Below, one piece after another: positions 1-64,000 of a DNA stretch of 64,000 bases (its first letter is position 1; each line of letters opens with the position of its first letter). This stretch comes from Eledone cirrhosa (lineage: Eukaryota). The position numbers and the translations under genes are program-made. The stretch spans positions 340,938,001 through 341,002,000 of the forward strand of contig OZ024740.1 of assembly GCA_964016885.1 (NCBI GenBank), given 5' to 3'. Under the pieces are notes generated by a model. It saw only the letters and a list, made by a program, of their open reading frames with translations, had not been told where the DNA came from and searched no databases.

Positions 1-294
1 ATGTCTGCTTTTGTTGGACTACCTTATAGGGCATTGTTTTATATCCTGATATCTTTCCTTATACCAATTCGTTTAGCCACTTCTTATGACATACAGGGAT
101 ATGGTGCACCTATTGTAAAAGCTAGAATATATGTACTTATATAGATATGAATATACACACATACTTACAAAGATTGATACAGACAGAGTAGCTATTCAGG
201 AAACGTAGATAGTTACACAATATTTGGTCAATAAAAGAGGTAAGGAAGCTTCCAAATCTCTACATAATGGCAGCAGCACATCGAAAGTGACTAG

Positions 295-440
295 TATTCT
301 GGAAGGTCATCAACAAGCCATAATGTAGTTATTATCAAGAAAGTGCAAATCTTTGAGAATGGAGAAAGATTATTTGACAGTGTCGGAAATCTGTGATGAG
401 GTTAGAATAGGGAAAGATTCAGCATATGCAATTACCATGG
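295..440 (+). pseudogene. Degenerate mariner-type transposase N-terminal (HTH) remnant
   Basis: SGRSSTS at ~298, then ...LTVSEICDEVRIGKDSAYAI (ORF 353), resembling the mariner SGRP...RRLTVREIAEEVGIS.GS..AI region; short and frameshifted. Confidence 0.4.
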
Positions 441-540
441 CATTCAAGAACTCGGGATCTTTGTCAGCAGTACCCAGCCAGTCCTATGTAACCCAAGACA
501 AAGCTTGGACACAAAATGAAAAGGTCCTACCTTCCCATGA

Positions 541-672
541 GACATTGTTCATTTTCCTGACATTTGTACATTACACTGTTCACTTTCCTGATATTTGTAC
601 ATTATTCTATGTACTATACATGCATCTTTGATGAGTTGTATGCAGCTGAGAATTGTACACAATAATTTTCAT
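541..672 (+). mobile_element. 3' end fragment of the CR1/L2-type LINE seen at 55988-56631
   Basis: actgttcactttcctgacatttgtacattattctatgtactatacatgca...tgtacacaataatt is shared with 56520-56615, 12075-12150 and 61740-61840. Confidence 0.7.
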
Positions 673-699
673 TTTTACAAACTATATTCAAAGTTATCT

Positions 700-1145
700 G
701 CTGGAAGGATTACCTTGATGGATATCGAAAAGGTACAACAAAAAACAAAATATTTCCACATCTTTAAAAATAAAGAATGATGGTAGAATATTCCAATAAA
801 AACAGTAATCTGGTGCAAACACAAAATATGCAATATCGTTGTATGGGACAGGGAACAAATCATGACTTGTAGATGTAAACTGTGCAGTGGAGGTGAATAT
901 CTTGTCTAAAGTTGTGGAAAAAAGAGAACATCTGTAATGAATTATTACAGTACTCTTGTATCTTGGCTAGATATTTTCATTTGAACACAATACTATAAGT
1001 ACACAGGGCTACATAACAGATTTGTGTAAAAGCTTCGAAAATGGTGGGGGTTTTCAAGAAAGAACAAAGCAAACTGACACATCCTACAAATCAAATTGAT
1101 TAATAATCCAGTCCAGCAAAGATTGCAAATATTCTACATTTAAGT
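700..1145 (+). pseudogene. Degenerate C-terminus of a restriction-like-endonuclease non-LTR retroelement (R4/Dong/NeSL-like)
   Basis: From 775 reads E*W*NIPIKTVIWCKHKICNIVVWDREQ, resembling the WWN.PI.T...C.HNKPDIVVWD (PD-D/ExK) region; many stops. Confidence 0.5.
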
Positions 1146-1718
1146 TTCCTGGAAAGAACATATGCATACAATCACATGTGTGTAGATGTTATACACACAC
1201 AAACACATACAAGATATTGTAATCACACATACTTGTATAGTAAAGAGAGATGTAAATCCATTGCATGAGTGCAAGTGTATCCACACATAGGCCTACATAT
1301 ATGCACACATTAACTCACATAGACAGGGCTCAATTGTGGATTACACACACACATATATATATTGCCTTTTATTTTGTTTTGTTTCCATTTGTTGTCTTGT
1401 CCTTTGTTAATTTTCTTACGTATATATATATATTTCGCTTTTTCTACCCACCAAAATGCGATTCTCGCTGAATTTATATTTGTATTAATCTCTCGAGTCT
1501 TACAATTAACCTGTTAATAATTCTATTGACAGATTAATTGCATAAGTTTATTTTAAAAACTACCCGGTCGAGAGCTTATTTGATTTGTGCTATTTATGCA
1601 ATTTTTTGCATGGATTTACACATACTGAATTCATTTGCCAAAATCTGGGGTTTTTCCCTTGTGAGTTACACATGTGCTTTTACAAAACACTGTGTCATCC
1701 ACAACACCGGCGCAGACC

Positions 1719-1832
1719 AAAATACCTGTTGATAACGTGATATTCCTCGTTCGATCATTATACCAAAAGCTTATTGTTTTAAGCATACAGTATTATTGAT
1801 TTAGGTGTCGCAGAAACGCTGTACTGGATTTT
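1719..1832 (+). ncRNA. Candidate degenerate type I hammerhead ribozyme (U3-A8 core, long stem II insert)
   Basis: aaaatacctg-TTGATAA(1729)-cgtgata...tgtcgca-GAAAC(1813)-gct-GTA-ctggatttt; stems imperfect; element bounded by (AT)n. Confidence 0.4.
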
Positions 1833-1860
1833 ACCATCAATTCCAAGGGTCCAGGTTTGT

Positions 1861-1895
<35 letters not shown>

Positions 1896-2714
1896 GAATA
1901 TGTCATTTATTTTGTCTGACCTGTTTAGCTTGACTTGTTTTTTGGCTTAGGTGGTTAATGGCTTCTTGACCACCTTCTCAGTTTGTATGGCCTTTATAAG
2001 CTATGTTTATTGCTCTGGTCTTTTTAGCCCATGGAGCGCTTGCCAGCATGACTCGGAATTTGCGTTACGTTTCGCTTTTTTTTCTACCCACTGAAATGCG
2101 ATTCTCGCTGGATTTATATTTGTATATATATATATATGTAATCCATGTGCAACCATGCAGTATTCTTCTCCCCTTGTTTTTCATATATATATATATATAT
2201 ACTTAAGAAAATTAACAAAGAAAGGACAAGACAACAAATGGAAACAAAACAAAATAAAAGCAAATTTTTTAAGGGGAAACCTTAAAAAATTATTTAAAAA
2301 AAAAAATATATGCAAACGATAGACACAGAACTCCATGGTCATCAACTGTTGAGATAGACATACGCAGTTTCGACCCCTACCAACAGTACTGCTGGTCCAC
2401 TCTGGGTCACACCGTCTGGCATAAGCCAAACACTGATATATATATATATATATATTGCAATGTGTTGTTTTGTGTACTTAATGAACCAAGAGTAGGTTAC
2501 TCTAGTGTGGGATCCCCTGAGGCATGTGGTCAAATTGAGAACAGTTGATCCAGTTGGCTTATGTCTTGTCCTGCACACTGGTATTCCCAAATCCCTAGAA
2601 TAATATTGACCCAAACAAGAAAAAAAGTCTTGTCACTTTGTCAGGGACTGACCTGAATATTGTGAAGTATGAATTAAATCTTAAAGGAAAAGATACACAG
2701 TAATCTACACACAA

Positions 2715-3160
2715 TCATATACATATAGATACTGACATATACACATACATAAATATATAGGTACTGACATACACACACACATAAACATTATAGATATTGA
2801 TACACACGCACACATAAACAGAGATATTGACATATACACATACATAAACATATAGATGGTGACATATACACATACATAAACATATAGATATTGACATACA
2901 CATACATAGACATCTAGATATTGACATACACATACATAAACATAGAGATACTGACATACACACACACATAAACATATAGATACTGACATACACATACATA
3001 AACATAGATATTGACATACACATACATAGAGATGTTGACATACACATACATAAACATAGAGATGTTGACATACACATACATAAACATGTAGATGGTGACA
3101 TGTACATACACATATATACATACATACATATATACATGTATACATACATACATAATGCAC
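2715..3160. repeat. Degenerate ~22-30 bp CA/TA-rich minisatellite
   Basis: Repeated gacatacacatacataaacatatagata(t/c)t units; explains the C/V/Y-rich ORFs. Confidence 0.85.
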
Positions 3161-3180
3161 ACTCACAAACACCACACAAA

Positions 3181-3215
<35 letters not shown>

Positions 3216-5478
3216 ATTTATATATATACATGCAGAGTAACATGTTAAGAAACACACACATATATCCAGATATAGATGGAATAATGCTGAAGTGAGACTC
3301 CATTGTTGCCACTGATGGAATCATGATGCTGTTTCTCTCTTCACTATCAGAAGCTACAACAAAAATACAAGCAACTGCCTTTTGCTTCTTTCCTGGCTGT
3401 AATCTAAGAAATCAGTTTGGTATCTTGGTGCCATGACTCAAATATTACCATAACAACTAGAGGCAATGAAAAGAATCTTATACTTAAAATTCCTCTCAGA
3501 AAACTGGCTTGCTGTTAGTGTTATTTACTGCAGCTAAAGATTATCAACACTGCAGTTACCAGACAAAAACCATAGAGGGATAATATCTTAGTCTTTTCCT
3601 GGCCTAAGGTGGCGAATTGGCAGAGTCATTAGGGTGTTGGATTAAAAATGCCTCTCTATTTGTTTTGACTCACTGCACTCTAAGTTCAAATCCTGTCAAG
3701 GTCAATTTTTTGTATTTCATCCTTTCCAGGTCGATAAATGATTTACCAGTGCAGTATAAGGCTATAAGGGTCAATTTTTCTTCTTCTTCTTCTTCTTCTT
3801 CTTCTTCTTCTTCTTCTTCTTCTTCTCCTTCTTCCTCTCTCTATCTACCTCTCAGCTTCTTCTTCTTCTTCTTCTTCTTCTTCTTCTTCTTTTATAAGAA
3901 ATTGGTTAAAATGTCATATGTCAGGACAACATCTCTAATGACTCAATCAGGAGTTAAGGGCCCTTCAGAAATTTATAAATAATTTGTTTGTTTGTTAATG
4001 AATGAATCAATTGCTCATTTCTGGTTGTAATAGAGAAACTGTATATTTTAAAAGTTTGTACTTAGTTGAATAGGCAGTGAAGTGGCAAAGTCGTTAGAAC
4101 ACCAGATAGAATGCTTTGCTATACTTATTTCGGCTCTGAGTTTAAATCCTGCTGAAGTTAATTTACCTTTCAGCCTTTTGAGGTGGATAAATAAAATACT
4201 AGTCCAATACTAGGGCTGATTCTCTCTCTCTATCTATCTATCTCTCTCTCTCTTTATCTCTCTCTCTCTCTAACTATCTCCTTCTAAAGAAGAAATCAGC
4301 TGTCTTCAGACCTTGAGGGGTATGAGTTCGACCCCTATCTAGGGATTAGTGGCAGAGTGACAGTGACTGTGTTGATTAATATGTCACATGCACGTGTGTG
4401 GAAAGAAAATGGGGGGGGGTCCCCCCCCCATACCATTAACTGGATTCATTAAGGATTAGAACCAGTGACCAGCTGGTCCGTAGTGTTCTCTCTTGCTAGG
4501 AATAGACCCATTCACTCAGACCATACTTGCAACCTACTTTCGACCATATCATCATCATCATCATTTTACAGAGAACCATGTTCTGCTCATATGTTCCATA
4601 TTTGGCACGGTTTCTATAGTTGGATTCCCTTCCTAATGCCAACCATTTTACAATGTGTAATGGGTGCATTTTACAGTGGCACCAACACTACCACTATAAA
4701 GAGTATACTGATGGCATTTTGTCATGGCACCAGCACTAGAAAGGTTGTCATATGCTCAGCAAAACAGGAGAGTTCTCACTACACTATATTGTCTTAGAAA
4801 AATGACTCTCCCTCCATGTGAAATATGAAGAAGTTGACAAAGGTTTTGCTCAAGAAAAAAATGTCTGACCGAAGTTCTTTCAGGCTTGTCTACCATACAC
4901 CCTCTTTTGCTATTGCCGCCAAACGTATTTTTGATCTTCATGATCACCCAAGTTCCCAACCCAGACCATAAAGTGGTGCCCTTGGAGCCACGACAAAAGT
5001 GCCCATCCCACACTATAAAGTGGTCATGTATGTGTCACAACAAAAACCACCCAGTCTACACTCTAAAGAAGAACATAACTTAAATTTATCTCATTAGCCT
5101 ATATATAAATTTTAATTTACAAATGGAGGGGAAATACACTCTATTAATATATTCAGTTCTCTTTCTTATAAAGGTATACATTATTGGCATTGTACATGCA
5201 TGACACACACACACATATACTCACTGGTGCAACCCTTCATATATATATATATATCATCATCATCATCGTTTAATGTCTATTTTCCATGCTAACATGGGTT
5301 AGACGAGCTGTCCCGTTGTGAGACAAGCCAGGTTGGATGACCATGTTTTGCTCACACAGAACTCAGAACTGATTTTGGCTTAGTTTCTACGGCTCGATGC
5401 CTTTCCTAATGCTAGCTGTGTTTACTGGTGCTTTTTGTCGTGACACCTACATGACCACTTTACAGCATGGACTGGGCA

Positions 5479-5509
<31 letters not shown>

Positions 5510-5623
5510 CATCATCATCATCGTTTAACGTCCATGTTCCACGCTTGCATATATATACATATATATATATATATGACCAGGGTTGTATTTTGAATCATTT
5601 ATGAAACATTCATATATATATAT

Positions 5624-8454
5624 AGATCGGGGGAACACACAAGCCAGGTAGATTATATCCTTACCAGAAGATGTGACAGAGTGTCTGTTGTAAACACTAA
5701 ATCCCTCCCCCATGAAGAATGCACCTCCCAACATAGACTGATAATTAGCGACCTAATAGTCAGGACGAGACGTACTAGACAACAGAAGAGGACTATCCTC
5801 AGGAGAAAAATATGGAAGCTAAAGGACCATACAGCCAGAAATAAATTCAAAAGTATACTACTTGATGCTTTCGACAGTAAGGAAGAGCAATTAGAGTCGT
5901 ACAATATAGAGGAGCAGTGGGAATTCCTGAAAGCAAACTTGCTGATGGCGGCAGACGAAGTCTGTGGCTGGAGCAGGCCTGTAGGCAGGAGGAGAGTAAC
6001 ATGGTGGTGGAACAGTAAGGTGGAGGGGTCAATTAAGGCCAAAAAGCAGGCTTGGAAAGTATGGCGGGATGGGGGAAGCAGAGAAGACTATCAAGTGGCC
6101 AGGAGGGAAGCTAGGAGACAAGTGTACTTCGCAAGAAGGGAAGCAGAGGAAAGAAAGTTCAAGCATGTTCTACAACGCGAGGACCAAAAACATGAGGTGT
6201 TCAGGATTGCCAGGCAATGTGTCAAGGAAAACCGTGATATTGTCGGGGAGAAGTGTGTACTTAATGACGATGGCGTACTTGCCATCACTGACGCTGATAA
6301 GAAGGTAGCTTGGAAGTGTCACTACGAAAGTCTACTAAATGAGGAGAATAAATGGGAGAAAGACAGTCTCCCCCACATCGACCCAATAGAGGGACCAGCA
6401 GTGTTAGTCGAAGGTAGTATAATAAGTAAGGCAATCAAAGATATGAAGACGGGTAAGGCGGCTGGGCCTTCGGAAATAGTTGCTGAGATGCTGAAAGCCT
6501 CTGGTACGGTGGGACACACCATGGTCACCCGGATAGTAAACCAAGTCATACAGAATGGGGTTGTTCCGAAGGACTGGTGTAGCAGCATCATCGTTAACTG
6601 TTACAAAGGTAAAGGAGACGCCCTAGATAGGAGTAACTATAGAGGCATTAAATTAATCGACCAGGTCATGAAGGTCACGGAAAAAGTAATAGCGCAACTA
6701 ATCATAGAGAGAATTGATCTAGATGAAATGCAGTTCCGGTTTGTGTCAGGCAAAAGTACCACAGATGCTCTTTTCATTGTATGACAACTACAGGAGAAGT
6801 ACCTAGCTAAAAGTAAACCCCTTTACTTAGCTTTTGTCGACTTGGAGAAAGCCTTCAACAGAGTCCCCCGTTCCATTATCTGGTGGGCTCTTAGAAAACT
6901 AGGTGTTGACGAATGGCTTGTGAGAGCTATACAAGCCATGTATAAAGAAACAGTCAGCAAGGTTAGAATTAACAACGAATATAGTGAAGAGTTTAGCGTA
7001 AAAGTTGGCGTCCATCAGGGCTCTGTTCTCAGCCCCCTACTATTTATTATTGCCCTTCAGGCTGTAACAGAGGAGTTCAAGACCGGTTGCCCATGGGAAC
7101 TCCTATACGCAGATGATCTAACAGTCATAGCTGAATCAATGGCCGAGCTAGAGAAGAAATTCCAAACATGGAAGCACGGCCTAGAATCAAAAGGCCTTAA
7201 AATTAACCTGGCTAAGACTAAAGTTCTAGTTTGTAAGAAAGAAAATAAGGCGGCGGTCCCTTCCGGGAAGTGGCCATGCTCAGTGTGTAGGAAAGGTGTA
7301 GGTAGAAACTCCATTTTGTGTCCCGAATGCAAAGTATGGGTGCATAAAAGATGTAGTGGGATCACAGGTAAGCTAACTAAGAACATAGATTTTACATGTG
7401 GCCGGTGCTATGGTGCAATAAGTAGCAGCAAGTGCCCACAAAATACTAGCTCTTTCAACTGCGCAGAGGGTTCTATAGAAATAGTGGACAGCTTCCGTTA
7501 CCTGGGTGACAAAATCAGCAGTGGGGGAGGGTGCTCTGAAAGTACAGTAGCTAGAGTCAGAACTGGATGGAAAAAGTTCAGAGAGCTTATACCACTATTA
7601 GCCGCTAAAGGGTTCTTCCTAAAAATGAAAGGCAGGTTGTACGATGCCTGCATACGAACAGCAATGTTGCATGGCAGTGAGACCTGGGCATTGTGTGCAG
7701 AGGATATACGCAGACTAGAGAGGAACGAAGCTTGCATGCTCCGCTGGATGTGTAATAGTAATATACGTGAACGGCAAAGCATAAACGAACTAAGGGAAAA
7801 ATTAGAAATAAGAGGGATCAGATGTTGTTTACTCGAGAGAAGGTTACGTTGGTATGGTCACGTGATGCGCATGAAGGACGATAGCTGTATAACAAAGTGC
7901 AAGGCAATAAAGATAGATGGTAGCCACGGAATAGGCAAACCCAGAAAAACCTGGGACGAGCTGATAAATTCCGACCTCACACACTTACACCTCACCAAGA
8001 CAATGTCACTGGACCGAGACCTTTGGCGGTACTCAGTAATAGAGAAGACCCGCCTTACCTAAATACAAAGTAAAACCTACTACAGTCAGTAGGCATCTCT
8101 AACAAAATACACCCCCGTCCCACCACCCCCACCCCATCCACACCGTCCCTTTCAATGTAAAGTTATGTTGGTGCCACAACATCCAGGCCGAAACAAATGA
8201 GATCGTGTAGGTGTCACAACAAAAAAATACACAGTCCACGCTGTAATGTGGCCATGTAGGCAACACAGTAAAAACCTCCCAGTCCCACACTGTAAATGTG
8301 GTTGGTGTTAGGAAGGGCATCCAGCTGTAGAAAACCCACCAGACAGTCCTATGCGAGCAATGACAACCACTCTTGCCTCAAGTGGGAAAACTCCCGTCCA
8401 AACCCATGCAAGCGTGGAACATGGACGTTAAACGATGATGATGATGATGATGAT
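5624..8454 (+). mobile_element. RTE-clade LINE family A, 5'-truncated, one internal stop, (GAT)n tail
   Basis: ORFs 5681-6784 and 6842-8062 are one frame broken by TGA at 6782 (CGA in the 15.2-19 kb copy); RT motifs [32 protein letters not shown]; 3' UTR ends ggacgttaaac(gat)n. Confidence 0.95.
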
Positions 8455-9535
8455 ATATATATATATATATATATTGTTAGGAAAGGCATCCAGCCGTAGA
8501 AAACCTGCCAGACAGTCGCTCCGAGCAAGACAACCAATCTTGCCTCACGTGGGACAATTCCCGTCTAAACCCATGCTAACGTGGAAGATAGACATTAAAC
8601 GATGATGATGATGATGATGATATACATGGTCCCAGTATATGCTGTAAAGTGGTTGGTATTAGGAAACAAAATGTACATGGAGGACCTAGTCACCTGCCAT
8701 ATTTTTTTCTCCTAGGGACATCATTTAGTTCCATGTTATATCAACTATAGTAGAGTTATAAAACAACACCAACAACCTGTCAACCAACCAACCAACAAAC
8801 AAACAATAATACCTACAACCATTTACAAAACAATTAATCGCAGCAGATTAAATAATGTTACAAATAAGTGTTTTAAATGTTATTTTGATTGTTCTTCATA
8901 TCTCTTTAATCCATGATTATCCTATAATCTTTGAGAGAATCCAAACACTTGTATAATCCAATAGGTTTTTATTGTTTATACATAGTTAATGTTGTTATTT
9001 TGTCAGAAGTTTGTAGGTGTGTTACAGTTGATTAATGTAAAAGATTAAAATGACAACATCTAGAGTTAAATAGCATTACAAAAGGAGCAATATATTTTTT
9101 TGTATCAGATTTTGCAGTGAATGTGGAGGGCCACTGCATCTGTAGCAAAACAGAATAAAATTCTAAAATATCAGAAATTCAGAAATTATAGGCAAACTAT
9201 TTTTTCAGCCTGTGGTGTTTCAGTCGTTTTGGAGGAGATGGGCCACTGACAATGAGGTTCTTGTCATTGTTGGTAGTCTGCCTTACTGATGTATTAGGTG
9301 ATGCCTGTGAGGGTGCTTGGTTATTTAAGTATCTCAGCCTTGCTATCATTTGCGGCAATGCTACAAGTGTGTTGTGGCATGTAATTGTGTGTGCATATCG
9401 TCTACCAGTTTTTCTTTTTTTATATATTGTGTGTGTGTGTATATATATATATATATACTGTAGTAAAGGTTTGGTAGAAATATCCAAGGGTAAGAGCACT
9501 CAGTCCATAGGACGAGTTTAGTATAAATAATAATA

Positions 9536-9581
9536 AGGCTGAATGAGTTGGGGTCCAGAACCCAATGAAACTTAAGTACCT
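9536..9581 (+). ncRNA. Type I hammerhead ribozyme candidate with a 1-nt core insertion
   Basis: AGG-CTGAATGA-GTTGGG gtccagaa CCCAAT-GAAAC TTAA GTA-CCT; palindromic stem III, GUA site; inside a ~140-bp element between (AT)n tracts. Confidence 0.65.
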
Positions 9582-9597
9582 GTTTATGTCGCTGTTG

Positions 9598-9634
<37 letters not shown>

Positions 9635-9640
<6 letters not shown>

Positions 9641-11053
9641 ATATAAAACGGAAGATGTCTGTCTGTGTATGTGTATGATTTTTATGCATTTCCACATTTC
9701 TCTACTTTTTTTTTCAATGTGCTCAAAATTTATCAACAATGGTCAACGCGTAATAAACTTTGCCAAACATTTCCTGCTTCTATGAAAAATATCGATAAAA
9801 CTAAATACATGCTGTAACCCTCTCTCTTACATGCTTATTCACTCTTTCTACTACCCAACAGCGACAAAACTTTGTTTAGGAACGCGACATAAACTTTGAA
9901 AACTAAGCAACACATCATTTTATACAACAACAAACATAGTCATAATACTCTCTCCATCGCTCTTCCCTCTCTTTATAATAGATCATTCCTCCTCTCTATA
10001 ATTTAACTGCTTTACTCTCTTCATGCTTTGAGGTTTAACACACCTCCCTATAGTTTCTTAACTTTACTCTCTCTGTCGCTCTTCCCTCTCTCTATAATAG
10101 ATTATTCCCCTCTCTATAATTTAACTGCTTTACTCTCTCTGTCGTTCTTCACTCTCTATATGACAACACTGTTTTACACACCTCCCTATAGTTTCTTAGC
10201 TTTACTCTCTCCATTGCTCTTCCCTCTCTCTATAATATATTATTCCCCCTCTCTATAATTTAACTGCTGTGGGAGTCATTGGAGTTCCGTATTGACATGC
10301 GGCTTTTCTGGGGTATCTTAAATCGGCTTATTGCAAATAACAACCTGCAAAATAACACTTCTTATAACAGATTAATGCTATAGACATATGAATCGGAATG
10401 TTTAGATTATTTATTTTTTACGACTTTAATTGGTTAAATATTAATATAACAACACTCATAGTGTTGTACTTCTGGCAATTCTGCCGAATACACTGCCAAG
10501 GATGAACCTTTTCCCCTCGGCGTCAGATATCCCGTTCGATTTCCGGCGATCCCAATTCTCGGTGAGACCATGTTTTGCCATGTCCATTAACAAGTCACAA
10601 GGGCAAACATTGTCAGTGGCGGGCATCCATTTGGGGGAGCCATGCCAACTTTATGTTCCCGCGTATGGAGCAGGAATGGACTTTTTGCTTACACTCCTCA
10701 AGGGATGACACACAATATCGTCTACAAAGAGGTGCTATAGATGTTGGTGCAGTTGTTGGAGCTATGCCGTCTGGAAAACTATTTCCTGGTAGGGTCATCC
10801 ATGGTGGACAGATCTGACACCCAGCGGCATCAGGGCCACCATCTTGCAACTTTGGTCTGCTAAATTTGCTATTGGAAGATTATTAACCCATCATTGATTG
10901 TCCAAAATGCTAATTGGTTCGTAACTTTTAATAACCGGTTCAACTGCTTTATGCACTTAATTGATAAGCTTATTCGCTTTCAAGCCACGTTTACCTGTAT
11001 GTAACTTTTCATAGCAAATGAAGAAACCCGAGCAACGCCAGGCTAAACTGGTA

Positions 11054-11054
<1 letters not shown>
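9635..11054 (+). mobile_element. Non-autonomous Helitron with PIF1 helicase C-terminal remnant
   Basis: ORF 10502 FDFRRSQFSVRPCFAMSINKSQGQTL; 3' hairpin cccgagcaacgccagg (11027-11042) then GTAG (CTAG variant); internal repeats 9930-10270 match 30500-30640 in reverse. Confidence 0.75.
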
Positions 11055-11090
<36 letters not shown>

Positions 11091-11092
<2 letters not shown>

Positions 11093-11184
11093 AGGAAATG
11101 TGGTAAGGAACCAGGTGGACCATAATTGAGTCCAGAATTAGCCGTCGAAACGGCTTGAGCTCAGCTGTCGGGGTCTTACTGGTT

Positions 11185-11187
<3 letters not shown>
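11091..11187. mobile_element. Tiny inverted-join copy of hammerhead/Penelope-like family C in (AT)n
   Basis: Terminal tail (gaaggaaatgtggtaaggaacc, minus) joined to agtccagaattagccgtcGAAACggcttgagctc...GTCggggtc (plus); same family as 25901, 27360 and 46073. Confidence 0.75.
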
Positions 11188-11221
<34 letters not shown>

Positions 11222-11280
11222 GCGTATATTGAACAATGAAAATAAAACAAAAATCAAAGATAGGTTCTTAATTAGTTCAT

Positions 11281-11411
11281 TGTTTTATGATTGTTTCAGA
11301 GGGTTGATTGATCATGGTAAATCAATATATTGACTAATAGGTAGTGGTTATGTCACCACCTATTTCTAGTCTCGATATCCTAGGTCCATCTCATTGTCTT
11401 CCTCAGAAACA
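11281..11411 (-). ncRNA. Type I hammerhead candidate with ~95-nt structured stem II insertion
   Basis: Minus strand TGTTT-CTGAGGA-AGA[...]TCT-GAAAC AATC ATA-AAACA; stem III fits ACGATCGT after CpG decay; insert contains hairpin aataggtggtg/ccactacctatt. Confidence 0.55.
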
Positions 11412-11949
11412 TATATATAAATTGTATTGATATGTAATTAAAAGTATTTGGGCATGTAATATATGTACCATATAACAATATGATATAAAAATTTATAAGT
11501 AAATAAATGAATAAATAAATATTTACATAAATAAATAAAGGGCAGAACAAACCTAATTTCTATGGTGAAATTTTGTCAACAATATATGTAGTGTGTGTGT
11601 TAGTTTTCAGCAACACACAATGACATATCCTCAAGCATGCACACACACACACATACAAGGAATCACTTTGACACTTTTACAAGGTCATTGTTGTGTTAGC
11701 AATATTAAACCAAAATTGGTCAGTCTTATCTCTCAGGAAAGCATTTTGGCCTACTGTAACCAATACCATTGCCAGCCCACCCAAATCCTCTTAGATTTAC
11801 ATTTAGCTTTAGTTCTTTCCAGTGTCTATAAAATATATATCATTCAAGTACTTTAGGTTGACCGATACATGTGATGGGATTTCAATCCAACAATATCAAT
11901 GAAACATTTGATTATATATTGGAGTATCTATGCTGGTTTAAACCTTTTC

Positions 11950-12158
11950 ATTGGGACACTGTATCCTCCAAAACTTCCATGCTTTCTGAAATTCGCCAAC
12001 ACTACACCTGATACCCCCCTCCATACACACACATGCATGTGTGTGTGTGTCTCTGTGTATATCATGACTCGTACACAGTTCATTTTCCTGACATTTGCAC
12101 CTTTGATGAGTTGTAGTGCACCTGAGCACTGTACATAATAATTTTCATTATTATTATT
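11950..12158 (+). mobile_element. CR1/L2-type LINE 3' end with (ATT)n tail
   Basis: Matches 56420-56631 (aaacttccatgctttctgaaattcgccaacactacacctgata...). Confidence 0.8.
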
Positions 12159-12820
12159 AAAACAAACTACCCACAACTACCCCTGATTCTATGATACAAA
12201 GTCGTATATTTTAATACGTTTATGTTTATCTAAAAACCTTCGCAATTTTACAACCCCACCAAACCTTGATTATTTTCAAAAAAATCATAGGCAGAGTTTT
12301 TCATTAGAAATATGGTAATGAATGAGTTATGTAGCAAATGTTCGTGTTTCAGCTATACATATTGTAGTATTTGTCTGAGGCCAACAGTGAATAAAAAATA
12401 GATAGAAAAGCATTTTATGACTATTAAATGTTTGGATGCTTATATATTTAGCAACATAACTGGTATATCATACTTGTTGACATCACAAGTGGAATTAAAC
12501 CTATGGAAAATATAGCCAGCTTATCTGTGACAGATCCGGCAGTAATGGTGTTGTGTGCAATTGCATTAGATATTCAGATAGCAGTGGCTGGTCAGTTGTG
12601 GCTCATTAATGACCACTGAACTAGGGAAAGACAAGTGGAAAAGGAAGAAGGTCAGAGATAAAGATTTTGTTCTTTTATGTAAAGTCAACACATTTCACAT
12701 GTTTTAGCTACTTACTCCTTCAATTACTTTCTAATATATCATAAGTAATGTGTGTATGGGTTATGTGGGGCTATGTGTGTGTGTATGTCTCTATGCATGT
12801 ATATATATATATATATATAT

Positions 12821-12856
<36 letters not shown>

Positions 12857-12884
12857 GTTTAACGTCCATATTCCACGCTTGCAT

Positions 12885-12917
<33 letters not shown>

Positions 12918-12924
<7 letters not shown>

Positions 12925-13178
12925 ATGTAATAAACAACATAAGGCAATTATTCCATTTACCAGTGGTTTCTTAAAAGCAAAAGGTTTTGCTTTCAATCCT
13001 CAGAACGAAAAAATCCAGGATTTTTTCGTTCTGAGGATTGAAAGCAAAACCTTTTGCTTTTAAGAAACCACTGGTAAATGGAATAATTGCCTTATGTTGT
13101 TTATTACATAATAATAATTAAGCTCTGTTGCTTACATAGAGCACTCTTTTTTCCTGGACTTTTCCGACGGAATTACTT

Positions 13179-13180
<2 letters not shown>
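12918..13180. mobile_element. Fold-back hammerhead element (family D): perfect 99-bp-arm palindrome plus 3' tail, in (AT)n
   Basis: 12918-13016 is the reverse complement of 13018-13116 around A13017; tail 13117-13180 recurs at 46271-46330 (minus). Confidence 0.9.
13024..13083 (+). ncRNA. Type I hammerhead ribozyme (mirror copy on minus strand at 12951-13010)
   Basis: TTTCGTT-CTGAGGA-TTGAAAGCAAAA cc TTTTGCTTTTAA-GAAACCA c TGGTA-AATGGAA: full core, 12-bp stem II, GUA site. Confidence 0.85.
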
Positions 13181-13181
<1 letters not shown>

Positions 13182-13232
<51 letters not shown>

Positions 13233-13354
13233 TATATGTATGTATGTGTATATATATATATATGTGTATATATATATATATGTGTGTGTATATATATATA
13301 TGTGTATATATATATATGTGTATATATATATATATGTGTATATATATATATGTG

Positions 13355-13385
<31 letters not shown>

Positions 13386-13388
13386 GTG

Positions 13389-13419
<31 letters not shown>

Positions 13420-13557
13420 GTGTATATATGTGTATATATATATATATGTATATATATGTGTATATATATATATATATGTATATATATGTGTATATATATA
13501 TATGTGTATATATATATATGTGTATATATATATATATGTATATATATATGTATATAT

Positions 13558-13609
<52 letters not shown>

Positions 13610-13614
13610 ATATA
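13182..13614. repeat. Long compound (TA)n/(TATG/TG) microsatellite
   Basis: Direct reading; source of the Y/I/V/M-rich ORFs. Confidence 0.95.
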
Positions 13615-15240
13615 GTGAGAAGTCTGCTAGCAGCTGAAGTGTATGATAAAGTTATATCATTATATATACAGAGTGGGTTCCCGTGACTGCACCAAAATGT
13701 ATAAATATATACACATATCTTATATGTAGACATGTAAATGTCAGAAAATACGAATTTTCCTGTAAATTGAAAAAAGGATTAACATCTTTAATCGATTTTT
13801 GGATCCTCATAGTATATCATCCAATCAACCACAAGGAAACATGTATTTGATGGGTATATATACCCATTTACTCTTAGTATTATTCTGAAATAGACATACT
13901 AATTAGCACTCGTGTTGGTAATTAATTAAGATATATAGTGAGAAGTGTGCTAGCAGCTGAATTGTATGATAAAGTGATATCTATATACATACAAAGTGTG
14001 TAACAGAGACTGCACCAACATAGAGGCATGTAAACAAGTCAGAAAATATGAACTACCCTGTAAATTGAAAAAATGATAAACATCTATCATATAGATATGT
14101 ATATATACTGCAAATGAGGTTGGCTGTAGAAACAAAGCCAAAATTGGTTCTGTATGAGCAAGACATGGTCATCTGACTTGGCATTGCTCATAACAGGATA
14201 ACTCGTCTAACCCATGCCAGCGTGGAAAAATGGACGTTAAATGGTGATGATGATAATATATATATATTATATATTATAAATATATGAATGTATATGCATG
14301 TGTGGGCTTATAGATATATACAATTATAATTCCTTCCACACATACACACACATATATTTATAGCAGTGGCGAAGGGTAACCTGGAAAGCAGGGCATGCAG
14401 TTAAATCACCATGGCGGAAAGTGGGGCTCTGCAGCCTTACCCCCCCCCCCAATTCCCTCTAAATGACCCTCCCGGTCAAAGCCGCATGTAGTGTTATCTA
14501 GTGTGTGTGTGTGTTATCTTTTTATGTGTCTACGATGTAGTAAGCAGTCAAAATTCTGCTTGCCCCAAAGCTGTCGTGTGTTTGTGTGTGTGTGTATTTG
14601 TGTTATCTTTTTATGTGTCTACGATTTAATATGCAGTCAAAATTCTGCTTGCCGCAAAGCTGTCGTGTGTTTGTGTGTGTGTGTGTGTTATCTTTTTTTG
14701 TGTCTATACGTTTTAGTAAGCAGCCAAAATTCTGCTTGCTTCAACCAACGCAATTGATCAACTCAAGATTCTATAACGCATGCACTGCATGCGTTGCATG
14801 CATGGACCCTTCGCTCCTGATTTATAGGTACATGTGTATGAATCTGATTATTTATTCGTCCTATGAATAGTGTACCCAGACTACATTATTCAATGTGCCT
14901 TTTTTAAGATGGTACAGTTTGGTATGATTTTAAGTTGATTTTGATGCTATATCTAGAAGTCTGAGCAACCACAGAGAAGCTCCTTCTTTCTATTGGTTGT
15001 CACAAGGGAGGTGAATAGGGTGGATTTTGACAGAGGGAAACAATTGCTATTCCTTTGCAATAATCATTAGGAGTTATGCAAGGGACATTAATTAAGTTTG
15101 CATGAGGCTCTTGATTGAAAATTTCATCAGAGCTCCAGGCTGAAAATTTCATCAGAGCCCTTGGCTGAGAATTTGATTAGGGACATTGACTGAAAATTTC
15201 ATCAGGGCTCTTGGCTGAAAATTTAGCATTCACATTACTT

Positions 15241-18200
15241 TCATCATCATCATCATCATTATCGTTTAACGTCCATGTTCCACGCTTGCATGGGTTTGGA
15301 TGGGGGTTCTCCCACTTGAGGCAAGAGTGGTTGTCTTGCTCGCATAGGACTATCTGGCGGGTTTTCTACAGCTAGATGCCCTTCCTAACACCAACCACAT
15401 TTACAGTGTGGGACTGGGGGGCTTTTTACCATGTTGCCTACACGACCACATTACAGCGTGGACTGTATTTTTTGTTGTGACACCTACACGATCTCATTTG
15501 TTTCGGCCTGGATGTTGTGGCACCAACATAACTTTGCATTGAAAGGGGCAGTGTGGATGGGGTGGGGGTGGTGGGACGGGGGTGTATTTTGTTAGAGATG
15601 CCTACTGACTGTAGTAGGTTTTACTTTGTATTTAGGTAAGGCGGGTCTTCTCTGTTACTGAGTACCGCCAAAGGTCTCGGTCCAGTGACATTGTCTTGGA
15701 GAGGTGTAAGTGTGTGAGGTCGGAATTTATCAGCTCGTCCCAGGTTTTTCTGGGTCTGCCTACTCCGTGGCTACCATCTATCTTTATTGCCCTGCACTTT
15801 GTTATACAGCTGTCGTCTTTCATGCGCATCACGTGACCATACCAACGTAACCTTCTCTCGAGTAAACAACATCTGATCCCTCTTATTTCTAATTTTTTCC
15901 TTAGTTCGTTTATGCTTTGCCGTTCACGTATATTACTATTACACATCCAGCGGAGCATGCAAGCTTCGTTCCTCTCTAGTCTGTGTATATCCTCTGCACA
16001 CAATGCCCAGGTCTCACTGCCATGCAACATTGCTGTTCGTATGCAGGCATCATACAACCTGCCTTTCATTTTTAGGGAGAACCCTTTAGCGGCTAATAGT
16101 GGTATAAGCTCTCTGAACTTTTTACATCCAGTTCTGACTCTAGCTACTGTACTTTCAGAGCACCCTCCCCCACTGCTGATTTTGTCACCCAGGTAACGGA
16201 AGCTGTCCACTATTTCTATAGAACCCTCTGCGCAATTGAAAGAGCTAGTATTTTGTGGCCACTTGCTGCTACTTATTGCACCAGAGCACTGGCCACATGT
16301 AAAATCTGTGTTCTTAGTTAGCTTACCTGTGATCCCACTACATCTTTTATGCACCCATACTTTGCATTTGGGACATAAAATGGAGTTTCTACCTACACCT
16401 TTCCTACACACTGAGCATGGCCATTTCCCGGAAGGGACCGGCGCCTTATTTTCTTTCCTACAAACTAGAACTTTAGTCTTAGCCAGGTTAATTTTAAGGC
16501 CTTTTGATTCTAGGCCGTGCTTCCATGTTTGGAATTTCTTCTCTAGCTCGGCCATTGATTCAGCTATGAGCGTTAGATCATCTGCATATAGGAGTTCCCA
16601 TGGGCAGCCGGTCTTGAACTCCTCTGTTATAGCCTGAAGGGCAATAATAAATAGTAGGGGGCTAAGAACAGAGCCCTGATGGACGCCAACTTTTACGCTA
16701 AACTCTTCACTATATTCGTTGTTAATTCTAACCTTGCTGACTGTTTCTTTATACATGGCTTGTATAGCTCTCACAAGCCATTCGTCAACACCTAGTTTTC
16801 TAAGAGCCCACCAGATAATGGAACGGGGGACTCTGTCGAAGGCTTTCTCCAAGTCGACAAAAGCTAAGTATAGGGGTTTACTTTTAGCTAGGTGCTTCTC
16901 CTGTAGTTGTCGTACAATGAAAAGAGCGTCTGTGGTACTTTTGCCTGACACAAACCCGAACTGCATTTCATCTAGATCAATTCTCTCTCTGATTAGTTGC
17001 GCTATTACTTTTTCCGTGACCTCCATGACCTGGTCGATTAATTTAATGCCTCTATAGTTACTCCTATCTAGGGCGTCTCCTTTACCCTTGTAACAGTTAA
17101 CGATGATGCTGCTACGCCAGTCCTTCGGAACAACCCCATTCTGTATGACTTGGTTTACTATCCGGGTGACCATGGTGTGTCCCACCGTACCAGAGGCTTT
17201 CAGCATCTCAGCAACTATTTCCGAAGGCCCAGCCGCCTTACCCGTCTTCATATCTTTGATTGCCTTACTTATTATACTACCTTCGACTCACACTGCTGGT
17301 CCCTCTATTGGGTCGATGTGGGGGAGACTGTCTTTCTCCCATTTATTCTCCTCATTTAGTAGCCTTTCGTAGTGACACTTCCAAGCTACCTTCTTATCAG
17401 CGTCAGTGATGGCAAGTACGCCATCATCGTTAAGTACACACTTCTCCCCGACAATATCACGGTTTTCCTTGACACATTGCCTAGCAATCCTGAACACCTC
17501 ATGTTTTTGGTCCTCGCGTTGTAGAACATGCTTGAACTTTCTTTCCTCTGCTTCCCTTCTTGCGAAGTACACTTGTCTCCTAGCTTCCCTCCTGGCCACT
17601 TGATAGTCTTCTCTACTTCCCCCATCCCGCCATGCTTTCCAAGCCTGCTTTTTGGCCTTGATTGACCCCTCCACCTTACTGTTCCACCACCATGTTACTC
17701 TCCTCCTGCCTACAGGCCTGCTCCATCCACAGACTTCGTCTGCCGCCATCAGCAGGTTTGCTTTCAGGAATTCCCACTGTTCCTCTACCTTGTACGACTC
17801 TAATTGCTCTTCCTTACTGTCGAAAGCATCAAGTAATATGCTTTGAAATTTATTTCTGGCTGTGGGATCCTTTAGCTTCCATATTTTTCTCCTGAGGATA
17901 GTCCTCTTCTGTTGTCTAGTACGTCTCGTCCTGACTATCATCATTTCATCATCATTTCATTTTACGTCCGCTTTTTCCCTGCTTGCAAGGGTGGGACGGG
18001 AACTGATGCTGGCTTGATTTCTACAGCTGGATGCCCTTCCTAACACCAACCTCATTTACAGCGAGTGCTGGGTGCTTTTTTGCCGTGGCACCTCCACGAC
18101 CATCTTGCAGTGGAATGATATGGACCCCAGTCCCTATCATCTCATTTCTACAGCTGAGTAAACTGGAGCAATGTGAAATAAAGTGTCTTGCTCAAGGAAA

Positions 18201-18992
18201 CAACACATCACCCGGTCTGAGAATTGAACTCACAACCTTTCGATTGCAAGGCCAATGCTCTAACCACTAAGCCATGTGCCTCCATGAGGTCGCTAATTAT
18301 CAGTCTATGTTGGGAGGTGCATTCTTCATGGGGAAGGGATTTAGTGTTTACAACAGACACTCTGTCACGTCTTCTGGTAAGGATATAATCTACCTAGCTG
18401 GTATGTTCCCCCGATCTGTAGGTGATCAAGTGATTGTCTCGTTTTTTTAAGTTAGTGTTACAGATAGTAGGTTGTTTGTATCACAGAATTCCAGGATTCT
18501 GGAGCCTTCCTTGTTTCTAGTACCAAACCCATAGCCTCCGTGGATTCCATCATAGCCGTCATAATGTTATCCAACATGGCCATTTAGGTCGCCAGCAATA
18601 ATTATATAGTCACTGTCGGTTATTTGGGAGGTAGTGAGCATCAGTGTCTCATAGAATCTGTCTTTTATAGCGCCAGGCAGTCCGGATTGGGGCGCGTATG
18701 CAGATATTACTGTCACAGTAGTTCTGTTTAGAACAAGTCTTATTTTAATTATTCTGTCATTCACTCTATTTACATCTATTATCTTATCCACCCATTTTTA
18801 TACTAACATGATTCCTACCCCACCTATCCCATTGTCATTTCCCACCCAGAAAAGCTTATAGCAACGTTTTTTACCCACAATGAATCTAGCAGACCCGCCC
18901 CTCCACCTGGTCTCTTGGATACAGCAAACATCAACCTCCTTACGTTCAAGCAATTCTACAACCTCGTTAGAGCGGCCTTTTAAGGTGCCTAC
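15241..18992 (-). mobile_element. Near-full-length RTE family A copy (APE + RT), interrupted by a SINE
   Basis: Starts VGTLKGRSNEVVELLERKEVDVCCIQETRW (APE); SAYAPQ and AGDLNGHVG in ORF 18567-18791; ORFs 17288-17944 and 15632-17251 nearly identical to copy 5624-8454; (CAT)n tail at 15242. Confidence 0.95.
17939..18283 (-). mobile_element. Full-length tRNA-derived SINE with RTE-B tail, inserted in RTE-A
   Basis: Head GGAGGCACATGGCTTAGTGG (A box)...GAGTTCAATTC (B box); CORE-like ccttgagcaagacactt; tail cccacccttgcaagcagggaaaaagcggacgtaaaatga; removing it restores the RTE-A sequence. Confidence 0.9.
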
Positions 18993-19753
18993 TACTTTAT
19001 ATATACTATTATATTTTCATGGTAACGGCTTTACTTTGCATAATTATCTCACATAATATCGAATCTATGAGATTTTGAAAGTATTTATTTTGAGAACGAT
19101 ACCTTAACATCAGTTTGAGCAACCAGTTACAGCCAGTTTCAACAGAACAAGGTAGAGAATTCTGGCCGGTTTGAACATTAAAGGGTTAAACTGCCCAAGA
19201 CATATCATATATCACTATGGTGCCCCTACAACTCCATCGGGAGCGACAGGTCCATGGCATAGCAGACTAACAAGAACACTGAAGACTTGTTGCTTTCATT
19301 ATGTAAACATTTGTTATATAATATTTAGAACATAGACAAGAATGCTGTTGTTACTGTTGCTGTTACTGTTATTGTTGCTGCTGGTGCTGGTGCTGTTACT
19401 GCTATTGTTGCTGCTGGTGCTGCTGGTACTGTTGGTGCTGCTGTTGCTGTTACTGCTATTGCTGGTACTGCTATTGTTGCTGCTGGTGCTGGTGCTGCTG
19501 CTGATGATGATGAAAATGATGATTATGGTGAGGATAGTGATGATGATGATGCAACAACATCCACAATAAGAACAACAGCAACTGCATCAAAAACAACATC
19601 TATAGACAGTCACACAGATACACACACACATACTCACACTCACACACATACACACACTCACACACATACACACACTCACACACATTATATACACATGCAT
19701 GCAAGGAATTGATGCTGTTGTGCCATCAATCTAATTAGATAATATAGTCTGAC

Positions 19754-19930
19754 CAGAGCCGGCTTTATCATTATGCTTAGGTGTGCTTAAGCACATGGGC
19801 CCTTTGGCCAGGGTGGGGCCCATCTTCCTGTCAAAAGCATTTTCCATGATGAAATTTTCAAGTGTTTTTCAAGCAAGGGGCCTCATAACCTAACTAGTAC
19901 AGGGCCTCATTTGTCCTAAATCTGACACTG
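19754..19930. mobile_element. hAT-type MITE
   Basis: Imperfect TIRs CAGAGCCGGCTTTA / TAAATCTGACACTG; flanking 8-mers agtctgac / agtttgcc consistent with a decayed 8-bp TSD. Confidence 0.6.
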
Positions 19931-20709
19931 AGTTTGCCTACTGATAGAACATGTGTCAGTTTTAACCACACTGAAGCTGACGAAATCCATCCAGGCTGAA
20001 ACAACAATTCTTTAGTTCAGAAGAGAGAAGATGTTTTAGTACCAGGAAGGAATTGCATGTCTATGACAACCTGTGAAAGTGTACACCATGGTAACTTTTC
20101 GAAAGTAAATGTACCTCCACCCTGTTTTGTTCAGTAATTTGAGTTTACATGTAGGCATCACAACAATAAACACCCAGTACTTACGGTAAATGAGGTTGGC
20201 ACTATGAAGGGCATCCAGCTGTAGAAACCAAGCCAAAAATCAGTTTTATATGAGCAAGACATGGTCACCTGACCTGACATTGCTCACAATAGGATAACTT
20301 GTTTAACCCATGCCAGCATGGAAAAATGGACGTTAAACGGTGATGATGATGATGATGTTGCTCTGTAATTTCCAATTACTATAATCCTCAATGGCCTTAC
20401 TAGTTTGATTAGCACATTCTCAATTTCATTCCTAAAAACTTTTTGTTTTCTTCTTTGTAAATAGTATATCATATGTTTTTCCTTTAGGCATATTTTTTAT
20501 ATTTCAAATTTATGAACGACTAGTGAAATAAATGATAAAAAACACAAACATGGTGAGGGATATTGAAGATAATTTTATCTAATTTTATCCATGAAGTGCT
20601 TTACTTCAGCTCTCAACTCATGAAAATGTTTGAACATACATTGTTTGCTTAGCTAGAGAAAGCTTCACAATGGTACAATAACCTTTGGAAGTCCTACAAA
20701 TTTCTTTAA

Positions 20710-20901
20710 CCCTTTCATGATTGTATTTCTAATGAAATACACTTGATTTCGATTAATTAATGAAGAATTTTGAGGGATTATCTAAAAACACATGGTTCTT
20801 ATATACAATTATGTTGGAAGATCTAAGTAGAAAACCTTTTAAATTGGTGATTTTGTTTCATAGAACCAGAGTTGGGTTTAACTGGATTGATACAAAAAGG
20901 G
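20710..20901. mobile_element. piggyBac-type MITE
   Basis: TTAA-CCCTTT...AAAGGG-TTAA termini. Confidence 0.55.
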
Positions 20902-21169
20902 TTAAACCCTCTAGTGTTCAAGTCCTTATTATAAAATGATTGTATTTAGTTACCATTTTCCTCACATTGTTAATTCTTGTGCATGCCATCATTGGTGGGA
21001 TGGTATATTCATTGGAGAAATGAATTTTACATTGGATGGATGCCTTTCTTAGCACTAACTACTGAACCAGAAAGGCTGGTGGAATTTGTTGAAATTCAGG
21101 TTGTCAATCTGGAGTAAGGAAGAAGTAAAGACTAATATCAAGTCAAGAGAGGTAAAGAGAACATGTGAG

Positions 21170-21277
<108 letters not shown>

Positions 21278-23159
21278 AGGGGAGCAGATTGAGAGAGATG
21301 GGAAGAGTAGAGAAAGAGGGGGCGGGGGCAGATTGAGAGAGAGAGAAAGAAAGAGAGAAGCTGTGAGGAAGCAATGGCACTTCAGACGAAAGAGAAAGAC
21401 AGGAAAAGAAAAGAAGCAATAGACACTGCCACCATTACAGAAACAGAAGAAAAATTAAAGGACATTTATTGCCACTGAGAGATGGATTCACTCAATAAAT
21501 GACACTGTATCATGTGACAAAATGTTAAGTGTAGACATGACTAAGAGAAGAAAACAAAATATTATTCTGTTTGTTTGTCTCTTACTTATGTATTTATGGT
21601 ATGTCATATTTAGAACGTCATTTTTGTTGTTATATAATTACAGCAATTTAAGAAACATTTTTATTCTTTTACTTGTTTCAGTCACTGGGCTGTGGCCATG
21701 CTTAGTATTGATAGTTGCAAGAATTAGTCTTGTTTGACGAACTTGTGAGTACACAGGAGAAACACTTGAGTAACAAAACTCAAGCTTGGCCTTAATAATA
21801 ATGAACCAATTGAGAAATTTTATTTCCCTCATAGTTCCAGATTCAGTCCCACTGCATAGCACTTTGAACAAAAAATGATTAATTATGTGTATATATATAT
21901 ATTTTGAGGATGCTAGCAGGGGACTTCAATGGTCATGTTGGACAACTCCAGCATGGTTACACTGAGGTACATGGTGGGCACGGTTACGGCTCAAGAAATG
22001 AAGAAGGAGTGAGACTTCTTGAATTTTGTGATGCAAGTACACTGACTATTTGCAACACTAACTTCCAGAAACCTGCCAACCACCTCATAACCTACAAATC
22101 TGGCGAGCATATAAGCCAGATTGACTTCTTACTAGTTAGGCAGCGGGACAGGCAGATAGTGTCTAATACCAAGGCATACCCTGGGGAAGAATGTACCCCA
22201 CAGCATAGGTTAGTCGTTAGTGATATCTCGGTAAGCAAGAGATGGAATGAGACATACAGGAAGGTGTGGAGAAGAAAGGTCTTGAAGCTAAAAGACCTTT
22301 CATTAAAATACAAATTTAGGAAAGCCCTTCAAGATGTGTATGACGAAAAAGAAGACGATTTAGAGACGTATGACATAGATAATAACTGGAATTTCTTACG
22401 TGACAACTTACTGCAGGCTACTGATGAAACTTGTGGCTGAGGCAAAGCTCCAACCAGACAGAGAGTGACCTGATGGTGGAACAGCACAGTAGATAAGGCC
22501 ATTAGAGACAAAAGACTAGCATGGAAGGCTTGGAAAAAGGGTGGGAGTAGAGAAGGATATACAGCCGCTAAGAGAGAAGCTAGATGTCAGGTGTACTTAG
22601 CACGCAGGGAGGCTGAGAGTAGGAGGTTTGCCAATGTTCTGTGATGGGAAGATCAGAGGTGTGCGGTGTTCCACATTGCAAGGCAGTGTGTCAATGCAAA
22701 TCAGGATGTTGTTGGAGATAAATGTGTCCGGAATGATGCCGGTGTACTTAGTGTCACGAATGATCAGAAAAAGGAGGCCTGGAAATGTCATTATGCGAGA
22801 CTGATGAATGTGGAGAACGAATGGGAGAGACAGAAATTACCTCAGTAGATCTGACAGAGGGACCAGCTATTGAGATTGACGAATATAGGGTCCAAGAGGC
22901 GATTAAGGAAATGAAAAATGGTAAGGATGCTGGACCATCGGGGATAGTTGTTGAAATGCTGAAGGAATCAGGGGACGTAGGCACTAAACTGGTTGCACGC
23001 ATCATCAATCAGGCTATTTATGGTGGTGTTATACCCAAAGACTGGTGCAGCAGTATTCTCATAAATTGCTACAAATGTAAAGGTGATGCTCTGGAGAGGA
23101 GCAATTATAGGGGTATAAAACTGATGGATCAGGTTATGAAAGTGGCAGAAAGGATATTT

Positions 23160-23492
23160 ATCATTTCATTTTACGTCCGCTTTTTCCCTGCTTGCAATGG
23201 TGGGACGGGAACTGATGCTGGCTTGATTTCTACAGCTGGATGCCCTTCCTAACACCAACCTCATTTACAGTGAGTACTGGGTGCTTTTTTGCTGTGGCAC
23301 CTGCACGACCACTTTACAGTGGAATGATAAGGACTTCAGTCCCTATCATCTCATTTCTACGGCTGAGTAAACTGGAGCAATGTGAAATAAAGTGTCTTGC
23401 TCAAGGAAACAACACATCACCCGGTCTGAGAATTGAACTCACAACCTTTGGATTGCAAGGCCAATGCTCTAACCACTAAGCCATGTGCCTCC
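23160..23492 (-). mobile_element. Full-length tRNA-derived SINE (same family as 17939-18283)
   Basis: Near-identical sequence; identical-type 79-aa artefact ORF at 23240. Confidence 0.9.
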
Positions 23493-23509
23493 AAAAATAT
23501 TGTAATAAA

Positions 23510-23581
23510 GGCTCCAGCGAGTTTCGAACTCGTGACCTTCCGCGTGTGAAGCAGACGTGATAACCACTACACTATGGAACC
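23510..23581 (-). tRNA. trnV: tRNA-Val(CAC), probably a retroposed pre-tRNA copy
   Basis: GGTTCCATAGTGTAGTGGTTATCACGTCTGCTTCACACGCGGAAGGTCACGAGTTCGAAACTCGCTGGAGCC folds as a cloverleaf, anticodon CAC; one A:C mismatch in T stem, T at discriminator; followed by TTTATTACAATATTTTT. Confidence 0.85.
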
Positions 23582-24934
23582 AATTTCGCACAACTAATTA
23601 GAGAAAGGGTCAAACTAGATGAGATGCAGTTTAGTTTTGTGCCTGGGAAGAGTACAACAGATGCCCTCTTCTTGGTGAGACAATTACAAGAGAGGTTCTT
23701 AGAGAAAAATAAGCCACTATACTTAGCCTTTGTTGACCTAGAGAAGGCCTTTGATAGGGTACCCCGATCTGTCATCTGGTGGTCCCTAAGGAAACTAGAT
23801 GTTGAGGAATGGCTTGTGAGGACAGTGCAAGCTTTGTACAGAGGTACTGTCGTAGGAGTACATCAAGGTTCGGTCCTCAGCCCGCTCTTGTTCATTATAG
23901 TCCTCCAAGCCATAACAGAGGAGTTTAAGACTGGCTGTCCATGGGAACTTCTCTATGCTGACGATCTGGTTCTTATAGCAGAATCAGTAGAGGAGCTAGA
24001 GAATAAATTCTGCCTAAGGAAACAGCAGTTGGAAGCAAGAGCACTGAGAGTGAACCTAGCTAAGACAAAAGTGTTGATGAGAAGAAAATAGGACAAAACT
24101 CTGATTCCGTCAGGGAAATGGCCATGTTCGATATGCAGAAAAGGAACTGGCATAAATTCTATAAAATGCACACAATGCAGATCCTGGGTACACAAGAGAT
24201 GTAGTGGGATAGCAGGCAAACTAACAGGTAGGGAGAAATACGTATGCAGTAGATGTACAGGGAAATTAGACAGTAGAAGTCGCATTTTTCAAATGCAGGC
24301 GGGTGCTATAGAAGTGGTGGATAGCTTCCGGTACCTAGGAGATCAGATTAGCATGGGAGGGGGGTGTTCCGAGGCCATAGTATCTAGAATAAGGACGGGT
24401 TGGAAGAAGTTTAGGGAGCTGCTTCCTCTGCTGACGAAGAAGGGTTTCTCCCTGCGTACAAAAGGCCGGTTATATGATGCCTGTGTGAGGAGCGCGATAC
24501 TGCATGGTAGTGAGACATGGGCAGCAACTGCAGAGGATATGCGACGGCTGGAGAGAAATGAGGCAAGCATGCTCCGTTGGATGTACAATGTCAATGTGCG
24601 TGAACGACCCAGCATAAATGTGTTGAGAGAGAAACTGTGTCTGAGAGGGACAGAATGTAGTGTGCGAGAGAGGAGACTTAGGTGGTATGGACATGTGATG
24701 CGCATGGGGGATGACCGATGGGTGAAGAAGTGTCAGGAAATACCAGTTGAAGGTAGACGTGGTAGAGGTAGACCATGAAAAACATGGGCGGAAGTGGTGA
24801 GAACAGACCTCAGATCACTGAAGCTCACGGTGGAGATGACGAAGGACCGTGACAAGTGGAGAGATGCTGTGCTAAATAAGACCTGTCCCACCCTTGCAAG
24901 CAGGGAAAAGCGGACGTAAAATATATATATATGT

Positions 24935-25140
24935 CTTCTCTTCTGTCTTCTTCACCCACTTATTCCTGAGAGGGTCGCGAGGGCATAGTCCTCAAATACT
25001 CCTTCCAGTGGGTCCTGTCAGAAGCAACTGTCTCCAACTGATCCAGCTGGATCCCCAAGTGTGACCAGCCAAGTTCATGGATGCTATCCAACCATCTTGC
25101 TCAGATTCTACCACAGGGTCTCTTACCGGTTGGTTTTGCC
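24935..25140 (-). mobile_element. 3' end of a third RTE-type LINE with (GAA)n-like tail
   Basis: Minus strand reads KPTGKRPCGRI*ARWLDSI...VASDRTHWKEYL, resembling the RTE C-terminal G.RP.GRP..RW.D...DR..W motif. Confidence 0.65.
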
Positions 25141-25367
25141 AATATATATATAATTAACAGATCAATCTCGAACCATGTATCACACCTGAATAAACTTAAT
25201 GATGAAACTCTGACACCTCGTTCCTACTTATTATTAATATTACACTCTGCTTATAGAGGAAACCAACTATAGTATAATACCAAATATATAACACCAAGTA
25301 CTATACATAAATGGACACACCTTTGCAACAAGTGCTCAAGTTAGTGACCCTATATATATATATATAT

Positions 25368-25545
25368 ATATTAAAATAACAGATTAAAGTTTAAGCAAAG
25401 ATCCCGTTAAGGGTGAAAACAGCGATTCTTTGCTTAAACTTTAATCTGTTATTTTAATAAATATTTGCTCTAGGGTTCTTATATATTTGATATATATTTA
25501 TCCTTATCGAGCCCTCTTTGGATTTTAGTCTTCACATTTATTATT
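25368..25545. mobile_element. Short fold-back element with ~33-bp arms and one-sided tail, in (AT)n
   Basis: tattaaaataacagattaaagtttaagcaaaga ... tctttgcttaaactttaatctgttattttaata plus ~85-bp tail. Confidence 0.7.
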
Positions 25546-25556
25546 ATTACTATTAT

Positions 25557-25600
<44 letters not shown>

Positions 25601-25601
<1 letters not shown>

Positions 25602-25814
25602 TATAATGAGAGAAAGAGAGGTAAAATTTCGACCGCGATGCCAAGTGGTTTCGACTTGTGTGTTCAGCAAGCTTTTTTGCTGAATATACAAGTCAAAACT
25701 GCTTGGCATCACGGTTGAGATTTTACCTATCTTTATACCTACTCTGTATCTCCTCATGCACTGAGTACTTCCATGATTTGTTGTCTCCTTGGTCACAGCA
25801 CTGTAGACTCAATA
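25601..25814. mobile_element. Fold-back element containing the 3' half of a hammerhead in each arm
   Basis: Arms ~25616-25670 / 25677-25732; arm consensus GAAACCGC ttggcatc GCGGTC (stem III + GUC); one-sided tail 25733-25814. Confidence 0.65.
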
Positions 25815-25900
25815 CATATATATATATATATATAACCCATGCTAGTGTTGAAGATAGACGTCAAATGATGATGATGATGATGATGATATATATATATATA

Positions 25901-26085
25901 ATGAAGGAATTGTGGTAAGGAACCAGATGGACCATAACGCACCAGAGTACTCAATATTTATGGTAGTAGAGTGGGTAATAGGAAAAAGTATGACCCCGAC
26001 GGCAGAGCTCAAGCCGTTTTGACGGCTATTTCAGTCCAGAAATAGCCGTCGAAACGGCTTGAGCTCTGCCATTGGGGTCATACTT

Positions 26086-26090
<5 letters not shown>
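25901..26090. mobile_element. Family C fold-back copy
   Basis: Tail on left; palindrome 25983-26089 turning at ggctatttc agtcca gaaatagcc. Confidence 0.85.
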
Positions 26091-26122
<32 letters not shown>

Positions 26123-26257
26123 GGGTTTAACGTCCTACATTTAAGCCTTTATTGTTTCTATGGCAGAAAATATTTATACTCTGCTTTTTCCTAAGTATAG
26201 AGTGCTTAGTTGAGTGGAAGTCTTATAGGTCTAAACCATTAACATTTCACCTATATA

Positions 26258-26646
26258 TATGTATAAATTGTTCGTATCTCCAAAGAAATACGGTTTTAGG
26301 AAGCCGTAGCTATGCAAACACCGGGAGGGGGGGCTAGCGCCCTCTGGTGATGTCCAGCAGAAGCAAGGGGGACAACCGTCCATGCATTTCAGGCTTTACT
26401 GGCCTTCGTCAGGACGGTCCCTCCCACAGCTTGCGACTGCTGGACTAGTAGACAGCCGAGAATATATACTTTTCTCATCTGTGTAAATGTCCCCCTTGCT
26501 TCTGCTGGACATCACCAGAGGGCGTTAGCCCCCCCCCCCCCCCCCCCGGTGTTTGCATAGCTACAGCGTCCTAAAACCGTATTTCTTTGGAGATACGAAA
26601 TATTTATACATATTGTATAAAGCTATGCTTGAAGCGAAATCCTATT

Positions 26647-26652
<6 letters not shown>
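26258..26652. mobile_element. Family E element: ~115-bp inverted arms, hammerhead in spacer, one-sided tail
   Basis: 26258-26374 is the reverse complement of 26488-26612; tail 26613-26652 then (AT)n. Confidence 0.85.
26375..26418 (-). ncRNA. Minimal type I hammerhead (cleavage triplet AUG, possibly inactivated)
   Basis: ACCGTC-CTGACGA-AGGC cagtaaa GCCT-GAAA TGC ATG-GACGGT; palindromic stem III ATGCAT. Confidence 0.75.
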
Positions 26653-26703
<51 letters not shown>

Positions 26704-27144
26704 GCATGTAGATGACTAGTTATGGTATTGTAACTGGTAGATCTCAAAGTATCCTGAGGTAAGCACTCAACATTCTGAAGCATCACAGAACAACACTGAA
26801 AATGCTGAAGTTCACTAAAGATACGTCGTTATGGTGTTTTAAACAACATTTTTACATGCATCACCTTCAGGAAACCTGATATGAGATGTTTGCCAGATAG
26901 ATTGTGACATGTGATTTAACTCTTCCTTGAGCATTTTGGGTCTGGAGAGAGTGGTTGAATGTACATGTGTATGGATTATGTTTGCTTTGTGGATGGCTTT
27001 GGTTTGTTTTGGATGTATTTGCTTTCAGGTTAAAGCAATTGACAGTCTTAGTTACACACAGACACACATATATATATGTGTCAGCTTATACTGATAGAAT
27101 AACTATGTAGCTTGTGTCTCTTCCTATCTACGGTTAGCTTTCCT

Positions 27145-27345
27145 CTTTGTTGTTACTTGTCTCACTCGCTTTACGCGTTTTAATTGTCCTAATAACTTAA
27201 TTTAGTTATTATTGCACCAACGTGAGGTATATGATTTTTAATGCAATGAAATGTCTATGATCGTTGGCAAATCACTGATGAGGGACTCATTTTATAACAT
27301 GTTATCCATGTGCAACCTGCAGTATTCTTCTCCCCATTTTTTCAC
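27145..27345 (+). repeat. Dispersed (AT)n-embedded repeat (also 40384-40582 minus; 3' end at 2140-2183)
   Basis: Direct sequence match ending atccatgtgcaacctgcagtattcttctccccattttttca. Confidence 0.85.
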
Positions 27346-27359
27346 ATATATATATATAT

Positions 27360-28741
27360 AGGAAAATCTTTAACCCCGACGGCAGAGCTCAAGCCATTTC
27401 AACGGCTATTTCTGGACTAAATTAGAATTTTTAGCTAAATAGACAAACTTTTCAAAGGGTAATTCCTTATATGGGAAGATTGTAGTTGTCAAAAGGATTG
27501 GTCAACATTTCTTGTAAACACAATTAAGTCTTTCATGGGGGTAGGTGGGAGGTGGGGGTGGCAGAACTTGCCTGTAGAACAATGAGGGAGTGGGTGGAGC
27601 CGGTCAAGCGTTGAAAGTGAATTCTATACAGCAAATTCTAAGGAGTGTGTATGAAATTAGGTAGAAAGCAGGCGAAAAAGAATTCTGGGGAATTTGAGAG
27701 TGGGACATTATAAAATTAAATGGTTAATAAATTGAGATTAAAAGATAATAAAAAAAAAATTAAATAGTAAAAATAATAAAAAATCTCTAGAGTCTAAAGC
27801 AGCTGCTATATTTTTAGCTGGTATTGCGTTTTCGGCCAATGCTATATAGAATTTACTGGGGTGGGGGTACTGAAGTTACAAGATGAACTTGTAACTGCAT
27901 GTAAACACCGATTGCGTAGGACTTACCTCGCCCTCAAACCCCCTCATGACCCGGGTGGGTAGAAAATGGCTGCAACATCCTTCTTTTCCTACTTGCCGAA
28001 CAAGATAGGTGAAACCTCAGCATACATAGGTAGATGCACTTCTTTTCTTTTTCCCTTTATCTCTTCTTTTCACTTCCTTCCACTCCCTCTCCTCTTTCTT
28101 CTCCTTTTTCCTCTTTCGCCTACCCTGAGGCAGCCCATCGGGCTTTTATAGCCTCAGTACTCCCATCCCAGTAAATTCTATATAGCATTGGCCGAAAACG
28201 CAATACCAGCTAAAAATATAGCAGCTGCTTTTAGACTCTAGAGATTTTTAATTATTTTTTACTATTTAATTTTTTTATTTATTATCTTTTAATCTCAATT
28301 TATTAACCATTTAATTTTATAATGTCCCACTCTCAAATTCCCCAGAATTCTTTTTCGCCTGCTTTCTACCTAGCCTAATTTCATACACACTCCTTAGAAT
28401 TTGCTGTATAGAATTCACTTTCAACGCTTGACCGGCTCCACCCACTCCCTCATTGTTCTACAGGCAAGTTCTGCCACTCCACCTACCCCCATGAAAGACT
28501 TAATTGTGTTTACAAGAAATTTTGACTAATCCTTTTGACAACTACAATCTTCCCATATAAGGAATTACACCTTGAAAAGTTTGGTTATTTATTACCACAC
28601 TAAAAATTCTAATTTAATCCAGAAATAGCCATCGAAACGGCCTGAGCTCTGCCGTCAGGGTTAAACATTTTCCTATTACCCAAAGTATTGAGTACTCTGG
28701 TGCGTTATAGTCCATCTGGTTCCTTACCACGCCTCCTTCGT
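27360..28741 (+). mobile_element. 5'-truncated Penelope-like element (family C) with upstream inverted pseudo-LTR copy
   Basis: 27360-27880 is an inverted copy of 28146-28675; 27882-27962 encodes DELVTACKHRLRRTYLALKPPHDPGG*, resembling the LNKR.EL...CRH end of GIY-YIG PLE ORFs; hammerhead in each arm; flanked by (AT)n. Confidence 0.75.
28565..28664 (+). ncRNA. Type I hammerhead with U3-A8 core (mirror at 27370-27462, minus)
   Basis: TTGAAAA(28572)-gttTGGTTATTT...AAATAGCCAtc-GAAACGGC ctgagctct GCCGTC-AGGGTTAA; stem I 5' strand is TTACCCT in the mirror copy. Confidence 0.7.
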
Positions 28742-28753
28742 TATATATATATA

Positions 28754-30821
28754 CTAGCACCTGAGCCCGGTTGCACTCGGAGCCAGTTTTTATTAAGTTA
28801 ATAAGTTGAGGGGCGACGTGAAGAGAGTGGTTTGGCAGAGAGACGTTGGGTAGAGTAGGGTTCAAAGATGTTATTGCAGGGCTTCTTTGTAGACAATGTT
28901 CCTGGTGTTGCCCGGGTTACCACAAATGAAGAGATTGTGTGGACTGCCGACGCGAGCATCCGACGTATAGTTGACCATGGGAAATACCTGCTGTGTTAGA
29001 TTTAGGCCATCTACTTGCAGCGATTGTCCTTGTGCTTTGTTAATGCTCATTGCAAAGCAGAGTTTTATGGGAAACTGCCGTCACGTAAATTCATAGGGGA
29101 CGTCAGAGGGATTAAGGCTCATAGGGGTAATTAACCTGGTCACGCGAGCAGCGGATCCGCTCAAAGTGGTTGTGTCCAGAATTTGGATCCTTATATTTTT
29201 AATGATTAAACGCGTTCCGTTGCATAGTTCTGGTGCATCCAGGTTTCTCAGCAGCATAACTGGCACAACAACCTTCAGTTTCAGATCATGAGGAGGAAGT
29301 CCTGGATGTAGTTGACTGTTGAGGAATTCAATTGGTTAGATGACGGCGTCGTCCGCATCTTTATTGGTGTCAATCGATTGAAGGAGACTTCATTTCCGGG
29401 AATCTGATCGAGTAGTTTTTGGTTCATCACGTCAACAGTGGAATTGTGTGGTGCCAAAATAGCTCTCCCTTTCAGCCAGGTGTGATCATGGAATCGTGAT
29501 TCAAGGTCTGGAAATACAGATGACATTAATTCGTCAATGTTTGACACAAAGTTCCCAAAAGGCAACGGATATGCTCTTCATCCACTCCTGGTGTAGTTCC
29601 ATTACCAACTTCCAGTAGATGTTTTGAGAAATCGATGGAGTCTGCATCACCATGCACAGCACTCTCATGTTGGTAGTCAGATGTAGTTTGTGGACATACT
29701 GCCATACGTAGGACGACTTGATGCATGCGTTCACTTCGTCAGCTCTAGTGCCTCTAGTGATAACAGGAAGAGTCTGTCGAAAATCGCCAGCCAGCAGTAC
29801 TGTCGTTCCACCTATGACGCCTGAGTTCCGACGCAAGTCCTTGAAAGTTCGATCCAGAGCCTCAAAGGCTGCATTGTGACTCATGGTAGCCTCGTCCCAT
29901 ATGATGAGGCAGCACTCAGAAAGAAGATGTGCTTTAGGGTCGCTACGATCTATTTTACATGTAGGATTCTCCTTCTTTGCAATGTCTAAAGGCAATTTGA
30001 ATGTGGAGTGTGCCGTACGACCGCCATGTAACAGTGTCGCCGCAGTACTACTGGAGGCATACTATAGAAGCAGTGTAAAAGTATTTAAGGTTAAATACTG
30101 AACCACTGAGAGCATGTAGTCGTTTCAATAAAAATTGCATTAAAAAAGGGAGGCATTGAATGTAAAATGCTAAGCTAAAAGCGAAAAATTAATGTCATTG
30201 TTTACGTATAATGAATTGAAAATGCTTCACTAAGAGATGGATATAAAAGTATTTTAGGTTAAATAGCATAGGGAGGTGTGTAGGATACACACATACATAC
30301 ACACACACACGACGCTCAGCTTTATATAAGTTTCATGTGTATCTGTGTGTGTGTGTGCTATGCGAGCGACGACAGATCAAAGATATATAACACGTTACTG
30401 AAAGTTAACTAAAGTTTGATGGTCCCTCTCTGTCTCTCTGTCTCTCTCTCTGAATATCTAACAATTTAATTGTATCTCTCTCTGTCTAACGGCCTATCTC
30501 TCTCTGCAGTGTTGTCATATAGGCAGTGAAGAGCGACAGAGAGAGTAAAGCAGTTAAATTATAGAGAGGGGGAATGATCTATTATAGAGAGGGGGAAGAG
30601 CGACGGAGAGAGTAAAGCTAAGAAACTATAGAGAGGTAAAATCGATAGAAAAAGACCGTTCTTTTTGCACTAGAGACCACATTTTTCAATTTAGAGAACC
30701 CCAAGTAGACCTGTCGCTTCCTTGGCACCTTTTACATTAATGTGTAAATGTTCATGACAATCAGAGCATTGGTACTTTTGCCTGTATCAGACAATTTTCG
30801 CCCATTTCACATTTATGTAAT
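28754..30821 (-). mobile_element. Helitron derivative with decayed PIF1 helicase (about 28880-30060)
   Basis: 3' CTAG at 28754 with hairpin ccgagtgcaaccgg; motifs GRTAHS, IIWDEATM, LLAGDFRQTLPV, MLLRNLD..LCNGTRL, FAMSINKAQGQSL; frameshifts. Confidence 0.9.
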
Positions 30822-30822
30822 A

Positions 30823-32191
30823 CTAGCAGAGGTACCCGGCGTTGCTCGGATATTAAATAGCAGTTGTGTATACCATTTATGTCAATACTTCAGTGCTGCT
30901 TCGAAAACTATACTTTTACAAAATCATCCGCTTTTTCCAAAAGGGGGTTCCTGCCCCCAACCCAATATGTGCCAATTCTGAGAGTTCACATTCATCTGTA
31001 GGACAAACGTAGCCCATGTGTCAAGTTTTGTGAAAATCGGTTGCGAACTCCAGAAGTTATGACGTTTTGTTGCATTGCACGGCAGTGCTTCAGTCGACTC
31101 CAAGGAAGTGGTTAAAGTGGTTATCTGCCGGGGGGCCCTATAATCAATATCTGGAAAAATGACAGTGCCCATGACCATCCGGAGTACATAAGTAACCTGT
31201 GTCTTAAGTTTGGTGAAAATACTGTAGAAATGCATAAGGTTTATACATACGCGCGTGCGTTCGTGTGTGTGTGTGTGTGTGCGTGTGCGTGCGCGCGCAT
31301 GTATGTGTATGTCCGTCGGGGCATACGTATGTACTGGCCTAAATCTTCACTATTTACTTTTACTATTTTAATAACCTCCGTCATTTTCGTTTTCAATTTT
31401 ATTTACATCATTCTTAAACTCCGGGGCTGGAAATCATTCTGTTATTTTAAATCGAATATTAGTCTAACGACTCCATTTATACCATAAACTTGGTCTTGTC
31501 TTTGCATGAAATTGTTCTTCACGGTCCACATAACGATGTGTTCATTGCCAGGGAACGTCTTCACGAACCAAAATATCGTCTTCCTGTTTTCGTTCGGTTG
31601 CAACGTTTCTCGAATTGATTTCATAAAACGGTACTGTATGATAGTTTACACTTTGATTGCCTTGGTCAGCAAGAGGGGCCTCTATATATTAGATATTTAT
31701 TAGAAGAGGGGGAAATAACTAACCCCAGTATTAGAACAGGGGGTTCGCAATGTAAGGGTTTTATTTCTTTTGTTAGAAAACAGTTACCTTTTTCGTTTTG
31801 GCATTTCGTAAAATTCTACTGCAGAATCGATTTCATAAAGCAGTACATTATAGAATTATTTAAATTTAATATAGAGCAATTATATTTTAAAAATGAAAAT
31901 GAAACGTACTGTAGTAGCCAAAAGTTTATTAACAGCGAAATAACGTTGTCTTTGATATGTTTTTTTTAGACAAAAGTATTAGAACAGGGGGAAATAACTC
32001 ACCGAACGCGATAGTTTTGGGCCCCAGGGACCACATTTTTCAAGTTAGAGATTTGAAACCTCGTCTATTTGCTTCCTTGGCACTTTTTACATAGGTGTGT
32101 AAATTTTCATGTCCGTCCGACCACGTCTACTACCATTTAACCGTGCACATCTGAATTTCAACCACCGCCCATTTCACAAATATATATTAGA
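30823..32191 (-). mobile_element. Non-autonomous Helitron
   Basis: 3' end ccgagcaacgccgggtacctctgCTAG; 5' TCtaatatatatttgtgaaatgggcg, matching the 5' region of the adjacent Helitron (30660-30820 vs 32020-32180). Confidence 0.75.
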
Positions 32192-32213
32192 TATATATAT
32201 ATATATATATATA

Positions 32214-32315
32214 TAGGGTGTCCCCAAAAAATGTATACAAACTTCAACAGCATTCTCATAAATATTGCCTGTACAGGTAATCAAAGTGTGTATACATTTT
32301 TTGGGGGACACCCTG
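32214..32315. mobile_element. ~100-bp Tc1/mariner-type MITE
   Basis: TIRs agggtgtccccaaaaaatgtatac / gtatacattttttgggggacaccctg, inserted at TA. Confidence 0.75.
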
Positions 32316-32319
32316 TGTA

Positions 32320-32978
32320 TCATCATCATCGTTTAACGTCCATCTTCCACGTTTGCATGGGTTTGGACGGGAATTTTCCCACTTGAGGCAAGATTGGTTG
32401 TCTTGCTCGTATAGGACTGTCTGGCGTGTTTTCTACGGCTGGATGCCCTTCCTAACACCAACCACGTTTACAGTGTGGACTGGGAGGTTTTTACCGTGTT
32501 ACCAACACGGCCACATTACAGCATGGACTGTTTTTTTTTCGTGACAACTACACGACCTCATTTATTTCGGACTGGATGTTGTGGTACCAACATAACTTTA
32601 CATCGAAAGGGGTGGTGTGGATGGGGTGGGGGTAGTGGGACAGGGGTGTATTTTTGTTAGCGGTGCCTACTGACTGTAGGTTTCGCTTTGTACTTAGGCA
32701 AGGCGGGTCTTCTGTATTACTGTGTAGTGCCAAAGATCTTGGTCCAGTGACATTGTCTTGGAGAGGTGTAAGTGTGTGAGGTCGGAATTTATCAAGTCGT
32801 CCCAGGTTTTTCTGGGTCTGCCTACTCCGTGGCTACTGTCTATTTTTATCGCCCTGCACTTTGTTATACAGCTGTCGTCTTTCATGCGCATCACGTGACC
32901 ATACCAATGTAGTCTTCTCTCGAGTAAACAACATCTGATTCCTCTTATTCCTAATTTCTCCCTTAGTTCATTTATGCG
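32320..32978 (-). mobile_element. RTE family A 3' fragment
   Basis: ORF 32694-32894 matches RTE-A C-terminus; same 3' UTR and (CAT)n tail. Confidence 0.9.
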
Positions 32979-34507
32979 TTCATTTATGTATATATATACA
33001 TATGCATCAGGTGTAAATGGATGAAAGAGTATAAATTATTTGTTTCTATATGGTTAGCCAGAAAACATGTCATTATTTTTGGTTTCATGTTACCACTGAA
33101 AAATCAAGTTACACTTTTCAGTCCATAAATTTTTACTCTAGAATATTGACTTTTTTTTTCTAATTAGCTATCAACATCCTCCCCCCCCCCCTCACCATCA
33201 TCATCACAATCACCACCACCATCATCATCACAATCACCACCACCACTTCCACCACTACCGTCATCATCATCAGGTATTTTCTGCTCAGCATGTGGTATCT
33301 GCTCAAATGTGGTATCATGGCTCATTCAAATGTTATCCATGGTTAACTACAAGTGAGTACATAGTGGGGTTCCAATCCATTCCATGGTGACTGATAGGTC
33401 ATGGTGGGATTTTAATTTAGAAACAAAGAGCTAGAACAAATATCACAAGGCATCTCATCTGCCAATCTACCAGTCTTAGACAGATACTTTATTTATCAGC
33501 CTTGAGATTAGAAATATAATTGAGGTAAGCTACAGTCTTTCAGTTCATACCTGTATGGAAAGATGGACATACAACTTATGGAAATAATGATAATGATGAT
33601 TCCTCCCCAAAATTTGAGGCCTTGGGTCTCTGCTAGAAATCATTATCAATGAGTTCCAATGACACCTGTATCAAACTGTATTGGCTTTTGGCATTCTATT
33701 GGATAACATCAGAGGTGGCCAGTCCACCAGGGCTGCAGGGCGGCTAGTGCATGAGGGGAGCAGGAGAGATGCAGTGATAGTGGGAGTTTGGTTCTTTTGT
33801 ATTCGGACCAGGTGTATATGTATATATTTCACTGAATAACTTACAATTTTTGTTGTTTTCTGTTTATATACAATGTTATTATCGTATTGTACTAATAAAT
33901 GGGTATTAGGTATATATTATGAGCTGACATTAGTGGTGTGAAGAGAGAAGACTGGCTTGCATGGGTGAATACTGGTCTTCTATTAAAACATTTTGCTCAG
34001 GCTTGTGCTTTGGAGAGGAATGTTCCAGGTGAAAAATCCATGGTCAGTCATGATCAAAGAGAGCCTTAAATATGAACCCATATACAATATGTTTACATAT
34101 AATAAATATACATCTCATTTTTATTTCTTGGTTTGGTTTAGAAAGAACTCTACTTCCATTGCTTTGTCAACTGTTAGTTAAATAGTTAAGGAATTGTGGG
34201 TGAAAATGTGTCAGGATTTAGAGATGGAATGTACCATGGATATAGTTAGAGTCAGAAAGACTTTATAACAGATTGAGATGCATGTCAACATGGTAAATAA
34301 ATATTTAAACAATGAAGATAGTGGAGATGTTGTTGTTGGTTGTGGTTGTGGTGGTGGGAATGATGATAATGAAGATGATGATGGTGATGATGACGATGTT
34401 GATAACGACAATAACGATGGTATTGATGATGAGGGTTATGATATTGATGACGAGAGTGGTGGTATTGATGATGATAGTGATGATGATGACAATGACGATG
34501 AAGTCAA

Positions 34508-34700
34508 TAATTGTTTCTACTTTTGGCACAAGGCCAGCAATTACCCAGTGTATTACTGGTACTTTATTTTATCGACCCCGTAAGGATGAAAGGCAAAGTT
34601 AACCTCGTCGGGATTTGAACTCAGAATGGCAAGGGCCGTAACTCAATGCGTCAAAGCATGGCGTCCGACCCTCTACTGATACTGCCAATCCATCGCCCTT
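34508..34700 (-). mobile_element. Second tRNA-related SINE family (other copies ~3605-3780, ~4072-4220, tandem pair ~35965-36352, ~41895-42045, all plus)
   Basis: B-box gagttcaaatccc followed by gttaactttgcctttcatccttacggggtcgataaaataaagtaccag in all copies. Confidence 0.75.
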
Positions 34701-35523
34701 GCCAAACCAATAATAATAATAACAATAATAATTAAAGTGATCTTAAATGAATTAGTAATCTTAAATTGATGAGGAAGAGGAGGATTGTGTTTTGAGGATT
34801 ATGATGATCAGGATTAAGATGATTACGATGTTGATGATGATGATGATAGTGACTCTGATATGGATGCTGGTGGAGTGGAGATGATGATGATGGTTACACA
34901 TATACGTGTATGTATGCATATATACATATATATTTGCAAAAATTGCTGCAGATAAACATCCATAAAGATAGACACATAGTCTGAAGTCTGCCAAAATCTA
35001 AAGATATTGAAAGAGTGTTGCTATATTGAAATAATTGCTGTTTAGTCAACATTCAATTCTACCATTTTGTTAATTAAGAGTCTTCGTAACTATTTAAGTT
35101 GATCATGTTGCAAAAACGAAAAAGGAAAAAAAAAACCTAATAAAATCATCTTTTCATTCTACTAAACTGAAGTATTTCTAAGTTCAGGCTAAGTTAATAA
35201 CCATTAAACTTCTTCATTTCCTTTGCTCATTGAAGGGATGTGACCTAGCAGTTACGGTGTTGGACTTTCGATCATAAGATCATGAGTTTGATACCTGACC
35301 TGGCAGGCTGGGCATCATTTTGTGTCCTTAAGCAAGACACTTCATTTTGCATTGCACCATTCTACTCAGATTAAAAAATGAATACTGGCAGCAACTAGGG
35401 TTGGGGTAGGAATAACCTTGTGACAGATTGGCATCCCATCAAGGGTGAGGGACGTTTTATATCTTGAGTTACTTAACACCTCATAAAACTGCGATAAGCT
35501 TTTGCTTGATAAGATTCTAAGGC

Positions 35524-35702
35524 CAGTCATGAGCAAACTGCGGCCTGTAAGCCACATGCACCCCATTAGGCTTTCTGAATGGCAGGCCTAATTTTATTAG
35601 GCTTTCTGAATGGCAGGCCTTGAATTTTTTAATAGTGTGGTCCACCTTATGATGAACCACATCCTATGTGGCTCACTGCTGGAAAGAAATTGCCCATGCC
35701 TG
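35524..35702. mobile_element. hAT/Charlie-like MITE
   Basis: Termini CAGTCATGAGCAAA / ATTGCCCATGCCTG followed by ctctagac (NTCTAGAN-type target). Confidence 0.5.
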
Positions 35703-36986
35703 CTCTAGACTCAAGAAATACTTCAACATTCTTTGCTCAGTTTCTATATTCTTGTAAAAGACAAAATTTGGCAAAATTTCCCTTTAAGGTTTGCTGTGTC
35801 TATCTGCACTATACTTTTAAACATAAACAGGGACATACACTAATCTTTTGGTGTCTCTTCAACATTATAGAATGCTGAGTTTATCTTTATATTTGTAATA
35901 TTTACTCTTTTTGTGTATAACTATAGCATTCATTCCCTTTGAAGATATCTGCAACATTAATGTTTGCTGGCAGTATCAGTAGAGGGTCGGACACTATGCT
36001 TAGCAGCATAGAGTTACAGCCCTATACAGTCTGAGTTCAAATCCCGCTTAGGTTAGCTTTGTCTTTCATCCTTGCGGGGTCAATAAAATAAAGCACCAGT
36101 AATGCACTTGGATAATTGCTGGCCTTGTGCCAAAAGTAGAAATAATTATTTTATTAATGATAGGGCAGTGGATTGATAGTATTGGTAGAGCATCAGACAT
36201 CATGCTTAGCAGCATAGAGTTACGACCCTTTACGGTCTGAGCTCAAATCCCACCGAGGTTAACTTTGCCTTTCATCCTTACGGGGTCAATAAAATAAAGC
36301 ACCAGTAATACACTGGTGTAATTGCTGGCCTTGTGCCAAAAGAAGAAACAATTTTCTTAATGTTGAAATTGAAGCCTCATATAATATTGTGATCGATCAT
36401 AGCTTATCACAGCTACATTGATTTGTCAACCAGTTCAGAATGTAAATAAAACCATTTTAACTTATCAAGCATTATAAATTCACACCTACTGGTTGAAATA
36501 TTGCACAAATGGTGGCTGTAGCTTGTCACAGCTACATTGATTTTTTTTTCAGCCAATAAAGAATGTGAATATAAGTCAGAAATGAACTGAAAGGAGTGAA
36601 TGTCGCTAAGATAAAGAAAAGCACTGCATTGTAAGTTTGCTGATAAGTTATATACACACACACACACACACACTTATCATCATAATGTTATATGGTGTTT
36701 GTCATGTTTTTAGTAGACTTTTTTTGACTGGATGCCCTTCCTATCACCAACAACTCTACAGTAGTACCAGAGAGATTGTCTGACCGGACTTAAGAGTCTT
36801 CTCTACCCTCTATCAGTTATTATTCAGAGTGACTGCTCTCCTAGATTGGTTGCCTTCACTGTATATATATGTGTGCGTGTGTATATCTAATGGTATACAG
36901 TATGTTTATGAATAAACATTTGAAAACTTTTAACTATGAATTTTGAAAGCTGATGACCCGAATTCCAGCAGAAGCAAGGGAGGGTA

Positions 36987-37029
36987 ACTGTCGACGATTG
37001 TTTCTGACTCTAGTCATTATCAAGACAGT
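36987..37029 (-). ncRNA. Minimal type I hammerhead with U3-A8 core
   Basis: ACTGTC-TTGATAA-TGACT ag AGTCA-GAAAC AATC GTC-GACAGT; downstream ccttgcttctgctgga is shared with family E (26353-26370). Confidence 0.75.
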
Positions 37030-37040
37030 GCTCCTCTTGC

Positions 37041-37085
<45 letters not shown>

Positions 37086-37090
<5 letters not shown>

Positions 37091-37480
37091 AAGCATGATC
37101 TAAAATCAAAAGGTCTTAAAGTTAACTTGTCAAAGACTAAAGTCCTACTATATAGAAAGGAAAACAGGGCCCAGATTCCCTCAGGGAAATGGCCTTGCTC
37201 AGTGTGCAGAAAAAGAGTAGGTAGAAATTCCATCCTATGTCCCAAATGCAAACTATGGGTATAAAAGGGATGTAGTGGGATCTTAAGCAGGCTTGCAAAG
37301 AACGTAGGTTTTACATGTGACCAAATCACAGGATACATGCTCCTTCAAATGCCCGGAGAGCTCTGTAGAAGTAGTAGATAATTTGTGTAACCTGGGTGAC
37401 CAAATTAGCAGTGGAGGAATGTGTTCTGAAAGCACAGTAGCCAAAGTGAGAACAGGCTGGAAAAAGTTTAGGGAGTTACA
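37086..37480 (+). mobile_element. Internal RTE fragment (PHD-like finger region)
   Basis: WKHDLKSKGLKVNLSKTKVL...GKWPCSVCRKRVGRNSILCPKCKLWV. Confidence 0.85.
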
Positions 37481-38939
37481 AACAACCTAGATTGGCAAAA
37501 TAAATCTCTAGTGTTGGTGATTTACATGATACATGGATATAGTACACACTGTAAAATGGTTGGTAATAGGAAAGACATCCAGTCATAGAAAACTGGCCAG
37601 AGCTGGATATGACAACTTCCCTAGTATTGGTGATTTACAGGATAATCACACCCAGTATATTCTGTAAAGTAGTTGGTGATAGAAAGGGCATCCAACCATA
37701 GAAACTTGTCAAAGAACTCCTCTTCAGCTGTGCCATTGGCATGACAATCTCCCTAGTGCTGGTTATTGACACAATAAATGCACCAAGTACAATCTATAAA
37801 GAGCTTGAGAATAGGAAGGGCATCCAACTGTAGAAAACCTGCCAAATAATAGGCCGGGAAGACTCTTCAGCTGTGACAAAGACATGACAACTTCCCTAGT
37901 AGAGTGTGGGATTATGTCAGGCCAATAGCCCAGCTAGAGGTCTGAAGTTCCACTTGAGTATTGATTAGTCTGTGACATGTCCAACCATTGCTAGCAGGAA
38001 GAAAGGACGTTAAAAGATGATGATGATGATGATGATGATAGTGGTGGTTGTGGTGGTGGTGGTAGGAGTAGTAGTAATAGTGATGATGATTATAATGATG
38101 GTGATAGTAGTAGTAGTAGTAGTGGTGATGGTGATGATGGCGATGAAGATGATGATCATGGTGGTGGGGATGATGATGATGATAAACATTTTAAAATAAA
38201 CAATGTTGTATCTTAGAAGCAGAACCAGTTCCAGGTGGTTTGGTATCAAAAGGGTTGATATGCTCCTGTGTGTTAAATAAAATGTTTAAAAAGTACAGCA
38301 ACACATCTTTAGTGTGAAGACTGCAGAGATAAATATGAAGTCAATCCTATTTGTTAGTTGGTAAACTATCTAACATTGTACAACAGAAATAAAAGTTAAT
38401 TAAGATAACATAGAATGAGGAAGAGATATAGAGAAGAGGAAGATATTTAGTCAGTGATATGTGTGTATATGTATATATATGTGTGTGTGTGCGTGTGTAT
38501 GTTAATTAAGTTAATTAAGATAACATAGAATGAGGAAGAGATATAGAGAAGAGGAAGGTATTTAGTCAGTGATATGTGTGTATATGTATATATATGTGTG
38601 TGTGTGCGTGTGTATGTGCATGTATATAACTGTAAAGTTATGCTGGTACCACAAAACATCCAGCCCACACAGTAAAGTGGTCATGTAGGTGTCACCACAA
38701 AAAGCACCCAGTCCACACTGTAAAGTGGCCACGTAGAAGGCATGCCAAAAAGCACCCAACACACTCTGTAAATGTGGTTGGCATTAGGAAGGGCATCCAT
38801 CCATAGAAAACCAGCCAGAAACAGTCCTATACAAACGAGACACGGTCACCGAACCATACTTGCCTCAAATGGGACAAATCCATCTAACCCATGCTTGCAT
38901 GGAAGATAGATGTTAAATGATAATGATAATGATATATAT

Positions 38940-39832
38940 CTAGGGCGGGTAGAATTCCCGAGATCCATGGACGAGTTCTCTCCAGCGGTCTCTATCCCTC
39001 ATTATCGCTGCCATGTCCTGCGTCTCCAACAGACTAGTGTCTATCCTTAGGGCATCAACATACGTTAACCTTCCAGTGTATCTATGTAGGGGCTCCCACA
39101 GGAGCACTGAGTGCAATGTCAACTCTGGATGTCGGTGAGCATGTCCAGCTAACCTCAGTCTCCTCTGTGTCACTTTTGAGCTGCTCCCATACAGCTCTGA
39201 GTTTTTCATCCTCAGTGTATACTGATTAATGTTCAGAGCCATCCTCAGCATCAGCATTCTCGTGTAGCACCCATCCACCATCTGAGTGAGTTTCTTGGTC
39301 AGTGTTCAAGTCTCGTACAGCAGTACAGACTGGCTGGAGTGCTCCAGGGAGATACATTGGCTCCCTACCTTTTTATCATCGTAGTGGACTATTGTATGCG
39401 TCTTGCACTGGAGAAACACCAGGACTCTGGCTTTACTGTAGCACTGGCTCAGAGCAGGAGAGTTAAGGCAAAAAAGGTATCAGATGCTGAATTTGCCGAC
39501 GACATAGTTTTGGTGACAAATACAGTGAAGGAGGCAGAGGATTTGATGTGGGAGGTTGAGACTGTGTCGATGAGTATGGGGCTGAGAATGAATGAGACTA
39601 AAACAAAATATCTGGTAGAGACTGTTGAGAAGCCAGAGGGGATCACTAATGTAGGCGGGAAGCCGCTAGAATTGGTTGAGGGCTTCCTGTATTTGGGAGC
39701 AAAGATTGGGAATACGGAAGATGATGTGGTTGAGAGGAAGAGCAAAGCCTGGGTGGCGTGCCACAGCTTGAAATTGGTGTGGAAGTCGGACCGTCGTAAA
39801 GACATGAAAATCCGCCTCTTCATTGCTGTAAT
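38940..39832. mobile_element. Distinct RTE-type LINE with an inverted 5' part
   Basis: Plus 39336-39830 GVLQGDTLAPYLF...FADD...FLYLG...KIRLFIAV; minus 39332-38940 continues QSVLLY...RRLRLAGH...DRDRW*; no PHD insert. Confidence 0.85.
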
Positions 39833-39844
39833 GATATATATATA

Positions 39845-39905
<61 letters not shown>

Positions 39906-39948
39906 GATATATATATATATTTATATATATATGATATATATATATGAT

Positions 39949-39984
<36 letters not shown>

Positions 39985-40583
39985 GTATATATAGAGAGAG
40001 AACTATGTTAAAGTTTACAGCATTGGAGATATCAAATATAAGCAGAATGTTAAGACTGACACAATGGACACTATGTCTATTATTAAATGGGAAAATATCA
40101 ATAAGGTCTGCTGTCTGGGATATAATTTGGAGTCATTAAAACTAAATTCAGTAATTATTAGAAAATAATATTAGAGAAAGAAAAATAAACTTAGATGAAA
40201 TAAGAAACAAAATGTGTAGTTTCTGAATCTTTATTGGTAATTCATTAGAACCACCCACAACATATATATGTATGTGCAGCTACGTGTGTGTATATATGTG
40301 TATATGTATGCATGTGTGTGTGTATATATATACATAAATATATATGTATGTATGTATGTATATATATATATATATATATATATGAAAAAATGGGGAGAAG
40401 AATACTGCAGGTTGCACATGGATAACATGTAATAAAATGAGTCCCTCATCAGTGATTTGCCGACGATCATAGATATTTCATTGCATTAAAAATCATATAC
40501 CTCACGTCGGTGCAATAATAACTAAATTAAGTTATTAGGACAATTAAAACGCGTAAAGCGAGTGAGACAAGATAACAACAAAG

Positions 40584-40622
<39 letters not shown>

Positions 40623-42104
40623 GTATTTATATATGATTGTATATATATATATGTATGTATATATATATGTATGTATATATATATATATGTCAGGTCACCA
40701 GTGGTGCTACTGGTAACATGTATCCCAGTACAACCTGTCTCATGGTCGGGTCGTTGGCGACTAAACTGGCAACACAACCAAGGTTTCTTGGTGAGGAGGG
40801 TGACTTAGGACATCCTGCAGGACTAAAAACAAAACCTGTCAAAGACAAAGGAGCTCTTAAGAGTCAATGGCCATCCAAAATCACAGAGAGAGATGACCCC
40901 TTAGCCTTTGTCAAGGCAGAATTCTAGGAGAAGGAAAACTCTGATATAACACCTGCAACCCTGATGGTATCCAATGATGTTGACTTGTTCTTCTTTTTGG
41001 TAAATATCATCTTGGTTAAGAGAGTGAAACTGGCTTTGTGCAGTGCCTTTGCTCACTATAAAAGCTTCATGGCACAGGCATTGCTTTATATCTGGAGATC
41101 TCTCTGCACTTGTCATCACATGGTACCATGGGCCCAGCACTATGTGTCAGTAATTGTGACAAGTGTAGTGTTTGTACCAGAGCTTTCAAGTCGCTGGCTG
41201 GACTAAAAGTCACACTCGTTCAGCGCATCAGTAGGGGTTCTCCTACATGGATATAAAGTAGTGGCCGTACTCGAAAACGAGTTGGCAGCCACCATATATA
41301 TATATTTATATAAATGCGTGAATGTGTGTAATATATAGATATGTGTGTGTGCAATGTATATATATGTATATATGTATACATATTTCTGTGTACACATACA
41401 CACACATATATGTATATATATATATATACATTTGTATGTATCATCATCATCATAATGTCTTTAACATCCGTTTTCTCTGCTAAATGATGATGATAGTGAT
41501 ACAAATAATTTGTATATATATAATATATGTACATACATTTGTGTATGTGTGTTTGCATACATACACCTTCACACATATAGATATTTATAGTGGTAATTCA
41601 TAAGTACCACCCACTAAATACACACACGCATGCACACCCAGACACACACACACACATATATATATGCACATGTACATACACATATATAATATAATCGCAT
41701 ATATTCAAGACTTGACTTGACTTTCAAAATCAACACTATCTGAAGAATTTACAGATGTTCTTGTGATCTATTTTAAAATCAAGTACTAAAGATGTTGGTT
41801 GGTGGGTGTTGATAGTTTGGTCACTATCAATGTAAATAATCGTCGAGAAGATAGATGTTCTTGATGTTATTGTGGTTGAGTAGATATTGGAATAGAGGCA
41901 GCAAATTGGTAAAAATTGTTAGATTATCAGATAGAATGTTTTGTAGTATTCGTTCCAGCTTCCTGCACATTGAGCTCAAATCCAGCCGAGGTCAACTTTG
42001 CCTTTCATCATTTCGACGTCAATAAATAAATAAAATACGAGTTCACCTTGACAGGATCATGGGATTATATTATCATCATCATTTTTACATCCAATATACA
42101 TGTG

Positions 42105-42137
<33 letters not shown>

Positions 42138-42138
<1 letters not shown>

Positions 42139-42466
42139 AAGGTGCATGGTTTAGTGATTTGAGTGTTGGGCTTGCAATCGAGAGGTTGTGAGGTCAATTC
42201 TAGGACTTGGTGATGTGTTGTGTTCTTGAGCAAGTTACTTTATTTCATGTTGCTCCAGAAATAGGTTGCGACGTCACTGGTGCCAAGCTGTATTGGCTTT
42301 TGCTATTCCCTTGGACAACGTCGGTGACATAGACAGGTGGGACTGCTATGCATGGATGACTGCTGGTATTCTACAAACAACCTTGCCTGGACTTGTGCCT
42401 TGGAGGGGAACTTTCTGGGTACAAATCCCATGCTCATTTGTGACCAACGGGGGTCTTTACTCTTTA
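42138..42466 (+). mobile_element. tRNA/CORE-like SINE with a different body (relatives ~35235-35480 plus, 63235-63476 minus)
   Basis: Head gaaggtgcatggtttagtg...ttcttgagcaagttactttatttcatgttgctccag like the RTE-tailed SINE; downstream sequence unrelated. Confidence 0.7.
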
Positions 42467-43500
42467 TATATATAAATATAAATATATATATATATATGTA
42501 GATCCCGAGTGAAATTGGGGATAACCACAGTAAATAAGGTACTCAATACATAAGTAGAGTAATCCACTACTCAATACCTACTCCTAACTAACCCACTAAG
42601 CTGGGTCATCCATGTAATGAGGCAGGTCTGGCCAGTTGACCGCATCATGCTTTCTCAAACAGAACTGTATTTTGGGTGGGTTTTGTACAGCTGGATGCCT
42701 TTCCTAACACCAACCACGTTTACATATAAATATATATATAGATATATATTGGTGGTAGCACTAAGACAGCATTTAAGCATAATAGAGGTGTAGATGAAAA
42801 CAGATATAATATGTTTATATACAATAAACATATGGGTAGCCACACTACCAAAGAAAAATATTTTTTTGTAACAAAATGAAACGAAAAAATCAGTAACACT
42901 CACTCAACACATTCTGGCATGAAATGGACTAGAGTCTATATAGAGTTTTGCATGATGATCACTTGCTGGAGATGCTCATTGTTCTGGTCTTGTAAAAAAA
43001 AGCATCCAGTACACACTGTAAATGTGGTTGGTGTTAGGAAGGGCATCCGAGCATAGAAACCAAGCCAGAATCAGTTCTGTATGAGCAAGACACGGTCATC
43101 TGACATGATTTGTCTCATAACAGAACAACTTGTCTAACCCATGTTAGTGTGGAAAAATGGATGTTAAATGGTGATGGTGGTGGTGATGATGCTGATGATA
43201 TCAGATAGAAATGATTTCTACAACAGCGTAACTGTTTCATTCATTTGAAATCATCTGGAATGTCAGATAATTTTTGTCAGATTCAGTGTCTATATATTTC
43301 TTTGGAGAAGAGGAAAATAAGAAAGAGGAAGAAGAGGAGGAGGAGGGGAAGGAGGGGAAAAAGAAGAAGAAACAGCCTCTATTGGGGGTCCAGATGATAG
43401 CTGATGGAGGTGTGAGGATGTTAGTTGTGTGGGAGGTTTTGGTGCTTTGCTAGTAGAATAGTTTATATGCAACACACACAATCACACACACATATACGTA

Positions 43501-43540
<40 letters not shown>

Positions 43541-43699
43541 CACACACATATATATATACACACATACATATGTACACACGTATATATATACACCCAGCTG
43601 TAGAAATCAAGCCAGAATCAGTTCCCGTCCCACCCTTGCAAACAGGGAAAAGCGGACGTAAAATGATGAATGAATGAATACATACATATACCCATACAC

Positions 43700-45137
43700 A
43701 TACTCTGGCTATAACACTTTTGGTACACCCACCTCCACTGTTAATGAGATCACCTAGATAGCAGAAGATTTCCACCACTTCCAGTGAACCTTCTGAACAT
43801 ATGAGAGAGTTTCTTGAGTGCTATTACTTTTGACTACTCCGGTACATCTGCCACATAAGAAGTGTACCCTCCCTATCAATTTATCTGTAATTCCACTACA
43901 TATCTTGTGTGTCCACTGTCTAAACAGGGTACAATAAAATGGAACTCCTGCCTTCTTCTCTCCTATTGAGCACAGCCATCTTCCTGATAGTAGTAAAGTC
44001 ATATCCTCTTTCCTGCTTACTAAAACTTTAGTCTTTGCTAAATTCCTTTGATTCCAGATTTTACTTCCATGTCTGGAACTTTTTTCTAGTTCTTTTATCA
44101 TTTCAGCTATGAGGGCAAGATCATCAGCATATAAGAGCTCCCATGAACAATCAGTCTTTAATTCTTCTGTTATGGCCTGCAGATCTATAATGAGTACAAG
44201 ACTGATGACTGGGCCTTGGTGGACTCTAAACTTATCACTATATTAATTGCCTTCACCTTGCTGGTTACACCTCTCTCCATATCACACAACCCTCATAAGC
44301 CATTCCGTTATCTCTAGTGTTTAAACCGACCACCAAATTACACAGGATGAGATTTTGTCAAAGGTCTTTTCCAAGTCAACAAATACTAAGTATAGTGGCT
44401 TATCTTAACTACGTACTTCTCCTGCAGCTGCCTGACTAAAAAAAAGGTAACATGGAAGTATCAAATAATACAACTGGCTATCCGCAAAATACATATAGTT
44501 GGCACCCCAAACGTAAAATTGGGATTATACTAAAGTATATCCTAATGTTTGTTGAGTGAGATAGAAGCCAGTCAGAGTATAGCTTAAAGCTTTCTCTGTT
44601 AATGTATTAAATATATATATATATATATATATTTCGTTTCTGAATTTGTTTAGCAAGATTCTTTATCTGAAAATGTGCGTTGAAACCGATATTGTTATGC
44701 TTTGGGAGGGCCATGTTGCCAATAACAAACACACGCACCAGTTGCTTTCACTTCAATTTATTATAAATTAAATTTATAAATTTAGGAATTTATAAATTTC
44801 CGGTTGGTTGGTTGGTTCGACAACCAGACGATTGTTCATATATTGTCAAAGTTCTTTCGTCACACAAACACAAGGATATATATATATATATATATCCTTG
44901 TGTTTGTTCATAGGAATAAAGCTTACACATACACAATCAAATACTCAGTATTTAAAAAGAATAGAATGTTTAGTCCATAAATTAGTCACACACACACATA
45001 CATTATTTCAATTTATTTCAGTTGGAAATCATGTCCATAGGACTAGCACTGTTTCAATTGGTTGAAATGATCAGGAAAGTCAGATAATTTTATAATTAAC
45101 TGTGGCCTTTTTCTGTTCTTCTATGGAAGACCATTCC

Positions 45138-45183
<46 letters not shown>

Positions 45184-45908
45184 GAACAGTACTCTAGATA
45201 GGGTCATAAGAGCTAAGAGACAGATTTGGAAAGCCTGGTGTTGCAGGGAATTATACCAAGTAGCTAGAATAGAAGCTAGACGGCAGGTATATGTAGTAAG
45301 AGGAGAGGTTGCAAGAACAAGGTTCACCAATGTTTTGTAGCATGGTATTTCAGTCTACAAGACATTGTACCAAGGTGAACCAAGATATTATGGAAGAGAT
45401 GTGTGTCTGAAATAACAGCATTTCACTAACCTTTACTGATGCAAAAAAAAAAAAGATTCATAGAAGTTTTATGATGAAAGGTTGTTGAATGAGGAGAATA
45501 CCTGGGAGAGTGAACCCAAATGAGGGACCAAGTGAACCCAAATGAGGGACCAGCCATCAAAGTTAACAGCAATGTGGCAAGTAAAGTGATTAAGAATATG
45601 AAGGTAAGAAAAGCAGTTGGTCCATCAGAAATTGTTGTTGAAGTGATTAAACTATATGGTGGAGTAAACCACAAGATAGTCACTTGTATAGTTAATCGGA
45701 TCGTACAGAGAGGTGTCATACCAAATGACTGGTATAGCAGCAACAGTGTCATCTGTTACAAGGGCAAAAGAGATGTACTAGAGAGGGGAAATTATTGATA
45801 CATTAAACTGTTGGAACAGGTTATAAAGGTCACAAGTAATTGCACAGCTAATTAGGGACAGAATAAATTTTGATGAGATGCAGTTCAGCTTTGTTCCTAA
45901 GAGAACTA
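43700..45908. mobile_element. Old RTE split into opposed pieces (43700-44450 minus; 45185-45908 plus) with small insertions between
   Basis: Plus piece EGPAI...KAVGPSEIV...EMQFSFVP; minus piece LVRQLQEK...FVDLEK...YADD...FCYLGD. Confidence 0.75.
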
Positions 45909-46072
45909 TATATATATATGCCTTCTGGACCTGCACTTCCTCCAAGCATGAACCTAATATAGCTGCGTAAATTTGCCTCCTGTGTTTTGTTTCATTTATT
46001 AACTATAAATACATATATAATATAATATATATGATATAGTCATTAGGATGTGTGTTTGTGTACATATATATA

Positions 46073-46260
46073 TAGGAAAAAGTATGACCCCGACGGCAGA
46101 GCTCAAGCAGTTTCGACGGCTATTTCCAGAAATAGCCGTCGAAACGGCTTGAGCTCTGCCGTCGGGGTCATACTTTTTCCTATTTCCCACTCTACTACCC
46201 TAAGTATTGAGTACTCTGGTGCGTTATGGTCCATCTGGTTACTTACCACAATTCCTTTGT
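46073..46260. mobile_element. Family C fold-back copy
   Basis: Palindrome 46072-46183 turning at ggctatttc ca gaaatagcc; tail to ...accacaattcctttg. Confidence 0.85.
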
Positions 46261-46270
46261 TATATATAAA

Positions 46271-46357
46271 GTAATTCCGTCGGAAAAGTCCAGGAAAAAA
46301 GAGTGCTCTATGTAGGTAACAGAGCTTAATAATTGCCTTATGTTGTTTATTACATAA
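46271..46357. mobile_element. Family D tiny inverted-join copy
   Basis: Reverse complement of 13116-13176 joined to direct copy of 13085-13111. Confidence 0.85.
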
Positions 46358-48579
46358 CTATATATATATACATACATACATACAGTATGTGTGTGTGAGA
46401 GAGTTATCTTGATCATTATTATGAACATCTAGGTCATACTTAAACAGATACATATACTGTTAACAAGTCATATATATATACTTTCAATAGCTAAACATAC
46501 ATAAATATAAATAGCATACACATATACACATTTACTTGCATAATTGTATGTAAAATTACTGCTATATTGCAGTATATGCCATTTTGTTATAAAAAGGTGA
46601 AGTAAATCTTCCTCAATAGGTCAGTAAATGGCCAGTTGCAACCAGTTGTTTGGAGCACCAGGGAGTACAAGCTATACCATCATGTCAGACAAACAACCAA
46701 TTCAATGTGCCTCATCTCTTACATAATCTACCAACTCCAGCTAGATCATCCAACTTTGACTCTATCTACTAACACAGGCTGATATAATGTGAATCACCAC
46801 ACCATAACTGTTCTCTTCATAAATGAAGACTCTTTCTAAAATAACTGATTTGTAATGTTGTTTATCCCAAAATTCTAATTCTAATATTAACATATGCTAC
46901 CCATGTAAAAAAAAAAACCTTCCATCATGTATACTCCAACATCTGATTGATAATAAAATGATCAAATATTTTAAAACCAATATTTAAAAAAAGAAAGAAA
47001 AAGCAACTGAAGATGTGTTCTAGTTTTGGTTTATGGTTTATTGGGTAATGAAGAAAATGTAGTCATGACTAGCTTCATACCACTATTACAAATATAAACT
47101 GAAAACGATCATCAGTTAATAAGTTATCTTTGAATTATTAAATGATATATATATATATTTATATAATGTCAGTTTAAATGGTGATATTTGCAATTATTTC
47201 ATTCCCAGTATATACAAAAAAATACAGATTTGAGATTTTAATTAGGAGTCTTCCTTTACTCTACTGAAGGAGTTTAATCTACAAATTTAGGCTTCTTAAA
47301 AATATATGCCCCCCCCCCCCCCCCCCCCAAAAAAAAATATGTTATGAGGGAGCAAAAGAGAATTTGTGTTCTCATTGCTAATTGTTCAGTTGGTTAGCAC
47401 ACAGCTAACTTGGTTTGTATTTCTCAGTAAATTATTGATTTCAATTATAGTCTTTTGCATTCCTTGTCTGTTATTGTGCAGAATGAAGAATATCTTACAT
47501 ATTTCATATGTATTTTTATTTTGTTTACTGAAATAACTGTTGAGGAGTATCTGCAAAAACTTTAATTTGCCAAAGATTATTTCATAGTGAGGAAAAAAAA
47601 ATTTAACATCTGCTGTGACATATCTGTGGATCTATTTTTTTAATTTCTTTTTGCCTGGTTCTGGATTCTGAAATAATTATGTCACAAAATGTTGTCAGCT
47701 TAGAATTAATGAGTGGGACACTTGCTAACTAACAGACACATGACTAATTATAGTCTTTACTTCATTTTGTTAATATATTGTGTTGAAGTGTGCAGGTAAT
47801 TATAGCCATGTTGTCAAGCAAGCAACATTCTTCCTATCTATGCTCAACTATGCTTCGTTGATCACGTCAGCTTGCTTTGTGCTGCTGAAAAATTAGATCC
47901 ATACTCTTAAGCTGTGTCAACAGACTTCCATTGTTTGTCTTTTGCTGAGGCGATTACCTGCAATTGTTGCAAAGAAGCAGTAATGGTAGTGTGAATAACA
48001 TTAAATAAAAGGAGTGGGAATATCTCAGAAATAACAGCCAACTGTTTCACAAGAATTGTTAAATCTTAAAAACATACGAATGTCTGGAAATTTCTTTACT
48101 TGCTTCTATCTTCAGTCTTTTCTAACTGGACATCTTGTCTATATTTTAACTGCTGTCTATTGAAAATTTCAATATATTTAAATACATATTTATTTCTTCT
48201 TGTTACACAAAGTGTCTCACAGACCTAAAGATATATCCATCATAATGAATGCTTTCTAAACATTTATATAGTAGTAGCAGTAGTAGTGGTGGTTGTAGTA
48301 GTGGTGGTGGCGATGGCAGTATTAGTAGTAGTAGTAGTGGTGGTAGTAGTAGTAGTGGTGGTGGTTGTAGTAGTGGTGATGGTGGTGGTTGTAGTAGTCG
48401 TGGTGGTTGTAGAGTCGTGATGGTGGTGGTTGTAGTAGTCGTGATGGTGGTTGTACTAGTGGTGGTGGTGGTGGAGGTGGCAATGGCAGTAGTAGTAGTA
48501 GTAATTATTCCTTTCCGCTACTTTATTTGTGAGGTTCTGTTTGTACTTAATAATGATGATACACTATTATTATTTCCAT

Positions 48580-48647
<68 letters not shown>

Positions 48648-48752
48648 ACCTACCTACCTACCTACCTAACAATCTATCTTTCTTTGTTCCCCCTTTCTCT
48701 CTCTCTCTCAATATATATATATACGATATTAAACAAATGGAAACTATATATA

Positions 48753-48786
<34 letters not shown>

Positions 48787-48868
48787 TGCTGCTATCATTT
48801 ATATTTGCATGTTGTCTTCTGTTTGGAACTGGTTACATTGACTCAGTTGATAAAATACAGTGTGTGTG

Positions 48869-48907
<39 letters not shown>

Positions 48908-50300
48908 AAACAAGCTGAGAGGCAGAATTACTGTTGCTACTATTGTATCAGAAAAGCAGTGACATTATTCAATTGAATTTGACTGAATTTTTTATTTTAT
49001 TTTAATGTTCAGCCTTTTAAATAGACTGTTGTTTTTGTCGTTGTTGTTGTCGCTGCTGCTTACTGTTGTTGCCATCATTGTCGCTGTTGCTGTTGTTGCT
49101 GCTGTTGTTGTTGATTAATCAATACACTAGTCTGTAGTGGCACTCACTATGTCTCTGTGTGTGTGCGTGCGTGTATGTGTGTCTGTGTGTGACTGTATGT
49201 GTGTGTGTGTCTATCTCTTTCTGTGTGCGCGCGTGTGTAGAATACTTGAAGTATATCTTCGTTTTTACATCAGATCTTTTATACAGTGCTTATATTTTCA
49301 CTTTCGTTCCATTTTCATTCCTTCCTGTTTTCTCTCTTCTTTCTTTCCTTCTATCTCCCATTTACTCTTTCTTTCTTTCTTTCTCTCCACTATTTAGTCT
49401 TTCTCCCTCTCTCTTATCTCTTCGTCTTCTAATACCAATCTCCCTTCATATTATCTTCCATCGCGTTCCAATCAGAAATCGTCTGTTTTATAGCAAGAAG
49501 AACTCAATGCAACTAATTTCTAAATATGACATTTGGCAAAATAAACACAGCAAAAGGTAGTGTTCTGTGTTGTGTTGTGTCGTATTCTGTGGTGTTCACT
49601 TGTGTTATATGGTGTGTAATATTCTGTAGAGTTCAATAATATTTTATGGTGTTCTGTGGTGTTATGTAGTTTTACGTGATGTTCTATAGTATTTTATAGT
49701 GTTCTGTCATGTTCTATGGCGTTCTATGGTATTCTCTGGTGTTCTATAGCAGTCTGCAAGTATTTCCCCTTCAGTTCAATTTTTATTCCTTTTTATCAAT
49801 CAGGTCTGTTTTAATAAAGTCAATTAGAAATGACAAACTTGTATGTATTTATCAAGAGCTATCATGGATTGAAATGGGGTTTTCACATTTGGCACAAATC
49901 AAAAGCTGTGAACATTTGTGTCAAGAGAGAAGACAGTTACTGCTACTATCGATTTTTTTTTTCTCAGCAAATCCTTTCTCTTGCTTCACTGTTAATACTA
50001 AGAACGAAGATTTCAATAGCTCGCCATTCCTCATCTCAACAACAGGCACGACTACATCAATTGGCAGTGACATTATGGAAGACAATCAAGAGAATAGGGA
50101 ATTTTCTCATTACACACACACACACACTCATTACTAACACACACACACACACACACTCGCACACATACACATTCATACACATACTCTCAAACACATAAAC
50201 TCATAAACAGACATACACAAATATTTATAAACATTTGTACTTGTAGAATGATGTATATAAAGAAATTATGTACGAACATTAACGCACACACACATATATA

Positions 50301-50352
<52 letters not shown>

Positions 50353-50389
50353 ATATACATACATATATAAATACATACACACACACATA

Positions 50390-50433
<44 letters not shown>

Positions 50434-51240
50434 GTATCATCTTAAGTCTTTAGACAATATAATCTTCGTGTATTTTTTTTTATAAACACATATATGTAAT
50501 TTAAAATTCAGACCTCTTTAAGTTTAATTGTCAGGCCTGTTGATCCTTTAGGCACTCAAATTGTTAATCATAAATTCTTTAAAAATTATAACTAATTATT
50601 TTCTAAATTATATTATATAAATTGTTGTCAATATTATAAATAATGTTGGTAAAGTTTACCTTCGTGAGGTTGTAAAAACATTGTTTTCTTTCTCGTGTTT
50701 GTAAATCCCTTAAATTTGATTTCATAAAATTTGATTTTAGAAATTAAATTTGATAATATACTTTAATATTAATACAGATACCTATTAACTTTTAAAACCT
50801 AAAATTATTCATTACTCTGAACTAACTTAATTAAATATTTTGAATATTAACGGTCAACCAAATAAGTTTAGATATATATTGTATATATGGATAATTGTCT
50901 AAAAACTTGAAAATAAGTTATTCGTCGTTGTCTCTCTCTGTAATCAACTCTCTTTTGTTTTTCGAGGCCTCTACTAACTATATTATCAAATCAGCTGTTT
51001 CTTCCTCTATGCTTTCCTTTCTTTCCTCTTTCTTCAGTAATTTAAATATTTTTAACAGTTATATTGATGCCAAGTATTTTTTAAGCTGTCTCACACGCAC
51101 CCTCTCTATTGTATGTATTATATATTTTTCTCATGTTCTCAATATTAAGGTATATAAATATTGAGTTTTGTCATATATTACTCACTACCATGACTGAATC
51201 TTAACCATCTACTATGTCAGGGTATATCATGCATCATGTT

Positions 51241-51305
51241 ATTTTATCTGATGAGGACGTACTGTTGAAGTTAACTCAGTACCTCTGAAATATGTATAAT
51301 AAAAT
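51241..51305 (+). ncRNA. Type I hammerhead candidate
   Basis: ATTTTAT-CTGATGA-ggacGTACTG...CAGTACctct-GAAA TATGT ATA-ATAAAAT; about 140 nt upstream of an (AT) junction. Confidence 0.65.
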
Positions 51306-51451
51306 ATACTTGATCATAAGAATATCTATTTTGTTAATATTTTGAATTAATATTAATAACTCTGGAAAACCAAACAGTTGAGTGCTTCCAATCTATTGTA
51401 AAACTCATTCTTTGATTTATTCATTGAACCTTGTTTAACTTTTAAATATAT

Positions 51452-51720
51452 ATCATCATCATCATCATCATCATCATTTTAGGTCCGCTTTTCCCTGCTT
51501 GCAAGGGTGGGACGGGAACTGATGCTGGCTTGATTTCTACAGCTGGATGCCCTTCCTAACACCAACCTCATTTACAGTGAGCGCTGGGTGCTTTTTGCCG
51601 TGGCACCTCCACGACCACTTTGCAGTGAAATGATAGGGACCCCAGTCCTTATCATCTCATTTCTACAGCTGAGTAAACTGGAGCAATCTGAAATAAAGTG
51701 TCTTGCTCAAGGAAACAACA
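51452..51720 (-). mobile_element. 5'-truncated RTE-tailed SINE
   Basis: Matches 17939-18205; lacks tRNA head. Confidence 0.85.
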
Positions 51721-51923
51721 GCAAGACACAAACAAGGATATATATATATATATCTACAGGACTAACACTGTTTCATTTGGTTGAAATCATCAGGAAAGTC
51801 AGATAATTTTATAATTGACTGTGGTCTTTTTCTGTTCTTCTATAGAAAACCATTCCATATATATATATATATATATATATATCATCATCATCATCATCAT
51901 CATTTTACGTCCGCTTTTCCCTG

Positions 51924-51964
<41 letters not shown>

Positions 51965-51967
<3 letters not shown>

Positions 51968-52303
51968 TCATCACCATCATCATTTTACGTCCGCTTTTCC
52001 CTGCTTGCAAGGGTGGGATGGGAACTGATTTTGGGTTGATTTCTACAGCTGGATGCCCTTCCTAACACCAACCTCATTTACAGTGAGTGCTGGGTGCTTT
52101 TTTGCCGTGGCGCCTACACGACCACTTTGCAGTGGAATGATAGGGACCCCAGTCCCTATCATCTCATTTCTACAGCTGAGTAAACTGGAGCAATGTGAAA
52201 TAAAGTGTCTTGCTCAAGGAAACAACACATTACCCGGTCTGAGAATTGAACTCACAACTTTTCGATTGCAAGGCCAATGCTCTAACCACTAACCCATGTG
52301 CCT

Positions 52304-52305
<2 letters not shown>
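51965..52305 (-). mobile_element. Full-length RTE-tailed SINE
   Basis: Near-identical to 17939-18283; flanked by (AT)n. Confidence 0.9.
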
Positions 52306-52368
<63 letters not shown>

Positions 52369-52370
52369 CA

Positions 52371-52416
<46 letters not shown>

Positions 52417-53491
52417 GAAATAGTGGACAGCCTCCGTTACCTGGGTGCCAAAATCAGCAGTGGGGGAGGGTGCTCTGAAAGTACAGCAGCTAGAGTCAGA
52501 ACTGGATGGAAAAAGTTCAGAGAGCTTATACCACTATTAGCCGCTAAAGGGTTCTCCCTAAAAATGAAAGGCAGGTTGTATGATGCCTGCATACGAACAG
52601 CAATGTTGCATGGCAGTGAGACCTGGGTATTGTGTGCAGAGGGTATAGGCAGACTAGAGAGAAACGAAGCTTGCATGCTCCGCTGGATGTGTAATAGTAA
52701 TATACGTGAACGGCAAAGCATAAACGAATTAAGGAAAAAATTAGAAATAAGAGGGATCAGATGTTGTTTACTCGAGAGAAGGCTACGTTGGTATGGTCAC
52801 GTGATGCGCATGAAAGACCATAGCTGTATAACAAAGTGCAGGGCAATAAAGATAGACGGTAGCCACGGAATAGGCAGACCCAGAAAGACCTGGGACGAGC
52901 TGATAAATTCCAACCTCACACACTTACACCTCACCAAGACAATGTCACTGGACCGAGACCTTTGGCGGTACTCAGTAACAGAGAAGACCCGCCTTACCTA
53001 AATACAAAGTAAAATCTACTACAGTCAGTAGGCATCTCTAACAAAATACCCCCCCCCCCCCCCCCCCCCATCCACACCGCCCCTTTCAATGTAAAGTTAT
53101 GTTGGTGCCACAACATCCAGGCCGAAACAAATGAGATCGTGTAGCTGTCACGACAAAAAAACACACAGTTCACGCTGTAATGTGGCCGTGTAGGCAACAC
53201 GGTAAAAACCTCCCAGCCCCACACTGTAAATGTGGTTGGTGTTAGGAAGGGCATCCAGCTGTAGAAAACCCGCCAGACAGTCCACGCTGTAATGTGGCCG
53301 TGTAGGCAACACGGTAAAAACCTCCCAGCCCCACACTGTAAATGTGGTTGGTGTTAGGAAGGGCATCCAGCTGTAGAAAACCCGCCAGATAGTCCTATGC
53401 GAGCAAGATAATCACTCTTGCCTCAAGTGGGAAAACCCCCGTCCAAACCCATGCAAGCGTGGAACACGAACGTTAAACGTTGATGATGATG

Positions 53492-53492
<1 letters not shown>
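52417..53492 (+). mobile_element. RTE family A 3' part with a 112-bp tandem duplication in the 3' UTR
   Basis: [10 protein letters not shown]...TEKTRLT*; cacgctgtaatgtggcc... starts at both 53171 and 53283. Confidence 0.92.
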
Positions 53493-53523
<31 letters not shown>

Positions 53524-53620
53524 GAGATGTCAACATGAATGGACCTGTTATTTTTATCTAAAGACATTTTTTCCAATTCCATCCCGCCCGTCCCCTCAAT
53601 CTATTTTATTTCTCATTCTT

Positions 53621-53656
53621 TCTTCTGATGAGGGACTAGCGTCCGAAACGTTAAGA
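53621..53656 (+). ncRNA. Minimal Penelope-type hammerhead
   Basis: TCTT-CTGATGA-gGGAC tagc GTCC-GAAAC GTT-AAGA; palindromic ACGT stem III; in a ~220-bp element between microsatellites. Confidence 0.75.
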
Positions 53657-53740
53657 CCCTCTTCCTGCTATATCAACCGTTAACCTAATATATACCTTCC
53701 ATATACTGTACCAATTGTGTTGTTATTTTTGTTTACCTTT

Positions 53741-53789
<49 letters not shown>

Positions 53790-54118
53790 ATATAAATACA
53801 TATATATATGTATGTGTGTGTATGAATATACACACACAATAACAATGAGATAGATACAGGAATACATATAGATGTACAATACTACACAACATACACACAC
53901 ACACAACATACATATTAGTTGTTGCAAATAGACATAAATAATGAAAATAAAAATATATTATGTTATAGGCATATAATCTTGTACACACACCTATGCATCA
54001 GAGAGACGCACACACACACATACACACACATACATACTCACATGACATTTAGGCAATATACAAAAAGATGGACATATACATATATACATAAAAAATATAC
54101 CCAGTACACATACATGCA

Positions 54119-54178
<60 letters not shown>

Positions 54179-54445
54179 GTAAGCAATACACATGCACATA
54201 CTAAACATAAGCTACAAATAAAAATAAATGCAACAAATAGTTTCCTGGGTGGTAGACTTAATCTGTTGACTAGTTTAATATTAGCACCTGACCCTTGGGT
54301 GTCATGAGTGATGTCCACTCTATTGTAAGCATTCAGGCCAGATCTCCATTTTGAAACTATCTACCTCCCATCCTTAACAGACTTAGAATCTCTGAAAAGA
54401 ATTATAGGCACTGATTTTTCTTCCCTGATTAAACAGAAAAACAGA

Positions 54446-54487
<42 letters not shown>

Positions 54488-54495
54488 GATAGATA

Positions 54496-54757
54496 TGTTT
54501 CTTTATTAGCCACAGGGGCACAAAAGAAGGGGACAAATACAAAGGGGGAAGTTTACATACAATAAAAACATGTAAAATATTATCACAAATGCAATTTAAA
54601 AAATTAGTCGATTTTCCCCAATAGGGGGAGACAGTTCATATGGGTAACACATACCCCCGAAAAAATGTGCAACCCTCATCTCCAGGAGTACGAAGAGTTT
54701 GTACTCCTTTCCTCTCCTCCTTTTCCTCAACCTACAGGCTGATATAGAGAGAAGGCC
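54496..54757 (-). mobile_element. Short retro-insertion with 16-bp target-site duplication
   Basis: cacacaaagatagata at 54480-54495 and 54758-54773; AATAAA near the minus-strand 3' end. Confidence 0.65.
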
Positions 54758-55309
54758 CACACAAAGATAGATAGATAAATAGATAGATATTTAAGAATTA
54801 GGTAAAGTTCCATACAAATCGAAAATCATATGTAAAAAATAAAAGTGGAAATGCACAGAAGTACATTTAAAGAATCTCTAATGATGAATAAATAAGATTG
54901 CATAAGGCAGACGTGGGCTCCATCCACTGTAGTAAAGGCAACCAGTCAAGGAGAGGAGCCACTCTGAATAAAACCTGATGCAGGATTGAGAGGAACCCTT
55001 AAGTCTTTTCAGACAAACTCTCTAGTGCTGGTGACATGATAAAATGTATGATTACCAGTCCATGCTGTAAAGTGGTTGATGATAGGAAGGATATCCATCC
55101 AGAAAAACCCTGGAAAGTTCAACATATATCATATACACTAATTACATAATCAGGACTAACACTAATGTTAGTGCTTTACACACTAGTGGGGTGGTTAACC
55201 TAACCATGTGTAAGAACCCCTTGATCGTCATCAAGCAATTGTGCAACCACTTTTTCTTTCAAGAAGCTAACAATAGACAAGTGAAACATCACTGATAGCT
55301 AATACATCT

Positions 55310-58300
55310 CAAGGCTGGCAGTTATAATGTAGGTACTCTGAAAGATAGATTTAGAGAAATTGTGAAAATACATGAGAAAATATAAGTTGATGTTCCCATG
55401 AAGTAAAATGGAGGGAATCCTCAGCCAAACACATCACAGGCAAACAGCATAGCTATACGTTTTTCTGGGTAAGAAATAATGCACTGATCAAGACACAGTC
55501 ACCTGACCCAACTTGCCTCTAATGGGATAAACTGTCTAACCCATGCTAGCATGGAAAATGGACGTTAAATGATGATGATGATGATGATAGATAGCATAGG
55601 CAATTTCTATTTACAATTAAGTAAAGGACAAACATTCTAATTCAATGAGGAACTTTTACAGATAACTCTGACAACAGATGACAGCGACTTCTTAATTCTG
55701 GCTGGTGACTTCAATAGACATGCTGGTCAACACTAGGATAGCTACTTTGGAGTACATGGTGGTTATGGATATGGCTCAATAAATGAAGGGGTCAAGGCTT
55801 CTATTTGCAACACCAACTCCAGGAAACAAGCCAAGCACTTGATCACTTAGCAAACAGGCAAATACGCTAGTCAGATGAACTTCTGGTTCATTAGAAAATG
55901 GGCTAGGCATATGGATATGGTAATGAACACAGGCCTTTCCTAGTGAAGAATGTGCTCCTCCCTCCCAATGTACATTAGTAATCAGCAAGACCTTTGTCAG
56001 CCGCTCTCCAGCTATCTATTTAAAGCTATATATAGCTATGGTGCGGTCACACTTAGAATTTGCATCACCAGTCTGGAACCCCTATCTTGCTCAGAACATT
56101 GACCTCCTGGAAACTGTTCAGGGATGTGCAACCAAGCGAATACCCTCCATCAGGCATCTGAACACCTTGCTTGCCTGGGCATGAATACATTGAAGCTCTG
56201 ATGTCTGGCAACTGATTTGGTAAACACCCAGAAAATTATTAACCATCTTTCCAACAACAACCCTGAACACCTTTTTGAATTCCATGTGTCTAATACACGT
56301 GGGCATGCCTACAAAGTCAGAAAATAGTACAACTCCCATGACTTTTGGAAACATTTTTTCATGCTCAGAATTGCTGAAGCATGGAACAAAAAGCCTGCAT
56401 CAGTTGTTAGCTGCTGAGACACTACATCCTTTAAAACCTCCATGCTTCCTGAAATTCGCCAACACTACACCTGATATCACCCCTCCATACACACGTACAC
56501 ATGTATATCATGACTCATACACTGTTCACTTTCCTGACATTTGTACATTATTCTATGTACTATACATGCACCTTTGATGAGTTGTAGTTCACTTGAGCAC
56601 TGTACACAATAATTTATTTATTATTATTATCATCAGAATAAGAACTAAACAACATCAGAAATGCAGGATACTTTGAAGAAGAAGGTTATGGAAACTGCTA
56701 AATATGGATTCTAAAAAGATCTACATGACATACAATGTTGAGGAGGAGATAGACACATAGACATAGAGGATAATAGGAAGTTTCTATGAGACAACCTATG
56801 ACTGGCTACTAATGAGACCTGTGGCTGTAACAAGGTACCAGCTAGATGAAAAGTGATCTGGTGGTGGAGATGCACTTCTGTTCATAGCCATTAAAGCTAA
56901 AAGATAGGCATGGAAAGACTGCAAAAATGGGGTCAGCAAAGAACAATTAAAATAATAGAAAAGCAGGTGATAGATTTACTTACCATATAAAGAAGTTGAA
57001 AGTAGGGATTTACTTACCATATAAAGAAGTTGAAAGTAGGAGGTCAGCCAACACTATGTGAGGTGAGGACCAGAGATGTGAATTGTTCCACATGGCAAAG
57101 CAGTGTGTAAGTGTGAACCATGATGTTGGGAAAAAGGGTATTCGGAATGACTTTGGTGCATTTAGCCTCACAGATGATCAGAAGAAAGAGGTTTGGTAAT
57201 ATTATTAGGAAAGATTGATGAATCTGGAAAATGAGTGGAAAGAAGAGGAACTATCTCCAGTTGATTTAACAAAACGGCTGGCTATTGAAATAATCAGTTA
57301 CAGGGTCAAAGAAGCAATCAAAGAGATGGCATAGCAACTGGACTGCCAGAGATAGTTGCTGAGATGCTGGAATCATCTGGTGAAGTAGAAGTTCATATAA
57401 TCATCTGCAACACATGATAGTGTTGTACTCAATGACTTATGTAGCAGTATAATAATTAATTTCTATAAGGGAAAAAGTGATGCACTAGAAAGGCGCAACT
57501 ACAGAGACATAAAACTGATTAACTCAGAGATGAAAGTGATGGGAAGAGTGTTAACACAAATAATTAGAGAAAAAGATTTAATTAGATGAGATGCAGTTTG
57601 ATTTTGTGCCAGGACGGAACACCAAAGACGTTCTCTTCTTAGTGAGACAACTAAAAGAAGTTCCTAGCCAATCCCTTATATCTAGCTTTTATTGACCCAT
57701 AGAAGGTCTTTGACAGAGCCCATGATCTGTTATCTGCTGGTCTTTAAGAAAACTTGGGTAGATGAGTGGCTTGTGAGAGTAGTGCAAACCATTTCCAGAA
57801 GTATGGTAAGCAAAGTAAGAGGAGATAATGAATTTAGTGAGGAATTCAATGTGCAGGTAAATGTTCATCAAGACTCACTCGTGAACCCCTCCTGTTTTTT
57901 ATAGCTTTCCAGACCATAACACAAGGGTTTAAAATCGGATGTCCATGGGAATTTCTGTATGCTGACAATCTGGTTTTCATTGCTAAACTATGGAAGAGCT
58001 AGAGAAAAAATTCTGATTGTGGAAACAGAACTTAGAATCCAAAGGACTCAGAATAAGTTTAACAAAGTTCAAAGGTTTAGTAAGTAGGAAAGAGGATAGG
58101 ACTCTAGTTCCAACAGCGAAGTGACCATGCTTTATATATAGACAAAGAATTGGTCGGAACACTATATGATGTACACAAGAGGTGTAGTGTGATTGTAAGC
58201 AGACTAACAGTAAAGGTAGACATTGTATGTTGGAAATGCACAAGTGTAGTTAGTAGCAAGAGCTCTAGTGTAATACATTTTCTCCAATTTTGAGAAAACT

Positions 58301-58842
58301 CCATAGAAGTAACAGATAGCTTTTGTTACCAAGGTGACCAAAGCAGAGGGAGTTGCTCTGAAAATATAGTGGCTACTATAAGGAAAGGCTGGAAAAAATT
58401 AAGAGAACTACTGTTTCTGTTGACAACAAAATGTTTCTCTGTCCACAAATGAAGGGCCAACTGTAAGATACCTATGCCTGTGAATAAAGTGTAATGTTGC
58501 ATATCAATGAAATATGGGCAGTAAATGTAGAGGATATGTGAAATCTGGAGAGAAATGAAGGACGCATGCTTTGGTGAATGTGTGATGTTAATAAACATGA
58601 ACATGGAAGCATGGATGCGCTGAGAAAAAACTATATAAGAAGAATTAATAAGAATTAAATGTAGTGTGCAAGAGAGAAGAGTGCATTGGTATGAACATGT
58701 GATGTGCATGAATGATGATTGTTGGGTGAAGAAGAGCCTGAATTTCCCAAAAGAAGAGCATTTCAGTAGAGGAAGGCCAAGGTAGACATGGGTAGATTTG
58801 GTGAGAGCAGATCTCAAAATGCTGAACCTGACAGAAATGACA
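55310..58842 (+). mobile_element. Old, heavily decayed near-full-length RTE (APE to RT C-terminus)
   Basis: YNVGTLK start, AGDFN.H, NYRDIKLI, LDEMQFDFVPG, CPWEFLYAD, R.HWYEHV, RGRPR*TW in shifting frames; nested insertions at ~55485-55590 and 55988-56631. Confidence 0.85.
55988..56631 (+). mobile_element. 5'-truncated CR1/L2-type LINE nested in the old RTE
   Basis: LKLYIAMVRSHLEFASPVWNPYLAQNIDLLETVQGCATKRIP; NTRGHAYK; (ATT)n tail. Confidence 0.85.
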
Positions 58843-61503
58843 ACCAGTATGCTAGAGATGACCTGACCATTGACAACCAGTATGCTAGAGAGGACCTGAC
58901 CATTGACAACTAGTATGCTAGAGATGACCTGACCATTGACAACCAGTATGCTAGAGATGACCTGACCATTGACAACCAGTATGCTAGAGATGACCTGACC
59001 ATTGACAACCAGTATGCTAGAGAGGACCTACCCTCTGACAACCAGTATGATAGAGATGACCTGACCATTGACAACCAGTATGCTAGAGAGGACCTACCCT
59101 CTGAAAACCAGTATGATAGAGATGACCTGACCACTGACAACCAGTATGCTAGAGATGACCTGACCATTGACAACCAGTATGCTAGAGATGACCTGACCAC
59201 TGACAACCAGTATGATAGAGTTGACCTGACCACTGACAACCAGTATGCTAGAGTTGACCTGACCACTGACAACCAGTATGACAGAGATGACCTGACCACT
59301 GACAACCAGTATGATAGAGTTGACCTGACCACTGACAACCAGTATGCTAGAGATGACCTGACTACTGACAACCAGTATGCTAGAGATGACTTGACCACTG
59401 ACAACCAGTATGATAGAGTTGACCTGACCACTGACAACCAGTATGCTAGAGTTGACCTGACCACTGACAACCAGTATGACAGAGATGACCTGACCACTGA
59501 CAACCAGTATGATAGAGTTGACCTGACCACTGACAACCAGTATGCTAGAGATGACCTGACTACTGACAACCAGTATGCTAGAGATGACTTGACCACTGAC
59601 AACCAGTATGATAGAGTTGACCTGACCACTGACAACCAGTATGCTAGAGATGACCTGACCATTGACAACCAGTATGCTAGAGATGACTTGACCACTGACA
59701 ACCAGTATGATAGAGTTGACCTGACCACTGACAACCAGTATGCTAGAGTTGACCTGACCACTGACAACCAGTATGACAGAGATGACCTGATCACTGACAA
59801 CCAGTATGATAGAGTTGACCTGACCACTGACAACCAGTATGCTAGAGTTGATCTGACCACTGACAACCAGTATGACAGAGATGACCTGACCACTGACAAC
59901 CAGTATGATAGAGTTGACCTGACCACTGACAACCAGTATGCTAGAGATGACCTGACCATTGACAATCAGTATGCTAGAGATAACCTACCCTCTGACAACC
60001 AGTATGCTAGAGGTGACCTGACCACTGACAACCTGTATGCTAGAGATGACCTGACCACTGACAACCTGTATGCTAGATATGACCTGACCACTGACAGAAA
60101 TAATAGAAATGACCTGACCATTGACAACCAGTATGATAGAGATGACCTGACCACTGACAACCAGTATGCTAAAGATGACCTGACCACTGACAACCTGTAT
60201 GATAGAGTTGACTTGACCACTGACAATCAGTATGCTAGAGATGACCTACCCTCTGACAATCAGTATGCTAGAGATGACCTGACCACTGACAACCTGTATG
60301 CTAGAGATGACCTGACCACTGACAATCAGTATGCTAGAGTTGACCTGACCACTGACAATCAGTATGACGGAGATGATCTGACCACTGACAGAAATAATAG
60401 AAATGACCTGACCACTGACAACCAGTATGCTAGAGATGACTTGACCATTGACAACCAGTATGCTAGAGATGACCTGACCACTGACAACCAGTATGCTAGA
60501 GATGACTTGACCACTGACAACCAGTATGATAGAGATGACTTGATCACTGACAACCAATATGATAGAGTTGACCTGACCACTGACAATCAGTATGCTAGAG
60601 TTGACTTGACCACTGACAACCAGTATGATAGAGTTGACCTGACCACTGACAATCAGTATGCTAGAGATGACCTGACCACTGACAACCAGTATGATAGAGT
60701 TGACTTGACCACTGACAATCAGTATGCTAGAGATGACCTACCCTCTGACAACCAGTATTCTAGAGATGACCTGACCACTGACAACCTGTATGCTAGAGAT
60801 GACCTGACCACTGACAACCTGTATGCTAGAGTTGACTTGACCACTGACAATCAGTATGCTAGAGATGACCTACCCTCTGACAACCAGTATGCTAGAGATG
60901 ACCTGACCACTGACAACCTGTATGCTAGAGATGACCTGACCACTGACAACCTGTATGCTAGAGATGACCTGACCACTGACAACCTGTATGCTAGAGATGA
61001 CCTGACCACTGACAACCTGTATGCTAGAGATGACCTGACCACTGACAACCTGTATGCTAGAGATGATCTGACCACTGACAGAAATAATAGAAATGACCTG
61101 ACCACTGACAACCAGTATGATAGAGATGACCTGACCACTGACAACCAGTATGCTAGAGATGACTTGACCACTGACAACCAGTATGATAGAGATGACTTGA
61201 TCACTGACAACCAGTATGCTAGAGTTGATCTGACCACTGACAACCAGTATGATAGAGATGACCTGACCACTGACAACCAGTATGACAGAGATGACCTGCT
61301 CACTACAATCAATATGATAGAAATGACCTGACCACTGACAACCAGTATAATAGAGTTGACCTGACCACTGACAACCAGTATGATAGAGTTGACCTGACCA
61401 CTGACAATCAGTATGCTAGAGATGACCTGCCCACTGACAACCAGTATGCTAGAGATGACCTGCCCACTACAATCAATATGACATAGATGACCTGACCACT
61501 GAC
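58839..61503. repeat. 33-bp minisatellite, about 80 units
   Basis: Unit GACAACCAGTATG(C/A)TAGAG(A/T)TGACCTGACCACT; occasional 30-bp variant gacagaaataatagaaatgacctgaccact; yields the 646-aa TTDNQYARDDL ORF. Confidence 0.97.
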
Positions 61504-61619
61504 ATAAAAACAAGACAACCACTAGGCTACTATTTATACCACCTTTTCTCCATTTCTACTGTGCTATCCACTGCACTCTCATTTGTATAATCTCTGCTTC
61601 CTCTCTTACAAACTACCTA

Positions 61620-61860
61620 CATCAGTTATTAGCTGTTGGGCCACTGTATCCTTCAAAACTTCTATTTTCCAACACTATACCTGATATTTCCCCTCCACAC
61701 ACATGCACACATGTATCTATTTGTATATCATGACTCATACACTGTTCACTTTCCTGACATTTGTACATTATTTTATGTACTATACATGCACCTTTGATGA
61801 GTTGTAGTGCACCTGAGCACTGTATACAATAATTTTCATTATCATTATCATTATCATTAC
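61620..61860 (+). mobile_element. CR1/L2-type LINE 3' end
   Basis: Matches 56398-56631; (ATTATC)n tail. Confidence 0.8.
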
Positions 61861-64000
61861 TGTCTGGAGTTTTGTTAACGTGGTATAAAGTTCAACATGG
61901 ACAGAATCTTGATATCTTATTTCTAATGAACAGTGGTAAGTAAGCTATTCATAGCTATGAGAAACATATACACCAGGTCCGAACATAAAGGAACCAAACT
62001 CTCTTACTTATTGAATGCAGTTATATAGCCGGGTGTAACATTTGGTCTGATCATATTCCTATATTATCATCCCCACCCTTCTTAAAATCACCCCACCACA
62101 CTTGTCTTAACCTCTGTTCCACCTTAACCCCCACTCCTATTCTCATTTTGAAATATGTTTACCTTGGAATAAAGCAACCACCTCTAGTGTTAATGCCACT
62201 ATAAGATGCGCTCAATAGCCTCTAGCATATAGAGTATAGAGGGCTCTTCAGTCAAGACAGTTACCTGACAAAATTCATAGTGCTGGTGTCATTATAAAAT
62301 GTACCCAGTACACTCTGAAAAGTGGTTGGCATTAAGAAGAGCAAGCAAAAAAAAAATTGATAAAACTCTTCAGTAATGCAACTGATATGACCACCTCTCT
62401 AATGCTGGAACCATGATAAATTGCACCCAATACACTTAGAAAAGACATCTGGCCATAGAAACTATGTCAAGTATGGGCTTAAGAGGTCTCTTCAGTGGTG
62501 TGAAGGGCATGACAACTTTCCCTCATGCTAGTGACATAATTAAATGCATCCAGTACACTCTGTAGAAACCATTCCAAAACTGGAAAGTGATAGCAACAGA
62601 TTTGCTTTGATCTGATTGGACTGCCTCAGCAAATCATATTCTACTGTTAGCAAGATTTATAAGTGATCATCAACATCATCATTGTATAATATCCATGTTC
62701 CATGCTAGCATGGCGTAGACGGGTTGTCCCATTAGAGGCAATTTGAGTCAGATGACTGTGTCCTGCATTAAACCTGGTGCTCTTTTGACTCCACCAAAAA
62801 TATTAGGTTATATCCAAGAAGAGTAATTTGTCTGATTTAATATACTTATATAATACTTCTGCTCTTCTTCAGTCATGCCCCCATCAAAGGTGAAGCATAT
62901 TTGCTTTTTCTAATGGTTAAAATATATGCGGCTTGCTATACCTGCATACCCATAGATTTCACCACTAACTGGAGCAGTTGTGCCAACCCATTTTCAAATT
63001 AATAGTTGATAATCTGTGAAGCCAGTGGTGTTCACAATGTTGTGGTCATCTAATTAAACTGATGGGCACCACATGAACTACTGCTTACTATGAGACAAGC
63101 AGGATTTTTATCAGGGCTTACTCTTCTATATTCAACCTGTTCTGCTAGACTATGCCATGGTAGCCATATCAGAGACACCTTGTGTAGTACATAATAAAAA
63201 GTCTAAAATCTGTCTTAAGCCAGAAGACTCATTTTTCTGGTGCTTATGCCAGTTTCATGGTGTGAAGCGACTGAGAGTACAAGACTCCCTGGACAGGATG
63301 CCAGTCCATCACAGGGTTAAACCCCCGGCTACTGCTGGTACTCATTTTCAGCTGAGTATACTGGAGCAACGTGAAATGATGTGCTTTGCTCAAGAACACA
63401 ACACGCAACCCAGGAATTGAACCGACAACATTATGATCGTAAGTCCAACACCCTTACCAATAGACCACGTGCCTTCACATAGTACATAATACAACCAAGT
63501 GATAGCCACAATGGTCTGCAATTCCCAAATTGGAATTTAAAATTATTGTGCTTACATCCCACAATATCCGCACATATCTAAATTGCATATAGGAGGGCTT
63601 GAAAGAGATATAGATACTGTTCTACTTTGTTGGATTAAATAATAAAAAATATGTAAGAGTATATATGTGTGTGCATATATATGGATAATATGCAACAGCA
63701 TGTAAGTGCACTTACAGGCTCCTGCATATGTGTATAATAGTACATACATATATGTATACATGCATATGTATTCATATGTGCATGTGTCTATACAGGCATA
63801 CCTATCTATCTATCTATCTATTTGTTTGCCTATCTGCCTGTCTGTCTGTCTATCTATTTCTCCCTCTCTGTAGTAAGGAAAAATGGACGTTGATGATATA
63901 TATATATGTGTGTGTGTGAGTATGTGTGTGTATGTGTGCATACACATATATACATACCCTACCATACATACACAGCAACACGTGAATATAAAACACACTG

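What the first reader, a model, noticed from the sequence alone, without database searches (positions are those of the whole stretch)
23158..23585. Pre-tRNA-Val(CAC)-SINE chimera inserted as one unit into an RTE
Seen: the RTE-B reading VMKVAERI|FAQLIRE is split by about 425 bp. On the minus strand this reads: a few leader nt, a complete tRNA-Val(CAC) without CCA, trailer TTTATTACAATATTTTT, then immediately base 1 of a full SINE with RTE tail. Other full SINE copies (17939, 51965) lack the tRNA. Inference: either a Pol III pre-tRNA was joined to SINE RNA by template switch or ligation (analogous to U6/L1 chimeras), or a SINE source locus just behind a tRNA gene is read through, giving a nascent dimeric SINE.
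Basis: partly seen in the sequence, partly recalled or inferred. Interest (0 to 1): 0.72.

Follow-up and report, generated by a model that had tools for sequence, protein, structure and literature searches.

The report
Precursor tRNA fused onto a SINE
An unprocessed valine tRNA copy sits joined head-to-tail to a short mobile element (SINE) inside a dead LINE, one of many such single-copy fusions with different tRNAs in this genome, likely made when the LINE's reverse transcriptase finished copying the SINE RNA and jumped onto a tRNA precursor, which would show how two-part SINEs get started.

Summary
Confirmed and generalised. The roughly 428-bp insert is a 6-nt leader, tRNA-Val(CAC), a 16-nt trailer ending in T5 and a full SINE, placed almost bluntly (no target duplication) in the reverse-transcriptase frame of the LINE whose 3' end the SINE shares. 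Leader and trailer match a tandem tRNA-Val array on the same contig; none of the 28 array loci read has the SINE behind the trailer, and the junction was found once. It is not alone: 14 of 24,641 SINE heads carry an upstream T-loop plus T-run (control 0; antisense 0 of 16 loci). In all I found 25 full-head fusions: 17 tRNAs of 10 amino acids (three with introns) and 8 copies of an unannotated tRNA-like Pol III RNA. U6 chimeras are common here too. Best reading: recurrent end-to-end template jumps onto U-tailed Pol III precursors (0.72), not a dimeric subfamily or read-through. Closest known: U6-SINE/LINE chimeras. Published human tRNA/L1 chimeras are mostly antisense halves. The scan noted the same kind of fusion in other genomes (unreviewed notes). 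New variant of a known kind.

The parts
23582..23587 (-). 6-nt 5' leader of the pre-tRNA, identical to the bases upstream of the parent genes; identity stops sharply at -7
   Evidence: (query 4-98 matched)
23509..23581 (-). tRNA-Val(CAC) body, no CCA; one difference from the closest parent genes, in the T stem
   Evidence: (99% over 95 nt)
23493..23508 (-). 16-nt 3' trailer ending in T5 (Pol III terminator), identical to T5-type parent genes; the parent's downstream flank is absent
23159..23492 (-). Full-length tRNA-headed SINE (about 335 bp), lacking only the first 1-2 bases, ending in the LINE-derived tail and a short ATG-type repeat
21901..23158 (+). Host LINE, 5' part (5'-truncated after an (AT)n run; endonuclease-like C-terminal stretch and start of RT read by eye; stops and frameshifts); 90-96% identical to close copies
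   Evidence: no Pfam hit for the two pieces scanned
23588..24922 (+). Host LINE, 3' part with reverse-transcriptase domain; its last 41 bases match the SINE tail (93-100%), so this family is the likely mobiliser of the SINE
   Evidence: Pfam RVT_1 E 9.1e-23

Best explanation
The insert is a single retroposition product of an unprocessed pre-tRNA-Val fused to a full SINE, likely formed when the partner LINE's reverse transcriptase, after priming at the target and copying the SINE RNA to its 5' end, jumped to the oligo-U 3' end of a nuclear pre-tRNA and copied it through to its leader. Shown: anatomy, parent genes, blunt empty site, SINE tail shared with the host LINE, recurrence with many Pol III RNAs, sense-only orientation. 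Inferred: that the LINE enzyme did the joining, that it happened during integration and in the nucleus, and that non-templated bases helped the jump. The copy keeps its internal promoter boxes and a T5 terminator, so if transcribed it would more likely yield a pre-tRNA than a dimer RNA (untested).
For: Boundaries are those of a primary transcript: 6-nt leader to the T-run, parent flanks absent. Recurrence: 14 matches of T-loop..TTTT..SINE head against 0 for the reversed pattern, of 24,641 heads; 12 are tRNAs and 2 the tRNA-like RNA. Looser searches raised this to 25 full-head fusions. Mirror search for antisense tRNA: 18 rows, 16 loci, 0 tRNAs. Three heads keep introns (L032, L040, L175). For the tRNA-like family, most parent genes shown end in 7 or more T, while five fusions carry 4-6, as an RNA 3' end would. 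0 of 25 junctions have an (AT)2 or longer spacer; 14 go straight to the SINE's AT, 4 lack it, 7 have 1-4 other bases. SINE bodies of 25 chimeras (24 full-head plus L150) are as diverged as 28 ordinary copies (2.5% vs 2.4%) and form no supported clade. R2-type enzymes jump end to end and add mainly purines that can pair with an acceptor's 3' end (bioRxiv 10.1101/2021.04.30.442027, passages).
Against: No biochemical test of this LINE's enzyme; its jump activity is borrowed from R2. The 25 were selected for a full head; without that bias 4 of 7 dispersed tRNA-like copies and 2 of 5 dispersed Asp rows join a full head, 2 of 7 join a truncated SINE, 1 of 7 another element, and 3 of 5 Asp rows have no partner. 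The best-studied case, human U6/L1, is made by RNA ligation, not jumping (PMC6789731, passages). Ordinary copies of this SINE showed no obvious target duplications either (by eye), so their absence here does not prove one event. Parent leader and trailer were matched only for Val(CAC), one Asp trailer (L037) and part of the tRNA-like family; the Val(AAC) fusion's trailer does not match the five array genes shown.
Confidence: 0.72

Rival explanations
1. Pre-tRNA and SINE RNA were ligated first (RtcB or another RNA ligase) and the fused RNA was then retroposed through the SINE tail.
For: This is the demonstrated route for human U6/L1 (PMC6789731, passages). It predicts sense orientation, junctions at the U tail and single copies, all seen. 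Truncated partners, which could carry 5'-OH ends, occur (L150, L193, L153).
Against: RtcB needed a 2',3'-cyclic phosphate and a 5'-OH; 3'-OH or 5'-triphosphate ends strongly reduced ligation. Pre-tRNAs end in U-OH and a full SINE transcript starts with a triphosphate (established knowledge, not tested here), yet 25 junctions are at or within 3 bases of the SINE start. Extra bases at 7 of 25 junctions suit polymerase tailing.
Confidence: 0.14
2. A SINE landed at a tRNA gene's terminator, Pol III read through, and the dimer RNA is amplifying as a subfamily.
For: Two Asp fusions (L035, L246) share the same trailer and junction, a trailer not among 47 array units listed. Many junctions have only T4, which can be a leaky terminator (recalled).
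Against: For Val(CAC): one junction copy; 28 of 28 array loci read have no SINE behind the trailer; T5 lies between tRNA and SINE. Seventeen tRNA heads of 10 amino acids would each need their own source. No shared derived SINE variants among chimeras; L246 was compared with L035 only by eye and BLAST (92.5%).
Confidence: 0.06
3. Two independent insertions: a stand-alone pre-tRNA retrocopy, later hit by a SINE at its 3' end (or the reverse order).
For: Stand-alone pre-tRNA-Asp copies ending in (AT)n exist (3 of 6 rows), and this SINE favours (AT)n.
Against: This locus has no (AT)n and an exact empty site. No junction of 25 has a longer (AT)n spacer although allowed up to about three repeats; 0 antisense cases.
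Confidence: 0.05
4. Assembly artefact or chance neighbourhood.
For: Junctions were not checked on raw reads.
Against: Controls gave 0; junctions fall exactly at transcript ends at 25 loci on many contigs; host flanks rejoin to the base.
Confidence: 0.02

Closest known systems
U6-SINE and U6-LINE chimeric retrocopies of platypus (L2, Mon-1), anole (L1, L2, RTEX, AnolisSINE2) and opossum (RTE_Mdo, RTESINE1); PMC4476161, passages read
   Same: U-tailed Pol III RNA fused in sense to the 5' end of a SINE or LINE moved by a stringent LINE; single copies; short or no target duplication; template switch proposed. U6 chimeras also abound in this genome.
   Different: Here the 5' partner is an unprocessed pre-tRNA (leader, trailer, sometimes intron) of many isotypes or a tRNA-like RNA, and the SINE is usually complete to its start.
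Human U6/L1 chimeras made by RtcB ligation; PMC6789731, passages read
   Same: Pol III RNA ending in about four U joined to a retroposon RNA.
   Different: Needs a cyclic phosphate and a 5'-OH; partners here are expected to have neither.
Human tRNA/LINE-1 chimeras (n = 21); PMC13174262, abstract and passages read
   Same: tRNA sequence co-inserted at the 5' end of a retroposon.
   Different: Those are mostly half tRNAs in antisense with 9-19-bp duplications (twin priming proposed); these are whole precursors, sense only, with no duplication at this locus.
Tailless and pre-tRNA retropseudogenes (Schmitz 2004; not held; seen only as cited in PMC4476161 and PMC2912911)
   Same: Nuclear pre-tRNA used as template by a LINE enzyme; the three stand-alone Asp copies look like this class.
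   Different: No SINE partner; 3'-truncated and primed directly.
SINEs that gained a new small-RNA head (SINEU, tree-shrew tRNA+7SL, Bov-tA); PMC4494074 and PMC5786205, passages read
   Same: 5' addition of a small RNA by template switch is the proposed origin of such families.
   Different: Those amplified from a master; these are the unamplified one-off products.

Membership tests
Small-RNA/retroposon chimeric retrocopies (U6/L1 type) | 5' part is a cellular small RNA with a separate parent gene | tested here: met
   Parent tRNA-Val array G000:C1:176.75-176.87 Mb, 99% over 95 nt
Small-RNA/retroposon chimeric retrocopies (U6/L1 type) | Junction at the RNA's 3' oligo-U end, same orientation as the 3' partner | tested here: met
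   antisense 0 of 16 loci
Small-RNA/retroposon chimeric retrocopies (U6/L1 type) | 3' partner carries a LINE-recognised tail | tested here: met
   SINE tail matches host LINE 3' end, 41-42 bases, 93% for this copy
Small-RNA/retroposon chimeric retrocopies (U6/L1 type) | One target-site duplication enclosing both parts | tested here: inconclusive
   No duplication at all; blunt to within one base. PMC4494074 notes that non-LTR insertions may leave the target unaltered or truncated
Small-RNA/retroposon chimeric retrocopies (U6/L1 type) | Independent single-copy events | tested here: met
   One Val(CAC) junction; star-like SINE bodies; one identical-trailer pair remains open
Dimeric SINE subfamily | Many copies sharing the same junction and diagnostic variants | tested here: not met
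   (exact patterns and 40 of 1,425 scored candidates; diverged copies could be missed)
RtcB-ligated chimeras | Cyclic-phosphate donor and 5'-OH acceptor; chimeric RNA exists before retroposition | not testable with these tools
   End chemistry inferred only
RTE clade (host and mobilising LINE) | RT phylogeny with RTE; single ORF with AP endonuclease and RT; short 3' UTR with simple-repeat tail | tested here: inconclusive

The most novel reading that the evidence does not exclude
This LINE's reverse transcriptase routinely caps finished SINE copies with whichever U-tailed Pol III precursor is at hand, leaving a fossil catalogue of the germ-line nuclear Pol III transcriptome; that catalogue exposes an unannotated, roughly 100-nt tRNA-like RNA from hundreds of arrayed genes as the commonest captive, and one Asp-SINE dimer with a leaky T4 (L035/L246) has already retroposed again, a dimeric SINE caught at birth.
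Probability: 0.2. Interest if true: 0.72.

Novelty: new variant of a known kind. Interest (0 to 1): 0.5.

Why it matters
Two-part and re-headed SINEs are thought to arise by template switching onto small RNAs, but the one-off intermediates with tRNA precursors are rarely shown. Here at least 25 are readable to the base, with parents, introns and junction bases, and their full-length SINE starts argue for a polymerase jump rather than the ligation proven for human U6/L1, which makes the jump-versus-ligation question testable with one enzyme. The same process could scatter intact tRNA genes, and it flags which Pol III genes were transcribed in the germ line. It is a variant of a known mechanism, with no sign of a function at this locus.

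Tried and rejected
(pre-tRNA copies beside (AT)n, any partner) was swamped by another SINE family: 1,214 overlapping matches, 100 listed, no use. One search was dominated by (AT)n false hits. Rfam gave no family for the tRNA-like RNA (5 hits, best E 0.19, all far below cut-off; no vault RNA hit); its similarity to the genome's own tRNA-Glu and tRNA-Pro is weak (z 3.4 and 3.5), so its origin is not settled. Rows dropped (36 rows): 12 already; 12 SINE-head tandem repeats (C1 x6, C14 x2, C18 x2, C28, and L172 read as a related head after a chance motif); 3 other repeats next to a SINE (L168, L173, L198); L176 (tRNA-Gly beside another SINE family) left uncounted; 8 kept as new; no RNA holder listed; small-share runs not used. 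No read-level check of the junction was obtained, so polymorphism, tRNA-only alleles and presence in other individuals remain open. Patterns needed an intact T-loop, so heads cut near position 58 (raised by note e1-8661759) would be missed. 5S, 7SL and 7SK partners and tRNA-LINE fusions were not searched. Not-in-print claim rests in an open-access library; no supplements were read, and those of PMC4476161 and PMC13174262 may list pre-tRNA cases.

Full report
Observation. On the minus strand the insert reads: 6-nt leader (23587-23582), tRNA-Val(CAC) (23581-23509), 16-nt trailer ending in five T (23508-23493), then a SINE (23492 to about 23159) that is 96% and 94% identical to two tRNA-less copies in the window. 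Ordinary copies have AT before the GGAGG start in 21 of 30 cases and T in 28 of 30, so this junction lacks the first one or two SINE bases. The host is a dead, 5'-truncated LINE (about 21901-24922, plus strand) with an RVT_1 domain (E 9.1e-23; the other two pieces scanned gave no Pfam hit). Nineteen close copies give the empty site: the insert replaces one base, or adds one, with no duplication. The host's last 41 bases match the SINE tail, so the SINE landed in a copy of its own likely mobiliser. The repeats recall octopus genomes (recalled, untested).

Parent gene. A DNA search of the own genome (40 of 1,425 candidates scored) gave the locus itself, one other fusion (L002) and 38 hits in a tandem array at G000:C1:176.75-176.87 Mb with a 1.9-kb unit holding Val TAC, AAC and CAC genes. 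The best units match leader, body and trailer at 99% over 95 nt; identity ends at -7 and at the T-run, and none of the 28 array loci read has a SINE behind the trailer. These are the ends of a primary Pol III transcript.

Recurrence. The pattern T-loop, 12-40 nt, TTTT, 0-3 nt, SINE head gave 14 matches and 0 for the reversed control, among 24,641 heads: 0.057%, a lower bound. Twelve are tRNAs (Val CAC, Val AAC, Asn, Asp three times counting one internally deleted and one 5'-truncated copy, Gln, Gly twice, Pro, Leu and Lys; ARAGORN named 9; the rest by Rfam length and by eye) and two are a tRNA-like RNA. Leu and Lys keep introns. A looser pattern (36 rows, control 0) added Lys with intron, Arg, Asp, Ile and four tRNA-like heads; searches added two more tRNA-like heads and one Asp. 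Total 25 full-head fusions: 17 tRNA heads of 10 amino acids and 8 tRNA-like heads. The mirror pattern for an antisense tRNA gave 18 rows at 16 loci, none a tRNA.

Junctions. Of 25, 14 run from the T-run into the SINE's AT, 4 lack it (this locus among them), 7 carry 1-4 other bases, and none has a longer (AT)n spacer. SINE bodies of 25 chimeras (24 of the above plus the truncated L150) differ 2.5% from the majority, 28 ordinary copies 2.4% (2 of 30 dropped for short alignment); the tree is a star whose only starred clade holds four ordinary copies. This copy differs 3.3%.

Unbiased samples. Of 7 dispersed copies of the tRNA-like RNA found without asking for a partner, 4 join a full head, 2 a truncated SINE, 1 a short different element, 0 stand alone. 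For one Asp trailer, 6 rows were 1 array gene, 2 full-head fusions and 3 partnerless copies running into (AT)n. For U6, 32 of 48 hits lie in one array; of 16 dispersed hits 2 look like genes and 14 like fusions to assorted repeat ends (partners partly judged by eye). A 14-nt U6 3' motif gave 95 rows (control 3): 30 array, 65 dispersed, 2 joined to a full head of this SINE and 17 to one roughly 60-nt element (counted by eye, U6 body not verified for most). So capture of U-tailed Pol III RNAs is general in this genome and not limited to one partner.

Mechanism. Shown: one blunt insertion, transcript-shaped ends, sense-only recurrence, retained introns. Inferred: target-primed copying of the SINE RNA from its LINE-like tail, then an end-to-end jump to the pre-tRNA's U tail, then 5' joining. 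R2-type enzymes jump end to end and add non-templated bases, poorly pyrimidines (bioRxiv 10.1101/2021.04.30.442027, passages), which would suit U-ended acceptors. Ligation by RtcB, proven for human U6/L1, needed a cyclic phosphate and a 5'-OH (PMC6789731, passages), ends that a pre-tRNA and a full SINE transcript are not expected to have. Against me: the enzyme is untested, truncated partners and partnerless copies exist, missing duplications are uninformative, and L035 and L246 share a trailer and junction not seen in 47 listed array units, which leaves one re-amplified dimer possible; L037's trailer is the common array type.

Comparison. It works like, and meets the tested features of, small-RNA/retroposon chimeric retrocopies. 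U6 fused to SINEs of stringent LINEs is published for platypus, anole and opossum (PMC4476161, passages). Human tRNA/L1 chimeras are mostly antisense halves (PMC13174262, abstract and passages). Pre-tRNA and tailless retropseudogenes are known to me only through citations (original not held). Head addition by template switch is the proposed origin of new SINEs (PMC4494074 and PMC5786205, passages). A repeat annotation of Octopus vulgaris does not use the word chimer- in its main text (PMC13282606, passages). Searches listed no paper on sense pre-tRNA/SINE fusions; the library lacks most subscription papers and I read no supplements. Three unreviewed notes of this scan describe similar fusions in other genomes; they are not evidence and I did not check them.

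Verdict. Real; a new variant of a known kind; no sign of function at this locus; interest 0.5.

Noticed in passing
L098:1495-1600 (G000:C23:15.18-15.29 Mb, also C18, C24, C25): Unannotated multicopy Pol III-type gene of about 100 nt: TATA-like box upstream, A and B boxes, long T terminator, tandem units about 8.6 kb apart; 327 first-look candidates; no Rfam family; weakly like tRNA-Glu or tRNA-Pro. The commonest 5' partner in the fusions.
   Followed up: partly
G000, rows; L232, L233, L239, L153: 17 of 65 dispersed U6 3' motifs, and one tRNA-like RNA, join the same roughly 60-nt element, 16 at nearly the same start, suggesting a fixed 5' end (a processed or self-cleaved RNA?).
   Followed up: no
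L003-L030 (C1:176.75-176.87 Mb); L266-L279 (C3:277.24-277.31 Mb); L202-L229 (C19:31.78-31.84 Mb): tRNA-Val (TAC/AAC/CAC, 1.9-kb unit), tRNA-Asp/Glu (1.34-kb unit, 109 genes called in 140 kb) and U6 (1.8-kb unit) genes lie in long tandem arrays.
   Followed up: partly
L003:1507-1579 and 672-744: Array tRNA-Val genes have T at the discriminator position; A is what I recall as usual for valine tRNAs.
   Followed up: no
L040:1525-1618; L175: tRNA-Lys(TTT) precursors with a 17-19-nt intron, captured unspliced; both sit on a SINE variant with a longer, different tail.
   Followed up: partly
L031, just upstream of the SINE head: Captured tRNA-Asp lacks its anticodon arm: D loop joined to T arm at a short GG repeat, as if the enzyme skipped internally.
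   Followed up: no
L242, L244, L245: Partnerless pre-tRNA-Asp copies whose trailers run into (AT)n, likely primed directly by ATAT microhomology.
   Followed up: partly
L161-L166, L180-L181, L187-L188: Tandem satellites of 84-89-bp SINE-head units (A box and B box repeated).
   Followed up: no
window 5879-7955, 15739-17702, 56750-58832: Older LINE copies about 66% identical to the host LINE.
   Followed up: no
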